IMG/VR virus record: IMGVR_UViG_3300033182_000769
Span: 32,001-96,000 of that record
Source of the DNA: a virus
Length of the DNA: 64,000 nt
Reading direction: 5' to 3' (one strand)
In this document: positions 1-64,000 of the stretch, piece by piece
Layout: each line of letters begins with the position of its first letter
Numbering within the stretch: position 1 is the stretch's first letter
The notes under the pieces: generated by a model
The model's database searches: none
What the model saw: only the letters and a program-made list of their open reading frames with translations
What the model was told of the DNA's origin: nothing
Translations under genes and position numbers: made by a program

Positions 1-3000
1 GCTTTTCTTAACCTACTTCCGCCTGCAAATACTTCAAGAGTATCGCACTGTCCGTATTCTGCAGGAATAGTATCTCTATGCCAGTTAGAAATATTACTCT
101 TTGTTGGAACAAATCCAAGAGGTCCAATTAGCGTACTGCTGCCGTCGCTATAGAAATCATATCTTTCCTGGGTCTCTTTATAAGGAAGTGTTTCTGATAC
201 ACCACCATTTGTAACTAATGTTCCAACTTTTGATATATCTTTAATTGCTGTTCCAAATGCACCACGTCTTAACTGTGAAAGAATATTTCCAGTTTTCTGC
301 ATATATTCGATCTTCTCGTTATTAATAATAACAACGCCCGGTTGGTTCTTACTCGGGACAGGATCATCTAACTCTGTAGCATCGTTGACTTCAATTGTCA
401 AGTCATAATAAAGTAAATCTTTAGCAAGCTCTACGTCTGCTGCAGAATAACGTTTATAATGGTAAACATTTAACATATCCTTTTGAATCTCAAATGCACT
501 TGGAAGTCTGTAAATTTTAGATCCAAAAACTACTGTTTTAATTAAATCAGTGTCTACACTATCAACTAACAAATAAACTACGTTCTTACCCCTGTCTACA
601 GAATAATCAATATCCTGAGTCAAACGTTCTCCATTTTTATACACCCATACATATGAAACATCTAATGGAGTTCTTGCTAATTGATAGAAGACTTTACCAC
701 CGGTAGTTTCGTCGGAGATCATATCCATAGATGGATACTCGCCAAACCAAATAATTGATATTTCATCACCTAAGTTCATGTTAACATTGTCGTGAATTAG
801 AATGTTGTTACCAAATAACTCAAACTCAGCTCTAAAGTTATTTTCAATCTTAATACTGTCGCCGACAGTTACCGCTGTTTCTTCAATCGTTAATTCTTTA
901 GTTGTACCATCATATACATAGTCTTGAATAAATGTTAATCTTTCATTATTAACAAACACTTTAATGTTTTCAGGAAGTATTGCGCCAGGTGCTTCGTACG
1001 GATCGTTACCGAGTGTAAATTTACGGTTAGTGCCGTCATATACTTCAAAAATAGTATCCGGACCTTGTAATGCTCTGCCATTAACTTCAGCAATAATTGA
1101 CGAAAGTGCAGATCCTCTCGACAAGTCAACAAACGTGTCAATATCAACACTTCGTGTACTACCTTCATACTGTGTAACTTGTTGTCCAACCCTAACAATA
1201 GATTGCTGACTTGAATCAACATCTAATGCTGCTCCCAAACAAACAATTTTAATTGCTGCAAGATTTGGGGGATTCTCTGCAAACTGTACTAAAGTCTTAT
1301 CTACAGCATCAGTAACATCTGTACTATTAATAAAACCAGCATCAACTGATACACCATTAACTGTAACAAATACAGATGATGTTTTATCATATGGTGCATT
1401 TGTCTGGAATAACGAAGTGTCACCGTCTGCTTCAAACTTTTGATAGTCTAATATTTCAATACCGCCAATATTTACTGATAGTATTTCGATTACCTCGCCT
1501 TCAAGTGGAGCATTTACTAATACAATTCTATTTGTATTCAAATCAACATCATAATCTGTATTAAGAACCTGTTGAACTTTATTAACGTAAACCATTACAG
1601 ATTTACTTTCTAAAATATTTTGACCTACTTCATACTCTCTTGTTGAGCCGTCTGACAATATTGTCTTAGATTTTAATGCAGCCGTGCCATAGATTGAACT
1701 ATGGAATACTTTAATACTAACACTATCAAGAACTTGCCCTGGAACGTTTTCTTCCGGAGACTGTATTTGATCTGGACTAATGAACTTATCGCCGTCGACA
1801 ACAATCTCTTCAGATGTTTTACCAGTAGCGGTACTATATGCGCCGCTCATTGTAGAAAGTGTACCGCCCGATACTCGAGCGTCAATCAAGTTAGGGTCTG
1901 TAATAGTTACAGAACCATCCGACTCTTCTGGTCTAAATATTAAAATATCACCGGGATCTGTTTGGACATACTGGCCAATTTCAATTACAGCAGTAGAACC
2001 GTCACCTATAAAGGTTGGCATTTGAGCGTGTGGGTTGGTTGTTGAAGTACTATCCCAGTTATCGCTATAAGCAGGATCGTCAATTCTTAAAATAGGAGTA
2101 TCATCGATGCCTTCATCCCACTGTAAATCATTAATTGACGGAGGAGAAGTTCTTCTATATTTTTTCAAATAGATTGTAATTATCTTTCCATCTAACGGTA
2201 TATATGGCAATGTTACAAACGTTGTACTACCGTCACAAATAACATAGTAATCACTTGCTGCATCAACACTATCCCATCCATCAGTAAACCAAGGCAAAGC
2301 GTCCCAACCGCCAGTTACTTCAAATGTTGTACCTTGAACTTGTACTCCGCCAAAGTCGATGCCAGTCATTAATTGACCTAACTCTTTACCTTTCATTCCT
2401 GATGACGGATTATAGTACTTGTCTATTCTATTAACGCTATCTAATATCTGATCGTTTTTCTCGTAAAAAATTTCAATCACATCTCCTTTTACAGGAGCAA
2501 TATTAAATTTTAAATTTCCTTCAAGCATACTGTAACCAGTATTTGTAGACAAAGAGTACAAATTAATTGTATACTCGCTACTTAAAACAACCTGTCCATT
2601 ATTAGTAATAACAATTTTACTTTTATCTCTTGACGGCGGATATGTTAATTTGAAAATTGCCGTTTGTCCAGTGGCGATAAATGTCTCATTGAAATTAAAT
2701 TCTCTATAGGTACCTTCTTTGTTTATCCTGTCAAACTTAACACCTAAATTAAATGTTCTCGCTGTAGAGTTACCTAATATTGCCACAGCGGTTGCAACTT
2801 CTGCACCGTTTGGATTTCCGCCTACTAAAGTAATTGTAGCGTATGTGTAACCTTTACCTGGTTTTGTAACCTTAATTCCGCCTACTTTACTATTTGTAAC
2901 GTATGCTATTGCCTCGGCGCCAGTGCCGTCACCTTCAATTAGCACTCTTGGTACGCTGCTATATTCGGCGCCGGATGATGAAAGTTGAATATTTGTTATT

Positions 3001-6000
3001 TCATAACCTTTATTATCTAACCAGAACTTCCAAGGATAATTATTAATCTCATCATTCTTCTGTGTTACAGGAATCACTGCGCCTACAGACTCAAGATATG
3101 CAGGAGGTAGATCAAAATCACTAAATGCTGTTGGAATGTCTGCTACATCTTCGTACTTACTTGTATATTTTCTAATACTCGTTCTGTACGGTTTAACCTC
3201 TTCAATGTACTGTCTAAAATAATCAAGCCCGTCGCTCTTATAATTTGTTCTGCGACAGAAACAACCAACTGTGTGGGTTGCATTTAAGAAACTTGTTTTA
3301 AATACCCAATCAATATATGTCTGTTCTGCTAATGCATATCGAATTGATGTAAAGAATAACTCATTCCACTTGATTTCGTATTCGTGTAAGAACACATCCT
3401 CTTTAAGTGCCGCTAAAAGAAAACGTAATTCTTTTGAATTCTCAATATCATACAACCCTGTATCAAACGACTTTGCATTATCGTAACCAATACCAGACAA
3501 TGACGAATCGTAAATTGCCGGAAGTATTTCAATAGTTCCTTGATATCGTCCGACTAACGAATAATTATCAAACGGTGTAGTTGGCGATTCTGCAATTTTT
3601 TCAAATACTGCCCATCCACCTGCGCCATATTCTTTAATTTTAATCAAATCACCAACTTTGGTCTTAATTTTGGCTTCATCTGATACAAACATTAATTCCT
3701 TTGTAATACGAGAAGAATTGTTGTAGCCGGCTTTCCACCAATCTTTAAACTGCCAGTATCGTGTAGTATCGTATGCTTGTGAACGTGTCCTATAAAACGT
3801 TTGTCTTGCTGAATCCCAAGCATAAATTCCCCAAAAACCATTTGAGTTTTCGTCTGCTTCAACAAGAACGCTAAACGGTCTTACTTTTGCTCTTGCTACA
3901 GAGTATTTTTTACCGGATGTTATCACAGTTACGCTATTAATTCTTCCTTGATTGTCAATAGTTAACTCTGCAGACGCTCCTGAACCATCACCTTCCCACT
4001 CGATCTGAGGTGCAACTTTGTATCCATATCCAGGATTAATAATATCAATGCTGGTTACTGCACCATCAATAATATTAACTCTTAAAATTGCTTGTCTAAC
4101 ACGAGTTGTACCAACAGTTTGTAAATCAATATAAGACGGGACAACCGTATCATAATTTCTCAATAACGGGTCTGGTGCTTGTTCTACCTGATTTAAATTA
4201 TCAAAACTAATAGTATTTGCAAACGGCTGCTCCATTAATATTACATTAACCTTATCAACAAGCATTTCTAACAATGGCAGTCGATTAACAAACATACTTT
4301 GTCTTGGTCTAAAGGCTAACCCATATTTTTGTTTGGCAGGTAAGTATGGATCTGGTACTGTATTGCCTTCTTTATCGTAACCGGCTAAACTATCAATCCA
4401 TTTTTCTTCTAATTTACCAGTAGGTCTGCTTTCTGCAATGCCTTCAGTTAATAACTGATACTCGTTATGAATATTATTTTCCGATTCTATATTCTTATAC
4501 AATTGAATATTCAATAACGCGGTATCATTCTGCATAATAGAATTAATATTGTAAGTAAAAATCTTATCGCTATCTGCTAATACTGCAAATACATAACCTT
4601 GGCCTGCAGGATCATTAATAGCATTTGCCACCTGAGCTGCGGATATTCTGCGACCTACAACGTCTTGAGGTACTACTACGGTGTTCTTAACCCAATAGTA
4701 GTACATTCTACCAATTACTGCTCCTGTTTGAGGATTATACGTCTCTTTAACACTATAAACAATATTATCAATATTTTTTGGCGTTCCTGAAATTCCTTCT
4801 GCTAAACCTTCAGTAATGTCAGCAAGCCCGTACCACTCGCTTGGTAATAGAGGAGACTCAACCCACTCGTAAACGTCAATGACTGAGCCTTCGGCCTGTG
4901 TATTCCAATTACCTAATCTATAAGACAAATCGCCTTGTTCGTAATGTAGCCATTTAACAGTGCTTAAATCCCACCATAACTGACCAACATTTTTAGTTGT
5001 CCATGCAGTGTCTGCATCAACATTTACATCGTCAGTTCCAACTGTATAAGTTGCTGGGTCGTACGGTGTCTGGAATCGTATTTCTTGATCTGCTGCTCGA
5101 AGAATACGCATTTTAACAGGATCTATTATTTCAATGTCTTGTATTTTAATGTTATCTACGTTATCATACAATTCAATACTCTTAATTTTATCAATCCAAA
5201 CAAGCGGCTTCTTGCTTTCCATAGTAGCCCACGAGTTAACTGTTAAACTCTTCTTAAATGTTCTTACGGTACCTGTTTCGGAGCCATACTCGAGTACATT
5301 TTCGTCATCTCTATCTCTGTAAGTAGGAGAGCCTACTGCAATTACGGAGTCTGAGCAATCAACACTCCATCCGAATGATTCATTAAGGCTGAGGTTGTCT
5401 TCTAATTTTTCAGTTAAGAAATACTTATTTCCACGTAACTCAAATACATAAACACTTCCAGCAAAGCCAGCCTCACTAATAAACGATGTTCTCTCTTCGT
5501 CGAATGAGGTATTAAACCCATCAAAGCGTGTTATTGATGTGTAAGGAGTATTGTTCGCTCCAATAACAATCCTACCCGACGTTGGGCTAATAGAAACACT
5601 TTGTCCAAAATACTCGCTTGGGAACTGTTCGTAACTTTCAATCTTTTGTTTTAGTCTAAACTGCATAAACGAACTATCTGATTCGTATTTAAAGATGTAT
5701 GCAGAGCCTTGATTTTGATAGTTAATATCTGCTTTAGGACTTGAAACAATAAACGTTGTTCCAGAAAAGTCGATATCTAACGAATGTCCAAATCTATCAC
5801 CTGAGTTTATTGATTCTCCTTCTACATCGCTAATATCATCTAAACTATCAGTAGTAATAGTTTGTTCTAACGCATAGAATCCAAAATCGTTACGTCTATA
5901 AACAAAAACTTTACCTGCTTCTACTCTTGTACTATCGCCAATCTCCTCCCAAGGCATTCCGCCCGGCTCTTGATTATAACTTGTTGCTACGCCTTCGGAT

Positions 6001-9000
6001 AATCTTTGATATGTAGTATCGTACGCAACGACATCGCCTTCTTTATATTCTAAGTCTGGTCTCCATACTCCTCTAAAGTTTGGAAAATGCTGACCGTCTG
6101 CTTTAGGTGCGCTAACCAATAGAACCGATCCGTCATAGTTCATTTTAACTCGTGTACCAAACTCATCGCCATACTTGAGTAGTTCGGATAATTGGTTGTC
6201 GTCTAATACACCAGACATTAATGTAGATCCGTCGTCGTGTATTGATAAACTATGTGGCAACGAATTCTGAGTTGCCACAGGATCCATTGGCACCCAGTCA
6301 ACCGGTGCCGCACTAATTAAATTATCGTAATCATTACTGTATAAATCTTTTGCGGCATAGTAAGTTTGCTCTTCCCAATAAACAACGCTACCTTTCGGAT
6401 AGAACGATACTGCCATAACTTCTGTTGTGATTGGCGGAACTTCTTGGTTAAGTATGTATACTCCATTTCCTTTTGTCGCACCACTATATTGAGAAATAAT
6501 AGTAGTGCCATCTGTAACGCCAGGTCCTGATAAAATCATACCTAACTCTATTGAGTCAATTGTTGAATCTGTGCCTAATTCCTCAACTGTTACTGATGGT
6601 GTTCCATCTGGCATTGTAGCAAACGTGCCTGTAAAATAGGCGCCGGGATTATAAATTCCTTTATAATTTTTATTTTCTTTAAAATGCCACTTAATAGCAG
6701 TATTGTAATCAAACAAATAAACTCGACCAGTATTTTCTACTGCGCCAATTGCTGACACTGCCATTGTGTAACCCGTTGATGTTTTAGATAATGTTATATC
6801 CGAACCAAAGAATTCGTTGTTAGTAGGTCTTGGACTTACAATATTATATCTGTGATTCCATTGTTCTTCTGCATATTCATACAACATAACCACACCCTGC
6901 TGAGTGTATCCTGATTTGGTTGCTGTTTCGTAAGATTCTATAACTGTTGCTACTGCCCAGTCTTCACTATACACGTTGATTGAACTTCCGTCGCCTGTAA
7001 TATCTCGTTGTGCCTTCCAAAGTTTTCCATCGTAGTAAACAATGTCGCCTTCTGCATAATATAATTCAGGATCGAATGGTCCTTGGAAGTAGGTTCTCAT
7101 ATCACTTGCTTTAGGGGCACCTACTGCTAACCACTTGTTGTCTGGACTTAGTGCCATTGATAGTCCAAATGATCCTAACATCTTAGAAGTATACCCCGAC
7201 GGCGGCGCAATGATCTGCTTCATTTCCAACCCGCCTCTGATATCAATATAACTCATCACAAAGCCTGATCCTGGCATTGAAACTAAAGTGTTAGTTGTAG
7301 TTGAATTATATAAGACCTTGTAGCCTACTTGTTTTGGGTCAGTAATTCCAAAATCAGTTATATTGGTTGGTTCGTATTGCTTTTGCTTCTTCACAACCTC
7401 CCAGAGACCATTTCCGTTATTGTCTATAAACAATTTAGAGCCGTTCTTTAAGATTGCAGATGCCTCTTCTGGTACATCATCGTATGATGCAAATCGTGCA
7501 GTATCTAACCTATACAGTGTTGTATAAGAACTGTCTTCAATTTCAGGTTCCAACGTTCCTTTTTCAACAGCAATTACAATAGAAAATTTTCCATCAACAA
7601 CAGGTGTACTTAAAACTTTAAAGAATCCATTGATATTAGTTACGCTTTTAATACCAATAATTTCCCCAGCGGTAATAGAGTGGGGCTTGTTCATTTGTAA
7701 AGTTACAGAAATCTTATCATCGTTTAATGCTGCATGAGATACCAACAAGTCTTCTGCCAGGCGAACTCTTAGAACAGTCCACTCGTACCCTTCTTCAAAT
7801 GTTACCCAAATATGATCGTTGTCATATACAGAATTAATATTAATATCTAAAATATCATCACGTCTGGCAACTGCCCAGTCGACTTGCGATAACTTAACGT
7901 ACCCTGCGGTTAAATTTTCTTCAACTTCACTCGATGTTGGGATTATATCTGTAGTGAATGGAATTTGTTTAATTGTAAAATTAGACTCAGGTACTCTATA
8001 GATCTTATCAAAATAATTACCAGATGCATCTTTTACAATTTGTACAGGCTGAGGATTTAGTTCAAAGTTTTCTTTATAAATCTCAACTTCAATTTCTTGG
8101 TGTTGATCTACTCCACCTAACTGTCCAACGCGGAATGCCCATTCTTCGTGCAACGCAACTGCTCCGCCGGCGCTTCTAACACTTAACTTATCAAATACTT
8201 TAGAAACAGAATTAGGAGTTCCCTTTTCTCTAATAAATCCTTGATATAGTTGGAATTGTGTTACGGGATCTTCTGCAAGATTTTCTAAATAGTTTCTCTG
8301 TTGGTAACCAATAGTGTGTCTTGCCAGATCTCTCTGAGACTGGCTTATTCCATCTGTAGACACATCGTAAAAATCTTCAAACTCGTTGATTTTAAAATCA
8401 AAGTTTGGAAGCAACTGTCTTTGCGGATCAGAATCTAATAACGTCCAATTACGTTCACTGAAATTTTCAGTTCCTGTATGATTAAATCTCGAAGTCCAGT
8501 ACTTTGATTTATGCGAAACAATATCGCCTAATCTATAATCTGTATATGGAGACCACGATGCAATGTTAACATTGTCAAAGATAAAGCCCGGTGATGTATA
8601 ATCACCATCCCAGTCTGATGTTCTATAACCTTGCGTTTTAATTCTATCTTGTCTATATCCAGTTTCTTTATTATAAATTACATCGTTAAATACCGACTTG
8701 TGATCAAAAACTGCCACGTGCTCTTTTAACACATAATAGAATTTAATAAAATATAAACCTTCAGTTGTGTTTGTAGTAGAAATAGTAACTTTCTTAAAAT
8801 CTCTTTTAACATCAATCAACTTTGGATCCAGTGGTTGGCCGTCGCCACGCAATATATTATATTGATAAAAACTATCTAATAAGTTATCTGCAACACCAAC
8901 TTCTATGTTGATCTGCGCAACTTGGGCTGCCGGACTGATTGTGATAATTGAATTATTTGCCCAGTTGTGGCTGGTCCAAAACATAAACTCTTTTGCTGCC

Positions 9001-12000
9001 GAAATAAAGTCTTGAGCTACTTTATTTTCATAATCATAGTTTTCAAATACGAATCCTTCTCCTTTTAGATATTGTTCGTATCCTAACATAAAATCAACTA
9101 CATCTTGAATATTTGTAAGTTTCTGACCGTAGCTCAAACGCTGAACCTGAGTTTTGTCAAAAGTTCTACGCCTAAATGCTTCAATCGCTCCCCTTAGAGG
9201 CAACTTAGCAAGTTTTTGCCATTTATTAGTTTCAAATGTTTCTGTTTGATGCGTTTCTAATGCCCTATAATAATCTTGTCTGTACTGTACAATAATACCG
9301 TTATTATACTTCTTATTGCTTGTCCATACAGTAAAGCCTTCACTTACGCCGCCAACGCTTAGTAACGGATCTTTTTGACTTGGCACTGGCTTATAATAAT
9401 TAAACCATGGTTGAATATCATCGTACCCGTTAATAGTCCAGCCGCCAGTTATCTTTGTGATAACCAAACCGCTATAAGTAACACTCTTGATAGGCGCACT
9501 AACATTAAAAATTACATCATAGTTTTCATAAGGAATGTAGATGCTACTATTTGACGCTGACGGGTTTTTACTATCTAACAAATATCTTTGTTTTTCTTTA
9601 TCTACGAATCCTGATAATCTTGTAGATAACATAACATCTGTGTTTAAAATTCTATCTTTAATCTCTTGGACATTGAGCCCATTAGATTTTAAGTAAGCGG
9701 TTAAGTAATTAATCAATCCGCTTGAAAGTGTCTCACCGGCTTTAGGAACATCAAACGTGTCTTTCGTTTGGAACATATTAGTTTCTATGTCAACTAACTG
9801 TCCTGCTAAGTTTCTTGTTGTTGTAGCTCTATTAAGATTCGATGTAATAAAATCAAAAGGACGTAATAATGCCATTGCAGTAGTTATTGCATACGGAAAT
9901 TCAGAACTTGTTCTCCAGGCATACTCTGCCGGAGATATATCGCCAAGTTTAAAACTACCTTGGTTATTAATAAGAGTAAAGTTAGTAACCATACCCGAAT
10001 CTAATGGACTTACTACATTTCCATCATAATCGACTGGGATATACGATGTTAATCCTGGTCTCTTATAACGATCGTATGTGCCTGCTCTGTGCCCGTGTCT
10101 AACAATACCATCTTCTAAGTCTTGCCATAACACTAAGTTACCCTTTGTATAAGGTGCTTTACCGTATTCTTCATCCCACCAGTCGGGCTTCTCTGAAAAC
10201 CCTAACATTTCCCAAGGAGTTAAATTAGGACGAGTTGTGTCATAGAACCAGTCGTAAACACCTCTCCACCAACCTGGCAGGTTAACTTTTGACGCAGGGT
10301 CTGTCATGTTTGAATATGTATATGTGAAACTATTTTCACTATCAAAGTATTCATTAATGGTGTAGTTGATATTAGTATTATTAACCCACTTTAAAAACTC
10401 TTGACTTACAATGTCATCAAGGTCTTGCTTGTCATATAGTCCTTTATAATAATACCCTCCAACTACTTCGTCGTTATCAAATACTTCTACATTATATTCT
10501 ACTTTAATATTATTATAAATTCTATATTCTAATTCTAATAATATATCGTCTCGATAATCACCATACGCTGATACTAAACTACCGTCGTGCCCTTGTATCA
10601 TATTCCTTGGCTCGATGTAAGTGTTATCTGCATACATCATTGGTGTATACTTTTTATACATTCCTAATTTTGTTGGCGTCGGAGGGATATGACAAAATGC
10701 TGTAGATCCGTATTCTCTAATTTGAATTGTATCAAATTCTGCCAAGTCAATAGTAAGTGTAATGAAGCCAAATGTGGCATTAAATGTATAATCTCTGTTA
10801 TGTAATAACTGTTTTCCGTTATGATAAACATAAACAGCACGTCGACTTAGTTCTGTAAGATCAAACTTTTCAGTCAGAGCAAATGTTTTTATACCTTCAT
10901 CTTCTACTACATAATCAATAGAATTATAAGCACCACTACCGATCATATCCATGTCAGCAAATGGACTTTTTATACTCTTGGCAAGAGTCATACTATTCAT
11001 AATTTCATCCACAAAATCTGGAATGTTTTCATTGAATTCTAACTCAAGTGCTCTGGATAAAAAGTTGTTCTTAAATGTAACATAGGCCTGTTTTGCATAC
11101 TGAATTGCCTTTACAACACTATCAGTTTTACTACAAAGCATATTAACAGAGATTGGTGTTAAACCAGCGTGTTTCATAAAACGCTTTGAATGTTGCCGAT
11201 AATCACCCAAGTCTCTTAAATTTGAGTTTCCTGGCAATTTTCCAACAAACTCGTCATTAAACTCTAAAGCAGACGCAATGTGATCAGTTGCTTGCCCTAA
11301 TGTAAAACTTGTTAAACTGTCGTTCAGCGGGTTTTTTTCTAATCCTACAGGAAATTCATAATATCCATCTTCAGGATCTACATCTCCAATAATTTTAACA
11401 CTAACTACATCGTTTTCAACAAACGTTGTACTATCAAACGTAAAAGTATTTCTAACTCTTGTATAAGTGTCATGGAGCCTTTCGCCATTAAGATAAAAAT
11501 TAATCTTCCTATTAGGATCTTTATCTAACTCGTCCCAGTCGACAGAAAATAAAGTTGCTCCTGATGTTTCACGAATTAATACAGTGCTATCAAGAATAGG
11601 TTGAATAAAATCGTTACTCGTTCTTATCCAGCCGTTCTGATACTCGTTCTCCATTTTATAGAAGCCAGTAGCAACTTTCTTAGAATACTCTTTTTGCAAT
11701 ATCGTCCAGTTAACTGTATCAGTATCCCAGTTCCAGTTAAACTCAATATCTCCTACATTATTAATGTTAAGATAACTTAAAGGAAATCCTAACTCAGAAT
11801 CATTAGGTCCATTACCTTCTTTGTAACTTACTAACTTTGATCCTTTAAATGTACTACTTGGATATGTTTCTTCATTGCTAAAACTTACACCATCGTTATC
11901 AAATACATCATATAATGGTGGTTGATTAACTTTAGTCTTTTCTTGACTTTTAACCCAATGCGTTCCGTCAAAGTGATACATTTTTCCAGCATTTTCATTT

Positions 12001-13709
12001 CCACGTTTTATAAGAACACACTCACCAATCGTTGAAGTTGAATCTTCAACTTCTTTTAGATTGATGGTTCTTTTATTGTTATGAGTTATGAAATTTACTT
12101 CGTAAATTTTATTATTTGCCAGACTATCTGTATCTGCAATAATAAGAATTCTTGCTCCTTGGAACAAATATTCGCCGTCTACATTATAACTCTTACTACC
12201 TTCAATTTTAGAAAAAGCATCTTTTGTATAGGTGTCTACGTAATCTACAGGGGCCTTTGCTACAGATCCATGATTAAACATCTGTATGTTAGGTAAGAAT
12301 TCAATAATAGGTCTTTTTGCTCTTGCTTCTTCTGAACCTTCAAACGTTAGGCCTCTCTCGGTATAGGCTGTGTTAATAGTTGACTTATGGAACCAACGAT
12401 TGTATCGTGCCCATGGATTAGTATCTTTACTGTGTCTGGAAACAGTGATATAATCTTTGCTGTACGGAAACGCAGTAGCATCGTCAAACGGCTGTGTGTC
12501 AAATCCGTCGTTATCATATAAAATCTCAGGAGTTTCTTCTGACAACACTGGCGGTGTTAATTCATCTAAATTAATTAGTGCGATTTCGTTGCCGACACCT
12601 TCTACTAACCATTTTGATGATGCATATTTTTGAGGGCTCACTCCTCCCATAAATTCTACAACTAAACCATTTGTAAACTCTATACCATTACTTGATGTGT
12701 AGTTTTGTTTTCCGATAACTTCTTTTTCAACATCGATAAACGTGTTTTCTTCAATATCAGCAATTATAAACTTACCAAGCCTTGTTGGGTCGGCAGCACT
12801 TTGATAATATAAAATATCAGGAGCGTCTAATGGAACTTCAAAAGTAATTGTTCCTTTCTTTGCTCCGTTATTAGTAATTCCTTTAATAAAATCTAATGCA
12901 GAAGTATCTCTGGCATTAGTATCTACTAACTCCCAATCTTGGCTATTAATATCAATAGTACTGTGGTCAGCAATTTCAATGGTTCTCAATGCTTTCCATA
13001 GTTCCCCGTCAAATACAGCAAGGTCGCCTTCAAAGTAAGCACGGCCTGGATTAAATAACAAAGAACCTGTATCGTAATTTTTTCTAATTACAAACCCTTC
13101 AGTAGAGTTTACTTTAAATTCGTAAGTTTGGCCTCTATATAAAATAAGATCCGGGTTATCAGTATATCCATCTGGTGTAAAGATCCAACTTGAAACTGTT
13201 CCTGCTTTGACTTTATATGTACTTAGAACTTCTTGTGTTTGGCCTTTAACGGAAACCGGAACTGGTCCTAACGGTAGCCAATAGTATTCGCGATAGTTTA
13301 CAAACTTATCCCAGTCAATCGGAGGGCTCCATGAATAGTGTTCTTGGAAATTTAATTTATCGTCTCTGTCGGAATTACTACCAAAGAATTTAAGTTGACT
13401 TTTTAAATCTAAATAATCGCTAAACGATACAATATTATTATTTTCATCTTTAATAACAACACCAGGCTCTAACTGATATGCACTTCTTAATGTGTTATCA
13501 GTATCGAGATACGTGCTTTGTCCATTGTACGTTTTTCCGTAACGACGACCAATATAACCAACAGTGCGTTCAAGCTCTCCGGGTTGTATTAATGGGTCAA
13601 ATGTTCCTGCAAAAAACTTCTCATTTGCAGGTGTCTTAAATACCGTAGGTAAAAAGTCTACTGTTCGTCTAATAGGTAATCCACTTTGTGGAAAAGACTT
13701 ATCTTCCAT
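1..13709 (-). CDS. Giant virion/baseplate wedge protein (gp7 position), >4,569 aa, 3'-truncated by the window edge; has FG-GAP-like and short aromatic carbohydrate-binding-like repeats
   Basis: ATG at 13709-13707 overlaps the gp6 stop (TAATG). It reads MEDKSFPQSGLPIRRTVDFLPTVFKTPANEKFFAGTFDPLIQPGELERTVGYIGRR..., and the same frame is open at the window start (...EYGQCDTLEVFAGGSRLRK). Its absence from the ORF track fits having no stop inside the window. It lies directly downstream of gp6, as T4 gp7 does. Confidence 0.85.
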   Translation of the reverse strand, partial: MEDKSFPQSGLPIRRTVDFLPTVFKTPANEKFFAGTFDPLIQPGELERTVGYIGRRYGKTYNGQSTYLDTDNTLRSAYQLEPGVVIKDENNNIVSFSDYLDLKSQLKFFGSNSDRDDKLNFQEHYSWSPPIDWDKFVNYREYYWLPLGPVPVSVKGQTQEVLSTYKVKAGTVSSWIFTPDGYTDNPDLILYRGQTYEFKVNSTEGFVIRKNYDTGSLLFNPGRAYFEGDLAVFDGELWKALRTIEIADHSTIDINSQDWELVDTNARDTSALDFIKGITNNGAKKGTITFEVPLDAPDILYYQSAADPTRLGKFIIADIEENTFIDVEKEVIGKQNYTSSNGIEFTNGLVVEFMGGVSPQKYASSKWLVEGVGNEIALINLDELTPPVLSEETPEILYDNDGFDTQPFDDATAFPYSKDYITVSRHSKDTNPWARYNRWFHKSTINTAYTERGLTFEGSEEARAKRPIIEFLPNIQMFNHGSVAKAPVDYVDTYTKDAFSKIEGSKSYNVDGEYLFQGARILIIADTDSLANNKIYEVNFITHNNKRTINLKEVEDSTSTIGECVLIKRGNENAGKMYHFDGTHWVKSQEKTKVNQPPLYDVFDNDGVSFSNEETYPSSTFKGSKLVSYKEGNGPNDSELGFPLSYLNINNVGDIEFNWNWDTDTVNWTILQKEYSKKVATGFYKMENEYQNGWIRTSNDFIQPILDSTVLIRETSGATLFSVDWDELDKDPNRKINFYLNGERLHDTYTRVRNTFTFDSTTFVENDVVSVKIIGDVDPEDGYYEFPVGLEKNPLNDSLTSFTLGQATDHIASALEFNDEFVGKLPGNSNLRDLGDYRQHSKRFMKHAGLTPISVNMLCSKTDSVVKAIQYAKQAYVTFKNNFLSRALELEFNENIPDFVDEIMNSMTLAKSIKSPFADMDMIGSGAYNSIDYVVEDEGIKTFALTEKFDLTELSRRAVYVYHNGKQLLHNRDYTFNATFGFITLTIDLAEFDTIQIREYGSTAFCHIPPTPTKLGMYKKYTPMMYADNTYIEPRNMIQGHDGSLVSAYGDYRDDILLELEYRIYNNIKVEYNVEVFDNDEVVGGYYYKGLYDKQDLDDIVSQEFLKWVNNTNINYTINEYFDSENSFTYTYSNMTDPASKVNLPGWWRGVYDWFYDTTRPNLTPWEMLGFSEKPDWWDEEYGKAPYTKGNLVLWQDLEDGIVRHGHRAGTYDRYKRPGLTSYIPVDYDGNVVSPLDSGMVTNFTLINNQGSFKLGDISPAEYAWRTSSEFPYAITTAMALLRPFDFITSNLNRATTTRNLAGQLVDIETNMFQTKDTFDVPKAGETLSSGLINYLTAYLKSNGLNVQEIKDRILNTDVMLSTRLSGFVDKEKQRYLLDSKNPSASNSSIYIPYENYDVIFNVSAPIKSVTYSGLVITKITGGWTINGYDDIQPWFNYYKPVPSQKDPLLSVGGVSEGFTVWTSNKKYNNGIIVQYRQDYYRALETHQTETFETNKWQKLAKLPLRGAIEAFRRRTFDKTQVQRLSYGQKLTNIQDVVDFMLGYEQYLKGEGFVFENYDYENKVAQDFISAAKEFMFWTSHNWANNSIITISPAAQVAQINIEVGVADNLLDSFYQYNILRGDGQPLDPKLIDVKRDFKKVTISTTNTTEGLYFIKFYYVLKEHVAVFDHKSVFNDVIYNKETGYRQDRIKTQGYRTSDWDGDYTSPGFIFDNVNIASWSPYTDYRLGDIVSHKSKYWTSRFNHTGTENFSERNWTLLDSDPQRQLLPNFDFKINEFEDFYDVSTDGISQSQRDLARHTIGYQQRNYLENLAEDPVTQFQLYQGFIREKGTPNSVSKVFDKLSVRSAGGAVALHEEWAFRVGQLGGVDQHQEIEVEIYKENFELNPQPVQIVKDASGNYFDKIYRVPESNFTIKQIPFTTDIIPTSSEVEENLTAGYVKLSQVDWAVARRDDILDININSVYDNDHIWVTFEEGYEWTVLRVRLAEDLLVSHAALNDDKISVTLQMNKPHSITAGEIIGIKSVTNINGFFKVLSTPVVDGKFSIVIAVEKGTLEPEIEDSSYTTLYRLDTARFASYDDVPEEASAILKNGSKLFIDNNGNGLWEVVKKQKQYEPTNITDFGITDPKQVGYKVLYNSTTTNTLVSMPGSGFVMSYIDIRGGLEMKQIIAPPSGYTSKMLGSFGLSMALSPDNKWLAVGAPKASDMRTYFQGPFDPELYYAEGDIVYYDGKLWKAQRDITGDGSSINVYSEDWAVATVIESYETATKSGYTQQGVVMLYEYAEEQWNHRYNIVSPRPTNNEFFGSDITLSKTSTGYTMAVSAIGAVENTGRVYLFDYNTAIKWHFKENKNYKGIYNPGAYFTGTFATMPDGTPSVTVEELGTDSTIDSIELGMILSGPGVTDGTTIISQYSGATKGNGVYILNQEVPPITTEVMAVSFYPKGSVVYWEEQTYYAAKDLYSNDYDNLISAAPVDWVPMDPVATQNSLPHSLSIHDDGSTLMSGVLDDNQLSELLKYGDEFGTRVKMNYDGSVLLVSAPKADGQHFPNFRGVWRPDLEYKEGDVVAYDTTYQRLSEGVATSYNQEPGGMPWEEIGDSTRVEAGKVFVYRRNDFGFYALEQTITTDSLDDISDVEGESINSGDRFGHSLDIDFSGTTFIVSSPKADINYQNQGSAYIFKYESDSSFMQFRLKQKIESYEQFPSEYFGQSVSISPTSGRIVIGANNTPYTSITRFDGFNTSFDEERTSFISEAGFAGSVYVFELRGNKYFLTEKLEDNLSLNESFGWSVDCSDSVIAVGSPTYRDRDDENVLEYGSETGTVRTFKKSLTVNSWATMESKKPLVWIDKIKSIELYDNVDNIKIQDIEIIDPVKMRILRAADQEIRFQTPYDPATYTVGTDDVNVDADTAWTTKNVGQLWWDLSTVKWLHYEQGDLSYRLGNWNTQAEGSVIDVYEWVESPLLPSEWYGLADITEGLAEGISGTPKNIDNIVYSVKETYNPQTGAVIGRMYYYWVKNTVVVPQDVVGRRISAAQVANAINDPAGQGYVFAVLADSDKIFTYNINSIMQNDTALLNIQLYKNIESENNIHNEYQLLTEGIAESRPTGKLEEKWIDSLAGYDKEGNTVPDPYLPAKQKYGLAFRPRQSMFVNRLPLLEMLVDKVNVILMEQPFANTISFDNLNQVEQAPDPLLRNYDTVVPSYIDLQTVGTTRVRQAILRVNIIDGAVTSIDIINPGYGYKVAPQIEWEGDGSGASAELTIDNQGRINSVTVITSGKKYSVARAKVRPFSVLVEADENSNGFWGIYAWDSARQTFYRTRSQAYDTTRYWQFKDWWKAGYNNSSRITKELMFVSDEAKIKTKVGDLIKIKEYGAGGWAVFEKIAESPTTPFDNYSLVGRYQGTIEILPAIYDSSLSGIGYDNAKSFDTGLYDIENSKELRFLLAALKEDVFLHEYEIKWNELFFTSIRYALAEQTYIDWVFKTSFLNATHTVGCFCRRTNYKSDGLDYFRQYIEEVKPYRTSIRKYTSKYEDVADIPTAFSDFDLPPAYLESVGAVIPVTQKNDEINNYPWKFWLDNKGYEITNIQLSSSGAEYSSVPRVLIEGDGTGAEAIAYVTNSKVGGIKVTKPGKGYTYATITLVGGNPNGAEVATAVAILGNSTARTFNLGVKFDRINKEGTYREFNFNETFIATGQTAIFKLTYPPSRDKSKIVITNNGQVVLSSEYTINLYSLSTNTGYSMLEGNLKFNIAPVKGDVIEIFYEKNDQILDSVNRIDKYYNPSSGMKGKELGQLMTGIDFGGVQVQGTTFEVTGGWDALPWFTDGWDSVDAASDYYVICDGSTTFVTLPYIPLDGKIITIYLKKYRRTSPPSINDLQWDEGIDDTPILRIDDPAYSDNWDSTSTTNPHAQMPTFIGDGSTAVIEIGQYVQTDPGDILIFRPEESDGSVTITDPNLIDARVSGGTLSTMSGAYSTATGKTSEEIVVDGDKFISPDQIQSPEENVPGQVLDSVSIKVFHSSIYGTAALKSKTILSDGSTREYEVGQNILESKSVMVYVNKVQQVLNTDYDVDLNTNRIVLVNAPLEGEVIEILSVNIGGIEILDYQKFEADGDTSLFQTNAPYDKTSSVFVTVNGVSVDAGFINSTDVTDAVDKTLVQFAENPPNLAAIKIVCLGAALDVDSSQQSIVRVGQQVTQYEGSTRSVDIDTFVDLSRGSALSSIIAEVNGRALQGPDTIFEVYDGTNRKFTLGNDPYEAPGAILPENIKVFVNNERLTFIQDYVYDGTTKELTIEETAVTVGDSIKIENNFRAEFELFGNNILIHDNVNMNLGDEISIIWFGEYPSMDMISDETTGGKVFYQLARTPLDVSYVWVYKNGERLTQDIDYSVDRGKNVVYLLVDSVDTDLIKTVVFGSKIYRLPSAFEIQKDMLNVYHYKRYSAADVELAKDLLYYDLTIEVNDATELDDPVPSKNQPGVVIINNEKIEYMQKTGNILSQLRRGAFGTAIKDISKVGTLVTNGGVSETLPYKETQERYDFYSDGSSTLIGPLGFVPTKSNISNWHRDTIPAEYGQCDTLEVFAGGSRLRK

Positions 13710-16700
13710 TATGATCTACTCACTACTGAATTTGTACTTTGGTTAATTTCAGATGCTGTAATTGATTGAACAATTTCAATATCGTCTACAGTTGCTCCGC
13801 TAATAAAAATTTCATCTGGTCTGCTTTGTATTTCAAATAAACTACCAAATACTTGGCTTGCCTGGCGAGGTACAATTACTAAGTTTGTAACGTCAGGAGC
13901 AATTTTGTTTAAGATATAAGTTGATAACTCACTTAAATAAAACCTATCGCCAAAGTCCCAGTTATTAATGTTAAAGAAGGTATTAATGGCGGTAATTATT
14001 CTTACCTTTAAATCGTTATCATTAATAACCCTTCCTGGATTTTTAACTACTTTAAACTGGGCTTGGAGTTTTTGTTCTGCAGTTTGTCCAAATAGCACTT
14101 TGTAATTAACTGGGTGATATACAATTTCATCACTAATTGATTTAATACCATTTAATTTTCCACCAAACGAGACACGTAAACTATCAGTTGTAGGTGCTTC
14201 TGGCTTTGATGTTGCACCAATTAGATACCTTCTATACGCAGTATCGTACGATCTTGTTAACAAGAATATATCGATGATATTACTTACGCTTGGGTCAATG
14301 CGTCTATCTTCACTGGCGTTATGAATGTACTGGAATTTTAATCCAGAACGACCAAGATTGGCCTTGTACTTACTTTCTAAAATTAGTGTGTTTGTAGTTT
14401 TGTCGACACGCTTAACACGATTTTCGTTACTATCGTAAAAATAAATTAAATCGCCGTCATTATAACTATTAACATTAATTTGCGACTCTCTTTGTTGCAC
14501 GTCAATTGGAGTGGACTCAGTATCAACTAATGTATAAATTGTTGATCCATAATTATCTGTTTCTTCATAAAAGAACAAATAACTCAAATCAAGATCTTCG
14601 CCTACAATATCCTCAAATGCTTCAGGGTTATCAATTACGCCGTCTCTGTCAGTATCAGAGAATGCAATCTTAACTTGCTCATTACTTTCATAGCCATCAT
14701 CAAATTTAATAGTATCGTCTATTTCAAAACTAATATCCCTTACTAACGGGGTGATCATGTCTTTAGTGGTGTTAATTCCTAAAACTCGTACATGGTCTTT
14801 GATAACTGTTCCGGTAGTGGGGTTATAAGCTCTGTCGTTCCTGTCAAAATAGAACCTATTCTGTTCTACGCTTCCGAATACATAATCCATAGTACGGATT
14901 CTAACAACATATTCGTTGGCTTGTTTAACGAATGACATCATCCATGACGAATCTAAATTTTCGTTTGACGTATCTCCCGACTTACCTAAACTAAACGCCG
15001 CCGTAAGATTTAAATTAGACGCTTGGATTATCTTCCATGAAGCAGATTCTCTATCATACCTTAAACCAAAGTTTTGGGATAGGTAGGCATAGTTTGCAAT
15101 TTCTGCCTCTAAAGAACTTGGTATATCATTTACAAACTTAGCAACAATTCTTGAAGCAATTGCACCAGTAGGTATGTGATCGCTAAACTTAATAGCACCT
15201 TGTCCAGAAGATATTACTCCTCTTCCGGCGTTTGTTCCGTCGCCCGAAACGTTTACTACCTTTGTCCATAGATACAATGTTTGATTTGGATCTAATGGAT
15301 TAGCATCAACAATAGTACCTTTCTTAAAGGCCTTACCAGAAGGTGCCACAAATTTAACATTGGCTCCTTCTGCTACAAATCTTAAGTTGTTTGTTGCATA
15401 CGCACCTACTTTAAGTAGGCTACCATCAACAACGTTTTCAAAGTATCCTGTGCTTTCATTAACATTTTTAGTAATCTGTGTCCATACTGTATTTTGATCA
15501 GTGAATAAAATCTTATTAAACTTTGTTAGATAAAAATTATAAAAATCTGTATCTGTAAACACAGGTTCTAAAAATTTCTTAACAAAAGAAATAACTTCTG
15601 TTCGGGTTGTAAATTTAAATGTTAAACTACGTTCATTCTCTTCTTTATAGATGTAGCCGTCGTCAGCAAAAACATTTACTGCACTATATTTTCCAGTAGC
15701 ATCAATAATATCTAAATTTCTTGAAATACCACTTGAAGTTCTGTTAATAGATTTTACCTTTAAAATATCTTGAGAACTTGAAAGAGGTGCTAAGTTATAA
15801 TCCTCAGCAGTAATCATTCTATTTTGTGTATAATATTGTGCAGGAGCATTGCGTTTAATGCTATCCATTGATTCAGTTGCAGTTGCATTAGAAACAGTAG
15901 CCTGTAATCCTAACCCAATAGTTAACGTGTGCTCAACGCCATTCTTATTAAGATATTTAACGCTGATATTAATACCTTTCATTTCTGAAGGTGAAATGGC
16001 GTAAGTTAAACCGTTACTAACACGGTAATAAGTTCTAAATGGGCCTTGAGGTAAGTTTCCATACACGCCGTCTGCAAAGACTAATTCTACACGATCGTCT
16101 TCTTTTGTTTGAACTGCATAGAAATTACGTATGCTGTTTTCTAAACTGTTATAGGCAATGTTATTTCCTGTTAAACTTGAAACTTTTGTCCATTGGTTAG
16201 TTTGCGCACCTGTAGATGATAGTTTAAACAACCAAAGATCGTCGTCGTTAATATTTGTGCTATCAATAGCAATTTTCTCGTTTGACGATGGAACTGATAT
16301 TGAAAAATCTGCAAGTTCTAACGAACCTTGTTTAAACATCATAAAGAAACCAGTATTTGCACTACCTGGTCCTTTGCCGTCTTGTCTATAAACAAACCCA
16401 AACTGATTGCCAGGAGTAGGTGCTTCTTCGTAAATTTCTTCACTATCTTTAAACGTTGTTGAAACAATCTCAAACGTCATACCTTTACCTGCAACTGTTT
16501 TGCTAAAAGTAAAAATAGGAACATCAGTAGTATTTGTTCTGATACGATACTGTTCTGTTGGAATAGATTGAATAGTAGCAGAACCTTGACTACGGCCAAA
16601 TTCAGTGTTATCCGACATTGCAGAATTTAAAATTGTAATAAACTGATCTGCCCAGTTAGGATTTGTTGGATCGTTCCACGAAACAACTTGATTTGCTAAA

Positions 16701-17107
16701 TTTCTACCGTTGTTATCAAGAATTCCTTCAGTGGTTGAAACTGAGGTAAATTTTAATAATCCTTTTGCTGCTTTATTACGCTTTGGGTTATACGAAAGCA
16801 TACGAGCAATACGTAAAACGCTTTCTTTACGCTCTGCTAATTCTAAGAAATTATCACGACTTGCTAAATCAACACGGAATGCTAACGACTGGCCTAAGAA
16901 TGCAATTGCATCAATGAGCGCCATATATTCAGAACTTTCAATGTAATCGTTAAAATCTTCAGGATAATTTTCCCTTAGATATGTAATAATTACACGACGG
17001 AGGTTCTCAAAATCATAAGATTTAAAATCAGCATTACGAAAAGTCTGATATATGCGAGTCCAGTCTTGATTTAAAATTAAGTTATTTTGTCTTGCAGTAA
17101 CGCTCAT
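13709..17107 (-). CDS. gp6: Baseplate wedge subunit, gp6-like (1132 aa)
   Basis: gp6/baseplate-J motifs: DFKSYDFENLR, FLELAERKESVLRIARMLSYNPKR, ELVFADGVYGNLP, ESMDSIKRNAPAQYYTQNRMITAEDY. Adjacent to gp25. Confidence 0.88.
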   Translation of the reverse strand: MSVTARQNNLILNQDWTRIYQTFRNADFKSYDFENLRRVIITYLRENYPEDFNDYIESSEYMALIDAIAFLGQSLAFRVDLASRDNFLELAERKESVLRIARMLSYNPKRNKAAKGLLKFTSVSTTEGILDNNGRNLANQVVSWNDPTNPNWADQFITILNSAMSDNTEFGRSQGSATIQSIPTEQYRIRTNTTDVPIFTFSKTVAGKGMTFEIVSTTFKDSEEIYEEAPTPGNQFGFVYRQDGKGPGSANTGFFMMFKQGSLELADFSISVPSSNEKIAIDSTNINDDDLWLFKLSSTGAQTNQWTKVSSLTGNNIAYNSLENSIRNFYAVQTKEDDRVELVFADGVYGNLPQGPFRTYYRVSNGLTYAISPSEMKGINISVKYLNKNGVEHTLTIGLGLQATVSNATATESMDSIKRNAPAQYYTQNRMITAEDYNLAPLSSSQDILKVKSINRTSSGISRNLDIIDATGKYSAVNVFADDGYIYKEENERSLTFKFTTRTEVISFVKKFLEPVFTDTDFYNFYLTKFNKILFTDQNTVWTQITKNVNESTGYFENVVDGSLLKVGAYATNNLRFVAEGANVKFVAPSGKAFKKGTIVDANPLDPNQTLYLWTKVVNVSGDGTNAGRGVISSGQGAIKFSDHIPTGAIASRIVAKFVNDIPSSLEAEIANYAYLSQNFGLRYDRESASWKIIQASNLNLTAAFSLGKSGDTSNENLDSSWMMSFVKQANEYVVRIRTMDYVFGSVEQNRFYFDRNDRAYNPTTGTVIKDHVRVLGINTTKDMITPLVRDISFEIDDTIKFDDGYESNEQVKIAFSDTDRDGVIDNPEAFEDIVGEDLDLSYLFFYEETDNYGSTIYTLVDTESTPIDVQQRESQINVNSYNDGDLIYFYDSNENRVKRVDKTTNTLILESKYKANLGRSGLKFQYIHNASEDRRIDPSVSNIIDIFLLTRSYDTAYRRYLIGATSKPEAPTTDSLRVSFGGKLNGIKSISDEIVYHPVNYKVLFGQTAEQKLQAQFKVVKNPGRVINDNDLKVRIITAINTFFNINNWDFGDRFYLSELSTYILNKIAPDVTNLVIVPRQASQVFGSLFEIQSRPDEIFISGATVDDIEIVQSITASEINQSTNSVVSRS

Positions 17108-17125
17108 GGTTTATTCCCTATACCG

Positions 17126-17133
17126 TATTTACC
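17126..17133 (-). promoter_or_regulatory. T4-like late promoter (GGTAAATA) for gp6 and the giant wedge gene
   Basis: TAAATA core on the minus strand ~19 nt upstream of the gp6 ATG. The same core recurs in most intergenic regions. Confidence 0.55.
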
Positions 17134-17149
17134 TGTATTCATTAACTGG

Positions 17150-17587
17150 TCAGTTTATAGTCGAAGTAGATCTGTCAAAATTAAACTTCATGTTTTCTTT
17201 CATATTAAACGGCAAATATGTAATAATTGCTTCAATTCGTATACCTTGATCTGTACTATCAACAGAAACAGATTCTACATTAATTCGAGGATCGTAATTA
17301 ATAATTTCTTCTACATTCTTGGCAATTTTTTCTTTCACTTCATTAGTAAAAGGTTCAAATAACATATCCCAAATAATGGTTCCAAAACTTGGGTTTTCTA
17401 ACTTCTCTCCCTTTTTTATATAGAAGTGATTTAAAATATCTTGCTTAACTAAATCAATGTCATACTGCTTAAATCCCTTAGTAGCATTCTTTGAATTAAA
17501 TCCTTTATATGTAAAGACATTTGCTCCGTTTGTACCAGCGGATGCTTTTCCTTTTGATAGTGTCCTTGTTTGATACATTTTTGCCAT
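17150..17587 (-). CDS. gp25: Baseplate wedge subunit gp25 (GPW/gp25 family)
   Basis: DIDLVKQDILNHFYIKKGEKLENPSFGTIIWDMLFEP...IINYDPRI is the typical gp25 signature. Confidence 0.9.
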   Translation of the reverse strand: MAKMYQTRTLSKGKASAGTNGANVFTYKGFNSKNATKGFKQYDIDLVKQDILNHFYIKKGEKLENPSFGTIIWDMLFEPFTNEVKEKIAKNVEEIINYDPRINVESVSVDSTDQGIRIEAIITYLPFNMKENMKFNFDRSTSTIN

Positions 17588-19278
17588 TACTCTTCTCCAG
17601 TTAATTCTCTATCTGTGCTCGCTGGGCTCTGTAGTTCAGGAGCAAAGTTCTCGTGTAACGCCCACGGCTCGTGCATCGGAACACGCTTCATTATTGTTTC
17701 TAATGCCTCTTCTTTAATATATTTGGTTTCAGACCATTTTAATGTTCCGTCTGTTTCAACTACTTGGTGTGTAGGTAAATCTTCAACCGGATCTGCTAAA
17801 ATTGCCTTTGTTGCTTCCGGACCGTTCATATGAATTTGTGGAGCAGTTTCAATATGTTTCCCGCCACTATTAATATGTGTCTCTTTACCTGCTGTAAAAG
17901 CATTTTGTCCTGTTGTATTTAAATCTAAATCTTCACCGGTACTAAACCTGGTTGCTCCTGCTACCTTGATATCTAACGATCCATTTGAACTTGCATCAAA
18001 CTCATCTGTATGCGTCCTGGTTTCTATTTTTCCATTAGCACCTATTAAAATATTTGTGTTGAATGCACTTTCTATTTGTATACGGCCGCATTCGTAAAAG
18101 TTTTCTTGTTCTAAAATTTTTCCGTCATTCCATTGAGCAGTTGCTTTCATATTAATGTTGCGTCCTGCTTCAATATTAACATCTCTATCTGCACGGAAAT
18201 TAAAATCTGTTTTTGTATGTACGCTTACGCTATCTTCGGCATAAATGTCTATCTTACCATTAGAACTTAATTCAATCCAAGCGGTTCCTCTACTATTTGT
18301 AATGTAAATTAAATCTTCTGAATTATGCATTAAGAACTGATGTCCGGTTCTTGTTCTAATTCTAAAGTACTCGCTGGACGGTATAGTACCATCCCCTTTT
18401 TCGCCATTTAAAATATCAGCATACGCATTTCCTTGGCCTAATTCGCTGGCGTGGGCCTTACGTTGATATTGATCGTTGCCATCGTCCATAACAATAGTTG
18501 TACCACCAAGACGACTAACGTGTACTGGTTCTGTGGTTTGGTTTTGAATTGTTCCAATCTTTGCTTTTTTTGCTCCAAGTCTTTTGTCTAACGGTCCTGG
18601 TGTACTGATACCAAAAACAGAGCTTGGAACTTCTCTCCTTGCTGTAGACGAATGTACACCCCTTACATCGTCTTGTAACAGACCCTGAACCATTAATCTA
18701 TCAGCAAACGGATGTACTGCTTTTTTTACTCTATCTAATAAATGTGTTTGCCGGTCTTTATTCAACAGACGATTAACTTCAGCAACAGGAAGCGGCAACG
18801 TGCTGCCACTTGGATCTTTCATAGAACCGTATTTGTCTTTGTCTTCTGGGGTCATTTCATAATTAGGAGATGCAGCAATACCAGGAACCATATGATTAGC
18901 AAATCTTGGAGGCACGCATCCTAACCAATACCCTTCTGACGGGTCACCATCTACAAAGAACACTAAAACAGTAACACCAACATCTGGCGGAATCATCCAC
19001 ATACCGTATGATTTTTGAGTGTCGTTGAAATCGGTAGCATTACTGCCCATGTGTTCAAATGCAGTATTGCCAAAGAAGGGCGGCGCTGCTCTAACAACAA
19101 ACGATTGATTTTCATCGCCCATTGTATTGCCTTGGTGTCGCAATAATGTTACTTTTACCGCTCCCATAAATGATGGATCTAAATGACTTATAATGCGAGC
19201 AAGGTGAGGTCCTGGTGATAACGAAATTGATGTTTTCGTTTGCTGTATGTTTGATGGTGTTCTTTTATTTTGTGCCAT
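17587..19278 (-). CDS. gp5: Baseplate central spike gp5/VgrG-like (OB-fold plus beta-helix, no recognisable lysozyme domain)
   Basis: OB-fold motif GMWMIPPDVGVTVLVFFVDGDPSEGYWLGC, then RIRTRTGHQFLMHNSEDLIYI...WIELSSNGKIDIYA and beta-helix-like C-terminal repeats. Upstream of gp25. Confidence 0.82.
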   Translation of the reverse strand: MAQNKRTPSNIQQTKTSISLSPGPHLARIISHLDPSFMGAVKVTLLRHQGNTMGDENQSFVVRAAPPFFGNTAFEHMGSNATDFNDTQKSYGMWMIPPDVGVTVLVFFVDGDPSEGYWLGCVPPRFANHMVPGIAASPNYEMTPEDKDKYGSMKDPSGSTLPLPVAEVNRLLNKDRQTHLLDRVKKAVHPFADRLMVQGLLQDDVRGVHSSTARREVPSSVFGISTPGPLDKRLGAKKAKIGTIQNQTTEPVHVSRLGGTTIVMDDGNDQYQRKAHASELGQGNAYADILNGEKGDGTIPSSEYFRIRTRTGHQFLMHNSEDLIYITNSRGTAWIELSSNGKIDIYAEDSVSVHTKTDFNFRADRDVNIEAGRNINMKATAQWNDGKILEQENFYECGRIQIESAFNTNILIGANGKIETRTHTDEFDASSNGSLDIKVAGATRFSTGEDLDLNTTGQNAFTAGKETHINSGGKHIETAPQIHMNGPEATKAILADPVEDLPTHQVVETDGTLKWSETKYIKEEALETIMKRVPMHEPWALHENFAPELQSPASTDRELTGEE

Positions 19279-19286
19279 TGTTTACC

Positions 19287-21875
19287 TTACTCTTGGTTTA
19301 AAAAACCATCTCCATAATACTGATCGTCAAACTGGTCAGTTCCCTGTGAACTTCCGGTTGTGGTCTCTTCGCCGCCGGGCGAGACCGGGGCAGGCGCAAC
19401 ACCAGAATTATTGTCTGTTGTATTCTTCTTAGGATTAGGTGCTGTCGATGTTGGCGGTTCTTTCTTATTACCAACTTTTGTAGGCATAGTGTTTTTCTTA
19501 TCAGGTTCAGCAAGAGATTGTTTTCCGTCATAGTCTTGTGCTTGTCCTGGCATTCTTATACAGTGTAAGGACTGTGTAAACTTTCCTTGGTTGAAGTGAT
19601 TTTCAACTGTTACAACTTTGTAAATTCCACTAAACGGACTTTCTTTTTGTTCTGGCGAAAATTTATACAAACCTTCTGTAAGATCTATATCTGCAGGTGT
19701 TCTAAAAGATAGGTAAATGAAAACGTCACCGTCTTCACAATTTGCCGTTCCGTCTACTGTCATTTGTTCAAACCCAAGCGCAGGTGCAGCGTGATAATTT
19801 GCAATACCATTATCAACGATCCAATAAGGGTCTCCTAAGATCTCTAAGTCAACTTTAACTAAGTCAGCACTTGTTCCATCAATAAATGCTTGATGGAACG
19901 CCTCGGCAACCATCTGCTCTGTGTCTCCTGTGGCTGCACCGCCTTTGTTTACTTTTTTCAACAAAGCAGGATTATTTCTAACTCTTGCTCTTCCTAAATT
20001 TGCCGTTTGTGCTTCCGGTGCGGTTCCTTGAGGAGCGGTTGTTTCTTTTCCTACGTCAGGAGCAGGACCTTGCTGATCAGGATTTACAACAGTTCTTGTA
20101 TTTGATTCTGGTGACGGGTTGCCACCTACGTAGAATAAATTATCTATCTGTATATCAAACCCAATTATGTCTGCATTCTGCCCCGTATAGATGTAGTCGT
20201 ATGACTTTGTAATTTTCTTCGCTAACTCTCCGTATCCAATTGGCATACTTGTTGGGTTAGAAAAAACTGTATGATGTACTTTGTACGGAACAACTCTGTA
20301 GATTATCTTACGAGCATAATCTCCAATAATGGGGTCAAAATCTAAGTACTCCATCTGGCCGTCAATCCTAAACCATGTAATCATACCGGCAGCATCAATT
20401 TCTGCATTAGTAATTGTTCGTTTTGCAAACAACGATGTTGTTACTACAGAATTAATAATTTCCATTATTGTCTGCGACTGGGAGAAATAGAAAGTTCGTT
20501 TTTCAACATCTATTTCCATCTTATCTCGTTTTAGTCGACCTGTCTTTTCGTCGACTACATCTTCAGGATGTTTAAAAACAAAGTTGCCGCCTGTTGTAGC
20601 ATCAAATCCAAAACCAGACTGGCCAAATGGGTTTTGACCGTATTGACCCGATAATCCTTCGTATGTACTTGCTGCTACTGCCGACCCTTTAATTGTAGTT
20701 GTTGAACTTGGAGTACTTGATGTTGTTGCTCCTTTTGTATCCGGTAGTGTTAAAACTGTAATCTCTGATGAGGCAGATGTTGGAAAATGAATTTCGTAAA
20801 CATCTGGTGAACCTATTTTTCCTTCATCCACTAAATTTTGTTCATTTTGATTAAGTTGCGCACACAGACTTTTTTCTCCAGAAACTAAAATTTCATCAAC
20901 AGTTCCGGTTCTTGTTGCTGTTAAACTGATGTCTTTATACATAGTTGCCATAACATCTGACATAGTTTGATGATTAGTTGGCACTGCCTGGATTGAATAA
21001 ACACATCCTCCTTCGTTGACATTAAATGTTGCTTTTGTTATGTACAAAACAAAATATTTAGGTTTTACAGTACTCAAAATTTTTCCTGTCTCACTCCATC
21101 CTTTGATGTCAAGTCTAAGTAGGAACGGTGCTGAAAAGTAATCCGGCCAGCCTGCTTTAATTGCGGCCACTTGTAAACTTTGAAGTAGCAATCCCATACT
21201 ATACGGTTCAATAACTTCAAAGTCAAACTTTATGGCGTTGGTGTTACCGGTTTTCGGTCCAGGAGCAATAACTGTTTTCATTTTAAAATTTTCAATATAG
21301 TACTCAGGTGAACCGTGTTTTGTATTTGTTCTAAGGTTGTCGCCACGTCCAGCACTTGAAAAAATAATGCTTGATTCAGAAACTGATCCTGTATCAATAT
21401 TGATATCAAAAAAGTCAGCAAACGATAAATCATCTGTTCTATATAACGACGGATTATTAAACTGTTCAGGTGTTAATACAGCCAGTGTCCATAAAGGTGA
21501 AAAAGATGCAAAGTGTTCTAATGGATTTTCAACAAGATTTTGTAGATTGTGTCTTGGGTTAGGGTGTGTCATGCCTAACTCTGCTTCTTCTACAGTTGGT
21601 TTTCCACCTACTATTTTATTAACTGCACTTTCAAAAACAGACCCTGTGGTAATTTTTGCTAATGCTTCGGGAAGATTTTTAGGAACTGCTGCAGGTATGT
21701 TTGGAGTTCCGTCTGGTTTTTTATTCTGATAAGCATCTAACTGAGATTGTGTACCATATACTCTTGCTTTTTGTCCGCTAATTGTTGTTTCAATATACGG
21801 CTTAGTTCTATCTATATTGAAGTTTACTGTTTGGCCATTACTTTGTAATCTACGTTCGATAAATTCGTCGGCCAT
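19287..21875 (-). CDS. Putative baseplate hub protein (gp27/GpD-like), 862 aa
   Basis: Lies between gp53 and gp5. The C-terminal VDLEILGDP...FSGIYKVVTVENHFNQGKFTQSLHCIR resembles hub-protein C-termini. Confidence 0.6.
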   Translation of the reverse strand: MADEFIERRLQSNGQTVNFNIDRTKPYIETTISGQKARVYGTQSQLDAYQNKKPDGTPNIPAAVPKNLPEALAKITTGSVFESAVNKIVGGKPTVEEAELGMTHPNPRHNLQNLVENPLEHFASFSPLWTLAVLTPEQFNNPSLYRTDDLSFADFFDINIDTGSVSESSIIFSSAGRGDNLRTNTKHGSPEYYIENFKMKTVIAPGPKTGNTNAIKFDFEVIEPYSMGLLLQSLQVAAIKAGWPDYFSAPFLLRLDIKGWSETGKILSTVKPKYFVLYITKATFNVNEGGCVYSIQAVPTNHQTMSDVMATMYKDISLTATRTGTVDEILVSGEKSLCAQLNQNEQNLVDEGKIGSPDVYEIHFPTSASSEITVLTLPDTKGATTSSTPSSTTTIKGSAVAASTYEGLSGQYGQNPFGQSGFGFDATTGGNFVFKHPEDVVDEKTGRLKRDKMEIDVEKRTFYFSQSQTIMEIINSVVTTSLFAKRTITNAEIDAAGMITWFRIDGQMEYLDFDPIIGDYARKIIYRVVPYKVHHTVFSNPTSMPIGYGELAKKITKSYDYIYTGQNADIIGFDIQIDNLFYVGGNPSPESNTRTVVNPDQQGPAPDVGKETTAPQGTAPEAQTANLGRARVRNNPALLKKVNKGGAATGDTEQMVAEAFHQAFIDGTSADLVKVDLEILGDPYWIVDNGIANYHAAPALGFEQMTVDGTANCEDGDVFIYLSFRTPADIDLTEGLYKFSPEQKESPFSGIYKVVTVENHFNQGKFTQSLHCIRMPGQAQDYDGKQSLAEPDKKNTMPTKVGNKKEPPTSTAPNPKKNTTDNNSGVAPAPVSPGGEETTTGSSQGTDQFDDQYYGDGFLNQE

Positions 21876-21876
21876 G

Positions 21877-22176
21877 TTAAACTCCTAAGTATTTTTCTAA
21901 GTTGCTCTTCTTTGGCAGATAAATTTGTGTTCCTGGAATAAAATCAAAAATAGGGTCTTTTAAAATGCTCATGTTTCTTTGAGCAAACACCCACCATAAC
22001 TTTTCATTTTCATATAAATCATATGCTAACAAGTCTGGTCTAAATTTGTATTGATTTTCAATAACGTATTTGTAATCACTATCTTCTGAGGGCACCGGGC
22101 GAATTCTTAATAGATCCAAGTATAATGCTGTTTCGCTTGTATTACTCCATGGTGAAGATTTTTTATAGGTTGCCAT
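21877..22176 (-). CDS. gp53: Baseplate wedge protein gp53-like (LysM-like)
   Basis: YKFRPDLLAYDLYENEKLWWVFAQRN...PIFDFIPGTQIYLP matches the gp53 RPD..AY..YG...LWW..L..N motif. Confidence 0.82.
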   Translation of the reverse strand: MATYKKSSPWSNTSETALYLDLLRIRPVPSEDSDYKYVIENQYKFRPDLLAYDLYENEKLWWVFAQRNMSILKDPIFDFIPGTQIYLPKKSNLEKYLGV

Positions 22177-22177
22177 A

Positions 22178-23473
22178 TTATAAGTATCCTATTCTTCCAT
22201 TTTGAGCCATCTTTCCTGAAGCAAAATCTGCCAAGTTGAACTTTCTCATTCCTGCTCTGTTGTAAATTGGCGCTAATTGAACATTAATTGTGCTCAATGT
22301 AGGAACCATTGTGTTTGTTCCAAATGTATCACATTTAATATATTGTACATCTGGTGGTAAATCTACTGAAAAACTCTTTACAACAACAGGAACCCTGTCA
22401 AAAACACTTGCTCCGTATCCTGACAAATAACAAATTATTGGCGGGTTTCCTACTAAATCGCCCTGTCCATAAAACATCTTTGTTGCTGTACGGAAAAATG
22501 TTGTTGCGGCAATCCAGTACGCTGCATCCGCTGATGTCTCTGATGGGAACTGTCCGGAAATATTAATATCGTCCACTTGTGAGTTCTTATATGCGAGGAA
22601 AGGATAATTATTATGTGTAGGATCAATGCTTGAATAATTTGCACTTGTCGCAAGGTCTATAGTTGGCAGTATTGGAAATACAACACCGCCTGTTGATGAT
22701 AACCTGCTGAACAACGGGTTTTGGCCAAAATAAGACCACTCGCAAGTAATTTTAACACGCCAGTCGTCTTTAGTGCCGGGTGTTAATTTTATTTCTTGTC
22801 CTGAACTGTCAAATAATTCAGCGCCACTTGGGAGATTTATACCTCTTTTGAGACTTAATATATCATTTAACGAGCCTGCGGCTTTAGACAATCCAGAAGC
22901 AATGCCTTTTATCCCACCGGCTAAATCGCCGCCAGTTAGTTTACTTAAAGACGACGTTATTTCTGCGCCTCCCGGAAACTTTGATGCCAACGCAGAAGCA
23001 TCCGATGCAAGAGAAGATAAGGAAAATCCGTTACCGCTCGGTAAAGCAGACGACACAGGGTTAGAATCTGCTGCCAGGTATGAAGCATCACCCCAATCTA
23101 CATCTTCATCCCAATCGTCTTCATCGGACCCTGTAGCGCCGTTTAAGCCTGATCCAACACCGCCCGATAGTCTTGTAACTGCTTCATCTAACTTTACTTT
23201 GGATTCTGCTACGCCTGCGTCAATTGCGGCTGGTGCTTCTGATGCTACTGTCTGCACTTGTTCTGTGATTCCAGAAACAAGTTTAGCAAAAGGGTTTCCA
23301 GACAAACTAAATCCGCTACCGCCTTCGCCAAAGCCAAGGGCGTTAGTTAAACTTTCATTGAGCGCACGATTAGATGCCACTTGCTCTGCTGTGATTCCAT
23401 TCGGATCACCTGATTGTGCATTAATTCGTGCTGCTTCTTCTGCAGGAGTATTTGGATATGTTTTTTTGGCCAT
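22178..23473 (-). CDS. Putative tail-tube initiator / baseplate-tube cap (gp48/gp54-like) with a low-complexity N-terminal half
   Basis: The C-terminal domain (GVVFPILPTI...YKNSQVDDINISGQF...GNPPIICYLSGYG...VPVVVKSFSVDLP) looks tube-initiator-like. First gene of the baseplate module. Confidence 0.6.
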   Translation of the reverse strand: MAKKTYPNTPAEEAARINAQSGDPNGITAEQVASNRALNESLTNALGFGEGGSGFSLSGNPFAKLVSGITEQVQTVASEAPAAIDAGVAESKVKLDEAVTRLSGGVGSGLNGATGSDEDDWDEDVDWGDASYLAADSNPVSSALPSGNGFSLSSLASDASALASKFPGGAEITSSLSKLTGGDLAGGIKGIASGLSKAAGSLNDILSLKRGINLPSGAELFDSSGQEIKLTPGTKDDWRVKITCEWSYFGQNPLFSRLSSTGGVVFPILPTIDLATSANYSSIDPTHNNYPFLAYKNSQVDDINISGQFPSETSADAAYWIAATTFFRTATKMFYGQGDLVGNPPIICYLSGYGASVFDRVPVVVKSFSVDLPPDVQYIKCDTFGTNTMVPTLSTINVQLAPIYNRAGMRKFNLADFASGKMAQNGRIGYL

Positions 23474-23500
23474 TTTGGTAAAATTTCTTCCTTATTACTC

Positions 23501-23508
23501 TATTTATT
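23501..23508 (-). promoter_or_regulatory. Late promoter (AATAAATA) driving the leftward baseplate operon
   Basis: ATAAATA on the minus strand 28 nt upstream of the 23473 ATG, followed by an AAGGAAG RBS. Confidence 0.65.
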
Positions 23509-23520
23509 TCAGTAATAATG

Positions 23521-23532
23521 TGCTATTATAAT
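23521..23532 (+). promoter_or_regulatory. Possible sigma70-type extended -10 promoter for gp55
   Basis: TGCTATTATAAT contains TGn-TATTAT and TATAAT, upstream of an AGGAG RBS. No clear -35. Confidence 0.45.
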
Positions 23533-23557
23533 AACCTTAGGAGATTAATTAGAGACC

Positions 23558-24403
23558 ATGCAAAAAAGAGTAAACTATTTAAATAACAAAGACCTGTTAA
23601 AAGAAATACACAATTCTAAGAATACATTTTGTTCCTTTACAGAACCAGAATACCATAGATTTGATATTATCTTAGATGATATTGATAAAATTAATGTCAG
23701 AACAACTGCTGAAGCAAAACGTGCTCGAGCAAAACGACTATCACAAATTGCACACGAAGAAGCAATGATTGCTGCGGGTAAAAAATTACCTGCTAAAGAG
23801 TTTGAAATCGATTATAAAAAAGTTGCCAAGACTGATGTGATATTTCGTATCATGACGTTTGATCATATCCCAGAAGATCCTAAACGTAAAAAAACTAAAA
23901 AAACTGTTGCGGATCATCATGTCAAATTAAATTTTCCACCGTTTCAACACTGGAAGTTTGACGAAAACGACAATCTTATCTGTGTAGGTAAAAGTCACTG
24001 GGAGGGCGGTATGCACAACGGTCACTTCAATCCTAAAAAAGGACAAGCAACTAACGAACTTGCTAAGATGTGGATGAAATTGTGTGAAAGATACGCAACA
24101 CGTGGTAATGTTCGTGGTTATACCTATAATGACGAAATGCGAGGGCAGGCTATTTTACAATTAGCACAAATTGGTTTGCAATTTGACGAGTCTAAGTCAG
24201 ACAATCCATTTGCTTATTATACAGCCGCAGTTACTAATTCATTTGTTAGAATTATTAACATTGAAAAACGTAACCAAAACATACGTGACGATATTTTAGA
24301 AATGAATGGCTTAAATCCAAGTTGGACCAGACAAAATCAAGGTGTTGATGAGCGTGCCGCAGAACGTGCATACGCCGGAACAGATTCTTCCAATAACGAT
24401 TGA
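23558..24403 (+). CDS. gp55: Late-transcription sigma factor gp55-like
   Basis: N-terminal YLNNKDLL and core YTYNDEMRGQAILQLAQIGLQFDESKSDNPFAYYTAAVTNSFVRIINIEKR match the gp55 pattern. The 55-47-46 order is as in T4-like phages. Confidence 0.85.
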   Translation: MQKRVNYLNNKDLLKEIHNSKNTFCSFTEPEYHRFDIILDDIDKINVRTTAEAKRARAKRLSQIAHEEAMIAAGKKLPAKEFEIDYKKVAKTDVIFRIMTFDHIPEDPKRKKTKKTVADHHVKLNFPPFQHWKFDENDNLICVGKSHWEGGMHNGHFNPKKGQATNELAKMWMKLCERYATRGNVRGYTYNDEMRGQAILQLAQIGLQFDESKSDNPFAYYTAAVTNSFVRIINIEKRNQNIRDDILEMNGLNPSWTRQNQGVDERAAERAYAGTDSSNND

Positions 24404-24428
24404 CAAACAACTATTTTGATAGTATAAT
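24400..24428 (+). promoter_or_regulatory. Consensus sigma70 promoter TTGACA-N17-TATAAT for the gp47-gp46 operon
   Basis: TTGACA at 24400-24405 (overlapping the gp55 stop), a 17 nt spacer, TATAAT at 24423-24428, then a GGAG RBS. Confidence 0.85.
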
Positions 24429-24448
24429 ATTATAAGAATGGAGTAACT

Positions 24449-25462
24449 ATGCCATTATTTAAAAAAGCGGCTTGCTTTACAGATATACACTTTGGTATGA
24501 AAAGTGGTAGCCGCACACATAATAACGATTGTGAAAACTTTGTAAAATGGTTTTGCAAAGAAGCAAAAGATGCAGGTGCTGAAACTTGCATCTTTCTTGG
24601 TGACTGGCATCATAACCGTGCTACTACCGACGTAAGCACAATGAACTACACAGTTTCAAATCTCGAAAGACTAAATGAAACATTTGAAAAAGTATATTTC
24701 ATTTTAGGAAATCACGACCTATTCTACAAGGAAAAGAGAGAGATTAACTCTGTAGAATTTATGCGACTGTTTCCAAACATTATTCCTATTAGAGAACCGT
24801 TCACAGAAGGCGATGTTACTATCCTTCCGTGGCTTGTAGGTGATGAATGGAAAACTGTTGAAAAAGATACAAGCAAATATATGTTTGGGCATTTTGAATT
24901 ACCATCATTCTATATGAATGCTATGGTGCAGATGCCAGATCACGGAACACTACAAAAAACACATTTTAAAAATCAAGACTATGTCTTTAGTGGTCACTTC
25001 CATAAGAGACAAAGCAATAATAATATTCACTATATTGGTAATGCGTTTCCGCACAACTATGCAGATGCATGGGATGATGATCGCGGTATGATGTTGCTCG
25101 ATTGGGGCGGTGAACCAGAGTTTCGTACTTGGCCAAAGCAGCCTGTATATAGAACATATAAATTAAGTCGTTTGTTAGACGATCCTGACAGTGAGTTACG
25201 TGAAGGAATGCATTGTCGTGTCACTATTGATGTTCCTATTAGTTTTGAAGAAGCAAACTTTATTAAAGAAACATTAATTCCTCAATACAACTTAAGAGAA
25301 CTAATGCTTATCCCTGAAAAGGTAGAAGTTGAAGAACAAAACTCTACTCCTGTTGATATTAACTTTGAAAGCGTTGATACAATTGTTATGAATCAGATCG
25401 AAGCAATTGAATCAGATGCTTTTGACAAGAAAATGCTATTGGACATTTATAGACACCTATGA
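24449..25462 (+). CDS. gp47: Recombination endonuclease subunit gp47 (Mre11/SbcD metallophosphoesterase)
   Basis: Motifs TDIHFG, FLGDWHH, ILGNHD, FGHFE and SGHFH. Confidence 0.93.
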   Translation: MPLFKKAACFTDIHFGMKSGSRTHNNDCENFVKWFCKEAKDAGAETCIFLGDWHHNRATTDVSTMNYTVSNLERLNETFEKVYFILGNHDLFYKEKREINSVEFMRLFPNIIPIREPFTEGDVTILPWLVGDEWKTVEKDTSKYMFGHFELPSFYMNAMVQMPDHGTLQKTHFKNQDYVFSGHFHKRQSNNNIHYIGNAFPHNYADAWDDDRGMMLLDWGGEPEFRTWPKQPVYRTYKLSRLLDDPDSELREGMHCRVTIDVPISFEEANFIKETLIPQYNLRELMLIPEKVEVEEQNSTPVDINFESVDTIVMNQIEAIESDAFDKKMLLDIYRHL

Positions 25463-27234
25463 TCAAAATTAAGAATTTAACCGTAAAAAACTTTATGAGC
25501 GTGGGCAATCAAACTCAGGCCATTGACTTTGATAGAGGACATTTAACTCTTGTTTTAGGCGAGAATTTAGATTTAGGCGGAGATGACAGCGGTAGCCGTA
25601 ATGGCACTGGTAAAACTACAATCATCAATAGTTTAAGTTACGCAATATACGGTCAAGCACTTACAAACATTAAGCGTGATAATCTTGTCAACAAGATTAA
25701 CAACAAAGCAATGCTTGTTACTTGTACTTTTGAAAAAGACGGTGTTGAATATCATATTGAACGCGGTCGTAAACCTAATACACTTAATTTGTACATTAAC
25801 GGCCAGGAACAAGAAAATGACGATAGTGAAAGTCAGGGCGATAGTAGAGAAACACAGAAAGAAATTGAACAAATCTTTGGCATGAGCCATGATATGTTTA
25901 AACATTTAGTTGCCTTAAACACTTACACAGAACCATTTTTAAGTATGCGAGCAAATGATCAACGTATGATTATCGAACAGTTGCTTGGTATTACTATGCT
26001 GTCTGAAAAAGCAGACAACTTAAAAGAGCAAATTAAGCAAACAAAAGATGCTATTACTACAGAAAACACTCGCATCGAAACAATTAAAGCAAGTAATGAC
26101 AGAATTTCAGAAAGCATTGCTGGTTTAGAACGTAAGCAATCCTTATGGAAAACAACAAAAGAGAAATCAATCTTAGATTTACAAAAAGCAATTAAAGCCT
26201 TAGAGGCTATCAACATTGATGCAGAGATTGATGCTCACAGATGTTTAGATGATTACAACGAAAAGAAAAAACTAATTACCGAAGCGCAACGTTGGATTGC
26301 CAGCATTGAGGCAGATAACACAAAACAAGAAAATACTATTGCAAAATTAGATAAAGAGATTGCATTATTAAAAGAACACAAGTGTCATACTTGTGGACAA
26401 GAACTGCACGACCAGCAACAAGAAGAAATTTTAAAAAGTAAAGACGAACAAAAACAAGAAGCCGCATTACAACTTCTTGCTAATGAAACACAATGGCAAG
26501 AGCACACTGATGTTATTTCAAAGATTGGTGAATTAGAGCCATGTCCTGCTACTCAATACGACACACTCGAAGAAGCACTCAATCATCGCAGCACATTAGA
26601 AAGTTTACAAAAAGAAATTGAAACAAAACAATCAGAAACTAATCCTTATACAGAACAAATTGAAGAATTAAAAGAAAGCGCCATTCAAGAAGTTAGTTGG
26701 GATACTGTAAACGAACTTACTCGTGTTAAAGAACACCAAGACTTCTTGTTAAAACTGCTTACAAACAAAGATTCATTTGTACGTAAACGTATTATTGATC
26801 AGAACTTAGCATTCTTAAATCAGCGTTTAACGTATTACTTGGCAAAGATCGGTTTGCCACATATAGTGGAGTTTAATAATGATTTAACTGTGATAATTAC
26901 ACAGTTAGGTCAAGATTTAGACTTCGATAATCTATCAAGAGGGGAACGAAACAGACTCGTTTTAGCAATGAGTTGGGCATTCCGTGATGTATGGGAGAAT
27001 CTATATCAAAGCATTAACCTCTTATTCATTGACGAATTAGTCGACAGCGGTATGGATAGTGCCGGCGTTGAAAGTGCCATTGCGGTACTTAAAAAGATGA
27101 CTCGTGAAAGAGAGAAGAATGTTTTCTTAATTTCACACAAAGACGAGTTAATCAGTCGTGTAAACCAAGTTCTAAAAGTTATTAAGGAAAATGGTTTTAC
27201 AAATTATAGTACGGATGTAGAAATTTTGGAATGA
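25459..27234 (+). CDS. gp46: Recombination endonuclease ATPase subunit gp46 (Rad50/SbcC)
   Basis: KNFMSVG, Walker A GSRNGTGKT, coiled coil with zinc hook CHTCG, ABC signature LSRGE, Walker B LFIDE and the ISH switch. Confidence 0.93.
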   Translation: MIKIKNLTVKNFMSVGNQTQAIDFDRGHLTLVLGENLDLGGDDSGSRNGTGKTTIINSLSYAIYGQALTNIKRDNLVNKINNKAMLVTCTFEKDGVEYHIERGRKPNTLNLYINGQEQENDDSESQGDSRETQKEIEQIFGMSHDMFKHLVALNTYTEPFLSMRANDQRMIIEQLLGITMLSEKADNLKEQIKQTKDAITTENTRIETIKASNDRISESIAGLERKQSLWKTTKEKSILDLQKAIKALEAINIDAEIDAHRCLDDYNEKKKLITEAQRWIASIEADNTKQENTIAKLDKEIALLKEHKCHTCGQELHDQQQEEILKSKDEQKQEAALQLLANETQWQEHTDVISKIGELEPCPATQYDTLEEALNHRSTLESLQKEIETKQSETNPYTEQIEELKESAIQEVSWDTVNELTRVKEHQDFLLKLLTNKDSFVRKRIIDQNLAFLNQRLTYYLAKIGLPHIVEFNNDLTVIITQLGQDLDFDNLSRGERNRLVLAMSWAFRDVWENLYQSINLLFIDELVDSGMDSAGVESAIAVLKKMTREREKNVFLISHKDELISRVNQVLKVIKENGFTNYSTDVEILE

Positions 27235-27458
27235 GCACTGAATCGCACGACGAAATGATCCATGCATTCCAAGAATATTTTAAATGGCAGGATCGATTTG
27301 AGTACCATGGCTCGGATGAGGCAGGTATTAAAGCACGATTTTGGCTCAGCGAAATACGAAATCAGGCGAGTATCAGGCGAGTAGAAATACAAGAAAAACG
27401 TAAGGCAAGAAAAGCAGCCAGAAAAGGCATGGTAGGGAGACCAAAAAAGCATAACTAA
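27231..27458 (+). CDS. Small basic protein, Hc1 (histone H1-like) pattern, with a C-terminal AT-hook-like GRPKK
   Basis: FEYHGSDEAGIKARFWLSEIRNQASIRRVEIQEKRK resembles the Hc1-like G.K.AG.RAR..L.E motif. Start overlaps the gp46 stop (ATGA). Confidence 0.55.
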   Translation: MSTESHDEMIHAFQEYFKWQDRFEYHGSDEAGIKARFWLSEIRNQASIRRVEIQEKRKARKAARKGMVGRPKKHN

Positions 27459-27465
27459 TAGCGTT

Positions 27466-27921
27466 ATGCATTGGACCCACGAAGGCAAAATAGTAGACTC
27501 GATTTCCGACGAATACGAAGGTTTCGTCTATCTCATAACAAATCTAAAAACCGGGCAAAAATATATAGGCAAAAAACTTGCTAAATTTAAAACTACTAAA
27601 CCACCACTCAAAGGACGAAAAAACAAACGTCGAGGCACAAAAGAAAGCGATTGGAAAACCTATTGGGGTTCTTCAGATCGTTTAAACGCAGATGTCCAAG
27701 CATTAGGCCCGGAAAACTTTACCAGAGAAATACTTTATTTTTGCAAAAACAAGGCAGAGATGTCCTACATAGAGGCAAGAGAACAGTTTGACCGCCGTGT
27801 ATTAGAAACAGATGATTATTATAACGGTATTATAGCAGTGAAAGTAGGCGGTTCAGATAAACTTAGAAAAGCACTTTTAGAACAATCAATCAAACAAAAG
27901 GCAAAAAACACTACCAAATAA
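27466..27921 (+). CDS. GIY-YIG nuclease (T4 endonuclease II/DenA- or Seg-like), 151 aa
   Basis: GFVYLITNLKTGQKYIGKK (GIY...YIG), DWKTYWGSS, FTREIL, conserved E in IEAREQF, and YYNGII. Confidence 0.85.
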   Translation: MHWTHEGKIVDSISDEYEGFVYLITNLKTGQKYIGKKLAKFKTTKPPLKGRKNKRRGTKESDWKTYWGSSDRLNADVQALGPENFTREILYFCKNKAEMSYIEAREQFDRRVLETDDYYNGIIAVKVGGSDKLRKALLEQSIKQKAKNTTK

Positions 27922-28482
27922 GCCCGCACCGGCGCAGTTATGGTGCCCTGAATCCCTTCTGATGTGAGAGGGTAAGGAATCTGGTTGGTAGCAGAGAACT
28001 CAGCCACTACCCGTAATGGATGAGGATCGCTTAAACCCTGCGATTTGGCTGTTTGATAGGAATGTTAAAAGGTAAAAAGAGAGTAGAGAATACTCAGGCT
28101 TATTATAGAAGTCAGCGTTTTTATAATAAGTTGCCGTTGTACGTAAGATACGAGGACGGGTTGAGCAGGTAACGGACAACCGCCTGCGCAATGTGCAATA
28201 ATTTGCACATTATAGTACAAAAAGTACATTAATGTGCATATTTTTGCACATTATAGACCTAACGCTGTTGTGAACTGGGGAACACAGATAATGTTCAAAA
28301 CCCTTTGAGCCCGGCAACGGGCTTATTGTGACTGAAGAATCAAGATAATGCTAAAACTGCTTCGCAGTTAATATTTCTCCCACATAAAACATTTCACATC
28401 TTGCACATCTTGCTAATTATTAGAGAAGAGAAAGTGGCGCTTGAGCAAAGCGAAAAGCGCAAGCGAGCTTTAGCTCGCTTTT
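27922..28482 (+). ncRNA. Candidate large structured ncRNA (~560 nt) of unassigned class
   Basis: Largest non-coding gap in the window, with more than 12 helices. Features include GNRA loops (GCAA, GTAA), a 7-bp loop-to-distal pairing (CAGCGTT 28113-28119 / AACGCTG 28261-28267) and a terminal hairpin followed by Ts. Confidence 0.65.
28190..28256. repeat. Two 26-nt palindromic direct repeats, AATGTGCA-N6-TGCACATTATAG, period 41 nt
   Basis: 28190-28215 and 28231-28256 are 22/26 identical, with all differences in the loop. Confidence 0.9.
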
Positions 28483-28484
28483 AA
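28461..28484 (+). terminator. Hairpin AAGCGAGC-TTTA-GCTCGCTT with a short T run; probable 3' end of the gp47-gp46-GIY-YIG-RNA transcript
   Basis: Perfect 8-bp stem immediately before the next late promoter. The U-tract is short. Confidence 0.5.
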
Positions 28485-28485
28485 A

Positions 28486-28492
28486 ATAAATA
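28486..28492 (+). promoter_or_regulatory. Late promoter ATAAATA
   Basis: 27 nt upstream of ATG 28519, with an AGGA RBS. Confidence 0.65.
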
Positions 28493-28518
28493 ACACATAT
28501 GTTAGGAACACTTTAATA

Positions 28519-29895
28519 ATGCGTATTAATGATTTAATCTCTGAAAATAATGTAGAGCTCGATGAAAAAGCACAAGGTATGTTATCTCGTATGGGTAACA
28601 AACTTCTTAAGAAGATGCCTGGACAAATGGGTGCTAATGCAGATGTTCGTTTACAAATTGGAGATGAAGCCAACGCATTACAAAAAGATTATTATCGCTA
28701 TCTTGCAGGAACAAAACAGCAGCCAACTTCAGATAATGTACTTGCATTTCTTAGAAAGCGTGGTTATCCTACAGGAAACGTTGAAAAACTCATTGGAGTT
28801 GAAACAACTTCAAGCAAAGTTGGTAAAGCAGTGGGCAAAGGCGCGGTTAATGTTGCTAAAGGTGTAAAAGCAGCAGCATCTGGTATTGCTGACTTAGGAA
28901 AAGCAGCAGTTGACGGTGCTAAAGCAGGCATGGCTGCACAAGATAATAAGCAAGGTCCACAAGCAGATGCTCCTAAAGCAGAACCTACACAACAAGTAGC
29001 AGCACCTAAACAAGATATTGCTGCGGCTAACGCTGATCGATCGCAAAATGCGGCTCCTGCTCCGCAGGCTGCTAAACCTGCACCTGACAAGAGTGCAGAA
29101 CAACCAACCAAGGCTGTTCCAAGTGGTGACGGTATTAAAATTGCCGCTGCTAAGAAAAAGCCATCAGGTAACGTACAACCAAAAATAGCCGCCGGTGAAA
29201 GTGTTGATTATACTATTGAAGCACTTATGGAAAAACTGTCAGGCGGTCAACTTGATAAAATCTTTATGTTGGCTGTGCAAGATGCTGTACGTAGAGACTA
29301 CGGCGGTGAAAAAGTTGACACGGGCACAGGCTCTGCTCCAGAAGGTGATAACAGTTTCTTTGGTGGGGTTAAGAAAGGTGCTGATGCTGCTAAAGATACT
29401 CCAACAGCAGCAAGCAAGCCTGAACCAGCAGCAGATGAACCTGAGCAAGAAGCACCGGCTGAGCCAAAATATAAAGCAGGTGATGTTGTTACTTGGAAAA
29501 ATAAAAACGACCAAGACGTTAAGGCATACGTTATTCACGCTAACGACAAAGAAATTGAATATGCTCAGAGTGTTGCAGGCCAACGTCATTCAAAATTGCC
29601 TCTTGATGCACACCCTGAACTTAAAGTAATTGACAATCAACCGCAAGCAGCCAAGGCATTACTACAAAAGTTTCCAGAGCCGCAGTTAATTAAACAAACT
29701 GCACCACAACCTACACAAAGCGATACAAGTCAGAGTGGCGCTGCCGTTAAGGATAATGGGCAGCAGCAGACGCAACCTGCGCAGGACCAAAAGGTTGGCG
29801 CCACACCATCACAACAACCGTTGCCAACGAATGTTAAAAATATACTTGATAAATTAACGCAGGCAGAAAAGTCATCGCTATTAGGAATGTTATAA
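28519..29895 (+). CDS. Hypothetical low-complexity (A/K/P/Q-rich) protein, putative internal head protein
   Basis: Late promoter upstream. N-terminus MRINDLISE...LDE resembles capsid-targeting, protease-cleaved leaders. Translationally coupled to the next ORF. Confidence 0.6.
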   Translation: MRINDLISENNVELDEKAQGMLSRMGNKLLKKMPGQMGANADVRLQIGDEANALQKDYYRYLAGTKQQPTSDNVLAFLRKRGYPTGNVEKLIGVETTSSKVGKAVGKGAVNVAKGVKAAASGIADLGKAAVDGAKAGMAAQDNKQGPQADAPKAEPTQQVAAPKQDIAAANADRSQNAAPAPQAAKPAPDKSAEQPTKAVPSGDGIKIAAAKKKPSGNVQPKIAAGESVDYTIEALMEKLSGGQLDKIFMLAVQDAVRRDYGGEKVDTGTGSAPEGDNSFFGGVKKGADAAKDTPTAASKPEPAADEPEQEAPAEPKYKAGDVVTWKNKNDQDVKAYVIHANDKEIEYAQSVAGQRHSKLPLDAHPELKVIDNQPQAAKALLQKFPEPQLIKQTAPQPTQSDTSQSGAAVKDNGQQQTQPAQDQKVGATPSQQPLPTNVKNILDKLTQAEKSSLLGML

Positions 29896-31931
29896 TGAGA
29901 ATTACAAACGTTACAGAACAAGTTTTAACAGAGCAAATGATTGCAGAACGTTTTGTTAAAGACATTGAGCATTATGTTATTGAAGCAAACTTAACTGCTG
30001 ATCAAATTAACGATATTTTTACAGCCGCTGAAACAGGCCAAACAAACGCAGGCAATAATAGAACCGCAATCGGCAAAGGTAAAGACGCAGCAGACTTTAT
30101 TAATAACAAAATGAAAGAGTTAACCAAAGCAGTGGCTAACTCGGGTCCAGTACAAAACATGGATCAAAAGTTTGAAGAACTAAAAACAAAAATTACAGCA
30201 GAAAATCCAAAAGTAGCAGGAGCAATTCAGCAAGTAAGCGACTGGGCAAAAGCAAACCCCGGTAAGGCTTCAATTGCGGTTATGATATTAACTACTGCCG
30301 CCGGTATGGTAGGCGGACCACTCGGTGGTGCTATTGGTGGTTTCCTTGCAAGAGCAACTAAAGACCTACTAAAAGGCGACAAACTTTCAACAGCAGTTGG
30401 TAAGAGTGCTAAGACAGCAATGATTGGTGCGTTAATTGGTATGGCATCAGACTACATCGCTAAAGATGAAATTGAAGCAATTGCTACTGCCGGTAACGAT
30501 GAGATTGCTGACATTAAAGCAGCGATGTCAGACGCAAACTTTGGCGATGCTGTTGATAATATGCCACCTGATCTAAAGGCAGCATGGGAAGCAAATCCTA
30601 ATTTAGATCTTTATGATACAACCTACCGTCAAAGTATTACATTTGGCACAGGGTATGGTGCAAGTTACGACGGTGTACTAATGCCTGATCAAAAAGATAT
30701 GTTGTATTCGCTAAGTAAAACAATGGATGCAGCATGGGATGTTGATCCATTCAGTGTTGAAACACGCCAGGCAGCAATTAAGTATGTCGAATATCTTCGT
30801 AGTTTAAAAGATACAAACGCAACATTAAATGATGTGTCGGGTTGGTTGGCAGGTGCTAAAGATTTAACACCTGCACAATTGGAAATTGTAAGAACACACG
30901 AAGGTAGTTTAAAAAGTCTTGTTGACAACTTGAAAGCAGCATCAGATGCAGGTAGTGCGGCAGCACAAGGTGTTGCCACTGGAGCACTTGGTAATAAAAA
31001 GAAACCACAAGAAAGTTTTGTACCAGGTAAGAAACTATCAGAAGGACAAATCTACTTATTATTCAAAAGGTTAGCAACGGTAAACCAACAATGGTTAGAC
31101 GAAGGTATTATTTTTGAAAGTGTATTTGATGCTGTTAGAAAACAACAAATAAATGAAGAAGATTGGTTAGATACAATTAAAAAGACTGTAGGCGGTACAA
31201 TATCAAATATTAAAACAGCACGAGATATTGCACCTGACTGGGATGCTGCAATAAAAAGTAAAGACCCTGCACAAATCGAAAAAGGCATTTCTAACATGGC
31301 CGATAAGATGGGTATAGATAAAAATGATCCGGGATACAAAAACTGGGCAGGCAGCCAGAGATATAAAGCATATAAAGCCGCTGACATTATGCACGACGTA
31401 ACAAGTGCAGCCGAAAAGAAAGTTGCCCCAATGTCTACTATAGAAGTACCTGGAGTAAAAGACGACGAGTGGGTTAAATTTGGTGAACATTCTATTGAAG
31501 AAGGTCCTATGGACGCTATCAAAAAAGGTGTTGGTGCAGTTAAAGGTGCAGTCAAAGGAGCGGCAGGATTTGTCGGAGACAAATTAAAAACAGCAGGAAA
31601 AAATTTAACTACTAAAGTTACCGCTGACAAATTAAAGAAAGCATGGAAGAAAGCAGGATCTCCAACAGATTCAAATGCTGTTGCTGCTATTTTAGCACAA
31701 GCAGGTGTTAACGCAGAAGTTGTTAACACTGTTTATAAAGACATGGGTATTGAAGCACCTAAAGCCGTTCCGTCAAAACAACCTGCATCAGATGCACAAG
31801 GTGCAAGTGATACAGGTTCTCCACAAGGTTCAGAAGTAGCGAGCAGCGGAATTAATATTCAAGATTTGGCAGATACTATTAAACGTAAAGGTTATACTGC
31901 ACAGGTAAAAGCATATCTTGGCGCTGCTTAA
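29895..31931 (+). CDS. Hypothetical protein, putative internal/ejected head protein with a glycine-rich hydrophobic segment
   Basis: N-terminus MRITNVTEQVLTE, segment SIAVMILTTAAGMVGGPLGGAIGGFLA, and several hydrophobic-X-E sites. Confidence 0.6.
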   Translation: MRITNVTEQVLTEQMIAERFVKDIEHYVIEANLTADQINDIFTAAETGQTNAGNNRTAIGKGKDAADFINNKMKELTKAVANSGPVQNMDQKFEELKTKITAENPKVAGAIQQVSDWAKANPGKASIAVMILTTAAGMVGGPLGGAIGGFLARATKDLLKGDKLSTAVGKSAKTAMIGALIGMASDYIAKDEIEAIATAGNDEIADIKAAMSDANFGDAVDNMPPDLKAAWEANPNLDLYDTTYRQSITFGTGYGASYDGVLMPDQKDMLYSLSKTMDAAWDVDPFSVETRQAAIKYVEYLRSLKDTNATLNDVSGWLAGAKDLTPAQLEIVRTHEGSLKSLVDNLKAASDAGSAAAQGVATGALGNKKKPQESFVPGKKLSEGQIYLLFKRLATVNQQWLDEGIIFESVFDAVRKQQINEEDWLDTIKKTVGGTISNIKTARDIAPDWDAAIKSKDPAQIEKGISNMADKMGIDKNDPGYKNWAGSQRYKAYKAADIMHDVTSAAEKKVAPMSTIEVPGVKDDEWVKFGEHSIEEGPMDAIKKGVGAVKGAVKGAAGFVGDKLKTAGKNLTTKVTADKLKKAWKKAGSPTDSNAVAAILAQAGVNAEVVNTVYKDMGIEAPKAVPSKQPASDAQGASDTGSPQGSEVASSGINIQDLADTIKRKGYTAQVKAYLGAA

Positions 31932-32119
31932 AAGAACGGTAAGTTTGTTTTCTTAGTAGTTTCTATATTATCTTTAATAATCTCACCAATAATTTCTCTT
32001 TCCTCAAAACTCATATTCACAAGTTCACTGTAAGAAAGACCTCTCATGTACCAACACATTCTGAGTAATTCTTTCTTCAGTTCTCGTGCCTGTTTATCAA
32101 GTTTCTCGGTAAACTGCAA
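31928..32119 (-). CDS. gp51-like hub/tail assembly domain, probably expressed as a -1 frameshift extension of the gp26-like gene
   Basis: LLRMCWYMRGLSYSELVNMSFEEREII matches the gp51-like YS..E..NM...ER motif. The TTG start has no evident RBS, and the frame is open back to the slippery site. Confidence 0.65.
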   Translation of the reverse strand: MQFTEKLDKQARELKKELLRMCWYMRGLSYSELVNMSFEEREIIGEIIKDNIETTKKTNLPFF

Positions 32120-32161
32120 GATCTCCGGCGTTGAGAGGGTTAAGATCTTGCTGCGAAAAAA
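32116..32161 (-). promoter_or_regulatory. Putative programmed -1 ribosomal frameshift signal (T TTT TTC plus downstream stem-loop)
   Basis: Heptamer at 32161-32155 is in the gp26 frame. A 9-bp stem GCAAGATCT/AGATCTTGC (32151-32143 with 32124-32116) follows. Confidence 0.7.
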
Positions 32162-33003
32162 TTTGATTGATCTAAAGTAATATTGACGTCAAACTTACTA
32201 TGACATTCTGCACATTCAACTTGACGGATTTTAAAATCTAAATCTGTTTTCATTTGTTCTAAACGTCCGTAGATTGCATCAAAAATTTCTTTAGGTGCAT
32301 TACTAATAAATTCTTTAATTGTATTACTATCTTTTTCACTTCCTTCAGGAGTTTCAATTTCAGTAATACAACCTGCAATCATATCAATGCTTAATTCTGT
32401 TAGTTTAACAAAACTTGCACCAAATCGTTCAAGTTTCTCTTCGTCACTCATAGATTCACTATTCACAATGTCAAAGATTTTTTGTTGTTCGATATTCTTA
32501 ATTGCTGTTTTTGTAATTTCCCTATAGGAATATGGACGTATATGTACAGTAAGATCATCAATAACAATTGTATCTTTATAGTCAAATTGTGAGATATTAC
32601 CTAAGTAAGCAGTAAGACTTAAATTATATTCGTTTTCGTGTCCACAAGAAGTACAATTGGCCGTAACTTCTAACTCTTCGCCGTATGTTGCAATTCTAAT
32701 AGCAACAAGACACGCATCTAAGTCAATACTTGGCATCTTCCATGCATCTTTAATTGACGGAATACAACTTTGAATAACTTCAACAGTTGATTGGCCGCTC
32801 ATTAACGCATCTGGAGTTTTATACATCAATTCATCTTTAGCAGTCATAGCATAAACAGCATATTTCCCATCTTCAGAACGATCTAATGCTCCATCTGCAT
32901 AGAAGTTACCTTTACTTGGCAACTCTAAATATACTTTAGGCTGTCTATAGTACTTCTGTAAAACACTACCTTTTGGTTGTTCGGCAGTTTGATTTTGATC
33001 CAT
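32140..33003 (-). CDS. gp26: Baseplate hub assembly chaperone gp26-like
   Basis: PKVYLELPSKG, MTAKDE, IDLDACLVAIRIATYGEELEVTANCTSC, a second CxxC (CAEC) and a C-terminal NFF. Confidence 0.8.
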   Translation of the reverse strand: MDQNQTAEQPKGSVLQKYYRQPKVYLELPSKGNFYADGALDRSEDGKYAVYAMTAKDELMYKTPDALMSGQSTVEVIQSCIPSIKDAWKMPSIDLDACLVAIRIATYGEELEVTANCTSCGHENEYNLSLTAYLGNISQFDYKDTIVIDDLTVHIRPYSYREITKTAIKNIEQQKIFDIVNSESMSDEEKLERFGASFVKLTELSIDMIAGCITEIETPEGSEKDSNTIKEFISNAPKEIFDAIYGRLEQMKTDLDFKIRQVECAECHSKFDVNITLDQSNFFAARS

Positions 33004-33015
33004 TTTTTATCTCCG

Positions 33016-33053
33016 ATAAATAAACTTATAAAGTTTTCAGCATTGTATTTATA
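33016..33053. promoter_or_regulatory. Face-to-face late promoters: ATAAATA (+, 33016-33022) for the tape measure and TATAAATA (-, 33053-33046) for gp26
   Basis: Both motifs sit in the 78 nt divergent intergenic gap. The minus-strand one is a perfect T4 late consensus. Confidence 0.7.
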
Positions 33054-33081
33054 TGCGCACTTTACTGGGATAAAATAAAAT

Positions 33082-35775
33082 ATGGCAGAAGTTACAGGCG
33101 ACATTGGTGGTAGTTCGGTACAACTAAACAATGCCGCAACTGAATCAACACTAAGAGAACTCCTCGCAGCAATTAATAGTATGTCAGCCAAAATGGGTGG
33201 CAGTGGCGCCGGTGCGGCTGGTGTTGACAAACTTAGTAAAGAAGCAATAAAGGCAGCACAAGCAGGTCATCGCTTTGGCCGAGAAATGGACCGTTTAGAA
33301 GATGGTGCTGGACGATTAAAAGATGAGTTTGACGATGCTCAAGATTCGCTTGAGTCGTTTAATGCTAAAGCCAATATGGCTAAGAATGCTCTTGGAACAC
33401 TTAGTAAAGGGTTAATTGGAGCAGTTGGCATAATTGGTAACGTTGCTGGAACAGTAAGCCAGTTAGGAAATAGTTTCTCAGGCGTTGCTGATGCATTTAG
33501 TCAATTACCATTAGGTATTGGCGATGTTGTTGGAGCGGTATTTAAACCAGTTGCAGCAGCGGCTGAATCAAGTTACAAAGCATTTACTACTGGAGCATCA
33601 GTTGGTGCTAACTTCAACGGTAGTGTAAGTCAAATGATTCGTTCTGCTTCAGAAGCAGGATTAACAATAGACGATTACAGTACTATAATTTCGCAAAGCG
33701 GAGAAGCTCTACGTTACTTGGGCGGTTCTACAGAAGACGGTGCTAAAAACATGGCTCGTTTAACTGGCATTTTGCGCAAAGGCGAACAGGGATTTGGAAC
33801 ACTGAATGCCCAACTTGCAAACTTAGGTTATACAACAGCAGATACCGCTAAAGCAATGGCTACGCAAGCCAGACACAACGCTATTCTTAATAGAGGTAGA
33901 CAACTTTCTGATAAAGAATTAATTGCTTCAACAGGTTCTTATTTGAAATCGTTGGATGCTGTTTCCAAGTTAACTGGTAAGAGTAAAGAAGCACTTGAAT
34001 CTGAATTAGAACAACGAATGACCGATGCACAATTCCAGGTAGCAACTCGTGGAATGCAGGCAGAAGATGCTAAACGGTTAAGTTTGTATATGAGTACCCT
34101 TGGTCCTGAAATGGGCGATGCATTTAAAGAAATGATTGCAAGGGGTAACTTGTCCGGAGAGGCAACTCAAAAGTTGATGGAAACTAATCCTCAACTTGCA
34201 AGAGAGATGCTCGCTGCGGCAAAACAAACAAAAGCAAGCGGACAGTTTACAGCAGACGGAATGGCTGCTTTAGATGCGCAAGTTGTATCACACTCCAAGG
34301 CAATGGTTGACAATCAGAAAGTTGTTACCCAAGCAACATATATGACAGACCGTTACGGCCAGGTTTACGTTGATCAAACATTAGCAGCAAGTCGTAATGC
34401 AGACGACTTACGGAAAATTAACGAATCAGTAAGCAAAGTTCCTGATACGCTGAAAGACGGCAGCGATCGAATGGGTGCAAGTTTTAAAACAGCTCAAGAA
34501 ACAATTGCTCAAGAATCAAATAAGATGCTTGCAACACTTGTTGAAAGTGACGCATTTGATCAAATGATTGATGCATATAAAGCAGCAGCCACATTTATTA
34601 ACGAACACATGGGCGACGCCCTTAAACTTGTAACAGATAATCTTAAAGAACTTGCCCTTGCTGCTGCTGGACTATCTGCTGCAACAATGTTATTATCTGG
34701 CGTACAAGGATTTAAAGGTCTTAGAAGCGCAATTGCAGGATTTAAATCTACAAAAGCAGCCGCAGCCGCTGCTAAGACAGCACCTAAAGTAGCAGGTGCT
34801 GGTACAAGTAGAGTAACCAGCGCCGCTGGTGTAGCAGATGATGTAGCAGGAGCAGCAACTAAAGGTGCTACTTCCGCAGCAGATGATGTAGCAAGAGCAG
34901 CAGCAAACTCGGTAGACGATGTAGCAAGAGCCGGATCAAACGTTGCAGGTGCGTTAAATAAAACAGTAAAAGTGTTAGGACCTGTTGCAACTGTTGCTGC
35001 TGGAGTATATGAAGGATACACAGGATTTACAGATGCTGAAGCAAAACTTCAAGCAGGTGAAATCACTGAAAAACAAGCAAACATAGAAAAGACCGAAGCC
35101 ATAGCCGGTGCTGCAGGTGGCGCTGCCGGTGGTTGGGGCGGAGCATCAGCAGGTGCTGCCCTTGGAACATTGATATTACCGGGTGTAGGTACAGTAGTTG
35201 GCGGTATTGTTGGCGGCTTAGCAGGATACTTTGCAGGTAGTGAAGGAGCAAAAGCAATATCAGGACCAATTGCCGATGCTTTAACTGGCCCTGATACATT
35301 AAAAGATCTTGAAAACAAAGCAGCAAAATTAAGAGAAACAATAGCCGAAGGCACTGGAATTACAAATTGGTCAATTGAAGATGAACAAGCAGAGTTAGCA
35401 GAATTACAAAAACAAATTGAACGTATTAAGTTAGAGCAACTTAAAGCAGAAGCAAGACAGAATTCAAGCCCTGTTGTAAACCCAAATGCTCCAAAAATGT
35501 CTCCAGTAGATAGCGAAGTTAAAAAATTGCAAGCCGAAAAAGAAGCCGCACAAAAAGAAAAAGAAAAATTAGAAAAAGAAAAGCAAGAACAAGAAGAATT
35601 ATCAAAAGACGATCACTTAGGAGCAAGCCTTCAGAAAGACCAAACAACCTTGCTTACTAAGTTAAATAGTAACATAGAAGAATTAGTACGATTAGCAAAT
35701 ACGCAATTAACAGTTGATAAACAACAACTTAGTGCAATTCAAGGTAATTCAATGGATCTGTTTAGTACTGTATAA
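33082..35775 (+). CDS. Tail tape measure protein (897 aa)
   Basis: Long Ala/Gly-rich helical protein with a glycine-zipper hydrophobic segment (GAAGGWGGASAGAALGTLILPGVGTVVGGIVGG). Sits next to the assembly chaperone. Confidence 0.7.
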   Translation: MAEVTGDIGGSSVQLNNAATESTLRELLAAINSMSAKMGGSGAGAAGVDKLSKEAIKAAQAGHRFGREMDRLEDGAGRLKDEFDDAQDSLESFNAKANMAKNALGTLSKGLIGAVGIIGNVAGTVSQLGNSFSGVADAFSQLPLGIGDVVGAVFKPVAAAAESSYKAFTTGASVGANFNGSVSQMIRSASEAGLTIDDYSTIISQSGEALRYLGGSTEDGAKNMARLTGILRKGEQGFGTLNAQLANLGYTTADTAKAMATQARHNAILNRGRQLSDKELIASTGSYLKSLDAVSKLTGKSKEALESELEQRMTDAQFQVATRGMQAEDAKRLSLYMSTLGPEMGDAFKEMIARGNLSGEATQKLMETNPQLAREMLAAAKQTKASGQFTADGMAALDAQVVSHSKAMVDNQKVVTQATYMTDRYGQVYVDQTLAASRNADDLRKINESVSKVPDTLKDGSDRMGASFKTAQETIAQESNKMLATLVESDAFDQMIDAYKAAATFINEHMGDALKLVTDNLKELALAAAGLSAATMLLSGVQGFKGLRSAIAGFKSTKAAAAAAKTAPKVAGAGTSRVTSAAGVADDVAGAATKGATSAADDVARAAANSVDDVARAGSNVAGALNKTVKVLGPVATVAAGVYEGYTGFTDAEAKLQAGEITEKQANIEKTEAIAGAAGGAAGGWGGASAGAALGTLILPGVGTVVGGIVGGLAGYFAGSEGAKAISGPIADALTGPDTLKDLENKAAKLRETIAEGTGITNWSIEDEQAELAELQKQIERIKLEQLKAEARQNSSPVVNPNAPKMSPVDSEVKKLQAEKEAAQKEKEKLEKEKQEQEELSKDDHLGASLQKDQTTLLTKLNSNIEELVRLANTQLTVDKQQLSAIQGNSMDLFSTV

Positions 35776-35785
35776 GAGAATTTAA

Positions 35786-37492
35786 ATGAGTTGGAAAAAA
35801 TATTTTACACCTGTAAACGTAGGTAACTCTCCAGGAGCAATGAGCCCAATTAATGGCGCAGGCCGTCCGGGTCCTGCACGTTCGAACTATTCAAGTTATC
35901 TACCTGATGTTTATGCTGGTGCTCCAAACCGCATTGAGCGTTATATGCAATACGATACTATGGATATGGATTCAGAAGTAAATGCTGCACTTGATATTCT
36001 TGCTGAATTTTGTACTGGAAAAGATAAAGAAAACGCTACACCTTTCCATTTTTATTTCCGTAAGCAAGCAACCGGAACAGAGACAAAACTCTTAAAGGAA
36101 GGTTTGCAAAAATGGGTTAAACAGCAGCAATTTGAAAATCGAATTTTTCGAGTTGTAAGAAATACATTTAAGTATGGCGATCAGTTTTTCTTAAGAGATC
36201 CTGAAACTAAGAAGTTATATCACATTGACCCGTCAAAGGTAACAAAAATTATTGTAAATGAAAGTGACGGCAAAAAACCTGAGCAATATGTAATTAAAGA
36301 TATTAATTTTAATTTTAAAGATTTAATTGCTACTACCCCAAGAAACACAGCCAACACTGCCCCAAGCGGAACTTCGAGCTACACGTCAGGTGGAGGCTTT
36401 GGAAGAGGTATGGTTGGCGATGTTGCTCAGACAACCGGAACACGTTTTAGCAATGAGCAAAACGAAGTTACAGTTGACGCAGCACATATTGTACACTTAT
36501 CATTATCGGAAGGTTTAGACAATAACTATCCTTTTGGTACCTCGTTACTCGAGAGTGTTTTTAAAGTTTATAAGCAGAAAGAATTACTTGAAGATGCTAT
36601 CATCATCTACCGTATTCAAAGAGCTCCTGAAAGAAGAATTTTCTATGTTGACGTGGGTAATATGCCTGCTCACATGGCCATGAGCTTTGTTGAAAAAGTT
36701 AAAAACGAAATACAACAAAGACGTATCCCAAGTGCAACAGGCGGTGGCGCAAGTGTTGTTGATGCCAGTTACAATCCACTTTCAACTAACGAAGATTACT
36801 TCTTCCCACAAACAGCAGAAGGTCGTGGTAGTAAAGTTGAGACACTACCAGGCGGTACTAACTTAGGTGAAATCACAGACTTACGTTATTTTACAAACAA
36901 ACTATTCCGTGCTTTAAGAATTCCAAGTTCTTATTTGCCAACTGCTATTGACGAAACACCTAATACCGTTGCAGATGGTAAAGTAGGTACAGCATATATT
37001 CAAGAACTACGTTTCAACAAATACTGCGAAAGATTACAAAGCAACATTGTTGAATCGTTTGATAAAGAATTTAAGTTATGGTTATACCAGAATGGTTATA
37101 ATATTGACAACGGCTTGTTTGAATTAAAATTCAATCCTCCACAGAACTTTGCTGCTTATAGACAAGCAGAACTTGATACTACTCGTGTTGCTCTTTTTGC
37201 ACAAGTTATGCAAATTCCACACTTATCGAAACGATTTGCTATGAAACGTTTCTTAGGTATGTCTCAAGAAGAGATTAAAGAAAACGAACGTATGTGGATG
37301 GAAGAAAATGCAGGAAACTTACAACCTCCTGTAGAAGATATAGAAGGTGCTATGCGTGGCATTGGTATTAGTCCAGAAGGCATGAACGCCGAAATAGAAA
37401 CTCAAGATGCAACTGCTACTGACGATATGGCTGCACAAGCAGAAGCACCACCACAAGATGAAGTTCCGGCTGCTCCGGAACCTACAGCATAG
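35786..37492 (+). CDS. gp20: Portal protein gp20
   Basis: LLEDAIIIYRIQRAPERRIFYVDVGNMP, EDYFFP...GRGSKVETLPGGTNLGEITDLRYFTNKLFRALRIPSSYL and ELRFNKYCERLQ. Confidence 0.95.
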   Translation: MSWKKYFTPVNVGNSPGAMSPINGAGRPGPARSNYSSYLPDVYAGAPNRIERYMQYDTMDMDSEVNAALDILAEFCTGKDKENATPFHFYFRKQATGTETKLLKEGLQKWVKQQQFENRIFRVVRNTFKYGDQFFLRDPETKKLYHIDPSKVTKIIVNESDGKKPEQYVIKDINFNFKDLIATTPRNTANTAPSGTSSYTSGGGFGRGMVGDVAQTTGTRFSNEQNEVTVDAAHIVHLSLSEGLDNNYPFGTSLLESVFKVYKQKELLEDAIIIYRIQRAPERRIFYVDVGNMPAHMAMSFVEKVKNEIQQRRIPSATGGGASVVDASYNPLSTNEDYFFPQTAEGRGSKVETLPGGTNLGEITDLRYFTNKLFRALRIPSSYLPTAIDETPNTVADGKVGTAYIQELRFNKYCERLQSNIVESFDKEFKLWLYQNGYNIDNGLFELKFNPPQNFAAYRQAELDTTRVALFAQVMQIPHLSKRFAMKRFLGMSQEEIKENERMWMEENAGNLQPPVEDIEGAMRGIGISPEGMNAEIETQDATATDDMAAQAEAPPQDEVPAAPEPTA

Positions 37493-37493
37493 G

Positions 37494-37501
37494 TATAAAT
37501 A
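37494..37501 (+). promoter_or_regulatory. Late promoter TATAAATA (perfect T4 consensus)
   Basis: Immediately after the portal stop and 4 nt before ATG 37506. Confidence 0.8.
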
Positions 37502-37505
37502 CGTT

Positions 37506-37751
37506 ATGCTTCTAAGAGAGTTTTTTTATTTTAACGATAACACAAACGACTTTTCAAAAGATCGTAGGTACGACAGTGAGCGTGATTCTTCTGTTGTCGA
37601 AAAGAGCGACACACGAAAGATTCGTCTAACCCTACGCCAGATTAATCAATTAAGAATGCAAGCAGAAGCTCACAATGCCGAAAGAGAATCCGAACTGGGC
37701 TTCATTAGACAAATGTACGGTACCCCAGTTGCAGCAGAAGCCGAAGCATAA
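37506..37751 (+). CDS. Small hypothetical head-cluster protein (81 aa, MLLREFFYF...); start revised from 37407
   Basis: The ATG follows the late promoter. The longer ORF-track call overlaps the portal gene. Confidence 0.7.
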   Translation: MLLREFFYFNDNTNDFSKDRRYDSERDSSVVEKSDTRKIRLTLRQINQLRMQAEAHNAERESELGFIRQMYGTPVAAEAEA

Positions 37752-38349
37752 AGAGATAGCATTCGTTTTAGGAAACGGAAATAGTAGACTTCATGTGAAT
37801 CATGATAGTTTATTTGATATTGGAACTGTTTACGGATGCAACGCTCAGTATAGAGAATTTTCCCCTGACTACTTAATATGTGTTGACGTGAAAATGGTCA
37901 ACGAAGTCATTGCATCTGGCTATAATAAAGAACACACAGTATGGACAAATCCTAATAAAGGTGTGTCAAATAAGAAGAATTTGAGCTTTTTTAACCCACA
38001 TAAAGGGTGGTCGAGTGGACCTACAGCACTATGGCTTGCTGCAACAAACGGACACAGAGAGATCTTTATTCATGGTTTTGACTATCAAGGTCTTAACGGA
38101 AAGTTTAATAACATTTATGCTGATACATTTAACTATAAAAAATCAACAGATTCGGCAACTTTTTTTGGAAATTGGCTTAATCAAACTGAAAAAGTAATAA
38201 AGGAATTTCCACATACACGCTTCTATCGTGTAATAGAAACCGGTTCTTTTATACCAGATAAGTTAGGAAAACATTTAGCGAATTTAAAACATCTTGATTA
38301 CAAAGAATTTGAAAATCGCTTCAATGGCACTACTTATTTGGCAAAATGA
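37675..38349 (+). CDS. DUF115/MptE/Maf-like or sialyltransferase-like Rossmann-fold protein (true start may be later, e.g. TTG near 37729)
   Basis: AFVLGNGNSR, VYGCN, PDYLICVD, SSGPTALWLA...EIFIHGFD follow the GNGPS / CN / SG...A....G...I...GFD pattern. Confidence 0.6.
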   Translation: MPKENPNWASLDKCTVPQLQQKPKHKEIAFVLGNGNSRLHVNHDSLFDIGTVYGCNAQYREFSPDYLICVDVKMVNEVIASGYNKEHTVWTNPNKGVSNKKNLSFFNPHKGWSSGPTALWLAATNGHREIFIHGFDYQGLNGKFNNIYADTFNYKKSTDSATFFGNWLNQTEKVIKEFPHTRFYRVIETGSFIPDKLGKHLANLKHLDYKEFENRFNGTTYLAK

Positions 38350-38359
38350 ATCAAAAAAA

Positions 38360-38397
38360 CACCATTTAATGGTGATTTTGTAACTATTATGTAAATA
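38360..38397 (+). promoter_or_regulatory. Hairpin CACCAT-TTA-ATGGTG followed by late promoter core TAAATA (38392-38397)
   Basis: Seen directly, upstream of the AGGAG RBS of ORF 38434. Confidence 0.5.
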
Positions 38398-38433
38398 ATA
38401 CTGACGCCCTTATCATATATAGGAGATTTAGAC

Positions 38434-39288
38434 ATGGCAGATAAAGAATTACTATCTCAAATGCTTGAGCATTTGGTAAACGAAAATCAAGAGAAAGCAG
38501 AAGAGCTTTTCCACGAGTACGTGGTTAGCAAATCACGTGAAATCTACGAGTCATTAATTGAAGAAGAATTAGATGATGAAGTTTCAGAAGAAGTCGAAGA
38601 AGAAGTAGACGAAGCAACTGACGAAGAAGTAGATGAGTCAAGTGACGACGAAAAAGTAGACGAGTCAAGTGACGAAGAAGTAGACGAAGAATTTGAAGAT
38701 ATCGCTATCGAAGCAGACGATGAAATGGATGCTGACATGGGTGGCGATGCTACTGATGATCTTGCTGGCGAAATCGAAGACGGCGAAGAAGGTGACGACG
38801 AAGGTGACAAGTCTGAAGAAGAATTATTCCAAGACTTAGACGCTATTGTTGATGAGCTTCAAGCAAAATTTGACGAGCTAAAAGGCGAAGAAGAAGGTGA
38901 AATGGACGACATGGAAGGCGAAGAAGAAGCATTCGCACCTGAGTCAGATGAAATGTCTTTTGAAGATGAACTTGCAACTGTACGTGAGTATGTTGAAAAA
39001 GTTAGCGGCGGCGCAGCATCATCAGAAACTACAGCAGACAATAAAAAGAGTGTTGTTGATAACATGAAAAACGATATGGGCGGTACTAACGCAAACATCG
39101 TTAAAAGCAGCAGCGAAGAAAAAGGTCGCACTGCACCTTCTGCAAAAGAAGATAACGCAGGCAACGTAAATACTCCAGGTTCAAAGAACGCTACTAAGAT
39201 GTCAAACGAGCCAGGACACGGTGCTGAGAAAAAAGGTAAAGCAGAAGAAGCAGACAACACTGACTCACTTTTCCGTGGCCGTAGATAA
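38434..39288 (+). CDS. Highly acidic prohead core/scaffold-like protein (gp67/gp68 position)
   Basis: Extremely D/E-rich, with repeated (K/E)VDESSD(D/E)E units. Lies between the portal and the protease. Confidence 0.65.
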   Translation: MADKELLSQMLEHLVNENQEKAEELFHEYVVSKSREIYESLIEEELDDEVSEEVEEEVDEATDEEVDESSDDEKVDESSDEEVDEEFEDIAIEADDEMDADMGGDATDDLAGEIEDGEEGDDEGDKSEEELFQDLDAIVDELQAKFDELKGEEEGEMDDMEGEEEAFAPESDEMSFEDELATVREYVEKVSGGAASSETTADNKKSVVDNMKNDMGGTNANIVKSSSEEKGRTAPSAKEDNAGNVNTPGSKNATKMSNEPGHGAEKKGKAEEADNTDSLFRGRR

Positions 39289-39305
39289 TTAGAGAGGAAA
39301 CTAAG

Positions 39306-39932
39306 GTGAATACTACTCTAACAGAACATCTGAGTTTTGACCAGGCTAAGATCGTCCTTGAGCAAGAAGAAGGTGAAAACGGTAAGTCAATGTACTTGAA
39401 TGGAATTTGCATTCAAGGTGACATCCGTAACCAAAACCAACGTGTTTATTCTTCTAAGGAAATTGATAGGGCTGTCAAGACACTCAACGAACAGATCTCT
39501 GGCGGATACTCTGTGTTAGGGGAAGTTGACCACCCTGAAGATTTACGTATCAACTTGGACCGCGTCAGTCACATGATTACTAAAATGTGGATGGACGGTC
39601 CAAACGGCTACGGAAAACTTAAATTACTACCGACTCCAATGGGCCAATTAGTAGAAACAATGCTAAAAAGCGGAGTCAAATTAGGTGTAAGTTCGAGAGG
39701 TTCAGGTGAAGTTGACGAAAGCGGTAATGTTCATGGATTTGAAATTATTACTGTTGACGTTGTAGCTCAACCATCTGCACCTGGCGCTTACCCAACACCA
39801 GTATATGAACACCTTATGAACAATAAAGGTGGCTATCAGGCTTATAAATTAGCACAAGAAGTCAAAGGCGACCCACAGGCACAACGATACATAGCAGAAA
39901 GCCTTAAGAAAATTATTTCAAGGCTTAAGTAA
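39306..39932 (+). CDS. gp21: Prohead protease gp21
   Basis: GICIQGDIRNQNQRVY, LGEVDHP, INLDRVSHMI, GVSSRGSG and DVVAQPSAPGAY, containing the His/Ser catalytic motifs. Confidence 0.95.
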   Translation: MNTTLTEHLSFDQAKIVLEQEEGENGKSMYLNGICIQGDIRNQNQRVYSSKEIDRAVKTLNEQISGGYSVLGEVDHPEDLRINLDRVSHMITKMWMDGPNGYGKLKLLPTPMGQLVETMLKSGVKLGVSSRGSGEVDESGNVHGFEIITVDVVAQPSAPGAYPTPVYEHLMNNKGGYQAYKLAQEVKGDPQAQRYIAESLKKIISRLK

Positions 39933-39947
39933 CAAGGAGAATCACAA

Positions 39948-41045
39948 ATGCTTGAATTAGTAAAACAATTGTTTGAAAACAATGTGATTTCCGAAGAAAC
40001 CATGTCGGAAATAGAAACCGCTTGGGAAACAAAAATTAACGAAGCAAAAGAAGAAGTTACTACTTCACTTCGTGAAGAATACGCTCAAAAGTATGAGCAT
40101 GATAAGACTGCGATGGTCGAGGCTGTGGAGTCAATGTTAGCAGACCGCATTGAAGCGGAACTAACAGAGTTTGCAGAAGATCGCCAAGGACTTATCGATA
40201 TGAAAACTAAGTATGCTCTTAAGATGAAAGACGATGCAGTGGCTCTTGAGTCATTTGTAATGCAGAATCTTAAGAAAGAACTTGGTGAACTTCACGAAGA
40301 TCGTAAAAGTGTAGCAAACAATGTTGCTAAATTAGAATCTTTCATTGTAGATGCTCTTGCAAAAGAGATTGCTGAATTCCACGCTGATAAGAAAGATCTT
40401 GCAGAAACTAAGGTTAAATTAGTTCGCGAAAGCAAGGCAAAATTCGAAGCGTTTAAGAAAGATTTTGTTGCAAAAACAACTGCAATTATTTCAGAAACAG
40501 TCACAAAAGGCTTACGTTCTGAGATGACTCAGTTGAAAGAAGACATTGAAGATGCACGTAGAAACGACTTTGGACGCAGAATTTTTGAAAGTTTTGCAAG
40601 TGAATATGCGACAAGTTACCTTAACGAGAAAAGCGAAACTGCTAAACTTCTACAAGTTGTTAAGCAGAAAGAACTTGAACTTGAAGAGGCAGCAAAAATT
40701 GTTGCAGACACAAAAGAATTGGTCGAGTCAAAAGAAGCAGAAATTAAAGTGGTCAAGGAATCTGCACAACGTAAAGACGTTATGGCAGAACTACTTGGTC
40801 CTTTAAGTGGCGACAAGCGCGAAGTAATGAGCGACTTGTTAGAATCTGTTAAGACTGATAAACTACACGCGGCATTCGACAAGTACTTACCGGCCGTTAT
40901 GGACGGTGGTAGACCAGCGAAGCAAGCGTTGACAGAAGGCAAAGAAATTACAGGCGATAAACAAATTAAGGCACCACAAACCAGCGGAGAAGAAAAAACC
41001 GCTGAGATTTTTGACATCCGCAGGCTTGCGGGCTTAAAAGTTTAA
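39948..41045 (+). CDS. gp22: Prohead core scaffold gp22-like
   Basis: Acidic coiled-coil protein between gp21 and gp23. Confidence 0.8.
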   Translation: MLELVKQLFENNVISEETMSEIETAWETKINEAKEEVTTSLREEYAQKYEHDKTAMVEAVESMLADRIEAELTEFAEDRQGLIDMKTKYALKMKDDAVALESFVMQNLKKELGELHEDRKSVANNVAKLESFIVDALAKEIAEFHADKKDLAETKVKLVRESKAKFEAFKKDFVAKTTAIISETVTKGLRSEMTQLKEDIEDARRNDFGRRIFESFASEYATSYLNEKSETAKLLQVVKQKELELEEAAKIVADTKELVESKEAEIKVVKESAQRKDVMAELLGPLSGDKREVMSDLLESVKTDKLHAAFDKYLPAVMDGGRPAKQALTEGKEITGDKQIKAPQTSGEEKTAEIFDIRRLAGLKV

Positions 41046-41058
41046 GGAGAATATTAAA

Positions 41059-42228
41059 ATGTCACAACTACTTGAAAGTCGCTGGTCAGAAACCAAAGAT
41101 GCCCTTTTAGAAGGTCTTCAAGGTAACAAGCGTTCAGTAATGGATACTACTCTTGAAAATACTCGCAAGTATTTGTCAGAGAGTGCTACTGCTGGTGCTA
41201 CTTCTGCCGGTAACGTTGCAACTTTAAATCGCGTCATCCTTCCAGTGATTAGACGTGTAATGCCAACCGTTATTGCTAACGAGTTGGTTGGCGTACAGCC
41301 AATGACTGGTCCAGTAGGTCAAATCCACACCTTGCGTGTACGTTATGCAGATGACTTTACTTCTGCAAGCGGTACTGATACTACTGCTGGTGATGAAGCA
41401 TTATCACCATTCAAGATTGCAGAAGGATATTCTGGTAACGACGTAACTGCTGCTTCTACTGCGGCACTTGAAGGTAACGCTGGTAACAGATTATCAATTC
41501 AAATCTTGAAACAAACTGTTGAAGCAAAGACTCGTAAGTTATCAGCTCGCTGGACTTTCGAAGCAGCGCAAGACGCACAAGCTCAACAGGGTATTGACGT
41601 TGAAGCAGAAATTATGGCTGCTTTGGCTCAAGAGATTACCGCTGAAATTGATCAGGAGATCTTAGCATCTCTATCAACTTTAGCAGGTACTGCTGCACTA
41701 ACTTATGATCAGGCTGCTGTTAGCGGTACTGCTACTTTCGTTGGTGACGAACACGCAGCTCTTGCAGTTCAAATCAACCGTGTTTCTAACTTGATTGCAC
41801 AGCGTACACGTCGTGGTGCAGGTAACTGGGCTGTTGTTTCACCAACAGTATTAACTTTGTTACAATCTGCTACTACTTCTGCGTTTGCACGTACTACAGA
41901 AGGTACTTTTGAAGCACCAACTAACACTAAGTTCGTTGGTACATTGAACAGTGCTATGCGTGTTTACGTTAACGGTTATGCAACAAGCGATGACGTACTT
42001 GTTGGTTACAAAGGTTCTTCAGAATCAGATGCAGCAGCATTCTACTGCCCATACATTCCATTGATGAGCAGCGGTGTTGTACTTGATCCTGCTACCTTCG
42101 AGCCAGTAGTATCGTTCATGACAAGATATGGTTATGTTGAGTTAACTAACACAGCATCATCTCTTGGTAACGCTGCTGACTACTTAGGTAAAGTAGAAGT
42201 TACTTCTGCAAACCTACGTTTCGCATAA
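41059..42228 (+). CDS. gp23: Major capsid protein gp23
   Basis: IRRVMPTVIANELVGVQPMTGPVGQI, VEAKTRKLSARWTFEAAQD, TRRGAGNW, GYKGSSESDAAAFYCPYIPL and FMTRYG. Likely cleavage at YLSE/S. Confidence 0.96.
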   Translation: MSQLLESRWSETKDALLEGLQGNKRSVMDTTLENTRKYLSESATAGATSAGNVATLNRVILPVIRRVMPTVIANELVGVQPMTGPVGQIHTLRVRYADDFTSASGTDTTAGDEALSPFKIAEGYSGNDVTAASTAALEGNAGNRLSIQILKQTVEAKTRKLSARWTFEAAQDAQAQQGIDVEAEIMAALAQEITAEIDQEILASLSTLAGTAALTYDQAAVSGTATFVGDEHAALAVQINRVSNLIAQRTRRGAGNWAVVSPTVLTLLQSATTSAFARTTEGTFEAPTNTKFVGTLNSAMRVYVNGYATSDDVLVGYKGSSESDAAAFYCPYIPLMSSGVVLDPATFEPVVSFMTRYGYVELTNTASSLGNAADYLGKVEVTSANLRFA

Positions 42229-42253
42229 GAAGCAAACACTTTATAAGTGTACT

Positions 42254-42284
42254 AAAAAGGGTGGATTTAATCCACCCTTTTTTT
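42254..42284 (+). terminator. Rho-independent terminator after gp23 (bidirectional geometry)
   Basis: AAAAA-GGGTGGAT-TTA-ATCCACCC-TTTTTTT. Confidence 0.9.
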
Positions 42285-42303
42285 ATGTCTGTTAAATACG
42301 TGT

Positions 42304-42573
42304 ATGGAAATACGTAGCGACAAAGACTTTCCCGCTCTAAGACAGTATCTTAGAGATATGGCTATTCGTCATTCTATTTTCAAAAAAGATGTACAGAGAA
42401 TTGAAAAATCTATTGAAGATCATATAACACGTTATAGTAAGCATCTTGTAAAATATAGACAGACTAAAAGCGAGCGGTATGTTGAACATGCATACGTCGA
42501 AATAGATGAAATTAATAGAATATTAAAAACTGTAGAAAAGATCGAATTAATGGCATTGTTAAGTAGAAGATAA
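42304..42573 (+). CDS. Hypothetical protein (89 aa), probably a leaderless late gene
   Basis: TAAATA at 42293-42298, ATG 5 nt later, no RBS. Confidence 0.7.
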   Translation: MEIRSDKDFPALRQYLRDMAIRHSIFKKDVQRIEKSIEDHITRYSKHLVKYRQTKSERYVEHAYVEIDEINRILKTVEKIELMALLSRR

Positions 42574-42576
42574 ATA
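42570..42576 (+). promoter_or_regulatory. Late promoter ATAAATA
   Basis: Overlaps the upstream stop codon and precedes a structured leader. Confidence 0.7.
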
Positions 42577-42580
42577 CAAT

Positions 42581-42656
42581 GTCAGATAGTGTGCCGCAAC
42601 GGAGTGGCGGACTTATGGGGAATCCAACCCCGTAGCGGATAGAACCCGCATCGGAC
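42581..42656 (+). ncRNA. Candidate structured 5' leader (76-nt four-way junction)
   Basis: Closing stem GTCAGAT/ATCGGAC (6 of 7 pairs) encloses the hairpins CCGC/GCGG, TATGGGG/CCCCGTA and GCGG/CCGC. It is a GC-rich island directly before the RBS. Confidence 0.6.
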
Positions 42657-42676
42657 TTCTATTAAGGAGAAAACAA

Positions 42677-43123
42677 ATGGGAAGACCACTAAACAAGAGA
42701 TATTTCGGCGAACCTACTGCCGGAGGCAACGAAATTAAATGCGATTTTCACAACGGTACAGCAGTTGTTGAAGGTCATATTGTTCGTCAAAAAGGTAGCA
42801 AGAAATTTATTGTAGCAGAGATTGGCGCCGATGATACTGAGTATACTTGCTACTTAACTACTGGTAAATTAACTTCATCATTAGCCGCAGGCGAAATGGC
42901 TATTACAATGTTAATGGACGATAGTGAAACATACCAAGTTTCAAAAATCACCGGACGCAGAGCTACATTAATTGCTCCAGACGGTACAGGTTCAAACGCA
43001 TATGACGGACAGTCAGTGGCATGGAACTTTACAGTATCTGCTACTGATGGCGCAGCACAAGTTGAAGAGGCCGGTGACGACGATACTGCTGGCGTTGATG
43101 ACGACGATTTTGCTAATGCGTAA
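42677..43123 (+). CDS. Putative virion structural protein (MGRPLNKRYFG..., 148 aa)
   Basis: Strong AAGGAG RBS, late promoter, beta-rich sequence with an acidic tail, located after gp23. Confidence 0.65.
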   Translation: MGRPLNKRYFGEPTAGGNEIKCDFHNGTAVVEGHIVRQKGSKKFIVAEIGADDTEYTCYLTTGKLTSSLAAGEMAITMLMDDSETYQVSKITGRRATLIAPDGTGSNAYDGQSVAWNFTVSATDGAAQVEEAGDDDTAGVDDDDFANA

Positions 43124-43140
43124 TTGATGAGAGTTAGTTA

Positions 43141-44178
43141 ATGGGACAGTTTATTCAGACAAGCGGCGACTACACCATTAAAACAGGTGAAGGTAACCAA
43201 ATAAAATTTGATACCGGTGCCGGTATCGGTGAAGTTCGTGTAACAGGCAACTTAGTTGTTGAAGGTGATACACTTACTGTTTCGGCTGAAAACTTAAACG
43301 TTAACGATAACATTATCATTCTTAACTACGGTGAAACACAACCCGGAGTATCTTTAAGGTACTCCGGTATTCAAATCGATCGTGGTATTGGTAATGTTTC
43401 AAACTCAGGAGCAGATGGTCCTGCTTCTGTCGTATACGATGAAAATGATGATACGTGGAACTTTGCACACGGATCTCCCGAGAGTATCTGGAATTATGCA
43501 GAAAGTAAAATTCGAACCAGATCAATTTTAACGAATGCAGATACTGACGGCGGAGACTTAACATTAATCGGTTATGGTACCGGTGTAGTTAAGGTTTCAG
43601 GAACAACAAATTATCATTTGCAAGTAACAGAAAACGATCATATTCCAAATAAAAAATATGTTGACGACGCTATCCAGTTAAGTCCAACATATCAAATTAA
43701 ATCGCCAGACGGTGCAGGTACCAATTCTGGAGATTCAAGAGTTATTATTGCTGATAAAGATGTTTTTCCTAATATTGTTACTCAACCAGGATCGTTGGCT
43801 GCGTTTGCTAATCAAACAGGGTATTCAACTTTTGGCGATAGTGCTATTTCTGTATTAATTGATGGTATTCTAAATACACAATTCTATTCAAACAGGGTAG
43901 TAATGCAAGGCTTAGAATACACAGGTAATGAGATTACCAATAACGATACTAATGCAAACATTTTTATTAGAACACAAGGCACTGGTAGATTACAAACTAA
44001 CTACGCTTTAGAGTTAGAAGAAATTGCAGTTACACCTGCCTATGTAGGAAATTCAACTATTATTCATGCTCGCACTCCTAACTTAGGTGGCTCAGGAATT
44101 TACTTTGTAGGTTCAAATGGAAAAAATGACGAATTGATAAGTAAAAATAAAGCAGTTCTTTATAGCATGATATTTTAA
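43141..44178 (+). CDS. Virion structural/fibre-associated protein (345 aa)
   Basis: Fibre-like motifs VTGNLVVEGDTLTVSAENLNVNDNIIILN, GIQIDRG and IPNKKYVDD. Confidence 0.6.
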   Translation: MGQFIQTSGDYTIKTGEGNQIKFDTGAGIGEVRVTGNLVVEGDTLTVSAENLNVNDNIIILNYGETQPGVSLRYSGIQIDRGIGNVSNSGADGPASVVYDENDDTWNFAHGSPESIWNYAESKIRTRSILTNADTDGGDLTLIGYGTGVVKVSGTTNYHLQVTENDHIPNKKYVDDAIQLSPTYQIKSPDGAGTNSGDSRVIIADKDVFPNIVTQPGSLAAFANQTGYSTFGDSAISVLIDGILNTQFYSNRVVMQGLEYTGNEITNNDTNANIFIRTQGTGRLQTNYALELEEIAVTPAYVGNSTIIHARTPNLGGSGIYFVGSNGKNDELISKNKAVLYSMIF

Positions 44179-44189
44179 GAGAAAAACAA

Positions 44190-44573
44190 ATGATTTATAG
44201 TAAATTAATTACATCAACAGATATTACAGTTCCAGTAGAAGCGTTTACGAGCTCGTCTACAGGAGATCCAATCGGCGGCGCAGTAGTAGGTCAGACTAAT
44301 GCAATTACAACAATGATTTTATGTAATACAGGAACAGTTGACATTGCGGATGAAAGCGTTAACACTGTAAATGTAAATGTTTATCTTGTAAAGCAAGGTG
44401 CAGTTGCATCAGCAGCAAACACTATTGTAAGTCATTTAACTATTCCAGCAGGGGAAACTGTATTCTTTAGCGACGAAAAAATTATTTTAGATTCAGGCGA
44501 TGAGATTTGGGTCAGTACAAATGATAGCACAGGAGCGTTAATTGCATTTACAGTGAGTGCATTACCGGTATAA
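44190..44573 (+). CDS. Small beta-rich virion protein, paralog of ORFs 48443 and 63601
   Basis: TMILCNT...IPAGETV...KIILDSGDEIWV. Confidence 0.6.
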   Translation: MIYSKLITSTDITVPVEAFTSSSTGDPIGGAVVGQTNAITTMILCNTGTVDIADESVNTVNVNVYLVKQGAVASAANTIVSHLTIPAGETVFFSDEKIILDSGDEIWVSTNDSTGALIAFTVSALPV

Positions 44574-44576
44574 AAA

Positions 44577-45119
44577 ATGAAATTTTTAAAATCTCAAAAC
44601 ACATCAAAGTATAGTCCAAGCGATAATGCATTCCATGTTAATCCATACGGAAGAGCTGTAATGGATATTAACGGTGCTGTAATGGTTCCAAAGGGAACAG
44701 AAGCAGAAAGACCGGATATTACTGGTGTTAGACAACCAGGAGAAGGTAATGCAACATACCCAGCAAATGGCTATTTAAGATTTAATACCGATACCAACTC
44801 GTTTGAAGGCTACATCAACGGCATCTGGGAAGTTATTCGTGCTCCGGGAGCAAATTCTATTACAAAGCAAACACTTGGGCCAGGTGATTACTCTGAACTA
44901 ATCTTTGGACCATTGTTAACTGACGATATTTTTGTAAATGCTTATTCAGCAAGTGCCGATAATCTTATTGTTTTAGTTGAAAACGTAATGCAGGTTTCGA
45001 GTACAAACTTCACTATCGTTCAAAATCCATCAGGCTACGCTGCAGGCTGGTACATTCAATTTACATCACCTGTACCCTTAGACAAATACGTAACCGTTTA
45101 CTACGGTTTTGCAAACTAA
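44577..45119 (+). CDS. Virion/fibre-associated protein (180 aa)
   Basis: The motif VMVPKGTEAERP...GYLRFNTDTNSFEGY is shared with the C-termini of ORFs 45162 and 47383. Confidence 0.6.
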   Translation: MKFLKSQNTSKYSPSDNAFHVNPYGRAVMDINGAVMVPKGTEAERPDITGVRQPGEGNATYPANGYLRFNTDTNSFEGYINGIWEVIRAPGANSITKQTLGPGDYSELIFGPLLTDDIFVNAYSASADNLIVLVENVMQVSSTNFTIVQNPSGYAAGWYIQFTSPVPLDKYVTVYYGFAN

Positions 45120-45131
45120 TACCAAAAAACA

Positions 45132-45138
45132 ATAAATA
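45132..45138 (+). promoter_or_regulatory. Late promoter ATAAATA
   Basis: Upstream of the AGGAG RBS of ORF 45162. Confidence 0.65.
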
Positions 45139-45161
45139 CTGTTGTATTAGGAGAGCGACAA

Positions 45162-47252
45162 ATGCCCGCATCACCCGCACTTGGCCGAATAGGCGGTCAT
45201 TTATTAAAAGAGAATCTCGAAAGACACGGTATTGACTTAGCGTTCCGTAATACACCTACGGATGATGCTACTTTATATCTTCGTGTTGATCCTAACGTAC
45301 AAGTAATTGTTGCATCAACTAATTTAAAAGAAAAGAGTTGGTATAAAATTAGAACTTTAGACGGTTCAGATTTTACACTTGCTGGATCACCTGCTAATGT
45401 TGTTGGTACAGTTTTCCAAGCAACAGGTCCTGTTCCGCCAAAGAGTTACGACTTAACACAAGTTGTTAACGGAACATTTGACACAGACATTTCAAACTGG
45501 ACCGCAGGCGGTGGCGGAACTTTATCTTGGAATCCGTTAGGTTACTTAACAGTTGATGCATCGGGCGGTGTGAGCTCATACGCACAACAAATTATCAATG
45601 TCGATGCTGGCGGTGATTATAGATTTATTGCTACACACATTACCGGCGGTATCGATAGCCCAACAACAGATTTTAGTATTCAGATTTTTGACGACACGTT
45701 TACTATTAACTATGCAAATATTTCAAAAACAGACTTAGCAGGGTTAGGAACTCCAGGAACAATAGTTTTTGATTTTGTACCAACAACGGCTGCTGTTGCT
45801 ATTAGATTTTCTGCTTTTAACTGCGCACCAAATTGGGATAACGTTTCTTTAAGAAAAATTACTGATTCAAACGGTACAGTATTTGAAATTATGGATGCTG
45901 GAGATCCAAATCCGTTCTCTTCCGGAGTCAACGGAGTCGGTGTTAACACTGACGATCCTGCATATATGTTTGATGTTAATTCAAATATAAATTCTGTTAA
46001 CGTATCTGTAACTAATCGAATAAATGTTGACAACATTATTATTGATGCTCCTGGTAATTATTTTACAACTTCAGTTGGCCCAATAAATATCGTACCATCC
46101 GGAGCCGACCCAGTTATCTTTATGGACAGACTTGCTACCGACGGGTTGTTTTTTACAGATAACATCATTGGAACAAATGGTACTGACGAGTCTTTAATTC
46201 TACAGCCAAACGGAGCCGGAACAAATCAACTGCAAGCAAATACTAACCTTACTGGAGAATTATTTGTAGAGCGCGATATTTTAATTACTGGCGATTTGTC
46301 TTTTACAGAAAACTTAGTGCTTGGAGATTCAACATTAGCAACAGTTAAAGTCAATGCTGATTTATCACAAGGACTTATTCCAGGACAAGACAATGCATTT
46401 GATTTAGGACAAGATGCGAGAGATTCAAGTCCTCGACGCTGGAGCGAGATTCACGTTCCTGATTTAACAAACATTAATAATTTAGTCCCATTGGCTATTG
46501 AATATAGTTCGCAAACACGTATTGACGGTGTAACTAAAACAATCTCAGCATTGCAATCAAATGACGATATTGAGTTACTTCCTGATACTGGTATTAACTA
46601 TATCGAAGATATTAAGATTGAAGGCAATTTCTTAACTAACTTAATTAATATGCCAGCACTTGACGCAACTGCTGTTGCTAACGGTATGAATGCTGCTCTT
46701 GCAGGAACAATCCCAGAAGCGGTAGCATTTTGGAGTAACACACAAGTTGACGCAATACAAATAATAGTTACAGGCCCTGGCTCAACTGAAACCACAAATA
46801 GAATTGGCCCAGCAGGCGATGTATATGCAGACCCAGGTAACCCAGGTTTTAATGCAGACGACGTTACTCGAGTAACTAACATTATAAACGGAACAGGCGG
46901 CACATATAACGAGCAACTGTACTTTGAAGAAGTAAAAGATTTAATTTATGGTGATGCTACACTTTATGCAGAATACGGTAATGGCGCAGACTTAAATGCA
47001 ACGCCAATAACGATTGGCAGCACAAATAACGGATATGTAAAGTACACAGGTACTAACGGTGTAGTAATACCAGCAGGCACAACTGCTGAAAGAGCATACT
47101 CTGAAGTAGGCGAAACAAGATGGAACACAGACCTTCAATACTTAGAATGTTTTGACGGAAGTGTTTATTACATTTCCACTGGCGCAGGTGAAGTTGTAAG
47201 TGCAGACTTAATGACAGAATTAGCCATCTCAAGAGCCCTTATGTTGGGCTAA
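45162..47252 (+). CDS. Fibre-like virion protein with an inserted carbohydrate-binding-module-like domain (696 aa)
   Basis: VVNGTFDTDISNWT...AQQIINVDAGGDYRF...WDNVSL is CBM4/9-like. N- and C-termini are paralogous to ORF 47383. Confidence 0.6.
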   Translation: MPASPALGRIGGHLLKENLERHGIDLAFRNTPTDDATLYLRVDPNVQVIVASTNLKEKSWYKIRTLDGSDFTLAGSPANVVGTVFQATGPVPPKSYDLTQVVNGTFDTDISNWTAGGGGTLSWNPLGYLTVDASGGVSSYAQQIINVDAGGDYRFIATHITGGIDSPTTDFSIQIFDDTFTINYANISKTDLAGLGTPGTIVFDFVPTTAAVAIRFSAFNCAPNWDNVSLRKITDSNGTVFEIMDAGDPNPFSSGVNGVGVNTDDPAYMFDVNSNINSVNVSVTNRINVDNIIIDAPGNYFTTSVGPINIVPSGADPVIFMDRLATDGLFFTDNIIGTNGTDESLILQPNGAGTNQLQANTNLTGELFVERDILITGDLSFTENLVLGDSTLATVKVNADLSQGLIPGQDNAFDLGQDARDSSPRRWSEIHVPDLTNINNLVPLAIEYSSQTRIDGVTKTISALQSNDDIELLPDTGINYIEDIKIEGNFLTNLINMPALDATAVANGMNAALAGTIPEAVAFWSNTQVDAIQIIVTGPGSTETTNRIGPAGDVYADPGNPGFNADDVTRVTNIINGTGGTYNEQLYFEEVKDLIYGDATLYAEYGNGADLNATPITIGSTNNGYVKYTGTNGVVIPAGTTAERAYSEVGETRWNTDLQYLECFDGSVYYISTGAGEVVSADLMTELAISRALMLG

Positions 47253-47265
47253 TTTCCTTTTTGAC

Positions 47266-47272
47266 ATAAATA
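47266..47272 (+). promoter_or_regulatory. Late promoter ATAAATA
   Basis: Precedes a ~105 nt structured leader. Confidence 0.65.
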
Positions 47273-47274
47273 CA

Positions 47275-47366
47275 TTTGTTATAAGATTTGACCGTCTATA
47301 ACAAAATAAACTGTGGTAAACCAGCAAAGAGCTTCGGCTGAAAATTCGGTTATCGGTGAAACACCG
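47275..47366 (+). ncRNA. Candidate structured 5' leader / cis-regulatory RNA
   Basis: Stem TTTGTTATA/TATAACAAA, GGTAAACC, AGC-TTCG-GCT, and a CGGTG-AAA-CACCG hairpin just before the AAGGAG RBS. Confidence 0.5.
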
Positions 47367-47382
47367 TGGATAAGGAGAGCGC

Positions 47383-48435
47383 ATGGCTGTAGGTCGCATT
47401 AGTGGTCCGCTCTTAAAAGCAAACCTCATTCGTGATGGGGTTAATCTCGCTTTTGAGACTGATCTGCTATACTTAGATGTAAACAACAATCGCATCGGCG
47501 TTAATAAAGTCGCTCCGACGACAGATTTAGACGTCAACGGCACCACACGTTCAACTGATCTTTTAGTCCATAATCAAATCAATGTAGGCGATCTACATAT
47601 TACCGGTAACACTATTAGTAGTGACACTAATACAATATCTTTCCAACCATCGGGCGGTGATCCTACAGTTTATCATTCAAGATTGCATATTGATGACTTT
47701 GAGCTTCAAGGCAATACTATTTCGACTACAGTTTCAAGTTCAAACATTGAACTTAGACCAAACGGGTCAGGAACTATTGAATTAATTAATGACACTTATG
47801 TTACTGGTGACTTATTTGTTTCCGGTAATGTTAACTCAGGTGGAAATGTTGTAATTGGTGGCGATATTGTTATTGGTGATTCGCTTACTGATTCTATAGA
47901 AATTAACGCCAGCATACAAAGTGATCTAATCCCTGAAACCGATAACACATACGATATTGGTTCTGTAACCCATCGTTGGAGAAGTGTGTATGCAGATAAC
48001 GTATATGCAGATAATTTAACACTTCCTACACTTGACATTGGGGATTTAGTTTTTAGAAATAACGAAATTACAACCACTCCAGGTAATGATGTTTACATCG
48101 ACGGTAACGGAACTGGCGGTGTAAGATTAGGAAACTTTCGCTTTGCTGACAATAAAATTACAAACGTTGTTAGTAACGCAATTACAGAAATTGCACAAAC
48201 AGGAACAGGATATTTTAAAATCCAAGGAACAAACGGGTTTGTTCCTCCTGTAGGGTCAACAGCAGAACGTCCAACGTCATACGCAGTTTTAGGTATGACA
48301 CGATACAACACAAATTCTAAATCTTTAGAAGTATGGGACGGGCTTACATGGGCATCTCCAGCAGGTGCGTCAGGTGCTGTTAGTGAAACAGATGCAAACG
48401 AGATTTCGGCAATTTTCTCGTTAATGTTAGGATAA
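47383..48435 (+). CDS. Fibre-like virion protein (350 aa)
   Basis: LYLDVNNNRIGVNKVAPTTDLDVNG, repeated IxGNxIS units, TYDIGSVTHRW and the PVGSTAERP motif. Confidence 0.62.
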   Translation: MAVGRISGPLLKANLIRDGVNLAFETDLLYLDVNNNRIGVNKVAPTTDLDVNGTTRSTDLLVHNQINVGDLHITGNTISSDTNTISFQPSGGDPTVYHSRLHIDDFELQGNTISTTVSSSNIELRPNGSGTIELINDTYVTGDLFVSGNVNSGGNVVIGGDIVIGDSLTDSIEINASIQSDLIPETDNTYDIGSVTHRWRSVYADNVYADNLTLPTLDIGDLVFRNNEITTTPGNDVYIDGNGTGGVRLGNFRFADNKITNVVSNAITEIAQTGTGYFKIQGTNGFVPPVGSTAERPTSYAVLGMTRYNTNSKSLEVWDGLTWASPAGASGAVSETDANEISAIFSLMLG

Positions 48436-48442
48436 GAGAACT

Positions 48443-48775
48443 ATGCCTACAGTATTTAAAAATATTACAGCAACACAAGTTGGAACTACCCCGGTAGACG
48501 TACTACAGATTGAACCTGGTGTCCGTGCTACTGTAATTGGTTGCAACTTAGCAAATACAACAACATTCGATACAGTTAATGTAAATGTTTTTGTTGTTGA
48601 CGAAAATAGTACAGCGGCACTATATGGCAGGAATGTTATTTTGCCGCCAAATACATCAATGAAACTAATTACCGCCGGTGAGAAATTAATTCTTCCGGAA
48701 ACTGCGGGTCTGCGTATTGTATCAAACGTAGATGACAGTTTAGACGTTGTTGTAAGTTACGTTGAGATTTCATAA
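48443..48775 (+). CDS. Small beta-rich virion protein (paralog family)
   Basis: ATVIGCNLAN...LPPNTSMKLITAGEKLIL...SLDVVVSYVEIS. Confidence 0.6.
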   Translation: MPTVFKNITATQVGTTPVDVLQIEPGVRATVIGCNLANTTTFDTVNVNVFVVDENSTAALYGRNVILPPNTSMKLITAGEKLILPETAGLRIVSNVDDSLDVVVSYVEIS

Positions 48776-48786
48776 GGAGAGCGACT

Positions 48787-49149
48787 ATGTCTACATACTA
48801 CTTAGGAAGAACACCAAGCGAAATTTTAGGAGATAGTCCTCAGTATTTTTATGCATTACGCAGAAATAAAGACGGTGAATTATTTTTTGTAAGAAGTGAT
48901 CAGTTAGTAGATAACGACACTATTGAATTAAACGCTCCTGGTGCACCAAAAGATAACTTTGAAGACTTTGAACCAGGAGTTGACTTCTTAGAAGGCATTG
49001 ATGATGATCATGTTGTTCAACATAAAAATATGATTTATCCACAATATCGTTGGGATAACAGAGCAATGCTATATTATGTTGATGACGAAGGTCGATTAGT
49101 ACAACGCATCAACCAAGGTTATGATTACCCTGATGGGGTTTCGAGTTAA
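48787..49149 (+). CDS. Hypothetical virion-cluster protein (120 aa)
   Basis: Intact ORF with an AAGGAG RBS in the structural operon. Confidence 0.65.
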   Translation: MSTYYLGRTPSEILGDSPQYFYALRRNKDGELFFVRSDQLVDNDTIELNAPGAPKDNFEDFEPGVDFLEGIDDDHVVQHKNMIYPQYRWDNRAMLYYVDDEGRLVQRINQGYDYPDGVSS

Positions 49150-49163
49150 AACGGAAATAGAAA

Positions 49164-52100
49164 ATGGCAGAATTTAAGATAAGTCGAATTAGATATACCT
49201 GGAAAGGTGCATGGAACACCTCTACGGCATATATCGCAGACGATGTCGTTAGATTCGGTGGCAGCACTTGGGTGTGTATGAGAAATCATATTTCTTCTAC
49301 ATTCCAAGGAGACCAAGAATTTTTAGCGAATCCACAAGATACTGATTACAGTCCAGCATGGTTTAAAATGATGGACGGCTATGCATTTGTAGGTAACTGG
49401 GAAGAAGACACACTTTACAGTCCGGGCGATGTAGCATTATACGGCGGTAGACTTTATGTTTGTACAGAAAGTCACACTTCAAATATTACCTTTGAAGAAA
49501 ATAATCTTAAATGGTTTGTGTTTACAAACTTGCATAATTGGGTTAACGATTGGGCTGCTGAAACAAGATACGGTATTGGCGATTTAGCAAAGTATGGCGG
49601 CGTTGTTTATAGATGTATTCTCGAGCACACATCAGCAGATGTTGCAGGCGGATTAGAAGAAAACCAGTTAAATTGGTCTGCTTATTATAGCGGTATTGAA
49701 TTTGTAGGTGCATGGACAGCAGACGAGAGATATCGCCCAGACGATTTAGTAAAATATGGCGGTAGTATACTACGTTGTGTTTCTGGACACACTGCAACTA
49801 CTTTTGAACCGTCAGCATTTATTACAGAATTTCCTGGATTTAAATTCCAAGGAGAGTGGGATGTAGCAGAATTTTATGCTGTTGGAGATATTGTAAGACA
49901 CGGCGGATACCTATATAAATCTATTTCAAATAATACAGGCGAAACTCCAGACAATTTAAATTACGGCGATAATACTAACTGGCAATTTTTATCAAAAGCA
50001 ATTAACTTCCGCGGTGCATATGATAAAGACACAGCATACCACACTGGTGATTTAGTTAGACGCGGCGGAACTTTATACGTTGCATTAACAGATAGAACAC
50101 CTGATGGAAGTTCTATCGATTATTTAAACACGTCGGATTGGAAAGAAGTTGCACCAGGTGTTAACTGGAAAAATGGATGGAAAGTTGACGAGCTGTATGG
50201 CCCGGGTGACGTTGTAAATTATAGAGGCGTAACATGGGCTTGTAATTACGGACACGTTGCAAGTTATCAAAACTTCCCATCAGACGATAACGGTTCTGGA
50301 AACAATTACTGGGATAGAGTTGTTGACACTGGTATTCCAGCAGGTTTATCAAACCGAGGCGATTTATTAACATACGATTTCTTTAGAGAAGACATCGGCG
50401 ATGAAAGTTCTTTAGGTGTTACTCGTGTAGCCGTTGGTCAAAATACAGAATATCTTACAATTGATGATCAAGATAGTTTAACTTATTCTACATGGGGCAA
50501 CAATGAGAAATTTATTCATGTTGCACCAAATGGTATTGATAGTACAGACGATCCTGAGCAAGGTAAAAACTGGAATAAACCATTTAAAACTATTCAATTT
50601 GCTGCACAAGAAATTGAAAGTTGGGGCGAAGCAGGATGGCATACCACCATTAACTTAAGAACTGGTATGTATCACGAGGTACTTCCAATTGTACTACCTG
50701 AAAAAGTTTCAATTGTAGGCGACGAACTGCGCGGTGTTCAAGTCGCACCAATGCCGGCAGTTGCTGAATTGGCGAACGATTTAAGTTACTCGACTGCTGC
50801 ATTAGAACATATTTCGTCACTCTTACCGGCATTAATGAAAGGAGAAACTGTTAATCCTACTCCGGGAAATACAGCGGTACTTCCGCCGTTAGTATCAACA
50901 GTCGAAGAAGAAGTTACAGTTGAAGTCGGCGGCGAAATTATAGTAGAGACACAAATAAGCACTACTTTCTACTTCGCTACTGATGAAACTATTAATTTTG
51001 TTCAAGGATTAATTGATGACATAATTGCTTACGCAACTTATTACATCGATGGCACTGGAAATCTTCCAACAATGACTGGTTCAAATAACACCAGAACCGA
51101 TGGTTATTACGGTGAAGGACAGGAATGGCCCGATAGTATTCAAATTTTACATTTGTTAAAAACTTGGATTGCTGAAGAGGCAAGCGCATTCATTGCGTAC
51201 ACATTCCCAGATTATGAATTTAATCCAGATCGTTGTAAAAGAGATATGCGCAAGTACGTCGAGGCGTGGACATATGATGTTGATTGGAATGGAAACTATA
51301 AATCGTTAGTCGCTGCACGTTTATATAAAAATGCAGTGTTGGGTTCAGAAACAGAAGATATGTTCTATATGCGTAACTCAACAGGTCTTCGTAATATGAC
51401 GCTAACAGGATTATCTGGTACGTTGAGCCCCCCAGCAGTTAACGAATTATATCGTAGACCAACAGGTGGAGCATTTACTTCACTTGATCCAGGCTGGGGA
51501 CCAGATGACGAGAAAGTATGGATTCATACACGTTCTCCGTTTATGTCGAACGTTACAACATTTGGTGAAAACTGTACAGGTCAAAAAGTTGATGGTTCGT
51601 TACACAACGGCGGTTATAAGTCATTTGTATCAAACGACTACACACAGATTATTTCAGACGGTATTGGTGCGTGGATTACTAACAGTGGTAGAGCAGAGCT
51701 TGTATCTGTGTTTACTTACTATGCGCAAATTGGTATGTTCTCAGAGAACGGTGGTATTATTCGTGCTACAAACGGTAACTCATCATACGGTGATTACGGA
51801 GCAATTGCAGAAGGTAACGATCCAGAAGAAACACCACGTTACGGCACAGTTAATGGTAGAACACAGCAAGCACAAGTTGCCGCTGCGTTTGCTGGTGAGA
51901 TTAACGACTACATTCTTATTTTAGAATATAGCAATGCTGGACAAGAGTACACTCGAGCAGGATACAATTTTGTTGGATCTGGCTATAATGCACAAGCAGT
52001 ACAAGAAGAATTTAGAGATAACGCAATTTTTGAAATTCAAGTTAAGAACGCCCCGGGTCTTGAAGGTAACTTACCAGGTGGTTCTAACTATTCATTAATT

Positions 52101-54800
52101 GGTAACAATGCGCAAACTGGTAATTCTACAGGTATTACAATTGCGTCAAACGATGATCACACAGAAGAAGAATTATTAGGTTTAAGAATACTTATTACAT
52201 CGGGTGACGGTACTGGACAATACGGATACGTTACAGCATACAATCCATTAACAAAGAGGGTTGAAGTATCAAGAGAATCAGACGATAGACCAGGCTGGGA
52301 TCATGTTATCCCAGGAACACCTCCAGTTGCATCAATGACAACAAATGCAACTTATAAATTTGAACCAAGATTAGAATTCGAAAAGCCACCATTTAGTGCA
52401 AACAGCGCAGACATGGTTATTGGCGCACAATGGCATAGTCTTGCTTACGGTGAAACTTATGAAGTTTATAACGGCGTACAAGGTTCAGAAGGTGAAGGCG
52501 AAACTATTGATATTATTCCTTACGTAGCAACATGGAATGTTGTTAAAAATGGACGCAACTATGAAGTTGAAATGTTACAAGGTGGCGCAGGATACGAAGC
52601 AGGACAAACTGTAACTATCCTTGCTGCTCAAGTAGGCGGCCAAGATAACGAAAACGACATTACAATTACTGTTTTATCAGTGTCGGACGATAGTACAAAT
52701 TCTATTATGACTTTTGCACACAACGGCGTTGCTCAGAGCGGCCGTTGGGTTGCTATGCCTGCTGTAAGTGATAAAACAGTTTCAGCAATTGACGGAGAGC
52801 AATGGGTTGAGAATAGTTTACCATCGGCTGGTAAGTGGTATGTTACTTCCGGAACTGTTCCAAATGGACAAAACGGAGAGACTAAACCGATTTTTGTTGC
52901 TGTTAAAAACAACAGTTCGCAATCAACATATAGTTATGATGGCAAAACATGGGTAGAAAAAACATTACCTGCTGCAAGACAATGGGTAGGGATTACATAC
53001 GGTAACGGTGTATTTTTAGCAATATCTCAAAACCTAAACGCAGGAGCATACTCTACAAATGGTTTGAACTGGACGGAAGTTAATTTACCAGATTCAGTAG
53101 ACTCAACTATTGCTGAATGGGTCGATGTTACATACGGTCAAGGCAAGTTTGTTGCATTAGCAAGCAGTGATAACCAGGTTGGTGTTGGTACATATAATGC
53201 AGACACAGATACGTGGACTTGGACTGCGTATGTTATGGACTCTGTTGCAGATTCATCGCAATTAAATTGGATTAGTATTGCATACGGTAACAATAGATTT
53301 GTTGCTATCTCTAATGATGGTAACATTTCATATAGTTTTGACGCAATCGATTGGATGGATCCAACTATGATGGCTGCCGGTTACGACGGAATGCCAACAC
53401 AGGACGGTTCGACATTACACGAATGGCGTCAAATTAGATACGGACAAGGTCTGTTTATGGCTGTTGGTAATACAGCAGGACGAACTGTTGGAGCAGATCC
53501 TACTATAGGACCTACTACGTGGATTGTTACTTCTGAAGACGGTCTTGTATGGGAAGGCCACGATATGCCAGTAGAAGGCTCGTGGGGCGCTTGCGCATTT
53601 GGTAATCCAGATATTTCATTAGGCGATAGTACTATTTCGAATAGCACACCTATGTGGGTAATCACACCAGACGATAACGGTTACATAAGTTGCACTGTCA
53701 AATACGGTAAACGTGCTCAAGGTAGAATGATGGTTACCACTGGACGTATTACAGACGTTAGAATTTGGGATCCAGGCTCAGGATATAGTGATCCTCCTGC
53801 TTATACCATTACAGATCCTGTTAACACACTTGATGCATATCTTGAAACACGTATCGGCGACGGCGTATTGTGTCAACCAAGTTGGGTTAACAGAGGTACA
53901 AACTATAAAACAAGCTCTACAACAGTTACCGCATACGGTGATGGTTATGCTGACCAAATCACTATCGGACAATTTGTTACAATTGACGGCTTGACAGTAT
54001 TACCTGGACCAGGTGCACAGTTCCGCTTTAGAGGTGAAACAGACTACTTTACAGTTGCTACTGTTGAACTTGATCAACAAAATCCAGACGGTACGTTCAC
54101 AGGTTACTTCAGAGTAGGTCCAAAGTTCTCAGTAGATTATAATTTAGAGCACGGAACTGAAGTTGAAATACGAGAGCAGTATTCACAGGTGCGTATCACA
54201 GGACACGACTTCCTTGATGTTGGTACTGGTAACTTTATACAAACAAACTATCCAGAGTTGTACACAAGTGCTTCTTTCTATCAAGCAGCACCAGAAAACG
54301 AAGTATATGAAGCAAATGGTGGTCGTGTATTCTACACAAGTACAGACCAAGATGGTAACTTTAGAACTGGTGAGTTGTTTGCTGTAGAACAAGCAACGGG
54401 TATTGTTACTATTAGTGCTGACTTCTTTGACTTAGACGGTTTGACAGAGTTAGCACTTGGTGGTGTTAGACTTGGCGGATCTGGTGCTGTTATTAGAGAG
54501 TTCTCAACTGATAGCGCATTTACAGCAGATTCAAATAACGTAGTTCCAACTCAACGTGCAATCAAAGCATACTTGCAGAATAGATTAAACGTTGGCGGTT
54601 CGGACTTGTTAACAGCGAGCTTTATCGCTGGTACAATATTAGTTGGTCCTAATCAAATTAAGAACTCGGCGAGCTTAAAAGTTAAGTTCCCAGTTAAAGT
54701 TAATATAGAAGGCGCTGAAGCAGGAATTAGAGGCAGCATACTTGCACAGAATATGTTCTACTACTCATTTGGTAGACAAACAGGTAAATTGGGGATATAA
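49164..54800 (+). CDS. Large fibre/appendage protein (1878 aa): aromatic W..Y..GD.V.YGG repeats, pectin-lyase-like region, beta-propeller-like repeats
   Basis: About seven N-terminal WxxxxxYxxxDxVxYGGxxYxC repeats, HVAPNG...KPFKTIQFAA...VSIVGDELR, and WxxIxYGNGxFVA repeats. Confidence 0.75.
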   Translation: MAEFKISRIRYTWKGAWNTSTAYIADDVVRFGGSTWVCMRNHISSTFQGDQEFLANPQDTDYSPAWFKMMDGYAFVGNWEEDTLYSPGDVALYGGRLYVCTESHTSNITFEENNLKWFVFTNLHNWVNDWAAETRYGIGDLAKYGGVVYRCILEHTSADVAGGLEENQLNWSAYYSGIEFVGAWTADERYRPDDLVKYGGSILRCVSGHTATTFEPSAFITEFPGFKFQGEWDVAEFYAVGDIVRHGGYLYKSISNNTGETPDNLNYGDNTNWQFLSKAINFRGAYDKDTAYHTGDLVRRGGTLYVALTDRTPDGSSIDYLNTSDWKEVAPGVNWKNGWKVDELYGPGDVVNYRGVTWACNYGHVASYQNFPSDDNGSGNNYWDRVVDTGIPAGLSNRGDLLTYDFFREDIGDESSLGVTRVAVGQNTEYLTIDDQDSLTYSTWGNNEKFIHVAPNGIDSTDDPEQGKNWNKPFKTIQFAAQEIESWGEAGWHTTINLRTGMYHEVLPIVLPEKVSIVGDELRGVQVAPMPAVAELANDLSYSTAALEHISSLLPALMKGETVNPTPGNTAVLPPLVSTVEEEVTVEVGGEIIVETQISTTFYFATDETINFVQGLIDDIIAYATYYIDGTGNLPTMTGSNNTRTDGYYGEGQEWPDSIQILHLLKTWIAEEASAFIAYTFPDYEFNPDRCKRDMRKYVEAWTYDVDWNGNYKSLVAARLYKNAVLGSETEDMFYMRNSTGLRNMTLTGLSGTLSPPAVNELYRRPTGGAFTSLDPGWGPDDEKVWIHTRSPFMSNVTTFGENCTGQKVDGSLHNGGYKSFVSNDYTQIISDGIGAWITNSGRAELVSVFTYYAQIGMFSENGGIIRATNGNSSYGDYGAIAEGNDPEETPRYGTVNGRTQQAQVAAAFAGEINDYILILEYSNAGQEYTRAGYNFVGSGYNAQAVQEEFRDNAIFEIQVKNAPGLEGNLPGGSNYSLIGNNAQTGNSTGITIASNDDHTEEELLGLRILITSGDGTGQYGYVTAYNPLTKRVEVSRESDDRPGWDHVIPGTPPVASMTTNATYKFEPRLEFEKPPFSANSADMVIGAQWHSLAYGETYEVYNGVQGSEGEGETIDIIPYVATWNVVKNGRNYEVEMLQGGAGYEAGQTVTILAAQVGGQDNENDITITVLSVSDDSTNSIMTFAHNGVAQSGRWVAMPAVSDKTVSAIDGEQWVENSLPSAGKWYVTSGTVPNGQNGETKPIFVAVKNNSSQSTYSYDGKTWVEKTLPAARQWVGITYGNGVFLAISQNLNAGAYSTNGLNWTEVNLPDSVDSTIAEWVDVTYGQGKFVALASSDNQVGVGTYNADTDTWTWTAYVMDSVADSSQLNWISIAYGNNRFVAISNDGNISYSFDAIDWMDPTMMAAGYDGMPTQDGSTLHEWRQIRYGQGLFMAVGNTAGRTVGADPTIGPTTWIVTSEDGLVWEGHDMPVEGSWGACAFGNPDISLGDSTISNSTPMWVITPDDNGYISCTVKYGKRAQGRMMVTTGRITDVRIWDPGSGYSDPPAYTITDPVNTLDAYLETRIGDGVLCQPSWVNRGTNYKTSSTTVTAYGDGYADQITIGQFVTIDGLTVLPGPGAQFRFRGETDYFTVATVELDQQNPDGTFTGYFRVGPKFSVDYNLEHGTEVEIREQYSQVRITGHDFLDVGTGNFIQTNYPELYTSASFYQAAPENEVYEANGGRVFYTSTDQDGNFRTGELFAVEQATGIVTISADFFDLDGLTELALGGVRLGGSGAVIREFSTDSAFTADSNNVVPTQRAIKAYLQNRLNVGGSDLLTASFIAGTILVGPNQIKNSASLKVKFPVKVNIEGAEAGIRGSILAQNMFYYSFGRQTGKLGI

Positions 54801-54810
54801 AAAATGGGTG

Positions 54811-54817
54811 ATAAATA
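54811..54817 (+). promoter_or_regulatory. Late promoter ATAAATA
   Basis: 30 nt upstream of ATG 54847, with a GGAG RBS. Confidence 0.65.
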
Positions 54818-54846
54818 CACTGACTTCATGTTAATCGGAGTAAACA

Positions 54847-57800
54847 ATGGCAGAGTTTAAACTTGGAAGAATTAGATTTGTGTGGAAAGGTCCTTGGACC
54901 GGAGCCACAACTTACTACGTAGACGACGTTGTTCGTTACGGGGGTAAGACATTTATATGTGTTGACGGACACACGTCAGACGCCGACTTTAATGTTGACT
55001 TAAACTACAATCCAACTAAATGGAATCAAATGTCGGACGGTCATGAATGGAAAGGTCCTTGGCAGACAAACACATTTTATAAAATAAATGACGTGGTAAA
55101 ATATGGCGGTTTGTTATATATTGCAAATACTGCTCACACATCAGCATTGACAGATGCACTTGGCTTAGAAGCAAACCAAGCACACTGGACGCTTTATGCA
55201 GAAGGTCTCGAATGGAAAGGCAACTGGGCTACAAACACACGTTATAAATTAAATGACCAAGTACGCTATGGTGGTTATACTTACGTTTGTAACACAGGGC
55301 ATACTTCTGCTGTTACCACTGCCAATGGCTTAGAAGCAGATCAAGGTAAATGGGACTCATTTAACGAAGGTTTGCAATACAAAGGTGCATGGACTACTGC
55401 CACAAGATATAAATTAAATGATGTTGTTAAATACGGCTCATCAGTTTATATTTGTACAACCCCACATACTTCCGATGCATCAACCTTCTTAACAGATACT
55501 GCAAACTGGGCAGTTATGGTTGAAGGTGCCGAGTTTGAAACCACTGATTGGAGTGATGCAAGTGTAACTTACCAATTAGGTGATATTGTACGCTACGGTG
55601 GTAATCAGTACGTTTGTGTTCAATCACACGTTTCGGATTCTACTTCACCTGCTGCAGGTGGTGCAAATTGGACCGTAATGTCCTACGGCTTACGTTATCA
55701 AAACGACTGGGCTAATAATGTTTCATACAAACCAGGCGAAGTTGTAAGTGTAAATGGTTTAACTTATCTTGCTAAACAAGATTCGCCAACAACTACTATT
55801 ACAGTTACAGCGTCAAGCTCAGTTAACAACCGTTTAACTTATTCAGGAAGTACTGTTATTGCAGACGGTATGAGTATTCGCTTTACTGGTACTACGTTTG
55901 GCGGTATTATGTCAGGCGCAAAATACTATGTTAAACAGGTTATTTCACCAACCGAATTAACAATTACTACAGAGTTCGGCGGCGCTGTTAAAACATTAAC
56001 AACAGCATCGGGCTCAATGACTGGTACTTCATCGTTTGAACCACCACACGCAACTTACTGGACCGCATTAACACACGGCATGAAGTGGGCAGGTGAATGG
56101 ATGGATGACACCGAATATGAGATCGGTGACATTATTAGATTTGGATCTAATGCATACGTTTGTGTAGGTGGACACCGCTCAGAAGCAGACGACGGATCAT
56201 CTATTGGACCATTGGGCGGCGGCACAGCAAATTCTCGCCCAGACCAAGATGCAACTGGTGATTATTGGAACGTTCTTGCAATTGGTAACGAAACTGAGGT
56301 ATTAACTACACGTGGTGACATGGTTTACTACGGTGGTGCAGGTCCTACTCGTTTACCAGTAGGCATTGAAGGCCAAGTACTTGTTTCAGATGGCACAGAT
56401 CCAGTATGGACTTCATTAGGCCATGTAAATCATGTTTATTACGTTTCTCCATTAGGTAAGGATGGACACTATCCTGTTAACGGTGGAACTATTGACAGAC
56501 CGTGGAAAACTATTAGACACGCTTGTCAAGAAATTGAAAGAGGCTGTCGCAATCCAAACGCAGCAAAACTATTAGAAATGAACAGAGTATTCATTCAGCG
56601 AGAAGTGACTGAATGGATCCAATATCAAATTGCTAATGCTCCGGCTGGCGGCGATTGGGAAAACTTTGTATACGACGATTTCAAATGCGAAAGAGACACA
56701 GGCTTTATTGTTGATAGAGTTATCTGGGACTTAACGCATGGCGGTAACTTAAAAATGAGAGCTGCTGCCCAAACTTACTTAAATCAGTTAGCAAACGGTC
56801 CTTACTCAACAGAAGAGTTTGGCACAGGCGAATATACTAAGTTGAGTGAGCAAGGTGCACACGATGTTTTAGCATTTAACTATATGTTAGAGGTTGTTGC
56901 ATCGGTACTTGCTAATGAAGCACCTGCTACTGTATATCAAACAGTAAACGGTGACAACTCAACAGCAACAGTTGATCAGTGGATCAACACCGAGTATCAA
57001 GCAGAGAACGTAATGGCTGAGATTACGTCGTTGGTTGGTATTGTTACTACAGCATTAACAGACGGAACTATTCCTGCACGTTATGTTCCAAACGCAACAT
57101 TATATGTTAAAAGTGGAACATATCATGAAACATTACCAATCATTGTTCCCGCAGAAGTTGCACTTGTCGGTGATGAGACACGTTCAGTACACATTGCTCC
57201 GGCAGATAGTTTAGTAGATATTTCAGATGCTTATTATTCAAGTGCAAACTTAGATAGATTAGCAGAAGTTGTTTCAGATGTTGTACAAGGTAATGCGGTT
57301 ACTCCTACTACAGGTAACACTGAAGCACAACACATAGAGTGGCCATTTGGCGGCGCTGATCAAGCAGCAGTTGGTACCAAGTTAGCTCGTACTATGAAGT
57401 ACGATATGGATAATAGATTAAATCTTACACACAGTTTTGATTATCCTAATCCACCTGGATATAACTTCTCTTACATGGCCGGATACGGTGATGCAAGAGA
57501 GTTGTTAATGAAGAATAGAACATTCTTCAAACACGAAGTTAAGCAATATATTGATAACAATTACCCACTTCTAAAGTATAGCAGAACTAAGTGTCTACGA
57601 GATGTAGGACATATTACTGATGCAATTATGTATGATTTAACATACGGCGGTAACGCACAATCTGTTGTAGCAGGTTTGGCTTACTATGAAGGAGTTGGTA
57701 GCGATTTATATATCGATAGCACTGAAAAATTAGCAACCATTGCGTCATATGAATATTTAAGAAGCATGATGGAAGATGTAGTTGCTAATACTCCTATCGT

Positions 57801-60800
57801 TCCGTTGCAAACTGACGTAGTTCAATATACTGACGGCAACTTAGATGGTTCAAATGCAGTATCGTTTATCGGTGCAAACATCAATGAAATGATTGATATT
57901 GTTGATAACGGTCCGGGTGCAGTAACATTAACAGATCCAAGTACTACGTGGGTTGCTTCAGCGTTAACTACTGACAATTCGGCAATGAACGCAATTGTTG
58001 GCCAACTTCAAATTGATACAATTGATTATATCAATACTAACTTTGGCGACTTTACATATAACTCTGCACTATGTCGTAGAGATTCTCATTACATGGTACA
58101 AGCAGGTTACTGGGATGCAGCATTTGGTTCTAACTTCTGGGGTGTACAAAACGGTCTTGCATACCATCGTCCACAAGCAGATAAAGTTACATCTGAGCAA
58201 CGTGCTCAAGAGTTAGGTTCTGTTTTACACATTAAAGGAGAAGTTGCAACATCATTAACCGGTAATGCTACTGCAATTAGTAGAGCGAGAGCAACGTATG
58301 ATGAGATTGTTGATATCATTTCACATGGTGTTTCAAACGCAGATGCATTAGTGTTTACAGATACTGGCACAGCAAACTTTACAAACGCAAGAACTCAACT
58401 ACAAACAAACCGTCAGTTTATTATTGACGAAATGAGTGCTTGGATGAATACTAACCACAACGCAGTGTGGGTTGGCTTAGGCACCGAAGGACAAAATCTA
58501 TGTAAACGTGACGTTGGCTACACTGTTGACGCTTTATCATACGACGTTAACTACGGCGGCAACATGGCAACACGCAATGCTGCAAGAGCATTATTCAGCG
58601 CAATTACTGGATTATCTGTTTATCCAGATGCAGCGATGAAAACTGCTGCTGCTGCAATGTACACACAATTAGGCAGTGTATGTAGTGACGTTGTTCAAGA
58701 GTTGTATGCAGGTCAGGATACTTCAGGTACTGCTGCTTCGGCAACTGAAGGCGCAAGAATGGTAACACTTGCTGGCAACATTAACGCAGTTATTGTTGCT
58801 GATACTATTAGTGGTCTTGTTGCAGAAAGCACTCCAAGCATTACTTGGGTTGATGCCGGCATTCAAACAGTACTTGGTACACTTGCTACAGACGAAGATG
58901 CTATTGTTGCAAGTACACTACAATATATTACTGATAACTTTAGCAGTTTAAAATATAACCATGCTAAGTGTTCAAGAGATATCGCTACAATTGTTAAGGC
59001 AGTTGGTTACGATATGATGTTTAATTCTAACTTCCAGACACTTAAATCAGGTTATGCTTATTTGAGATCAAGTGCAAACGAAGTATTCAGTTTAGGTCAA
59101 AAGACAGTTACTCGCAGAGCATTAGACTTTGTACGTGATGCAGTACTTGCTGAATGTAGTGATTCTACTGCAATTGCAAGAGTAACAAACTTAATGTTAA
59201 CATTAGATGATGTCATCTACAGCGGTAGTACAGAAGGTCAAGTTTGTCAAACTGAAGACCGCAATGTTGATTGGGCTATTTTGCAATTAGAACGTAACAG
59301 AGACTTTATTGTTGAAGAAGTTCGTGCATGGATGGAATACAACTTTGTTGATTTTGATACATATTACGATTCAGTAACTTGCTCACGTGACGTAGGCATG
59401 ATTATTGATGCTGTAAGTAATGATTTAATTACAGGCTCTAATTTCCCTTCAAGTGTAGCAGGAATGGCTTACTACAGAGCAAATGCTTCTGTTGTTACAA
59501 GCGGACAAATGATGCAGACTGTAGATGTTATGCATCAAGTTAGAGATGCTGGCTTGAGAGTTGTTACAGATCCAACATTGTACACAGCAGTTGAAGCATC
59601 ATTTGACAACATTATTAACATTTTGGAAAACGGAATGAGCGCAGTACCTGCTTATACATTCCCAGATAACGGCACAAGTACTGCTTATGATAGTACTACC
59701 GCTGCTGATTTCCAAACAAACAGAGCAACTTACATTTCAAACTTAACATCTTGGATTACAACTACGTATCCAGCGTTAACTTATGATACTGCTAAGTGTG
59801 AGCGTGATGTTGGATATATTGTTGATGCAGCAACATTTGATATTTTATATGGTGGTAATTATCAATCAGTAATCGCAGGCGATGCTTACTATTCATTTGG
59901 TACTTTACAATTAGGCGCAAGCGAGAAAACAGAAACTATTGCAGCGTACGGACAATTGAAATCATACTTAGTTGCAGATGCTGATCCAAGCTCACAAGCA
60001 GCAGTTGGCAGCAACATGGACGATGTTATTGCTATTGTCACTAACGGTGCAGGAACAGTTGCTACAACAATGCCAGTAGCAACAGGTGAAACTGCTGCTA
60101 TACAAGCAACATACTCTGCAATGCAAAGTGCAAAAGCAACTGTTCAAAGTAATATGACACAGTATATTACTGATACGTACAGTTCATATGTTTATAATCA
60201 AGCATTCTGCTTACGAGATGTAGGTTATATGATTGACGCTATGAAGTGGGATATGCGTTACGGTAGTAACTACGAATCACTTAAAGCAACTCAATTGTAT
60301 GCAAATGCAGTATTAGGAAACAAAGAAGAGAATATGTTCTTGTTACGCAACGGTACTGGTTTACGTAACTTAACACTTGAAGGATTGAGTGGAGACGTTA
60401 CTCCTGAAAACGAATACGGAACAAGCCGTGTTACAGCAGGTGCGTATGCATCACTTGATCCGGGTTGGGGACCAGATGACTTCCGTACTTGGATTATTCA
60501 TCGTTCTCCATACGTACAAAACGTTTGTACATTTGGTCATGCAGCAGTTGGTCAGAAGATTGACGGCTCGTTACACGCAGGAGGTTATGACTCTATTGTA
60601 TCAAACGACTTCACTCAGTTAATTAGTGACGGTATTGGTGCATGGGTTACTAACAACGGTAGAGCAGAGCTTGTATCTGTATTCACATACTACTCATACA
60701 TTGGTTACCTTGCAGAAAATGGTGGTAAGATCCGTGGCACAAACGGTAACAACTCTTATGGTCATTTTGGTTCAGTAGCAGAAGGCTTTGATAGCACAGA

Positions 60801-63579
60801 AGTTCCAGGAACTGGCTTAGTTGATAACCATAACTTTGCAGCAGTGGTCGGTGCAACATTTACTGATAGTGCGCAAGAAATCTTCCACGCAGAATTTGAT
60901 AATGCTGGTAACGAGTATACTGAAGCAACATGGATTGTGTCAGGCGCAGGCGCATACGGCGCAGCAGAGCAAGACGAATTCCGTGATGATGCAGTATTTG
61001 AAGTACGCTTATTAGATAACGTAGACGATTCAACAAATGCTCCAGAAGCAGACGGCAACTTCGGCGGATTTGGTTACATCACTAATAGTAACACAGCACA
61101 AGGTGGTACAAGTACTCAAATTACAATTGCTGCTACAGACGGTGAGATTAGTTCTGCTTATCCGGGTATGAAACTATACTTAGATGGCGGTACAGGTGCT
61201 GGACAGTTTGGTATTATTGATACATATAACTCAGGTACTAAAGTAGCAACTATTATTAAAGAAACTACAGGTGCACCAGGATGGGATCACGTTATTCCAG
61301 GTACTCCAATTGTATCTCCAGATGCTTCTACAACATACACTATTGAACCAAGAGCAGAATTTACTGCCCCAGGATTTGCATCTACTGCAACAACTGTTCC
61401 AAGTGGAACTTATGTTTCAGCGATATACGGTGACACAGCATTAGCCTATGCTGATGTTGAAGGTGTAACTAATGGCGGCGGCGAATTAGCAACATTCTTA
61501 GTATATAGAAACGGCTCAAAATACGATGTTGAAATTATCAACGCAGGATCCGGCTATCAAATAAATGACTCGATTGTAATTTCGGGTGCAGATGTTGGTG
61601 GTGTTGATGCAGTTAACGATATTACTATTAAAGTGCTTTCAGTTAATTCTGCAACAGGCGCAATAACTGTAATTGACTTCACAGGCTATGGCCCAGGTGG
61701 ACGCTATGTTGCTATCCAGGCCGGTTCAGCAGCAGGCGCAACATCAGAAGACGGTATTACTTGGACAGCACAAGCATCGCTAATGCCAACTACAGATACT
61801 TGGTCAGATCTTGCATGGGGATCATTTGAAGACGGATCAACATTCGGTGAAACAAATAGATTCGTTGCAGTTGCATCAGGTAATGATGTTGCTGCTTACT
61901 CAGAGACAGGAACAGCGTTTAATGTTTCAACAATGCCAATTACAGCGGCATGGTGTAGTGTAACATTTGGCGAAGGAAAGTTCCTTGCTATTGCAAGTGA
62001 TAGCACTACTGTTGCTATTTCATACGATGGTGAAGTTTGGGACGTAACTGGCACACTTAATTCAACAGGATTTACAAGTGTAACTTACGGACAAGGCGTG
62101 TTTGTTGCAATTAAATCGGGTGCAACTACTGCGTCTTACTCAACAGATGGTATTACTTGGACAGATTCAACTGCTGGATTGCCAGCAAGTTCTAACTGGA
62201 GTAGCATTGCATACGGTAACAACAGATTTGTTGCAGTTTCTGCTACAAGCGGAACAGCAGCAGCATACAGTGTTGACATGGGTGAGACATGGTACTCAAG
62301 TACATTACCTGCTACAGCAACATGGAATAGAGTTGTATACGGACAAGGTGTGTTTATGGCAGTAACAGGAAGTACACAAGCAGCATCGTCAGAAGATGGT
62401 GTAGTTTGGACTTCACGTACATTAAGTACTTCTGCAAGTGGTTACGATGCAATTGCATTTGGTAATCCAAACCATTATGGCTTGTTTGCAGGTATTCAAG
62501 ATGGCGCAGGAACTGTTGCAACATACATTAGAACTGGTGCTACAACAAGAGCTCGTGTATATGTTTCGCAGAATAAGATCTACTCAATTAAGTTAATTGA
62601 ACCAGGTTCGGGTTATGCAAGCACACCAACAATGACAATTACTGATCCTAACAATATCTACGAAGCACCGTTTACAGTAAGAACAGGCTGGGGCGTATTA
62701 GGTAACCCAAGTTGGAAGAACAGAGGAACTGGATACGTATCGGCAGGTATGGATATTGACACCGGCGACGGATATGCAAACTTCTACCAAAACGGTAGTT
62801 ACATTTCCGTTAAAGATATGTCTAAATTCCCAGTTCCGGGCTCAAACGTTGTATTTGGACACTTACCAAATACAACATATAAACTTGTAAACGTTCTAAC
62901 ACAACTTGGTTCAGAACCAGGAAGTTACAGAGCATTCTTCCAAGTTGCTCCGGATATGACTGTTTACAGTTCACCGGAACACGAAGTATCTGTAACAACA
63001 CGAATTCGTTACTCACAAGTACGTCTAACTGGACACGACTTCCTCGATGTTGGTACTGGTAACTTTGACCAGGCTAACTATCCTGAAGGTCCACCAGAAA
63101 TTGAACCTAACCAGTACAACGAAACAGTTAACACAAATGGCGGACGTGTGTTCTACACAAGTACTGACCAAGATGGTAACTTCAGAGTTGGCGAATTGTT
63201 CACAATTGAACAGTCCACTGGTGTTGCAACGTTGAACGCAGATGCATTTAACATTGCAGGCTTGTCAGAATTGACACTTGGCGAAGTATCGTTGGGTGGC
63301 GGCTCTGCTGCTATTAATGAGTTCTCAACGGATCCGTTCTTCACTGCAAACAGTGATAACATTGTTCCTACACAGAGAGCAATCAAAGCGTATATTGCAT
63401 CACAAATTGGTGGCGGTGGTGCATCATTGAACGTAAATAGCGTTACCGCAGGTTTCATTTACATTGCGGGACAACAGATCACTACTACAACAGGTGGAAC
63501 GATCCAAATGAAGGCTACTTTAGATTTCCAAGGCGGCGTAACAGGTTACCCGATGGCTTGGAACTTCTACTTTAACTAA
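54847..63579 (+). CDS. Giant fibre/appendage protein (2910 aa), paralog of ORF 49164 with an expanded array of helical CxRD repeats
   Basis: Same N-terminus (MAEFKLGRIRFVWKG vs MAEFKISRIRYTWKG), same domain order and same C-terminal YSQVRxTGHDFLDVGTGNF / GGRVFYTSTDQDGNFR motifs. Confidence 0.78.
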   Translation: MAEFKLGRIRFVWKGPWTGATTYYVDDVVRYGGKTFICVDGHTSDADFNVDLNYNPTKWNQMSDGHEWKGPWQTNTFYKINDVVKYGGLLYIANTAHTSALTDALGLEANQAHWTLYAEGLEWKGNWATNTRYKLNDQVRYGGYTYVCNTGHTSAVTTANGLEADQGKWDSFNEGLQYKGAWTTATRYKLNDVVKYGSSVYICTTPHTSDASTFLTDTANWAVMVEGAEFETTDWSDASVTYQLGDIVRYGGNQYVCVQSHVSDSTSPAAGGANWTVMSYGLRYQNDWANNVSYKPGEVVSVNGLTYLAKQDSPTTTITVTASSSVNNRLTYSGSTVIADGMSIRFTGTTFGGIMSGAKYYVKQVISPTELTITTEFGGAVKTLTTASGSMTGTSSFEPPHATYWTALTHGMKWAGEWMDDTEYEIGDIIRFGSNAYVCVGGHRSEADDGSSIGPLGGGTANSRPDQDATGDYWNVLAIGNETEVLTTRGDMVYYGGAGPTRLPVGIEGQVLVSDGTDPVWTSLGHVNHVYYVSPLGKDGHYPVNGGTIDRPWKTIRHACQEIERGCRNPNAAKLLEMNRVFIQREVTEWIQYQIANAPAGGDWENFVYDDFKCERDTGFIVDRVIWDLTHGGNLKMRAAAQTYLNQLANGPYSTEEFGTGEYTKLSEQGAHDVLAFNYMLEVVASVLANEAPATVYQTVNGDNSTATVDQWINTEYQAENVMAEITSLVGIVTTALTDGTIPARYVPNATLYVKSGTYHETLPIIVPAEVALVGDETRSVHIAPADSLVDISDAYYSSANLDRLAEVVSDVVQGNAVTPTTGNTEAQHIEWPFGGADQAAVGTKLARTMKYDMDNRLNLTHSFDYPNPPGYNFSYMAGYGDARELLMKNRTFFKHEVKQYIDNNYPLLKYSRTKCLRDVGHITDAIMYDLTYGGNAQSVVAGLAYYEGVGSDLYIDSTEKLATIASYEYLRSMMEDVVANTPIVPLQTDVVQYTDGNLDGSNAVSFIGANINEMIDIVDNGPGAVTLTDPSTTWVASALTTDNSAMNAIVGQLQIDTIDYINTNFGDFTYNSALCRRDSHYMVQAGYWDAAFGSNFWGVQNGLAYHRPQADKVTSEQRAQELGSVLHIKGEVATSLTGNATAISRARATYDEIVDIISHGVSNADALVFTDTGTANFTNARTQLQTNRQFIIDEMSAWMNTNHNAVWVGLGTEGQNLCKRDVGYTVDALSYDVNYGGNMATRNAARALFSAITGLSVYPDAAMKTAAAAMYTQLGSVCSDVVQELYAGQDTSGTAASATEGARMVTLAGNINAVIVADTISGLVAESTPSITWVDAGIQTVLGTLATDEDAIVASTLQYITDNFSSLKYNHAKCSRDIATIVKAVGYDMMFNSNFQTLKSGYAYLRSSANEVFSLGQKTVTRRALDFVRDAVLAECSDSTAIARVTNLMLTLDDVIYSGSTEGQVCQTEDRNVDWAILQLERNRDFIVEEVRAWMEYNFVDFDTYYDSVTCSRDVGMIIDAVSNDLITGSNFPSSVAGMAYYRANASVVTSGQMMQTVDVMHQVRDAGLRVVTDPTLYTAVEASFDNIINILENGMSAVPAYTFPDNGTSTAYDSTTAADFQTNRATYISNLTSWITTTYPALTYDTAKCERDVGYIVDAATFDILYGGNYQSVIAGDAYYSFGTLQLGASEKTETIAAYGQLKSYLVADADPSSQAAVGSNMDDVIAIVTNGAGTVATTMPVATGETAAIQATYSAMQSAKATVQSNMTQYITDTYSSYVYNQAFCLRDVGYMIDAMKWDMRYGSNYESLKATQLYANAVLGNKEENMFLLRNGTGLRNLTLEGLSGDVTPENEYGTSRVTAGAYASLDPGWGPDDFRTWIIHRSPYVQNVCTFGHAAVGQKIDGSLHAGGYDSIVSNDFTQLISDGIGAWVTNNGRAELVSVFTYYSYIGYLAENGGKIRGTNGNNSYGHFGSVAEGFDSTEVPGTGLVDNHNFAAVVGATFTDSAQEIFHAEFDNAGNEYTEATWIVSGAGAYGAAEQDEFRDDAVFEVRLLDNVDDSTNAPEADGNFGGFGYITNSNTAQGGTSTQITIAATDGEISSAYPGMKLYLDGGTGAGQFGIIDTYNSGTKVATIIKETTGAPGWDHVIPGTPIVSPDASTTYTIEPRAEFTAPGFASTATTVPSGTYVSAIYGDTALAYADVEGVTNGGGELATFLVYRNGSKYDVEIINAGSGYQINDSIVISGADVGGVDAVNDITIKVLSVNSATGAITVIDFTGYGPGGRYVAIQAGSAAGATSEDGITWTAQASLMPTTDTWSDLAWGSFEDGSTFGETNRFVAVASGNDVAAYSETGTAFNVSTMPITAAWCSVTFGEGKFLAIASDSTTVAISYDGEVWDVTGTLNSTGFTSVTYGQGVFVAIKSGATTASYSTDGITWTDSTAGLPASSNWSSIAYGNNRFVAVSATSGTAAAYSVDMGETWYSSTLPATATWNRVVYGQGVFMAVTGSTQAASSEDGVVWTSRTLSTSASGYDAIAFGNPNHYGLFAGIQDGAGTVATYIRTGATTRARVYVSQNKIYSIKLIEPGSGYASTPTMTITDPNNIYEAPFTVRTGWGVLGNPSWKNRGTGYVSAGMDIDTGDGYANFYQNGSYISVKDMSKFPVPGSNVVFGHLPNTTYKLVNVLTQLGSEPGSYRAFFQVAPDMTVYSSPEHEVSVTTRIRYSQVRLTGHDFLDVGTGNFDQANYPEGPPEIEPNQYNETVNTNGGRVFYTSTDQDGNFRVGELFTIEQSTGVATLNADAFNIAGLSELTLGEVSLGGGSAAINEFSTDPFFTANSDNIVPTQRAIKAYIASQIGGGGASLNVNSVTAGFIYIAGQQITTTTGGTIQMKATLDFQGGVTGYPMAWNFYFN

Positions 63580-63600
63580 ATACTAATGGAGAAATAGAAA

Positions 63601-63921
63601 ATGGCAACAGGTAGATTAGGAACAGGAGACTTATCAGTAGGTACAGATACCGTACTTTATTCGGCTCCGTTAGACACTTTTACTGTGGCAACAGTAAACT
63701 TGTGTAACAGAGGTACGTCGGCTGCTACAGTTAGAATTGCAGTAACAACAAGCCCAAACCCAACGAACGACGAGTTTATTGAGTACGATACTTCGTTACT
63801 TGCGAAAGGTATCTTAGAAAGAACCGGTATTGTATTAACATACGGTCAACACATTGTGGTTAGAGCTAACTCAGCAGGCGTGGCGGCAGTATGTTACGGT
63901 ATCGAAACATCAACAGTATAA
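63601..63921 (+). CDS. Small beta-rich virion protein (paralog family)
   Basis: ATVNLCNRG...IEYDTSLLAKGILERTGIVL. TAAATA at 63577-63582 and GGAG upstream. Confidence 0.62.
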   Translation: MATGRLGTGDLSVGTDTVLYSAPLDTFTVATVNLCNRGTSAATVRIAVTTSPNPTNDEFIEYDTSLLAKGILERTGIVLTYGQHIVVRANSAGVAAVCYGIETSTV

Positions 63922-63936
63922 TAGGAATTTAGAACC

Positions 63937-64000
63937 ATGGGACGATTAGTAAAAACATCATTATCTGGCAACGAAATTACTATTGACGTTATTAATAACC
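63937..64000 (+). CDS. 5' fragment of the next ORF (MGRLVKTSLSGNEITIDVINN...)
   Basis: ATG after an AGGA RBS, open to the window end. Confidence 0.5.
   Translation, partial: MGRLVKTSLSGNEITIDVINN

Follow-up and report, generated by a model that had tools for sequence, protein, structure and literature searches.

The window analyzed here, a stretch of DNA 64,000 nucleotides in length, is part of a 160-kb virus record and belongs to a T4-like phage. Its gene order runs from gp55 through gp47, gp46, and a 75-aa basic ORF (27231..27458, plus strand) to the gene for a 151-aa GIY-YIG nuclease that comprises the catalytic domain only (27466..27921, plus strand; PF19835 SegE_GIY-YIG, phrog_447). The initial annotation had labeled the 75-aa ORF Hc1; searches of Pfam and PHROG gave no family match for it, and a homologue is found in the same slot of loci L223, L251, and L271. 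The gap 3′ of the nuclease gene, from 27922 to 28518 (~598 nt), is indeed the sole ORF-free stretch longer than 250 nt within the window, and it contains an RNA element that is adjacent to the nuclease gene, not fused to it as had been described.

Upstream of the GIY-YIG gene, the word ATAACTA (27451..27457, plus strand) could, judging by its motif, be a variant of TAAATA, the late promoter of the phage; a TAA-N-TA word precedes the ATG by 3-12 nt in 61 of 92 homologues. Transcription from this candidate promoter would yield a joint transcript of the GIY-YIG gene and the RNA. The right limit of the element is set by ATAAATA (28486..28492, plus strand), the late-promoter motif of the next gene. 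The gene in this downstream position varies among loci and has its own promoter motif. The window contains a second catalogued RNA, freshwater-2 (RF02980), at 42592-42679 on the plus strand (77 bits, cut-off 49.9), which lies behind an ATAAATA motif at 42570 and upstream of a 148-aa ORF. A 63-aa ORF with a TTG start (31928-32178, minus strand) follows the baseplate-hub gene, and its homologues recur in related loci. The GC skew, both cumulative and at fourfold sites, shifts at ~23.5 kb, where the gene strand also switches, and codon bias confounds it.

The initial annotation had proposed a new large ncRNA class. A scan against Rfam instead identified the 5′ domain of the element (27921-28054, plus strand) as Polynucleobacter-1 (RF01718), scoring 78.1 bits (cut-off 37; E 7.5e-15) and matching over the full model, positions 1-141. 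According to Weinberg et al. (2010, PMC2864571), most copies of this motif lie downstream of GOS11034 genes, and its 3′ half is not always detected; their Stockholm file includes a 7-bp pseudoknot between the loop of a long hairpin and a segment after a GGUACC hairpin. The window RNA has this same 3′ tail, i.e., the long hairpin, the GGUACC hairpin, and the pseudoknot, and the latter is the long-range pseudoknot described in the initial annotation. Moreover, the C-terminus of the window's GIY-YIG family (GOS11034) is encoded in the sequence that the 2010 file shows upstream of the motif. Because that file covers ~350 nt, the long-range pseudoknot, and the gene link, all three were already in print, and the claim of a new class fails. 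We conclude that the window RNA belongs to an already catalogued orphan family and has 3′ features that are unpublished. A survey of the literature on Polynucleobacter-1, on GIY-YIG proteins with RNA, on DUF6641, and on recent large phage RNAs, with subscription papers mostly outside its coverage, yielded nothing past the 2010 paper, and among isolate phages none was found to carry the element.

To define the fold, we gathered ~200 homologous loci, starting from either the protein or the RNA motif, and aligned 36 non-redundant sequences of the window's RNA type. All 13 arm pairs listed in the initial annotation are literally present at or beside their reported positions, and the window sequence folds more stably than its shuffles, with z = -5.4 for the plus strand and z = -4.0 for the minus strand. 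In the alignment, 93.2% of cells pair, and double changes are seen in 55 of 69 pairs. None of 500 shuffles reaches the observed level, and slid controls give 35-40%; these controls lean in the structure's favor, because the structure was derived from the same alignment. The covarying helices contain many G-U and almost no A-C combinations on the plus strand (in the long hairpin, 88 vs 0). Thus the plus strand is the folded one, as had been suspected from the G-T pairs.

The covariation shows a predicted plus-strand RNA of ~430 nt with three pseudoknots. The first is a 3-bp mini-pseudoknot in the 5′ domain (27922-27924 with 27931-27933). The second structural unit, drawn in the 2010 supplement, comprises a short and a long hairpin (28081..28130); the loop of the latter (28113-28118) provides the 5′ strand of the long-range pseudoknot, whose 3′ strand lies at 28261..28267, where the motif ends as delimited in 2010. 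This pseudoknot holds over 6 bp (28113-28118 with 28262-28267), with at least one double change in each pair. Between these strands is an invariant core (28134..28186), in which conservation does not support two of the previously listed pairings, CCGT/ACGG and the CGG-ACAA-CCG inner hairpin. Mutual information replaces them with a second pseudoknot, 28136-28140 with 28176-28180, which is 100% paired with double changes in 3 of 5 pairs, and with a covarying helix, 28159-28162 with 28256-28259. Both are absent in this form from the initial annotation and from the drawing of 2010. The core also includes a helix between 28167-28169 and 28183-28185. The 28159-28162 helix encloses a lineage-specific AT-rich hairpin insert (28187..28255), which is only 3 nt long in most homologues. 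The proposed GAACA/TGTTC helix is likewise not conserved, and overlaps the first of the two boxes described below. An element of ~560 nt had been called RNA-like; this description holds for ~430 nt, while the last 130 nt have loops of the DNA type.

Two sister types of the RNA, B and C, occur behind near-identical nuclease genes. Their 5′ parts are different and have no Rfam match, and they share the 3′ box region and the tail with the window's type. In locus L271 (~4800-5120, oriented) the whole Polynucleobacter-1 head is missing, with core, boxes, and tail kept; this copy is either a natural deletion or a misassembly. Among L001-L080, 30 of 80 loci end at most 614 nt past the GIY-YIG stop codon (2 to 614 nt), 11 of them at 109-150 nt. 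These ends are probably assembly breaks in a conserved RNA common to co-occurring phages.

The 3′ region carries a pair of identical 7-nt words. In the window, box 1 (28286..28292) and box 2 (28343..28349) both read AGATAAT on the plus strand; across the family the boxes are spaced by 44-63 nt, with a hairpin in between (28308..28323 on the plus strand in the window, with a GCAA loop). Box 1 equals box 2 in 197 of 201 distinct loci, with 18 different words, where 26 identical pairs would be expected if the boxes were independent; in this census, the flanks and part of the box positions were fixed by the search pattern, and the word AGCGAAA itself served to select the 19 loci that have it. On a parsimony tree built from the RNA body without the boxes, positions 1-5 require 24, 10, 9, 5, and 17 changes, and these counts are equal for box 1, for box 2, and for their joint state; errors in the tree and recombination would inflate the counts, not the coupling. 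The census and the tree together show that the two boxes must stay identical.

What enforces this identity? No third segment complementary to both boxes was found between -1500 and +1100 nt, no GIY-YIG residue predicts the box word, and no protein-coded word specificity was found in DUF6641, a family encoded in bacterial islands that also carry the RNA. Indeed, two island copies have RNAs that are 97% alike and DUF6641 proteins identical over 120 aa, and yet differ in both boxes. Beside the boxes, the window shows a double change, ACAC/ATCA against ACTC/ATCT, in which identity is kept in a register slipped by one base, as base pairing would keep it. The simplest account based on base pairing is that box 1, as RNA, would pair with the template strand opposite box 2. 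Pairing between the repeats of the Box C/D or TIGR-like kind was considered and rejected, as no covariation was found.

Other properties of the boxes bear on this account to varying degrees. The G/A combination, which an rG-dT wobble would permit, is absent at positions 1 and 5; thus, box identity is stricter than the stability of a simple hybrid needs. At position 8, G/A (126) prevails over A/G (2), which fits box 1 as the RNA side; this bias carries little weight, since the value of 0.91 is barely above the 0.86 expected from base composition. In folding ensembles box 1 and the sequence around it are unpaired to about the same degree (0.46 vs 0.45), and the sequence after box 2 gave no signal of an AT-rich unwinding element (66% AT, vs 62% in the genome). 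Three mosaic loci, L142, L047, and L005, switch lineage at box 2.

Downstream of box 2 the character of the element changes. GNA and GNYA loops are typical of stable DNA hairpins; about half of the tail loops are GNYA, and GNA triloops are frequent, whereas the hairpin between the boxes prefers GNRA (these loop counts are approximate). A hairpin at 28355..28369 on the minus strand has a cGAAg triloop of the DNA type, and a minus-strand GNA triloop is found here in 109 of 213 loci. The tail closes with a double hairpin (28437..28480, plus strand), for which the family consensus is GA-GC-GNNA-GC-GA followed by a hairpin with a GNA loop, plus-strand loops of the two being GNA or GNYA; the window has the variant loop AAA. 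The double hairpin resembles the ssi/pas motif of ColE1 plasmids. In a ColE1-type plasmid, in which ori and ssi were placed partly on general grounds, there is a G6...G6 direct repeat, and GAGCGCAGCGAG lies ~110 nt beyond the origin, on the same strand as RNA II. The short CACAT-containing repeats that precede the terminal hairpins in the window (28383-28413) are shared with L017 only and are not conserved in the family.

Copies of the RNA are also found outside phages. In the 2010 file, a chromosomal copy from Polynucleobacter has AGCGAAA in both boxes, and a pattern with this word finds 22 loci in bacterial genome assemblies, a few of which resemble phage contigs inside bins. The islands that we examined are ~10 kb in size, and two are bounded by att repeats of 45-46 bp at a tRNA gene. 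Their genes encode tyrosine recombinases, an AAA ATPase, and DUF6641; no recognized Rep, primase, capsid, or terminase was detected among the island proteins scanned. Several of these proteins are unannotated and could be initiators; for two of them the ESM Atlas returned hypothetical clusters only. All 12 island copies with a full Rfam match have TAAATA 31-66 nt upstream (background 5.6%), as do two island copies found without the box word (14 of 14 in total), and the same motif precedes many genes of the window phage. Of the two copies found without the word, one has AGAGAAA in both boxes and the other has AACAAAA in both. One Polynucleobacter genome (G001:C1) carries two copies 18 kb apart, at 401229-401366 and 419563-419698, with AGCGAAA and AGAGAAA, respectively. 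These findings point to the islands being satellites, which we infer would express the RNA during the late transcription of a helper phage. Two further observations concern these loci. Proteins encoded at L341:7997-8473 and L342:13026-13457, both on the minus strand, start with MRINEI and MKMNEI like phage genes downstream of the RNA, and have no Pfam match. The alphaproteobacterial island copies L322, L335, and L336 have twin boxes and TAAATA and a different 5′ part with no Rfam match, i.e., they are a further subtype.

The element consists of the Polynucleobacter-1 RNA in full length, followed by a DNA tail. Our preferred reading, to which we assign a probability of about 45%, is that it functions as a ColE1 RNA II-like pre-primer at an R-loop origin. 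In this model, the RNA would be made by late (gp55-type) transcription. Its folded body would present box 1, which would pair with the template strand opposite box 2 as the polymerase passes; the two copies would have to match for this reason. The pairing would nucleate a persistent R-loop, in which the RNA end would prime DNA synthesis, and the displaced plus strand would expose the GA-GC-GNNA-GC-GA and GNA-loop hairpins for the loading of helicase or primase. The small bacterial islands, carrying the same element, would be replicated upon infection by a helper phage. Several possible roles were listed in the initial annotation; among them the R-loop primer is best supported, by the identity of the boxes in 197 of 201 loci, whereas the ribozyme has found no support. 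A broader proposal is tentative: a widespread family of pseudoknotted, self-matching pre-primer RNAs could, under late transcription, provide giant T4-like phages of aquatic habitats with R-loop origins, initiator-less 10-kb bacterial islands could have captured such an origin so as to be replicated by the infecting phage, and the 7-nt twin box could be a reprogrammable code between an RNA and its own DNA.

Several observations argue against the pre-primer reading. The boxes are rich in AT, where ColE1 has G-rich stretches; there is no wobble at the core positions, box 1 is not extra-unpaired, and an unwinding element was not detected; there is no sequence similarity to the ColE1 origin; the unannotated island proteins could be initiators; and the known T4 origins use middle promoters.

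We therefore weighed other explanations for the same data. The RNA might be a scaffold or decoy that binds, through its boxes, two copies of one protein or of a trans-acting nucleic acid, for example as an RNA of morphogenesis or of the packaging motor, with the islands making it late to hijack or block the phage. The strict identity without wobble at core positions, the ornate fold with its multiple pseudoknots, the late-promoter motif in the islands, and the 44-63 nt spacing with a hairpin between the boxes would all suit such a role. We nonetheless consider it unlikely, as the word changes dozens of times, even between RNAs that are 97% identical and between two islands of one genome, no co-varying protein emerged from the two tested, GIY-YIG and DUF6641, and the minus-strand GNA hairpins would be left unexplained.

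A different possibility retains the R-loop and changes its purpose; that is, it would mark a pac site, or a site of programmed recombination tied to late transcription, and the capsid-less islands would need packaging by their helper. T4 packaging is linked to late transcription, and the late promoter motif agrees with this idea, as do the lack of a capsid or terminase match in the islands, the position beside gp46/gp47 and a nuclease or resolvase, and the lineage switch of L142, L047, and L005 at box 2. Against it, the tail looks more like ssi/pas signals than like terminase sites, and the contigs break off anywhere from 2 to 614 nt past the stop codon. We regard a packaging or recombination site as quite unlikely.

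The invariant core with nested pseudoknots might also belong to a ribozyme, a self-splicing element, or a cis-regulator, in which twin boxes would arise by local gene conversion, and local recombination is frequent. This explanation is improbable: no gene is split, an Rfam search to E 10 returned no intron or ribozyme family, the varying downstream gene has its own promoter motif, and conversion would not spare the fixed ACTC/ATCT difference beside the boxes. A group I intron with its homing endonuclease was rejected on similar grounds, in that the flanking ORFs are intact and independent and no intron family matches in Rfam.

The role of the adjacent nuclease is addressed by the comparison of loci. 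The model of the GIY-YIG protein is a bare catalytic domain whose basic insert is a predicted beta-hairpin; its best fold match is the I-TevI catalytic domain, at a weak E-value of 0.08, and a sequence search of the PDB gave no match. Its family, phrog_447, is one of GIY-YIG nucleases, yet both PHROGs and GenBank label it 'NAD synthetase'. As the initial annotation anticipated, the gene shows synteny with the RNA, which it directly precedes in 91 of ~105 RNA-first loci with enough flank (~90% of phage copies). In the others, ~5 have a gene in between, 3 a resolvase, and ~4 neither. The resolvase, a PD-(D/E)xK Holliday-junction enzyme, occupies the GIY-YIG slot in L213, L223, and L251, and in L251 the flanking genes are 73-77% identical to those of the window. 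None of the 22 loci from bacterial genome assemblies has a GIY-YIG match nearby. Neither the RNA type nor the box word clusters on the GIY-YIG protein tree; in L142, for instance, a type B RNA lies behind a protein 97% identical to those of type A neighbors. Four distant GIY-YIG homologues in isolated phages have no long gap downstream. A small Cys-containing ORF (GPH..K..C..CG.KF..WLPKG) with no Pfam match lies between the GIY-YIG gene and the type B RNA in L142 (836-1096) and L032 (~3450-3680).

These comparisons show that the RNA is evidently independent of the adjacent nuclease. That the RNA is instead a guide or RNP partner, with box 1 directing the nuclease to nick box 2 or a foreign target, as the initial annotation had suggested, is very improbable: the adjacency, the guide-like self-match, and the catalytic-only nuclease with its basic hairpin speak for it, and the resolvase swaps, the islands devoid of GIY-YIG, the intervening genes, the different RNA heads and cores over near-identical proteins, and the gapless distant homologues speak against it. 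The GIY-YIG protein is probably a structure-selective nuclease of the gp47-gp46 recombination operon, exchangeable with a junction resolvase; we infer that it is a neighbor of the RNA, not a partner.

Polynucleobacter-1 has been an orphan motif since 2010, and the covariation of the twin boxes opens its mechanism to a direct mutational test. Because cultured Polynucleobacter strains carry copies, such a test does not depend on an isolate of the phage. Were the origin model true, it would describe an RNA II-like origin outside the ColE1 plasmids, reveal how replication starts in an abundant group of uncultured phages, and define a type of satellite that parasitizes its phage via an RNA common to both. 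Even otherwise, the Rfam family grows from 141 to ~430 nt with the corrected full-length model and gains sister types that had not been catalogued.

How does the element compare with known systems? The Rfam model of Polynucleobacter-1 holds only the first 141 positions of a longer element. The 2010 motif stops before the twin boxes and is without the tail hairpins, its drawing has CGG/CCG where the window family has the second pseudoknot, and it was presented without the alternative heads (types B and C), the phage and island context, or a function. The second pseudoknot, the twin 7-nt boxes, the DNA-type tail hairpins, and the tRNA-integrated island copies behind a late-promoter motif were not found in print.

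GOLLD, ROOL, and OLE (PMC12286853) are likewise large, pseudoknotted, phage-associated RNAs with variable inserted stems, and differ from the window RNA in size and architecture; the earlier statement that the element is none of GOLLD, ROOL, and HEARO is borne out, as the Rfam models of GOLLD, ROOL, OLE, and HEARO do not match. OMEGA systems (HEARO/omegaRNA with IscB, TnpB) also have a structured RNA beside a compact nuclease gene. There, however, the RNA is obligately tied to the nuclease and has a variable guide of 15-20 nt aimed outside the RNA gene, whereas in the window family the link is not obligatory, the nuclease has a different fold and is exchangeable, and a word of only 7 nt matches its own locus. 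The satellites of E. coli (PMC10448857) have capsid genes and RepA, unlike the islands described here.

With the T4 origins oriF and oriG (PMC4412123), the proposed origin would share a T4-like phage and transcript-dependent R-loop priming. Those origins rely on a middle promoter, not a late one (PMC4412123), and on an unstructured unwinding element, in contrast to the structured RNA here, with no AT-rich element. In ColE1, priming depends on a hybrid between an rG stretch of RNA II and a dC stretch of the template (PMC4412123), helicase is loaded by way of the displaced strand (PMC5043065), and there is an ssi stem-loop (PMC5935869). RNA II, too, is a folded transcript of 450-550 nt, with a segment that is repeated downstream in the DNA, a GAGCG-N-AGCGA hairpin downstream on the same strand, and no recognized initiator protein. 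Profiles of the element gave no match to the ColE1-type origin of L344, with no sequence similarity. ColE1 has fixed G stretches ~230 nt apart and the window family AT-rich, variable boxes ~55 nt apart. A ColE1-type origin has its promoter several hundred nt ahead of the priming site; the 14 island copies have TAAATA upstream, and in the window the only such word is ATAACTA before the GIY-YIG gene. The family also differs in its phage late-promoter motif and its three pseudoknots, and no antisense RNA I was found, with no RNAI match in Rfam and with sigma-70-like sites for a candidate antisense RNA numbering 5 vs 4.3 by chance. In the proposed model, the element is ColE1-like in its mode of action, and is not a member of the RNA II family.
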